A stretch of DNA of 10,095 bases, taken from Deltaproteobacteria bacterium (lineage in GTDB: Bacteria; Myxococcota; Myxococcia; Myxococcales; SZAS-1). How positions within the stretch are numbered: position 1 is the stretch's first letter; the number at the start of each line of letters is the position of its first letter. Under the pieces are notes generated by a model. That model was not told the origin of the DNA. It saw only the letters and a program-made list of their open reading frames with translations, and did no database searches. The translations under genes and the position numbers were made by a program. Location of the stretch: positions 64,001 to 74,095 of the forward strand of contig JAFEBB010000038.1 of NCBI GenBank assembly GCA_018266075.1. Direction: 5' to 3'. Shown in pieces: positions 1 through 10,095 of the stretch.

Positions 1-41
1 GCAACGACGGGCTGTGTCGCAAGTAGCGCTTAACCCATCGG

Positions 42-2135
42 TTAATGCGCAGGCACGTCGGCCGGGCCCTCGAGGGTCACGGCGAGGATGCGATCGCCTT
101 CGACCAACTGGTCGGCGACCTCCATGCCCGAGATGACGTCGGCGAAGATGGTGTAGCGGCCCTCCAGGTGCGGCTGCGGCGTGAGGGTGATGAAGAACTG
201 CGAGCCGCCGGTGTCCTTGCCGGCGAGCGCCATGCCCACCGCGCCGCGCACATAGCGCGAGCCGTCGATCTCGCAGGGGATCGAGTAGCCCGGACCGCCC
301 GCGCCGTCGCCGCGGGGATCGCCGCCTTGCACCACGAAGCCCGGCACCACGCGATGGAAGGTCAGCTGGTCGAAGTAGCCGCGCTCGGCCAGGTCGGCGA
401 AGTTCTCCGCGGTGAAGCTGCCCGCGTGCAGCCGCATGCGGATCTCGCCGCGGCTGGTAGCGATGCGGGCCACCTTCTCGCCCTGCAGCCGCTGCAGATG
501 GAAGTCGAGCGGCTCGGGCTCGCCTTGCGGCAGCGGCGCGCCGAGCGTCTTCAGCGCGTCGCGCGCGCCCGCGCGAACCGTGGCCCGCGAGTCGAGCGCG
601 AAGCGCGTGGCGGCCTTCGCATCCAGCGCCTTCAGCGACGCGAGGTGGCCCAGCACCGTGGCCACCGAGTCGTGCTGCTCGTTCACCGACGCGACGGTCA
701 GCGCGCGCACCAGATCCGGCACCGCGTCTTTCAGAGCCAGCTTGCCGGCGGCGTCCGCGGCGGAGAGCGTGACGCCCCAGTCGGCGCTGCGCAGATCGCG
801 GAGCACGCGCGTGCGCACCTCGGGCGCGTCGACCTTGGCCTCGCCGAGCGCGTCGTCCACGGCGCCCTGGGCACCCGCGCTCCACACCGCGCGCGCGAGC
901 AGCGCCTTCACCTTCACGGGCGGCTGCGCCTCCGAGTCGCCGAGGGTGCGCACCGCGAGCGCCTCACGCCACGCGGCCTGGTCGATCGTCGCGGGACACT
1001 TGTCGATGGCCGGCGTGGTCCCATCCGTGCGCGTGCGATCCGCGGCTGCGGCGAGGTAGCACCCGACGACACCGCGAACGAGCGCGTCCTCGTTGCCCTT
1101 GGCCGCCGGCAGCGACTCCGACGCCTTGCTCAGATCCGCCGCCAGAAACGCGGGCAGCTTCTCCTGCGCGATCGCGAGCACGGGCATGGCGCTCTCGCCG
1201 TGCGCGGGATCGAACCCCGCGAGCACCTCCTTCAACGCGGTCTGCACGATGGCCTTCTCGGGGCACGTCGCGTCCTTGCAGCGGCCCACGCGCTTGGCCA
1301 GCGAGCGCGCGCTCTCCACGCGCACGTCGAGCTCGGGATCCTTGAGCCGCTCCACGAGGTAGTTCGCATCTGGAACCGCCGTGCCGTCCGCGAGGCCGCG
1401 CGCGCACACCGCGCGCACGCGCGCGTCCGAGTCCTTCAAGCCGAAGACCAGCGCCGGCTGCGCCTCGGGCTTCTTGCTGCGCATCAGCGCGTAGCCCGCG
1501 GCGTAGCGAACGTCGGCATCGGCGTCGTGCGCGAGCAGCGAGCCCAGGGGATCGATCGCGCCCTTGTCCGGAGACGCCCCCTTGGTCGCGTACGCGAGCA
1601 GCCCCAGCGACTGCGCGGCCGCGCGACGCACCTTCGCCTCCGGATCGCCGAGCGCGCCGATGAGCGCGGGCGCACCCTCGGGCTGGCCGAGCTTGCCCAG
1701 CGCGTCGTCGAGGGCCACGCGCGCGTCGGGATTGGCGGCGTTCGGCAGCGCGCCCAGCACGGCCGTGGTGAGCTTGGCGAGCTGGGGCTTCTCCAGCGGC
1801 TGCCAGGAGAGCCCGAGCTGTCCCGCCGCAAAGGCCGCAGGGATCACGTCGCGCGTGCTGGCGAGCTCGGCGGCCACCGCGTCCACCGTCTCCGGACGCT
1901 GAAGTCGAGCGACCACGTCCAGCGCACGCCGTCGGAGGTGAGCGTCGCTCGAAGAGACCAGCGCCACGAGCTCCACGTCGCCGCTCTTGAGCGTGCGGTG
2001 CGATTCCATCTCGTCGAGGCGCTCCAGCGGCGACGGGCCCGGAGGCGCCAGCGCCGCCTGCGGGGACACCGGGGTGGGGGGCTCGTCCGTGACACATGCC
2101 GAGATGGCCAGGAGCAGCAGCGCCGCACGCTTCAT
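42..2135 (-). CDS. Lipoprotein with HEAT/PBS-lyase-like repeats and a C-terminal cyclophilin-type peptidyl-prolyl cis-trans isomerase domain (697 aa)
   Basis: The gene is the 3' part of the 42..3326 minus ORF. An in-frame ATG at 2133-2135 follows a perfect GGAGG 5 nt upstream (plus-strand cctcc, 2141-2145). The N-terminus MKRAALLLLAISAC is a signal peptide with a lipobox Cys. Repeated D(P/A)xxxVRxxAAxxLG motifs are typical of HEAT/PBS-lyase repeats. The C-terminal roughly 165 aa carries cyclophilin hallmarks FHRVVPGFVVQGGDP, GAVGMA and GGSQFFITL. Stop TAA at 42-44. GC3 is high throughout. Confidence 0.8.
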   Translation of the reverse strand: MKRAALLLLAISACVTDEPPTPVSPQAALAPPGPSPLERLDEMESHRTLKSGDVELVALVSSSDAHLRRRALDVVARLQRPETVDAVAAELASTRDVIPAAFAAGQLGLSWQPLEKPQLAKLTTAVLGALPNAANPDARVALDDALGKLGQPEGAPALIGALGDPEAKVRRAAAQSLGLLAYATKGASPDKGAIDPLGSLLAHDADADVRYAAGYALMRSKKPEAQPALVFGLKDSDARVRAVCARGLADGTAVPDANYLVERLKDPELDVRVESARSLAKRVGRCKDATCPEKAIVQTALKEVLAGFDPAHGESAMPVLAIAQEKLPAFLAADLSKASESLPAAKGNEDALVRGVVGCYLAAAADRTRTDGTTPAIDKCPATIDQAAWREALAVRTLGDSEAQPPVKVKALLARAVWSAGAQGAVDDALGEAKVDAPEVRTRVLRDLRSADWGVTLSAADAAGKLALKDAVPDLVRALTVASVNEQHDSVATVLGHLASLKALDAKAATRFALDSRATVRAGARDALKTLGAPLPQGEPEPLDFHLQRLQGEKVARIATSRGEIRMRLHAGSFTAENFADLAERGYFDQLTFHRVVPGFVVQGGDPRGDGAGGPGYSIPCEIDGSRYVRGAVGMALAGKDTGGSQFFITLTPQPHLEGRYTIFADVISGMEVADQLVEGDRILAVTLEGPADVPAH

Positions 2136-2140
2136 CGCGA

Positions 2141-2145
2141 CCTCC
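2141..2145 (-). promoter_or_regulatory. Shine-Dalgarno GGAGG for the HEAT-PPIase lipoprotein gene
   Basis: The minus-strand sequence reads GGAGGtcgcgATG, with 5-nt spacing to the ATG at 2135. This favours the MKRAAL start over the alternative MEVAM start at 2147. Confidence 0.5.
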
Positions 2146-2190
2146 ATGGGGCGCCCGACTCTGGCACAGCCCCGGGCCGGGGTGGAGTCG

Positions 2191-2219
2191 TTGACTGCGC
2201 TCGGACCCGCGCCAATACT
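2191..2219 (+). promoter_or_regulatory. Putative sigma-70-type promoter (-35 TTGACT, 17-bp spacer, -10 AATACT) for the zinc-ribbon membrane protein gene
   Basis: TTGACT at 2191-2196 and AATACT at 2214-2219 sit inside the 132-bp divergent intergenic region 2136-2267. Identified by eye only. Confidence 0.3.
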
Positions 2220-2267
2220 CGCGGAGACGCACTGCCGCGCGCCCGCGCGCCCAGCGAGGCGGAAACC

Positions 2268-3470
2268 TTGCGCTGCTCCAACTGTTCGTCGGTCATCTTC
2301 GACGGTACGAACGTCTGCCCGAGCTGCGGCGCGGTCAACGACCTCGACGAGCTCAACCGCCAGGGCGGCTTCTCCGGCACCGAGGCCAATCGCCAGCCGC
2401 TGCCCGATCCCACGGTGGACCGCGCCGACACGGGCGAGCACGAGGAGCCACTCGACACCCAGGAGATCTCGCAGCGCTCGGTGAAGCGCGCGGTCTCCGA
2501 GGCGACGTCCCAGCTTCCGCCGGTGCCGGAGCCGAGCGGCCCCAACCGGCGCGACGCCCTCCGCAGCAAGATGGGCGCGCCCCGGCCGGCCATGGCTCCC
2601 GCGCCCGACGACGCCACCGCCATCGGCGAGCCCACCGAGCCGCCCGCCCGCGCCACGAGCAGCCCGCGGAGCGCCCGACCGGACACGGCCGAAGACCTGC
2701 CTGCCGCCAGCGAACCGCGGCCCACGCGCGAGGCGCGCGGCCTCTCGGGCCCGAAGAAGAAGGCCGGCAAGCCCGCGCGGCCGCGCATGGAGACCGAGCC
2801 GGCCACGGAGGAGGACGTCCCGAACCGCGCGCGCAAGGTGGACCGCATGGCCGCCGAGCCGCTCCACCAGGACTCGAAGGTGGCGCCGCCGAAGTCGTCG
2901 GGCAAGTACGCCTCGGTGAAGGACGACCGCGAGGCCGAGATGACCATGGCCCGGCCGGAGCTTCAGAAGAACGAGGCCGCCGCGCCGCCGCCGGTGAACC
3001 CGGACGAGCTCGCCCAGGCCGCGATGCGCGCGTTCAAGCAGATGGGCTTCGAGGACCGCCTCGAGTCCATCTCCGCGATCGTGATGCTGATGCTGACCTT
3101 CATGCCCTGGCGCTCGGTCCGCGGCGAGAGCGACATCGGCCTGGCCACCGGCGCGGGCTTCATGAGCCTCATCTTCGCGGCGGGCGTGCTCGGGCTGGTC
3201 TATCTGCGCATCACCGGCCGCGTGCCCACGCTGCCCGCGAAGATGTTGAGCCAGGCGGAGCTCGGGCTGAGCGCGCTGCAGGTGCCGATCACGCTGATCT
3301 TCATCTTCTCCAACATCGATCGGCACCAGACGCAGTACGGCTCGCTGGCGACCTACGCGTCGATGCCGGACTTCGGCTCGATTCTCTCGATGGTGGCGAA
3401 CTTCGCGCTGTGTGCGGGCGCCGCGCTGGTGATGCAGCGCGAGAGTCGCAGCGTGTCATCGCGACGTTAG
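2268..3470 (+). CDS. Zinc-ribbon domain membrane protein (about 400 aa): N-terminal CxxC-N13-CxxC zinc ribbon, long disordered Pro/Ala/Glu/Arg-rich linker, C-terminal 3-4 helix membrane domain
   Basis: It is the 3' part of the 45..3470 plus ORF, and GC3 becomes high only from about 2230. There is no in-frame ATG or GTG. TTG at 2268 is preceded by AGGCGG 6 nt upstream and gives MRCSNCSSVIFDGTNVCPSCG; CTG at 2232 is an alternative start. Hydrophobic helices include ISAIVMLMLTFMPW, FMSLIFAAGVLGLVYLRI, LQVPITLIFIFSNI and ILSMVANFALCAGAALVM. Stop TAG at 3468-3470. Confidence 0.6.
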   Translation: MRCSNCSSVIFDGTNVCPSCGAVNDLDELNRQGGFSGTEANRQPLPDPTVDRADTGEHEEPLDTQEISQRSVKRAVSEATSQLPPVPEPSGPNRRDALRSKMGAPRPAMAPAPDDATAIGEPTEPPARATSSPRSARPDTAEDLPAASEPRPTREARGLSGPKKKAGKPARPRMETEPATEEDVPNRARKVDRMAAEPLHQDSKVAPPKSSGKYASVKDDREAEMTMARPELQKNEAAAPPPVNPDELAQAAMRAFKQMGFEDRLESISAIVMLMLTFMPWRSVRGESDIGLATGAGFMSLIFAAGVLGLVYLRITGRVPTLPAKMLSQAELGLSALQVPITLIFIFSNIDRHQTQYGSLATYASMPDFGSILSMVANFALCAGAALVMQRESRSVSSRR

Positions 3471-4813
3471 TTCTTGCACCCGCCCGCCCCCGCGCCCGGC
3501 GCAGTGGGCGGCGTGAGATCGCGCTCGCAGGAGAAGTCGAAGAGATCGAGCAGCGCGTCGCTGTTGGCATCGCGCGCGGTGAGCGCGGGCAGGTCGAACA
3601 CGGTCTCGATGAAGCGCGTGATCGCCGTGTGGTCGTGCACCACGTGCGAGACGTAGTGCCGCTTGGCCCACGGTGAGATGGCGACGAGCGGCACACGCGG
3701 CCCAAATCCCGTGAACGGCGAGTCCGACGGCGCGGCCTGACATCCGCTCGGCGGCGGCACGTGGTCGGCGAAGCTGCCGGCCTCGTCGTAGGTGTAGATG
3801 ATCGCCAGCCGCTGCCACTCTGGGCTCGACGCCGCGTGGTCGTAGATCTTCTTCAGCCACGCCTCGCCCACCTGCACGTCAGCGGGCGGGTGGTCGTCTT
3901 GCACATTGTCCAGGCCGTCGACGAAGACCACATTCGGCAGCGTCCCGTTGTCGAGCGCCGTCAGCAGCTCGTTGAACGGATGCACACCGGGGTCGTCGGC
4001 GTCCCAGCCGAGCGAGCCGCTGAAGGGTGAGCCGTCGGTGTAGACGCCCCAGGTGAAGCCGGCGGCCATCAGCGTCTGGAAGATCGAGGTGGTGCTCGGC
4101 GGCGGGAAGGTGATGCCCGTGTCGATGACGCCCGCGTTGGTTCCAAACAGTAGGAAATTGCGATTGGCGAATGTGCCGCTCTGCATGGGCGCGAAGTGCC
4201 GATCGCTGAGCGCGAAGGTATTTGCGAGCCAGTAATAGAAAGGGAAATCGCTGCTGTCGTATTCGCCCATGGCGAAGTGGCCGTCGGTCTCGGTGGAGAT
4301 GGCCGCGTTCTTCACGAAGCCGCCCATCGTGCCGCCTGCAATCTCGGAGACGACCGCGGCGCTCTGGTGATCGGGATCAGTCTGAACGCACGTCGTGTCG
4401 AGGTGGAACGGCGACACCGGGTTGCCCTTGAGATCGAGATTCACGAAGTCTGCGGGCACCGGCTCGGAGTCGGGCTGGCCTTCGTGGTTCAAGTTCCCGA
4501 AGAGGTGGTCGTAGCTGCGGTTCTCCTTCATCGCGATGATGATGTGGCGAATCGGAAGTGCCGTGGAGACCGTCGAAGGAATGCCCAGCGACTCCGACGG
4601 GTGCGCGCCCGCGGTGAAGGCACACGCCGCGCGCTGCGACTGAAGGGTGTCGGGCGGAATTTGTAAGTTACAAGTAAATGGCGCGTCGACCGGCGTGGTC
4701 ATCTTGTTGATGCCATCCAGGCCCCAGCTGGCCTCTTGCAGGTATCCCGCGCACGCGCCAGTGCTCACGAGGAGCACGAGGGCGATGACCAGTCTGCGAG
4801 TCCGCGCGCTCAT
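3467..4813 (-). CDS. Phosphoesterase-family lipoprotein (non-haemolytic phospholipase C / acid phosphatase AcpA-like), 448 aa
   Basis: It is the 3' part of the 3467..5479 minus ORF and starts at the ATG at 4811-4813. The signal peptide MSARTRRLVIALVLLVSTGAC has a lipobox-like Cys. The phosphoesterase signature IIAMKENRSYDHLFG is present, with further family motifs downstream. Stop TAA at 3467-3469 overlaps the TAG of the convergent plus-strand gene. Confidence 0.85.
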   Translation of the reverse strand: MSARTRRLVIALVLLVSTGACAGYLQEASWGLDGINKMTTPVDAPFTCNLQIPPDTLQSQRAACAFTAGAHPSESLGIPSTVSTALPIRHIIIAMKENRSYDHLFGNLNHEGQPDSEPVPADFVNLDLKGNPVSPFHLDTTCVQTDPDHQSAAVVSEIAGGTMGGFVKNAAISTETDGHFAMGEYDSSDFPFYYWLANTFALSDRHFAPMQSGTFANRNFLLFGTNAGVIDTGITFPPPSTTSIFQTLMAAGFTWGVYTDGSPFSGSLGWDADDPGVHPFNELLTALDNGTLPNVVFVDGLDNVQDDHPPADVQVGEAWLKKIYDHAASSPEWQRLAIIYTYDEAGSFADHVPPPSGCQAAPSDSPFTGFGPRVPLVAISPWAKRHYVSHVVHDHTAITRFIETVFDLPALTARDANSDALLDLFDFSCERDLTPPTAPGAGAGGCKN

Positions 4814-5751
4814 GGCCTCGCCATCCCCACCGCCACAAGCCCTGCGCCGTCGATGGGCGCCGACGTGTGGTACACGAGCGCCGCCCCTGGGAACGACGCG
4901 GTGTGCTCGTCGTCCGAGATGTGAGCCTCGACCGCCAGCCACATTCGCGAGCCGAGCCGCATGCGCAAGGCCCCCGACGCCGCCATGTAGATGGAGCGAT
5001 TGACCGAGTGGAAGTGTCGATCGGTCTCCTCGCGGTTGCTGCCGTAGAGGCCCTCGAGGGTAATCAACAATCCATTCGACAGTGTGTAACTGCCGCCGAA
5101 GCCGAGCTCGTTGTAGGCAACGCCAGAAGGCAGCGTGGGCGGCGTGCGGAAGTCCTCCTGAAGAAACGCGCCGGCGACCAGGCTTCGGCTGAGCTGCATC
5201 CACGAGCCGCCGAGCGTCACGCGCCCCGCGATCGAGCCGTTCACGCCGGCCTCGCCCGCAACGTTGTTCACGCGGTCGTAGCCGCGCAGCGGGACGTTGG
5301 TGACGGCCAGCGCCTGGATGCCGCCTTTCGCACCGAAGCCGATGTACGGGCTCCAGTCGTTGTCGGGCAGCACGCGCAGGCCGAGCTCGCCGCTCCCCGC
5401 GCCGCTGCCGCCCACGATGGGCTCCGGCGTGTACGAGTTGGCAATGAGCCCCGCCGACGGCCCGAGGCTCGCGGTCCACTGCGTGAGCACGCGGTGCGAG
5501 AGGAAGCTGCGCGAACCCCAGACATCGCCGCTGGCCTGGGTGAGCGCCGCGTAGCCAAAGGCGGCGGTCTCGACGGAGAGCGAGAGCGCCAGCCCGTGCT
5601 CGGAAGCCTTGAACTCGGTCTCCGTCGGCAGGGTGTCCGGAACGAGCGTCTCGTCCGCGTTCACGGACAGCGGGTCTGTGGCGGGCGCCTCATCCGCGCG
5701 CGCGGGCGCGGCGACGAGCAGCAAGACAATCGTAAGAAATGCGCGGCGCAC
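4810..5751 (-). CDS. Secreted Gly/Ser-rich protein, probable outer-membrane beta-barrel (313 aa)
   Basis: It is the 3' part of the 4810..7797 minus ORF; the remainder of that ORF overlaps prfC in another frame and is a shadow. GTG at 5749-5751 gives MRRAFLTIVLLLVAAPARA|DEAP, a classic signal peptide with an AxA cleavage site. Alternating hydrophobic/polar stretches rich in G, S and Y are consistent with beta-strands. Stop TGA at 4810-4812 overlaps the ATG of the phosphoesterase gene as ATGA. Confidence 0.6.
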   Translation of the reverse strand: MRRAFLTIVLLLVAAPARADEAPATDPLSVNADETLVPDTLPTETEFKASEHGLALSLSVETAAFGYAALTQASGDVWGSRSFLSHRVLTQWTASLGPSAGLIANSYTPEPIVGGSGAGSGELGLRVLPDNDWSPYIGFGAKGGIQALAVTNVPLRGYDRVNNVAGEAGVNGSIAGRVTLGGSWMQLSRSLVAGAFLQEDFRTPPTLPSGVAYNELGFGGSYTLSNGLLITLEGLYGSNREETDRHFHSVNRSIYMAASGALRMRLGSRMWLAVEAHISDDEHTASFPGAALVYHTSAPIDGAGLVAVGMARP

Positions 5752-5798
5752 GGCGGCTCGCGAGTGTGCGCCGGTCGATCGTGCTTTGCAACGGCAGG

Positions 5799-7418
5799 TC
5801 AGGCCTTGGCGGTCGCGCGCGGCGCGGTCTCCAGGAACTCCACGTTCTTCGCGCGGTCCTGGGCGTAGCGCAGGCTGAACTCGTTGCGGAAGAGCACCAC
5901 CGGCAGCTCGTCGCGATCGAGGACGACCATGCTCGTGTCGCCGAACTCGTAGTCGAGGGCCTTGAACGCCTCGCCCTTCGGCCAGCGCGCCACCGTGAAC
6001 GGCAAGCGGACGAGGTTCGCCTTCACGCTGTACTCGTGCTCGAGCCGATAGCTGAGCACTTCGAACTGCAGCTGTCCGACGGCGCCCACGATCGGCTCCA
6101 CATCTCCCAGCCCGGGGCGCTTGAAGAGCTGGATGGCGCCCTCTTCCGTGAGCTGCTCCAGGCCCTTCTTGAGCTGCTTGCGCTTGAGGGCGTCTTTGAT
6201 TTCGACGCGCGCGAAGAGCTCCGGCAAGAACCGCGGGAAGCCGGTGAACTCGAACGGCTCGCCCACGCACAGCGTGTCGCCGATGCGGAACATGCCGGGA
6301 TCGAAGAGGCCGACCACGTCGCCGGCGAAAGCCTCGTCCACGGCCTTGCGCTCCTGGGCCATGAACTGCTGCGGCTTGGCGAGGCGGATCTCGCGCTCCA
6401 TGCGCACGTGGCGCGCGTCCATGCCGCCGGTGAAGCGCCCGCTGCAGATGCGCATGAACGCGATGCGATCGCGGTGCGCGGGATCCATGTTCGCCTGGAT
6501 CTTGAAGATGAAGCCCGAGAACTTGGGCGACTCCGGCTCGACGGTACCCGACGCGGTCGCGCGCGCGAGCGGCGGCGGCGCGAGGGTCATGAAGCTTTCG
6601 AGGAAGGGCTGCACGCCGAAGTTGTTCATGGCGCTGCCGAAGTACATGGGCGAGAGCTCGCCCTTCTTGATGCGCTCCACGTCGAAGGTGTCGCCGGCGA
6701 TGTCGAGGAGCTCGAGCTCTTCCTTCAGCTTCGCGAGCGCGGTCTCGCCGAGCGCGGCCACGATCTTGGGATCGTCGAGCTCGCCGGGGATCGACGTGGT
6801 CTTCGCTTCTTCGGCGCCGTGCTCCACGGCCTCGAAGAGGTGCAGCACCTTGGCGTGCCGGTCGTAGACGCCGCGGAACTCCTTGCCCATGCCGATGGGC
6901 CAGTTCATGGGCGTGCTGCGGATGCCGAGCACGCGCTCGATCTCGTCCATGAGATCCAGCGGCGGCTTGCCATAGCGGTCGAGCTTGTTGACGAAGGTGA
7001 AGATCGGAATCCCGCGCTGCCTGCAGACCTTGAAGAGCTTGATGGTCTGGGCCTCGACGCCCTTCGCCGTGTCGATGAGCATCACCGCGGAGTCGGCGGC
7101 GAGGAGGGTGCGGTAGGTGTCCTCGCTGAAGTCCTGGTGGCCGGGCGTATCGAGGATGTTGATCTTCTTGCCGGCGTAGTCGAACTGCATCACCGAGCTG
7201 GTGATGGAGATTCCGCGCTGCTTCTCCAGCTCCATCCAGTCGCTGGTGGCGTGGCGCGCGGCCTTGCGGGCCTTCACGCTGCCGGCCAGGTGGATCGCGC
7301 CGCCGTAGAGGAGGAGCTTCTCGGTGAGCGTCGTCTTGCCCGCGTCGGGGTGCGAGATGATGGCGAAGGTGCGCCGCTTGTGGACTTCGGCGGGCAGGCG
7401 CTCGAGCTGGGGATCCAT
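5799..7418 (-). CDS. prfC: Peptide chain release factor 3 (RF3), translational GTPase, 539 aa
   Basis: The protein aligns by eye along its whole length with E. coli RF3. Matches include RTFAIISHPDAGKTTLTEKLLL, ATSDWMELEKQRGISITSSVMQF, INILDTPGHQDFSEDTYRTL, NKLDR, FKIQANMDPAHRDRIAFMR and GAVGQLQFEVL. Start ATG at 7416-7418, stop TGA at 5799-5801. Confidence 0.95.
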   Translation of the reverse strand: MDPQLERLPAEVHKRRTFAIISHPDAGKTTLTEKLLLYGGAIHLAGSVKARKAARHATSDWMELEKQRGISITSSVMQFDYAGKKINILDTPGHQDFSEDTYRTLLAADSAVMLIDTAKGVEAQTIKLFKVCRQRGIPIFTFVNKLDRYGKPPLDLMDEIERVLGIRSTPMNWPIGMGKEFRGVYDRHAKVLHLFEAVEHGAEEAKTTSIPGELDDPKIVAALGETALAKLKEELELLDIAGDTFDVERIKKGELSPMYFGSAMNNFGVQPFLESFMTLAPPPLARATASGTVEPESPKFSGFIFKIQANMDPAHRDRIAFMRICSGRFTGGMDARHVRMEREIRLAKPQQFMAQERKAVDEAFAGDVVGLFDPGMFRIGDTLCVGEPFEFTGFPRFLPELFARVEIKDALKRKQLKKGLEQLTEEGAIQLFKRPGLGDVEPIVGAVGQLQFEVLSYRLEHEYSVKANLVRLPFTVARWPKGEAFKALDYEFGDTSMVVLDRDELPVVLFRNEFSLRYAQDRAKNVEFLETAPRATAKA

Positions 7419-7540
7419 GGGGCGAGCGGATAGTCGTGCGCGGGGGCAGTGTCAACCCGCTGCGGACGCTCACGGTCGTGGCCGCCCGACGGTCGGTGCT
7501 GCGGGGCCGTAGGGCGCTGTGCGTGATGCGCAGAGCCACC

Positions 7541-7560
7541 GTTCGAGCGCGCGCTTGAAC
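7541..7560. other. 20-bp near-perfect palindrome gttcgagcgc|gcgcttgaac immediately 3' of the C39-like peptidase stop codon; possible GC-rich terminator hairpin or operator
   Basis: The inverted repeat has one mismatch and lies 2 nt downstream (on the minus strand) of the TGA at 7563-7565. No U-tract follows. It sits in the 144-bp spacer between the peptidase stop and the prfC start. Confidence 0.3.
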
Positions 7561-7562
7561 GA

Positions 7563-8237
7563 TCAGTACATTCGCGCGGGTGCTCTGGGATAGGTCGTCA
7601 TCGCCCGGTCGCCGCCGAAGAAGATCGACAGCTCGTGAAGCTCGACCCTGCCCCCGTCGATGTCTTCGTAGTCGTGCCACCGGTCCGGCAGCTCGCTCAG
7701 CGGAACATACGCATAGCCGCCCGCGGTCGCCGGATCCATCACGTACAGCCGCTCGGCGTCCAGACCCACCACCACGACGAAGTGACCGTCTTCCCACGCG
7801 TCACGCCACCGCACGTGAGCGGGATCGTCGGTCCACGCCTGCAGGTCCACGATCACCGGATCCCGGCGCGCGAGCGACGCTCGAATCTGCTCGATCGTCG
7901 AGTGCTCCTCCATGTTCGCCTGCAAGCCGAACTCGCGGGCCACTGCCGCGATGCGCGCTGCATGCGTTCCGTCGTGCTCGGTGCTGCCCAGCCGCTCGCC
8001 GAGGGCAATCTCGCGGCCGTCGTAGCGCTGGTAGTAGTAGAGGACACTCATCAGGGCGGCTGCACCGCAGGTGTAGTCGGTGGCCTGGCGCACGAGCGGG
8101 ACAGGAAGCAGCGCGGGTGAGGTCGCACGGGGCTCGCAGTCCGTGAAGCCGAGCGAAACGAGGACCGCCGCGCACGCGGCCGCAAGGGCCCCGTATCGAC
8201 GGGCCGGGCGAAGGGTGGCTGAGGCCGGAGTGTGCAT
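7563..8237 (-). CDS. Secreted stand-alone C39-like (papain-fold) cysteine peptidase, 224 aa
   Basis: ATG at 8235-8237 gives a signal peptide MHTPASATLRPARRYGALAAACAAVLVSLGF. The catalytic motifs are all present: QATDYTCGAAAL (Gln and Cys), GHFVVVVGLD (His) and YVMDPA (Asp). The longer 7563..8303 start variant would add a non-signal N-terminal extension. Stop TGA at 7563-7565. Confidence 0.8.
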   Translation of the reverse strand: MHTPASATLRPARRYGALAAACAAVLVSLGFTDCEPRATSPALLPVPLVRQATDYTCGAAALMSVLYYYQRYDGREIALGERLGSTEHDGTHAARIAAVAREFGLQANMEEHSTIEQIRASLARRDPVIVDLQAWTDDPAHVRWRDAWEDGHFVVVVGLDAERLYVMDPATAGGYAYVPLSELPDRWHDYEDIDGGRVELHELSIFFGGDRAMTTYPRAPARMY

Positions 8238-8296
8238 TGCCGCCTTCTCCCTCACGCCGTGGCGCTCAGCGGCGCCAGCCGACTGGCATCTTACCC

Positions 8297-8326
8297 GCTG
8301 CATTCCGCGGCGATGGTCGATGCAGC
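8297..8326. promoter_or_regulatory. Inverted repeat GCTGCAT-N16-ATGCAGC in the divergent peptidase/activator intergenic region; candidate operator or upstream activator site
   Basis: Perfect 7-bp arms at 8297-8303 and 8320-8326, seen directly in the sequence. Confidence 0.25.
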
Positions 8327-8337
8327 TCTGGTTGGCG

Positions 8338-8367
8338 TTGACCCGCGGTTGAGCTTCTCTCTACGGT
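8338..8367 (+). promoter_or_regulatory. Putative sigma-70-type promoter (-35 TTGACC, 18-bp spacer, -10 TACGGT) for the activator gene
   Basis: TTGACC at 8338-8343 and TAcggT at 8362-8367 lie about 30 bp upstream of the start codon. Weak match, by eye only. Confidence 0.2.
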
Positions 8368-8385
8368 CTTGCTTGCAGCCGTACC

Positions 8386-8392
8386 CGGGGGA
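8386..8392 (+). promoter_or_regulatory. Shine-Dalgarno GGGGGAG for the activator gene
   Basis: GGGGGAG ends 3 nt before the ATG at 8396. This favours ATG 8396 over the in-frame TTG at 8369 used by the ORF track. Confidence 0.45.
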
Positions 8393-8395
8393 GCC

Positions 8396-9796
8396 ATGGC
8401 CGCGCCATTCGAACCGCAGCCCTCCACCCTCAACGAGGACCGCCCTCGCCTCCGCGGCGGCAAGGGCCTCCGGATCCGGGCCGTGGGTGCTGAAACCCAA
8501 TTCATCGCGCTCACGCGTCCGTACCTCCTGGTCGGCTCCTCTGACGCGTGTGGCCTCCGCCTTCACGACAGGTTTGTCTCCCGCCGGCACCTCGAGATCT
8601 CCGTCTCATCCGAGGGCGTGGCGGTGAAGCTCGTCAGCATGACGAACGGGATGCTCCTCCTCGCCGAGGGAGGCATTTCCACGGGCTCCCACGTCACGGA
8701 GGTGAGCTTCTGGGGTGTGGGGAGCGGGATCCGCATCGGCAAGACGGTGCTCTGGCTCGAGTACGAGCCTGAGGAGTCCGAGCGCCGCCGCGACCTCTTT
8801 GGTCTCATCGGCGATGACGCGGCGATCGACCGCGTGCGCCAGGACATCGTCACCTGGAGCGCCGACAGGTTCCGGGTGCTCATCCACGGCGAGAGCGGTT
8901 CGGGCAAGGAGCTGGTGGCGCGCGGGCTCCACGACCGGTCGCCGCGACACGAGAACCATTTCATCGCCCGAAATTGCGCCACCCTCGTCGGCTCCATGCT
9001 CGAGGACGACCTCTTTGGGCACGTGAAGAACGCCTTCACCGGCGCGGTCCGCGAGCGCAAAGGAGCCTTTGAGCTGGCCGACCGGTGCACCCTCTTCCTC
9101 GACGAGATCGGCGAGCTGCCACCGGAGACGCAGGTCAAGCTGCTCCGCGTGCTGGAGACCGGCGAGGTCTTCCCGGTGGGCTCGAGCACGCCCATCAAGG
9201 TCGACGTCCGCCTCATCTGCGCGTCGCACCGCGACCTGCGCAAGATGGTGAAGGAGGGGAAGTTCCGCGAGGACCTCTACCACCGCATCGCGGACGTGAC
9301 GATCGAGGTCCCGCCGCTGCGCGAGCGCCCCGGCGACATCCCGCTGCTGGTGCGCCACTACACCTCGATGCAGCCCAATGGCGGAGGCGTGGGCTGGACC
9401 CCGCGGGCGATGGAGATGATGCAGGAGCACCCGTTCACCGGGAACGTGCGCGAGCTCATCAGCGCGGTGAAGTGCGCCGTGCAGCTCGCCACGGGCGGCT
9501 TCGTGGAGCCGGAGCACCTCCGGCGGATCCTGAAGGACATGGCGACGGACGAGAGCTCGAACGACACCGTCGGCGTCCGAGCCAAGCCGTTGAAGGCGGT
9601 CATCCGCGAAACCATCGTCAAGAGCATCCGGCGGAATGGCGGCAACAAGAACGCCGCCGCGCGCGAGCTCAAGACCAGCCGCAGCGTCCTCACGCCGATT
9701 GACCCCGACCATGAGCTCGAGGACAGCGAGTCGAGCGAGAAGCGCCCGAAGTCGAGCGACCAGACGCGCGACCCGAGCAAGAAGCGCCGTCGGTAG
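8396..9796 (+). CDS. Sigma-54-dependent transcriptional activator (bacterial enhancer-binding protein) with an N-terminal FHA domain, 466 aa
   Basis: The FHA motifs are GSSDACGLRLHDRFVSRRHLEI. The sigma-54 AAA+ domain shows Walker A GESGSGKE, a GAFTGA-like loop FGHVKNAFTGA, Walker B CTLFLDEIGEL and an arginine finger region NVRELISAV. A C-terminal Fis-type HTH reads RRNGGNKNAAARELKTSRSVL, followed by a basic tail. Stop TAG at 9794-9796. Confidence 0.9.
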   Translation: MAAPFEPQPSTLNEDRPRLRGGKGLRIRAVGAETQFIALTRPYLLVGSSDACGLRLHDRFVSRRHLEISVSSEGVAVKLVSMTNGMLLLAEGGISTGSHVTEVSFWGVGSGIRIGKTVLWLEYEPEESERRRDLFGLIGDDAAIDRVRQDIVTWSADRFRVLIHGESGSGKELVARGLHDRSPRHENHFIARNCATLVGSMLEDDLFGHVKNAFTGAVRERKGAFELADRCTLFLDEIGELPPETQVKLLRVLETGEVFPVGSSTPIKVDVRLICASHRDLRKMVKEGKFREDLYHRIADVTIEVPPLRERPGDIPLLVRHYTSMQPNGGGVGWTPRAMEMMQEHPFTGNVRELISAVKCAVQLATGGFVEPEHLRRILKDMATDESSNDTVGVRAKPLKAVIRETIVKSIRRNGGNKNAAARELKTSRSVLTPIDPDHELEDSESSEKRPKSSDQTRDPSKKRRR

Positions 9797-9877
9797 CCGG
9801 AAGGCGTCTCGCGCTTCGTTCCCGAGAGCCAAAGCCGTAGCTCACAACGCCTGGCCCGGCGTCCGAAGAAACGCTCC

Positions 9878-10095
9878 GTGATCTTCGGGGGTGCGTGGCT
9901 CGCTATCAAAGGCCCGCGGCTCATCGCGAAGAGCTCAATCTCGATCGAACAGAACCCGATCTTGCTCACCCAGGACGGGTTCCCGGGCCCGAAGAACCGG
10001 CTCGTCGGCCTGATAGACCGGCTCCTCGGCCCGATGAACAGGCTCCTCGGCCCGATGAACAGGCTCGTCGGCCCGATGAACCGGCTCGTCGGCCC
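9878..10095 (+). CDS. Partial CDS (3' end beyond window): hypothetical protein with tandem heptapeptide GP(M/K)NRL(V/L) repeats
   Basis: The reading frame is the same as the activator's and stays open from its TAG to the window end, with high GC3. The other two frames have a stop in every repeat unit (frame 0) or low GC3 (frame 1, PDEQAPR). The start is uncertain: GTG at 9878 gives MIFGGAWLAIKGPRL, and CTG at 9851 and TTG at 9962 are alternatives. Unit-to-unit substitutions are synonymous (agg to cgg, Arg) or conservative (ctc to gtc, Leu/Val) in this frame. Confidence 0.45.
   Translation, partial: MIFGGAWLAIKGPRLIAKSSISIEQNPILLTQDGFPGPKNRLVGLIDRLLGPMNRLLGPMNRLVGPMNRLVG
9986..10095 (+). repeat. 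21-bp tandem direct repeat array, at least 5 units with consensus cccgatgaacaggctcgtcgg, truncated by the window edge
   Basis: The units are cccgaagaaccggctcgtcgg, cctgatagaccggctcctcgg, cccgatgaacaggctcctcgg, cccgatgaacaggctcgtcgg and cccgatgaaccggctcgtcgg, followed by ccc at the edge. There are no spacers, so this is not a CRISPR array. Confidence 0.85.

Follow-up and report, generated by a model that had tools for sequence, protein, structure and literature searches.

The divergently transcribed genes for an exported, stand-alone C39-like cysteine peptidase and for an FHA-type sigma-54 enhancer-binding protein (EBP; hereafter the activator) are most probably two unrelated, ordinary genes of a high-GC, myxobacterium-like MAG that lie back to back by chance, with the peptidase having a degradative role (we put the probability of this reading at about 0.6). 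A chance neighborhood is the most likely explanation because the pairing was found in no relative and because no sequence link connects the two genes. The stretch of DNA analyzed, called the window or the 10-kb window below, is 10,095 nucleotides long, and the features of its peptidase gene are as follows.

7563..8237, minus strand: exported stand-alone C39-like (Peptidase_C39_2) cysteine peptidase gene, 224 aa
8303, minus strand: alternative upstream ATG of the peptidase gene, giving the longer ORF 7563-8303
8145..8237, minus strand: putative N-terminal export signal, approximately residues 1-31 (AF2 helix 16-29; homologue N-termini)
8064..8087, minus strand: QATDYTCG motif, with the oxyanion-hole Gln51 at 8085-8087 and the nucleophile Cys57 at 8067-8069 (alignment A1 and the LahT150 alignment)
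7833-7841, minus strand: QAW, second family motif, invariant in alignment A1
7728..7790 region, minus strand: DGHFVVV (7770-7790), with the catalytic His152 at 7782-7784, and MDPA (7728-7739), with the catalytic Asp168 at 7734-7736 (both from alignment A1 and the LahT150 alignment)
7668..7682, minus strand: RWHDY, family-specific motif, residues 186-190, invariant in alignment A1

A preliminary description of this DNA had recognized a secreted C39-like peptidase with a full catalytic set, and this identification was borne out. The protein scores above the Pfam cut-offs for both PF13529 (Peptidase_C39_2, 47.5 bits, cut-off 24) and PF03412 (Peptidase_C39, 39.7 bits, cut-off 22), and it carries an N-terminal signal. 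Its Gln51, Cys57, His152 and Asp168 show no variation across the 37 homologues of alignment A1 and align with the catalytic Gln, Cys, His and Asp of LahT150 in the canonical order and spacing. The profile of alignment A1 matches LahT150 (5.8e-13) and PeiR (1e-9), and modeling confidently predicts that the protein adopts a papain-like C39 fold. The RWHDY motif was found in 115 of 121 family members. A Shine-Dalgarno-like GGGAGAAGG lies upstream of the ATG at 8237. The annotation deposited with the source MAG has shorter models of both genes (176 aa for the peptidase, P0001; 392 aa for the activator, P0121), which costs the peptidase its signal peptide and the activator most of its FHA domain. 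The longer models are favored by homologue alignments and by the GC3 frame plot, and the deposited ones are probably too short at their 5′ ends.

Judged by its residues, the N-terminus of the peptidase looks like a Sec signal, with a basic n-region (R10, R13, R14) followed by a 16-residue hydrophobic helix, GALAAACAAVLVSLGF. A hydrophobic N-terminal stretch was present in 110 of the 116 homologues whose N-terminus was long enough. The twin-arginine-like ARRYGAL made a Tat signal a candidate, which was rejected in favor of Sec since this motif is not kept in the homologues. The FTDC within the signal is not a canonical lipobox, and lipoboxes are present in several close relatives; the exported protein would be either soluble or membrane-tethered.

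The stand-alone family comprises at least 767 clusters (50% identity, E <= 1e-30), mostly of 200-250 aa, and NCBI and JGI already label its members "C39 family peptidase" or "predicted double-glycine peptidase". The lack of a fused or adjacent ABC transporter, remarked on earlier, was confirmed by a Pfam scan, in which no gene of the 10-kb window had an ABC-transporter domain; nor did an ABC exporter recur beside the peptidase across 86 related loci. One MacB/FtsX-type permease was seen near the peptidase, at locus L009 only. When the ORFs of 87 loci were clustered all against all, only the peptidase itself recurred and no family-wide partner emerged, and the gene contexts of the individually inspected loci all differ. 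The upstream ORFs of L002 (380 aa) and L004 (384 aa) were considered as a shared neighbor and proved unrelated.

What company the family keeps consists of other peptidases. At 8 of the 86 loci the surroundings of the peptidase gene include, in varying gene orders, M28 or S58 peptidases and/or a DcuC-family carrier, and true fusions join the peptidase to M28 (two cases), M20 and AstE/AspA-type domains, with catalytic residues kept and no signal between the parts; among the 150 best representatives, this amounts to three exopeptidase fusions, or four with AstE/AspA. Viral contigs seldom carry the family (8 loci). At the three viral loci inspected (L087, L088 and L092) the peptidase adjoins proteases, and a trio of C39-like, trypsin-like and metzincin-like genes was observed on three viral contigs. 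None of the M28/M20/S58/DcuC or viral-protease associations occurs in the 10-kb window. Because M28, M20, S58 and viral proteases are the only recurrent company, degradative extracytoplasmic proteolysis is favored over the maturation of double-glycine (GG) leaders, an argument that draws on part of the family, namely the 8 of 86 loci and the three to four fusions among the 150 best representatives. The earlier suggestion that the substrate is a GG-leader peptide or the downstream repeat protein gained no support in the tests run. By ORF clustering, no ORF of at least 70 aa that could serve as a GG-leader precursor recurs beside family members, and none of the window's intergenic regions is long enough to hold such a gene.

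As regards known systems, we do not regard the enzyme as serving a bacteriocin/PCAT system as its leader peptidase. Aligned residue by residue, it has the same Gln-x5-Cys ... His ... Asp arrangement as the C39 domains of LahT150, PCAT1 and ComA PEP. However, it shares only 23-28% identity with them, is neither fused to nor located beside an ABC transporter, and would be exported by its own signal, whereas theirs are cytoplasmic. It also adds QAW, RWHDY and about 40 C-terminal residues, and has no GG-leader gene among the genes of the window or the recurrent neighbors (ORFs of at least 70 aa). FapD, from the Fap amyloid system of Pseudomonas, is likewise a stand-alone, exported/periplasmic C39-like cysteine peptidase with an unclear substrate, and its class "has yet to be characterised" (PMC5557850). 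With the NCBIfam FapD model, however, the peptidase scores 17.3 bits where the cut-off is 330. Neither the window nor the relatives contain fap genes, and FapD acts within a dedicated operon whereas the peptidase family has no fixed partners. The other NCBIfam families of stand-alone C39 proteins also stayed below their equivalog cut-offs (PA2778, 30.0 of 150 bits; FilB, 19.2 of 475 bits), and no PADLOC defense-system model matched the peptidase.

We propose that the peptidase would be a Sec-exported, papain-fold member of this large stand-alone C39-like family. Homology and the structural model indicate that, in the exported enzyme, Cys57 is the nucleophile and His152 the base, with Asp168 orienting the histidine and Gln51 contributing the oxyanion hole. 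Its role would then be that of a degradative endopeptidase, located in the periplasm, on the cell surface or in the surrounding medium, and exopeptidases would finish the peptides that it makes.

Two other roles were weighed against this degradative one. A cell-wall hydrolase of the kind of PeiR/PeiW or of endolysins with a Peptidase_C39_2 domain, serving to remodel the organism's own wall or to lyse prey, would agree with Peptidase_C39_2 being the best Pfam match, with export placing the enzyme in the compartment of the wall and with a PHROG endolysin match, although the latter is weak (E 0.0027). Among the enzymatically active domains of phage lysins, PMC8223927 lists Peptidase_C39_2. PeiR/PeiW gave one continuous profile match of 130 residues that spans both catalytic halves of the peptidase, at 22% identity; they are, however, phage enzymes with wall-binding repeats that act on archaeal pseudomurein, and the peptidase has no wall-binding module. 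No LysM, SH3 or PG_binding domain was detected in the 33 longer family members scanned. Together with the scarcity of the family on viral contigs, the proteases beside it at the three inspected viral loci, and the recurrence, as neighbors or fusion partners, of amino- and carboxypeptidases and a carrier rather than wall-synthesis genes, this makes a wall hydrolase distinctly unlikely. A secreted antibacterial protease toxin for competition or predation is highly improbable, even if one family member, P0307, has the peptidase domain directly behind a pretoxin HINT domain, which is the usual place of a toxin warhead, and even if papain-like toxin/immunity pairs, a CdiA-CT and a T6SS effector containing a C39-like domain are among the structural neighbors (9l5u, 8ssm, 9jdd). 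The 150 best representatives include no second HINT fusion, ORF clustering showed no conserved immunity gene next to the peptidase anywhere in the family, and the peptidase has a plain Sec-type signal and no T6SS, CDI or Rhs context.

The second gene of the pair has the following features.

8396..9796, plus strand: FHA-type sigma-54 enhancer-binding protein gene, 466 aa (Pfam; GC3 0.88-1.00)
8369, plus strand: alternative TTG start of the activator
8468..8764, plus strand: FHA-like all-beta domain, residues 25-123 (Pfam, alignment A2, ten strands in the AF2 model)
8804..9307, plus strand: sigma-54 interaction AAA+ core (Pfam, alignment A2)
8888-8911, plus strand: Walker A, GESGSGKE
9029-9046, plus strand: sigma-54 contact loop, NAFTGA, not GAFTGA
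9092-9115, plus strand: Walker B, LFLDEIGE
9263-9286, plus strand: FREDLYHR (Arg finger)
9608..9709, plus strand: Fis-type HTH with the atypical recognition helix RSVLTPIDPD (HTH_8, AF2)

Its identity as an FHA-type sigma-54 enhancer-binding protein, already assigned in the preliminary description, stands: Sigma54_activat (PF00158) scores 206 bits, AAA_lid_14 (PF25601) is present, and the FHA domain is above its cut-off (PF00498, 22.6 bits, cut-off 20.7; PF16697, 26.7 bits). HTH_8 (PF02954) reaches 17.4 bits, under its cut-off of 22, and the match stops at profile position 35 of 42. In NCBIfam the protein matches AAA+ models of the NifA/RtcR/NorR class, all under their equivalog cut-offs, and in PADLOC only generic AAA+ models of the RtcR/PspF type. 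The best non-self match has 46% identity over 46% of the query, and the nearest full-length homologues, from Archangium, Polyangiaceae and other Myxococcales MAGs, share 38-40% identity at about 90% coverage.

The Arg of the Gly-Arg pair in FHA domains contacts the phosphate of phosphothreonine. In the activator, whose FHA domain keeps Ser62, His65 and Asn84, this pair reads Gly47-Ser48 (VGSSD, 8531-8545), and the domain is therefore non-canonical as far as its residues go. The idea that the FHA domain brings in phosphothreonine signals from a Ser/Thr kinase gained no support, given this replacement, and the Pfam scan found no kinase gene in the 10-kb window. FHA-type EBPs are well known from Myxococcus (Jelsbak, Givskov and Kaiser 2005, a reference listed in PMC12288465). 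Those of Myxococcus xanthus have the same FHA, AAA+ and Fis-HTH architecture as the activator, which nevertheless has no close orthologue and differs at three signature motifs. In the clade compared, the AAA+-proximal FHA likewise lacks this Arg: none of the sequences aligned in A2 has it at this position. NAFTGA sets the activator apart from all of the 105 nearest homologues in which the loop motif was found, which have Gly as the first residue of the loop; the activator has Asn and keeps AFTGA. The recognition helix is shortened by prolines; RSVLTPIDPD contains two of them and no basic residue, the third helix of the HTH is only four residues long in the AF2 model, and none of 76 homologues has Pro at the corresponding place. 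A disordered acidic/basic tail then extends to 9793. A frameshift was considered as the cause of this odd end and discarded, the other two frames, including ORF 9636-9881, showing no HTH-like sequence. Among the numerous FHA-type sigma-54 activators that Myxococcota typically have, this one is a divergent orphan copy; its three altered signature motifs may mark it as a paralogue in decay or one that has been re-purposed.

Between the two genes lie the elements on which a regulatory link would depend.

8238..8395, no strand: divergent intergenic region, 158 bp (exact with the two start codons used)
8297..8326, no strand: perfect 7-bp inverted repeat GCTGCAT-N16-ATGCAGC, at chance level
8407..8392, minus strand: sole candidate sigma-54 -24/-12 element, TGGCGC-GGCCA-TGGCT, two mismatches, weak

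The inverted repeat had been put forward as a control site, and it is indeed present at 8297-8326; its role as a binding site did not hold up. When 158-bp regions were shuffled, 23-29% contained a perfect 7-bp inverted repeat with a loop of 3-30 nt; averaged over the whole window there are 0.67 such repeats per 158 bp, and the one at 8297-8326 is not conserved. Its left arm is ATG-CAG-C, the alternative start of the longer ORF 7563-8303. What lies upstream of the gene in the closest relatives could not be aligned to the 158-bp region, and this region contains no sigma-70-like promoter, terminator, Rfam match or tRNA; folding of the 144-nt stretch 8238-8381 on the minus strand gave z = -0.11. 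The candidate sigma-54 element keeps GG and GC, points to the peptidase and sits 170 nt upstream of the peptidase ATG, overlapping the start codon of the activator. Its position is mildly unexpected, given a background of about 0.06 such sites per kb. Matches to the sigma-54 consensus are fewer in the window than in shuffles, and upstream of 74 loci (the relatives plus the window) three sense and three antisense sites were counted, which is no enrichment.

The preliminary description had combined these parts into a kinase-controlled sigma-54 module, in which the FHA activator, switched by a kinase, would bind the inverted repeat and drive a sigma-54 promoter, and the peptidase so produced would mature a GG-leader peptide or the repeat protein. 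We consider this unlikely, even if several observations are in line with it. The genes are divergent with a 158-bp spacer, and their adjacency carries some prior weight because divergent regulator-target pairs are common; the -24/-12 match at 8407..8392 is on the strand of the peptidase, the Walker A, Walker B and Arg finger motifs of the activator are intact, and in structure the peptidase is closest to GG-leader peptidases. However, tblastn searches with the activator and prfC against the fetched flanks of the 86 related peptidase loci gave no match, and at L006, the closest relative with flanks (72% identity), a divergent lipoprotein-like gene takes the place of the activator. The inverted repeat is not only at chance level but also downstream of the candidate promoter, whereas an enhancer would be upstream, and the truncated, proline-rich recognition helix and NAFTGA make specific binding to it less likely. 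The missing phosphate-binding Arg, the lack of kinase and ABC-transporter genes in the window and the even sense and antisense counts of sigma-54 sites likewise argue against a module.

If the activator does control the peptidase, this would be a lineage-specific exception and not a trait of either family. Such control also enters a broader proposal that is possible though doubtful: that the QAW/RWHDY family constitutes an exported class of C39-fold endopeptidases that do not process GG leaders, either scavenging peptides outside the cytoplasm together with M28/M20/S58 enzymes and DcuC-type carriers or having a different role unrelated to bacteriocins, for instance the cleavage of wall isopeptide bonds, and that the one copy found here may in addition be under a degenerate activator acting through 8407..8392. 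On the reading preferred here, that of a chance neighborhood, the locus is of little import as it stands, since annotation pipelines already name both families, to which the peptidase and the activator each belong, and since the pairing is not conserved. Characterizing one member of the peptidase family would reveal the role of the C39 fold outside bacteriocin export, and the activator provides an example of an FHA-type EBP with three altered signature motifs.

One more gene follows the activator.

9878..10095, plus strand: heptad-repeat gene (GPMNRLV), 5′ part (GC3 0.90 in this frame)

The visible N-terminus of its product, as read from the sequence, has no obvious signal peptide or GG leader, which also speaks against the repeat protein as a substrate in the proposed module. 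The source contig ends within this gene, whose only match is a partial hypothetical protein of the same MAG (P0241). It is in frame with the activator beyond a single TAG, and TRF finds in it a 21-bp tandem repeat of 5.2 copies at 9986-10095.

The genes of the stretch, in which G+C ranges from 63 to 77% across 10,095 bp, were assigned from an ORF list, a GC3 frame plot and Pfam matches:

42-2135, minus strand, HEAT-repeat/cyclophilin lipoprotein
about 2268-3470, plus strand, zinc-ribbon membrane protein
3467-4813, minus strand, PF04185 phosphoesterase (phospholipase C/acid phosphatase family)
4810-5751, minus strand, secreted protein, family unknown
5799-7418, minus strand, release factor RF3 (prfC)
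7563-8237, minus strand, C39-like peptidase
8396-9796, plus strand, sigma-54 activator
heptad-repeat gene, first 72 codons, continuing past the window end

Three deposited proteins of the source MAG "Deltaproteobacteria bacterium" (P0001, P0121, and P0241), all from one 74-kb contig, match ORFs of the window at 99-100% identity. The deposited peptidase, P0001, has 176 aa and a GTG start at Val49, by which the signal peptide is lost (8093-8237), and the deposited activator, P0121, has 392 aa and a GTG start inside the FHA domain (8396-8600). Homolog alignments and codon-position G+C favor longer models of both genes, which would start at ATG 8237 and ATG 8396; these two starts give the 158-bp spacer that had been reported between the divergent genes.

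The peptidase has a C39 fold, all four catalytic residues, and an export signal. Its ORF matched Pfam Peptidase_C39_2 (47.5 bits) and Peptidase_C39 (39.7 bits), both above the cut-offs. Gln51, Cys57, His152, and Asp168 were located in the motifs that the preliminary description had quoted for the catalytic set; all four are conserved without exception across 37 aligned homologs, and a profile search against PDB sequences matched them to the catalytic positions of LahT150, a double-glycine peptidase (5.8e-13). ATG 8237 follows GGGAGAAGG, and the protein read from this start begins with a basic n-region and a hydrophobic helix of 16 residues, in agreement with the claim that the enzyme carries its own signal peptide. 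The same type of hydrophobic stretch was found in 110 of the 116 homologs with a long enough N-terminus, and lipoboxes occur in several close relatives, which makes export a trait of the whole family; the window protein may be cleaved, lipidated, or anchored.

The pair had been proposed to form a kinase-controlled, sigma-54-dependent module. The Sigma54_activat match of the activator is very strong (206 bits), and an AAA lid is present as well. FHA-type sigma-54 activators are a recognized myxobacterial feature (Jelsbak et al. 2005, cited in PMC12288465). The FHA match of the window protein is just above threshold and that of HTH_8 is below it. In the alignment of the activator with its FHA-type homologs, the Ser-x-x-His and the Asn of the FHA signature are kept and the Gly-Arg pair has Ser48 in place of its Arg; Arg is likewise missing at this position from every aligned AAA+-proximal FHA domain of the clade. 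As is established for FHA domains, the Arg of this pair contacts the phosphate, so its replacement weakens the inference of phosphothreonine input; Pfam searches found no kinase gene within the window. Some myxobacterial homologs (P0124, P0125, and P0133) have two FHA domains each, the N-terminal one with a canonical Gly-Arg pair and the AAA+-proximal one without the Arg, like the single FHA domain of the window protein.

The output side of the activator is also altered. Its sigma-54 contact loop reads NAFTGA (9029-9046) and not GAFTGA; among the nearest homologs, all 105 with a recognizable loop motif have Gly as its first residue. The HTH recognition helix, RSVLTPIDPD (9653-9709), is non-basic and interrupted by proline; no proline was seen in this region in any of 76 homologs, of which 58 have at least two basic residues there. 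An AlphaFold model gave a third HTH helix of four residues and a disordered tail. This charged tail after the recognition helix ends in KKRRR. The other reading frames yielded no better C-terminus, so the odd HTH end is not due to a simple frameshift. Walker A, Walker B, and the Arg finger are all preserved. It is doubtful that the protein couples to sigma-54 and to a specific DNA site, though it may still be an ATPase, and it may be a degenerating or DNA-independent paralog.

Turning to the spacer, the inverted repeat proposed as a regulator binding site is indeed present at 8297-8326, but its frequency is only at chance level: 23-29% of shuffled spacers hold such a repeat, and the rate over the whole window is 0.67 per 158 bp. 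Matches to TGGCAC-N5-TTGCW with up to 3 mismatches were fewer in the window (19) than in shuffles (32.6). When GG and GC were required, with up to 2 mismatches, a single site of the entire window qualified: TGGCGC-GGCCA-TGGCT, on the peptidase strand at 8407..8392. This weak candidate -24/-12 site lies 170 nt upstream of the peptidase ATG and overlaps the activator start codon; the inverted repeat is downstream of it, where an enhancer is not expected. Applied to 74 upstream regions of the family, this test gave 3 sense and 3 antisense matches, indicating that a family-wide sigma-54 signal is absent. The upstream regions of the closest relatives could not be aligned, the putative leader has an ordinary fold (z = -0.11), and spacer scans for Rfam families, tRNA, sigma-70 promoters, and terminators were empty.

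The gene neighborhoods of related peptidases were then compared. The closest homolog with flanking DNA (locus L006, 72% identity) has a divergent lipoprotein-like gene and a convergent unknown gene, with neither the activator nor prfC in its flanks, and the contexts of loci at 63%, 51%, 44%, and 36% identity are all different. Scanning metagenomes with the alignment of the family added 80 loci, and tblastn with the activator and prfC as queries matched 0 of 86 loci, 40 of which offer 1.5 kb or more of sequence upstream of the peptidase gene. In an all-against-all clustering of every ORF of at least 70 aa from the related loci and the window, only the peptidase and its shadow frames were widely shared. 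Besides the identical MAG protein, the best match of the activator has 46% identity over 46% of the query; as it has no close ortholog, conservation of the pair cannot be approached from the activator side either. The pairing is unconserved, and no sequence feature ties the two genes. Adjacency and the single -24/-12 match speak for the kinase/sigma-54 module, which we consider unlikely.

The explanation that we favor, at a probability of roughly 60%, is an ordinary exported peptidase with an incidental neighbor gene. Its family is large: an exhaustive profile search found 767 cluster representatives with E ≤ 1e-30, and the count rises to 2,626 when the limit is E ≤ 1e-10. Most have 200-250 aa, and "predicted double-glycine peptidase" or "C39 family peptidase" is the name that members already have at NCBI and JGI. 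None scores above the cut-offs set for PA2778, FilB, or FapD, the named C39 families of stand-alone type. No partner is common to the whole family in the 86 loci, and the recurring theme around it is other peptidases. Eight of these loci (L009, L010, L013, L019, L020, L021, L027, and L051) have Peptidase_M28, Peptidase_S58 (DmpA-like) and/or DcuC/YfcC-family carrier genes within about 4 kb of the C39-like gene, in varying order, these partners being 34-92% identical between loci; an S15 dipeptidyl peptidase or a serpin adjoins it in single loci each. Among the best 150 representatives, fusions were found to M28 (two), M20, an AstE/AspA-type domain, DUF885, and a pretoxin HINT domain, all retaining the C39-like catalytic residues and lacking an inter-domain signal peptide. 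P0245, P0258, and P0317 are genuine fusions of a C39-like domain to M28 or M20, and 23 other long members have no further Pfam domain. Neither a wall-binding module nor an ABC exporter nor a recurrent small gene turned up across family members and neighbors. The peptidase would first be exported by Sec and would then, as an endopeptidase, cut proteins or peptides outside the cytoplasm. Given the exopeptidases and carrier associated with part of the family, our best guess is a degradative, nutrient-scavenging role.

C39 peptidases that stand alone in the periplasm are known but little understood (FapD, PMC5557850), phage lysins contain C39_2 domains (PMC8223927), and a C39-like protein can even lack peptidase activity on GG peptides (PMC13642728), all of which calls for caution in predicting substrates from the fold alone. 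A wall hydrolase, suggested by similarity to the phage pseudomurein endoisopeptidase PeiR and to lysin domains, seems rather improbable. A toxin is very improbable, the observations in its favor being toxin-like structural neighbors and a single PT-HINT fusion, P0307 (634 aa), whose C39-like domain directly follows Hint/PT-HINT domains, where polymorphic toxin proteins have a toxin module. Peptidase and activator belong to known kinds and should not surprise a specialist.

Viral contigs with family members are rare (8 loci). In three, on IMG/VR contigs of 200-340 kb, the family member opens a three-protease cassette whose other two genes encode a trypsin-like serine peptidase and a metzincin-like protein:

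L087, 4998-7075, viral protease trio
L088, 4971-7304, viral protease trio
L092, 5133-7263, viral protease trio

Two other viral loci, L093 and L094, encode a C39-like domain fused to an InPase (pyrophosphatase-like) domain.

Elsewhere in the window, the predicted lipoprotein of 42-2135 (about 700 aa) has HEAT repeats and, at its C-terminus, a cyclophilin-type peptidyl-prolyl isomerase domain. The PF04185 phosphoesterase gene shares 4 nt with the stop of the gene upstream of it (3467-5751 together, minus strand); this upstream gene encodes the secreted protein of about 313 aa without a Pfam match, and the two are likely one operon. The heptad-repeat ORF (unit GPMNRLV) shares one reading frame with the activator, separated solely by TAG 9794-9796, and high GC3 runs across. 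NCBI places its start at GTG 9878 and marks the gene partial, so the source contig ends here; a 21-bp tandem repeat (9986-10095, 5.2 copies) probably caused the assembly break.

What the first reader, a model, noticed from the sequence alone, without database searches (positions are those of the whole stretch)
9797..10095. Heptad-repeat protein gene encoded by a 21-bp tandem array, directly downstream of an FHA sigma-54 activator
A perfect 21-bp periodicity starts near 9986 and runs off the window. Only one frame is both stop-free and high in GC3, and it encodes GPKNRLV-GLIDRLL-GPMNRLL-GPMNRLV-GPMNRLV. Differences between units are synonymous (AGG/CGG, Arg) or conservative (CTC/GTC, Leu/Val), which argues for purifying selection on a protein repeat rather than a non-coding iteron. 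A 7-residue Gly-Pro-x-Asn-Arg-Leu-hydrophobic repeat is not a family I recognise; it is neither collagen-like, pentapeptide, nor a classic coiled-coil heptad. The gene lies on the same strand 80 bp after the enhancer-binding protein and in the same frame, so it may be co-transcribed with it or be its regulatory target. Tandem arrays like this are also hot spots for slipped-strand copy-number variation.
Basis: seen in the sequence. Interest (0 to 1): 0.65.

Follow-up and report, generated by a model that had tools for sequence, protein, structure and literature searches.

The report
Orphan heptad-repeat gene at contig end
A real 21-bp tandem repeat at the very end of a metagenome contig most likely encodes the start of an uncharacterised seven-residue-repeat protein seen in only one other place, but its function, full length and any link to the neighbouring regulator remain unknown.

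Summary
The 21-bp array (9986-10095; 5.2 copies, no indels) is real. It runs off the window because the window end is the end of a 74,095-bp MAG contig, so it cannot be extended. Two minus-strand frames are also open through the array, one with identical GC3. The within-array substitution argument does not discriminate between frames. The support comes from three results. Codon log-odds favour the + frame in the array and, independently, in the 108 non-repetitive bp before it (16.8 bits; 0 of 5000 random sequences reach this). Lag-21 periodicity decays exactly to the annotated GTG start at 9878. One metagenomic locus (L081) carries a complete, internal ~13-copy array encoding the same heptad (LVGPKNR), where only this frame is stop-free and variation peaks at third codon positions. 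No σ54 promoter lies in 9797-10095, and L081 shares no synteny, so the link to the activator is unsupported. The heptad (G-P-x-N-x-L-V) belongs to no curated family. Its resemblance to the grass antifreeze β-roll (N-x-V-x-G) is motif-level only and failed specificity controls. Verdict: probably a genuine orphan repeat protein of unknown function, of modest interest.

The parts
9986..10095 (+). 21-bp tandem array, 5.2 units (consensus GGC CCG ATG AAC CGG CTC GTC = G-P-M-N-R-L-V), cut off by the contig end
   Evidence: TRF. Unit listing and translations. Contig end.
9878..10095 (+). Partial ORF (NCBI JST54_22310, MBS2030654.1) with GTG start. The whole visible product is heptads that become more degenerate towards the N-terminus.
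   Evidence: P0001 is identical to this translation. Codon log-odds are +32.5 bits over 72 codons, the best of six frames. The lag-21 signal ramps from 0.43 at 9875 to 0.89 at 10001.
9878..9985 (+). N-terminal 36 codons of degenerate heptads (IFGGAWL AIKGPRL IAKSSIS IEQNPIL LTQDGFP); this stretch gives coding evidence independent of the array
   Evidence: 16.8 bits in the + frame. The null (best of 6 frames, Markov-1) is -7.7 +/- 5.5, with 0 of 5000 reaching it. 31% of true-gene pieces score lower. GC1/2/3 = 0.53/0.44/0.86.
9797..9877 (.). 81-bp non-coding spacer between the activator stop and the ORF start; no recognisable promoter or terminator
   Evidence: Log-odds are negative in all six frames (about -0.3 bits/codon, like the other intergenic pieces). 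No σ70, terminator or σ54 matches. Lag-21 at background.
8396..9796 (+). Neighbouring FHA / σ54-interaction AAA+ activator gene. Context only; no functional link to the array was shown.
   Evidence: Pfam Sigma54_activat 205.9 bits, FHA 22.5 bits (cut-off 20.7). NCBI calls a shorter 392-aa version.

Best explanation
The array is the in-frame repeat region of a genuine but orphan + strand protein-coding gene. The gene starts at GTG 9878 and is truncated by the contig end. Its product is built entirely of seven-residue repeats, G-[P/L]-x-N-x-L-[V/L/I]. Gly, Asn and Leu are the conserved positions and positions 3 and 5 vary; the repeats are sharpest in the youngest units and decay towards the N-terminus. 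Shown: the repeat itself, its coding-like statistics, and a second locus encoding the same heptad. Inferred: the array grows and shrinks in 21-bp (or 42-bp) steps by slippage or unequal recombination, which keeps the frame. Inferred: the last units are so alike that the short-read assembler could not pass them, which is why the contig ends there. Inferred: the conserved Gly/Asn/Leu pattern with Gly-Pro every seven residues suggests an elongated, non-coiled-coil repeat structure, possibly a β-solenoid with an Asn ladder. The function is unknown. Nothing ties the gene to the adjacent σ54 activator.
For: (1) In the window, codon log-odds trained on its confident genes are best in the + frame: array +15.7 bits and the non-repetitive 9878-9985 +16.7 bits. 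The antisense partner frame scores -1.8 and +4.9, and the ADEPVHR frame -7.0 and -8.4. The same test picks the true frame in 31 of 32 pieces of known genes. Against a random null, 0 of 5000 sequences reach 16.7 bits. (2) The spacer 9797-9877 looks non-coding, and lag-21 periodicity begins at about 9875, matching the GTG at 9878. (3) The GPTSRFI frame would have to overlap the activator gene antisense by about 440 nt. (4) L081 (metagenome contig Ga0335073_10010160) holds a complete, internal 12.9-copy 21/42-bp array encoding LVGPKNH/LVGLKNY/LVGPKNR. BLASTP against P0001 gives 64% identity over 36 aa. Only this frame is stop-free across the array plus 96 further codons; the other five frames carry 1-9 stops within the array. 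(5) In L081, column entropy peaks at codon position 3 of this frame (0.82 versus 0.47 and 0.36). Leu, Val, Gly, Pro and Lys codons wobble synonymously, Leu1 and Asn6 are invariant in 13 of 13 units, and Gly3 in 11 of 13. (6) The two loci encode the same residues with different codons: Leu CTC versus TTG/TTA, Lys AAG versus AAA, Arg CGG/AGG versus CGC. (7) The window unit's dyad symmetry is not conserved in L081, so the two loci share the peptide and not a DNA structure.
Against: Apart from the window's own annotation there is no relative among 5.8 billion proteins. The index-free search gives only heterogeneous heptad look-alikes, and all ten that were looked up are unnamed single-sequence or two-member clusters, nine of them from metagenome contigs or raw reads. 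L081's ORF has poor codon statistics for its genome: -0.3 to -0.6 bits/codon and GC3 0.78-0.84, against +0.5 to +1.0 and 0.98 in its confident genes. L081 has no unambiguous start, and heptad-like units upstream are interrupted by two in-frame TGA codons. The third-position entropy excess is only marginally significant by my rough estimate (about p = 0.05-0.15). Within the window the array is five copies of the same seven codons, so it contributes little independent coding evidence. The window ORF has no Shine-Dalgarno sequence, although RF3 in the same window lacks one too. AlphaFold on the fragment is low-confidence (pLDDT 64, pTM 0.25).
Confidence: 0.6

Rival explanations
1. The array is a non-coding minisatellite. 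Its unit happens to lack stops and to end each triplet in G or C, and the NCBI gene call is a spurious ORF over it.
For: No homologues. Many phmmer look-alikes are evidently translated 21-bp minisatellites, and all ten that were looked up sit in clusters of one or two sequences. In a 69% GC genome a 7-triplet unit with all third positions G/C is not rare (about 0.07 per frame, my own estimate). L081's array sits in about 1.5 kb with no good coding signal and has in-frame stops among the upstream units.
Against: The non-repetitive 108 bp upstream has a strong + frame codon signal (0 of 5000 under the null). The periodicity ends at the start codon. In L081 only this frame stays open, with a third-position wobble pattern and invariant Gly/Asn/Leu. 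The same amino acids are encoded by different codons in the two loci.
Confidence: 0.2
2. The array is a cluster of dyad-symmetric protein-binding sites spaced two helical turns apart. For example, it could be an upstream activating region for the adjacent σ54 activator, driving a promoter beyond the contig end.
For: The unit is dyad-symmetric (GAYGARCC|GGYTCRTC; 16 of 21 positions against its own reverse complement, p about 0.02-0.04). It lies directly downstream of an enhancer-binding-protein gene. Myxobacterial activators such as Nla28 bind clusters of 2-5 tandem 8-bp half-sites with spacers of 25 bp or less, and many of their σ54 target promoters are intragenic (PMC9765219).
Against: The dyad symmetry is absent from the related L081 array (12 of 21, p = 0.5). 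No activator gene was identified on the L081 locus; the ORFs with a Pfam match there are an FHA-GAF-cyclase and TruD. Differences between window units break the dyad pairs instead of compensating for them (my own tabulation). No σ54 promoter lies within the window. The unit matches the Nla28 half-site at only 5 of 8 positions (my own comparison). Coding-like statistics argue for translation.
Confidence: 0.08
3. The array encodes the C-terminal tail of a convergent minus-strand gene lying beyond the contig end. The frame would be (A-D/E-E-P-V-H-R)n, ending at a stop near 9940, or alternatively the GPTSRFI frame.
For: Both minus frames are open through the array. In the ADEPVHR frame most unit differences are third-position and either synonymous or Asp/Glu. 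The chance hit L082 shows a weakly phasin-like gene (Phasin_2 19.7 bits, below the 24.9 cut-off) whose C-terminus, read on the opposite strand, resembles this frame.
Against: Codon log-odds are negative for ADEPVHR (-7.0 and -8.4 bits) and near zero for GPTSRFI. ADEPVHR needs the rare codons GTT and CAT. There are no homologues. Both equivalent frames contain stops inside L081's array. GPTSRFI would overlap the activator by about 440 nt. The codon-like signal in 9878-9937 lies outside the ADEPVHR ORF.
Confidence: 0.07
4. The array is an assembly artefact, such as a de Bruijn graph loop at a contig tip or a collapsed repeat, and not genuine sequence.
For: It sits at the very end of the contig, and the period of 21 equals a common minimum k-mer size (my own knowledge).
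Against: The five units all differ from one another, whereas a graph loop would give identical copies. The periodicity decays smoothly into unique sequence. A related array is assembled internally in an independent metagenome (L081). Collapse of the copy number beyond the contig end is nevertheless likely.
Confidence: 0.05

Closest known systems
Grass ice-recrystallisation-inhibition / antifreeze β-roll (LpAFP/LpIBP, PDB 3ULT; Pfam PF21300 LbR_Ice_bind)
   Same: Both are heptad-scale repeats with the N-x-[V/L]-x-G motif. LpAFP uses NXVXG/NXVXXG with 14-15 residues per turn and Asn rows in the core (PMC5744647). The window has N-R-L-V-G(-P-M) and L081 has N-H-L-V-G(-P-K). L081 has a stronger 42-bp (14-aa) super-period (84% versus 70% matches). 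3ULT is the only PDB sequence hit by the L081 ORF, and it aligns in register.
   Different: Scores are below threshold: L081 scores 28.1 bits against a cut-off of 30, and P0001 gets no hit. 3ULT is hit only at E = 0.057. An in-register profile of the heptads finds nothing in the PDB. PF21300 also scores 23-34 bits on unrelated heptad sequences, including coiled-coil-like ones. The repeats here carry Pro at position 2 and charged or large residues where LpAFP has Ser/Thr/Asn. No signal peptide is evident. The host is bacterial, not plant.
In-frame coding minisatellites (VNTRs) in bacterial repeat-protein genes
   Same: The unit length is a multiple of three. The units are near-identical with a gradient of decay, the frame is preserved, and the assembly breaks at the array. 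The inferred mechanism is copy-number change by slippage or unequal recombination.
   Different: No copy-number polymorphism could be examined. No signal peptide, anchor or known domain is attached. The protein has no characterised relatives.
Tandem half-site clusters bound by myxobacterial σ54 enhancer-binding proteins (e.g. Nla28, CT[C/G]CG[C/G]AG)
   Same: The array consists of tandem short motifs with spacing of 25 bp or less next to an enhancer-binding-protein gene, and intragenic σ54 promoters are known (PMC9765219).
   Different: Nla28-type clusters have 2-5 imperfect sites with variable spacing, not a strict 21-bp array. The window unit does not match that half-site. No σ54 promoter was found. 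The conserved feature between the two loci is the peptide, not the DNA.
Bacterial N-terminal E-R-N-A-L-V-G / Q-V-N-x-L-T-G heptad proteins with a sulfotransferase domain (P0016, P0022)
   Same: They share the N-x-L-x-G heptad signature and are among the statistically better hits of the index-free search.
   Different: They lack Pro, hit dozens of coiled-coil families and carry a C-terminal sulfotransferase domain. Nothing outside the periodic pattern is similar.

Membership tests
Pfam PF21300 LbR_Ice_bind (grass antifreeze β-roll) | Whole-protein score at or above the curated gathering cut-off (30 bits) | tested here: not met
   P0001 has no hit even at E <= 10. The L081 ORF scores 28.1 bits, E = 2e-6. 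The control shows low specificity: P0016 34.2, P0022 25.1 and P0025 23.6 bits.
Pfam PF21300 LbR_Ice_bind (grass antifreeze β-roll) | Repeated N-x-V-x-G / N-x-V-x-x-G motif with 14-15 residues per coil | tested here: inconclusive
   N-x-L-x-G recurs every 7 residues in both loci. A 14-residue super-period is seen only in L081. Leu replaces Val. The motif definition comes from PMC5744647.
Pfam PF21300 LbR_Ice_bind (grass antifreeze β-roll) | β-roll fold | tested here: inconclusive
   AlphaFold2 on P0001 alone gives pLDDT 64 and pTM 0.25, with one helix over residues 38-71, which is unreliable. A profile search of the PDB found nothing.
α-helical coiled-coil heptad repeat | Hydrophobic a/d positions in a helix-compatible sequence | tested here: not met
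   Gly-Pro occurs in almost every heptad of the window, and Gly-[Pro/Leu] in L081. In L081 the residue three positions after Val is Lys or Asn. The low-confidence AF2 helix is not enough to overturn this.
Pentapeptide, hexapeptide (LβH) and collagen-like repeats | Period of 5, 6 or 3 residues | tested here: not met
   The period is strictly 21 bp (7 residues) with no indels. There are no Pfam hits to these families.
σ54-dependent target gene of the adjacent activator | A -24/-12 promoter (TGGCAC-N5-TTGCW) upstream of the gene | tested here: not met
   No site with 3 or fewer mismatches lies in 9797-10095. The window as a whole has fewer matches (19) than shuffled sequence (32.6).
σ54-dependent target gene of the adjacent activator | Conserved linkage of activator and target in related genomes | tested here: not met
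   The activator has no orthologues (best non-self hit 46% identity over 46% of the length). The only related heptad locus, L081, is flanked by TruD and an FHA-GAF-cyclase, not by an activator.
Iteron or operator array (non-coding protein-binding repeats) | DNA motif or dyad conserved between related arrays, in non-coding sequence | tested here: not met
   Dyad symmetry is 16 of 21 in the window but 12 of 21 (p = 0.5) in L081. Conservation follows codons. No similar DNA exists in the plasmid or phage collections.
In-frame coding minisatellite (VNTR) within an ORF | Unit length a multiple of 3 and reading frame open across the array | tested here: met
   The 21-bp unit shows 0 stops in the + frame over all visible units in the window. 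There are also 0 stops over the complete array in L081.
In-frame coding minisatellite (VNTR) within an ORF | Copy-number variation between strains | not testable with these tools
   No second copy of this locus exists in any searched collection, and the contig ends inside the array.

The most novel reading that the evidence does not exclude
The window and L081 are the first two sightings of an undescribed bacterial family of G-P-x-N-x-L-V heptad proteins. These would fold into an Asn-ladder β-solenoid analogous to the grass ice-binding β-roll. The repeat number would vary rapidly, giving soil Myxococcota-like bacteria a tunable surface- or ice-/mineral-binding protein.
Probability: 0.12. Interest if true: 0.55.

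Novelty: new variant of a known kind. Interest (0 to 1): 0.3.

Why it matters
If the gene is translated, it adds a heptad repeat type that no curated family covers. It would also give a bacterial sequence analogue of the N-x-V-x-G β-roll motif to test structurally. In practice the finding shows how in-frame minisatellites break metagenome assemblies, leaving partial 'hypothetical protein' calls at contig ends. It also shows that in high-GC DNA a repeat can look coding on both strands, so open frames and GC3 alone cannot assign the frame. The finding does not bear on σ54 regulation.

Tried and rejected
(1) Extending the contig failed. Exact-protein look-ups for RF3, three versions of the activator and P0001 all returned nothing, and the window end is the contig end.

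(2) The repeat DNA, exact or codon-degenerate, has 0 hits in species-representative genomes, JGI metagenomes and viral contigs. blastn of 9797-10095 against plasmids and phages found no match.

(3) Orthologous neighbourhoods via the activator gave only distant AAA+ paralogues at 35-50% identity.

(4) The ADEPVHR frame has no homologues.

(5) Rfam shows nothing near threshold. The array's hairpin potential (z = -2.6 and -4.4) is explained by its dyad symmetry, which L081 does not share.

(6) L082 was rejected as a chance hit. It is not a tandem repeat, comes from lower-GC DNA, and is antisense to a complete ORF that is only weakly phasin-like (Phasin_2 19.7 bits, cut-off 24.9).

(7) The 42 phmmer look-alikes were rejected as a family. 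Their heptads are heterogeneous and they have no shared flanks. Several look eukaryotic by sequence alone, and all ten that were looked up are in unnamed clusters of one or two sequences.

(8) Homology to the grass β-roll was rejected after the specificity control and the null profile search.

(9) A former fusion with the activator (same frame, weak 21-bp periodicity in its tail) was rejected. Lag-21 is at background from 9749 to 9874, and the spacer scores as non-coding.

(10) The in-register degenerate copy at 9860 (14 of 21) is not significant against background, which gives 3.6 sites with at least 12 of 21 per 366 nt.

No fold search was run, because the only model is low-confidence.

Full report
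OBSERVATION. Tandem Repeats Finder confirms a 21-bp array at 9986-10095: 5.2 copies, 87% matches, no indels, score 164. It is by far the strongest repeat in the window. The activator ORF ends at 9796, the first in-frame start codon is GTG 9878, and both are in the same frame.

The array runs off the window because the window end is the contig end. The only database match to the + frame peptide is NCBI MBS2030654.1, 'MAG: hypothetical protein JST54_22310, partial [Deltaproteobacteria bacterium]'. It is 73 aa on a 74,095-bp contig, starts at 9878, and ends with a residue derived from the final incomplete codon. The figures also fit: 74,095 - 64,000 = 10,095. The contig therefore cannot be extended, and exact-protein look-ups for neighbouring genes found no other copy.

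The claim that only one frame is stop-free with high GC3 is wrong. The minus frame beginning at 10095 (GPTSRFI...) uses the same third positions, so its GC3 is identical (0.97), and it is open to 9358. The minus frame from 10093 (ADEPVHR...) is open through the array and stops near 9940.

The cause is that the unit is dyad-symmetric. Shifted by 5 nt, its reverse complement matches the consensus at 16 of 21 positions (GAYGARCC|GGYTCRTC; p about 0.02-0.04 under four nulls).

The purifying-selection argument also fails to discriminate. Of the 8 unit-to-consensus differences, five fall on + frame codon position 1, two on position 2 and one on position 3. In the ADEPVHR frame the same changes are Pro-synonymous, Val-synonymous or Asp/Glu (tabulated).

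WHICH FRAME, IF ANY. I trained codon log-odds on three confident window genes. The + frame scores +15.7 bits over the array and +16.7 bits over the non-repetitive 108 bp before it. The antisense partner scores -1.8 and +4.9, and ADEPVHR scores -7.0 and -8.4. The 81-bp spacer is negative in all six frames. The same test recovers the true frame in 31 of 32 pieces of the training genes. Against a Markov-1 null, taking the best of six frames, the pre-array score is reached in 0 of 5000 trials (null -7.7 +/- 5.5). It lies inside the leave-one-out range of real gene pieces, and real intergenic pieces score about -0.3 bits per codon. Lag-21 self-similarity rises smoothly from 0.43 at 9875-9937 to 0.89 at 10001-10063. 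It is at background across 9749-9874. So the periodic tract begins where the annotated ORF begins, and it does not run through the activator's stop codon. The lack of a Shine-Dalgarno sequence is uninformative, because the RF3 gene also lacks one.

RELATIVES. The word-indexed search of 5.8 billion proteins returned only the window's own product and nothing for ADEPVHR. The index-free search of 1.84 billion representatives returned 42 other proteins. They are a heterogeneous set of heptad low-complexity sequences: some that look eukaryotic by sequence alone, a tail-fibre-like giant, WD40 and sulfotransferase proteins, and many apparent minisatellite translations. They have no common flanks. All ten that I looked up are unnamed, in clusters of one or two sequences, nine of them from metagenome contigs or raw reads.

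The activator has no orthologue; the best non-self hit is 46% identical over 46% of its length. Synteny could therefore not be tested that way. Codon-degenerate DNA patterns found nothing in genomes, metagenomes or viral contigs, and blastn found nothing in plasmids or phages.

THE INFORMATIVE LOCUS. A protein-guided scan of JGI metagenomes found L081 (Ga0335073_10010160; 13.2 kb; 70.5% GC). It carries an internal, complete array of 12.9 units with period 21, and more strongly period 42 (84% versus 70% matches). The unit TTGGTTGGCCCGAAGAACCAC shares the 13-nt core GGCCCGAAGAACC with the window's first unit. LVGPKNR, which is the window's heptad. BLASTP gives 64% identity over 36 residues.

Only this frame is stop-free across the array and the next 96 codons. 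The other five frames carry 1-9 stops within the array, including both minus-strand equivalents. Column entropy across the 13 units peaks at third codon positions of this frame (0.82 versus 0.47 and 0.36). There is synonymous wobble in Leu (TTG/TTA), Val (GTT/GTC), Gly (GGG/GGC/GGA), Pro and Lys. Leu1 and Asn6 are invariant in 13 of 13 units and Gly3 in 11 of 13. The non-synonymous changes concentrate at three heptad positions.

Between the two loci the same residues are written with different codons (Leu CTC versus TTG/TTA). This fits conservation of the peptide and not of a DNA motif. The window's dyad symmetry is not shared by L081 (12 of 21, p = 0.5).

CAVEATS FROM L081. Its confident genes have GC3 0.98 and score +0.5 to +1.0 bits per codon. 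The heptad ORF scores -0.3 to -0.6 with GC3 0.78-0.84. Its 'start' is an arbitrary TTG. Heptad-like units continue upstream through two in-frame TGA codons. The array lies in about 1.5 kb without a good coding signal. L081 has TruD and an FHA-GAF-cyclase nearby and no σ54 activator. The second locus, L082, is a chance hit.

LINK TO THE ACTIVATOR. No TGGCAC-N5-TTGCW site with 3 or fewer mismatches lies in 9797-10095, and the window overall has fewer such sites than shuffled sequence. There is no σ70-like promoter or intrinsic terminator and no conserved linkage. An enhancer-array reading has precedent: Nla28 binds clusters of tandem 8-bp half-sites, and intragenic σ54 promoters exist (PMC9765219). 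However, the evidence above favours a conserved peptide.

WHAT KIND OF PROTEIN. No Pfam, NCBIfam or PHROGs family is matched by the window product. The L081 ORF scores 28.1 bits (cut-off 30) against PF21300, the grass antifreeze β-roll. Its only PDB hit is 3ULT (E = 0.057), aligned in register as G-x-x-N-x-[V/L]-x. LpAFP is built of NXVXG/NXVXXG motifs with 14-15 residues per turn and Asn rows in the core (PMC5744647). The window's N-R-L-V-G and L081's 14-residue super-period fit this pattern.

The controls are negative, though. PF21300 scores 23-34 bits on unrelated heptad proteins, including one that also hits dozens of coiled-coil families. An in-register profile of the heptads finds nothing in the PDB. 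P0001 alone hits nothing. AlphaFold2 on the 73-residue fragment is low-confidence (pLDDT 64, pTM 0.25) and draws a helix through Gly-Pro heptads. The β-solenoid idea is therefore an inference from the conserved Gly/Asn/Leu pattern and is not a result.

VERDICT. The most likely explanation (about 0.6) is a genuine, orphan, partial + strand gene made of an in-frame 21-bp minisatellite encoding G-P-x-N-x-L-V heptads, cut by an assembly break. The rivals are a non-coding minisatellite (0.2), a protein-binding array (0.08), minus-strand coding (0.07) and an assembly artefact (0.05). It is a new variant of a known kind, namely repeat proteins encoded by coding minisatellites. Only two loci are known and the function is unknown. 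Interest is modest.

Noticed in passing
window 8369-9796 (+): NCBI's call of the σ54 activator (P0044, 392 aa, GTG 8618) cuts off the FHA domain. The longer ORF from ATG 8396 has GGGGGAG just upstream and contains FHA (PF00498, 22.5 bits versus cut-off 20.7). The 'FHA' label therefore holds only with the longer start.
   Followed up: partly
window 8396-9796 (+): The activator has no orthologue in 5.8 billion proteins (best non-self hit 46% identity over 46% of its length). It shows no PF02954 HTH_8 hit at E <= 0.001, although its C-terminus reads like a Fis-type HTH (GGNKNAAARELKTSRSVL). This is followed by an acidic/basic low-complexity tail with weak 21-bp periodicity (9727-9788).
   Followed up: partly
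window 7563-8303 (-): The C39-like peptidase gene has atypical codon usage. Its leave-one-out log-odds mean is -0.7 bits per 36 codons, against 16.7 for the activator and 26.6 for RF3.
   Followed up: no
window 42-3470, both strands: Two ORFs of more than 1,000 aa overlap on opposite strands. Only the minus one (HEAT repeats plus cyclophilin) has domain support. The plus one is a typical high-GC shadow ORF.
   Followed up: partly
L081 4618-4686 and 9301-9413: Two (GGTCGC)n hexamer arrays, of 11 and 19 copies, lie on the same contig as the heptad array.
   Followed up: no
L081 4226-5800: About 1.5 kb has no good coding signal, in a genome whose genes have GC3 0.98. It is filled with degenerate 21-bp units, and its GC content is well below the contig average. 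The heptad ORF uses TTG/TTA for all 13 Leu codons.
   Followed up: partly
P0016, P0022 (proteins from the index-free search): These are bacterial sulfotransferase-domain proteins with N-terminal ERNALVG/QVNxLTG heptad arrays. P0016 passes the PF21300 (grass β-roll) cut-off (34.2 bits versus 30) while also matching dozens of coiled-coil families. This suggests the Pfam model is not specific.
   Followed up: partly
window 9986-10095, both strands: The array can fold back on itself into a long imperfect hairpin (RNA z = -2.6 on the + strand and -4.4 on the - strand). This follows from the unit's dyad symmetry and may contribute to assembly or sequencing difficulty.
   Followed up: yes
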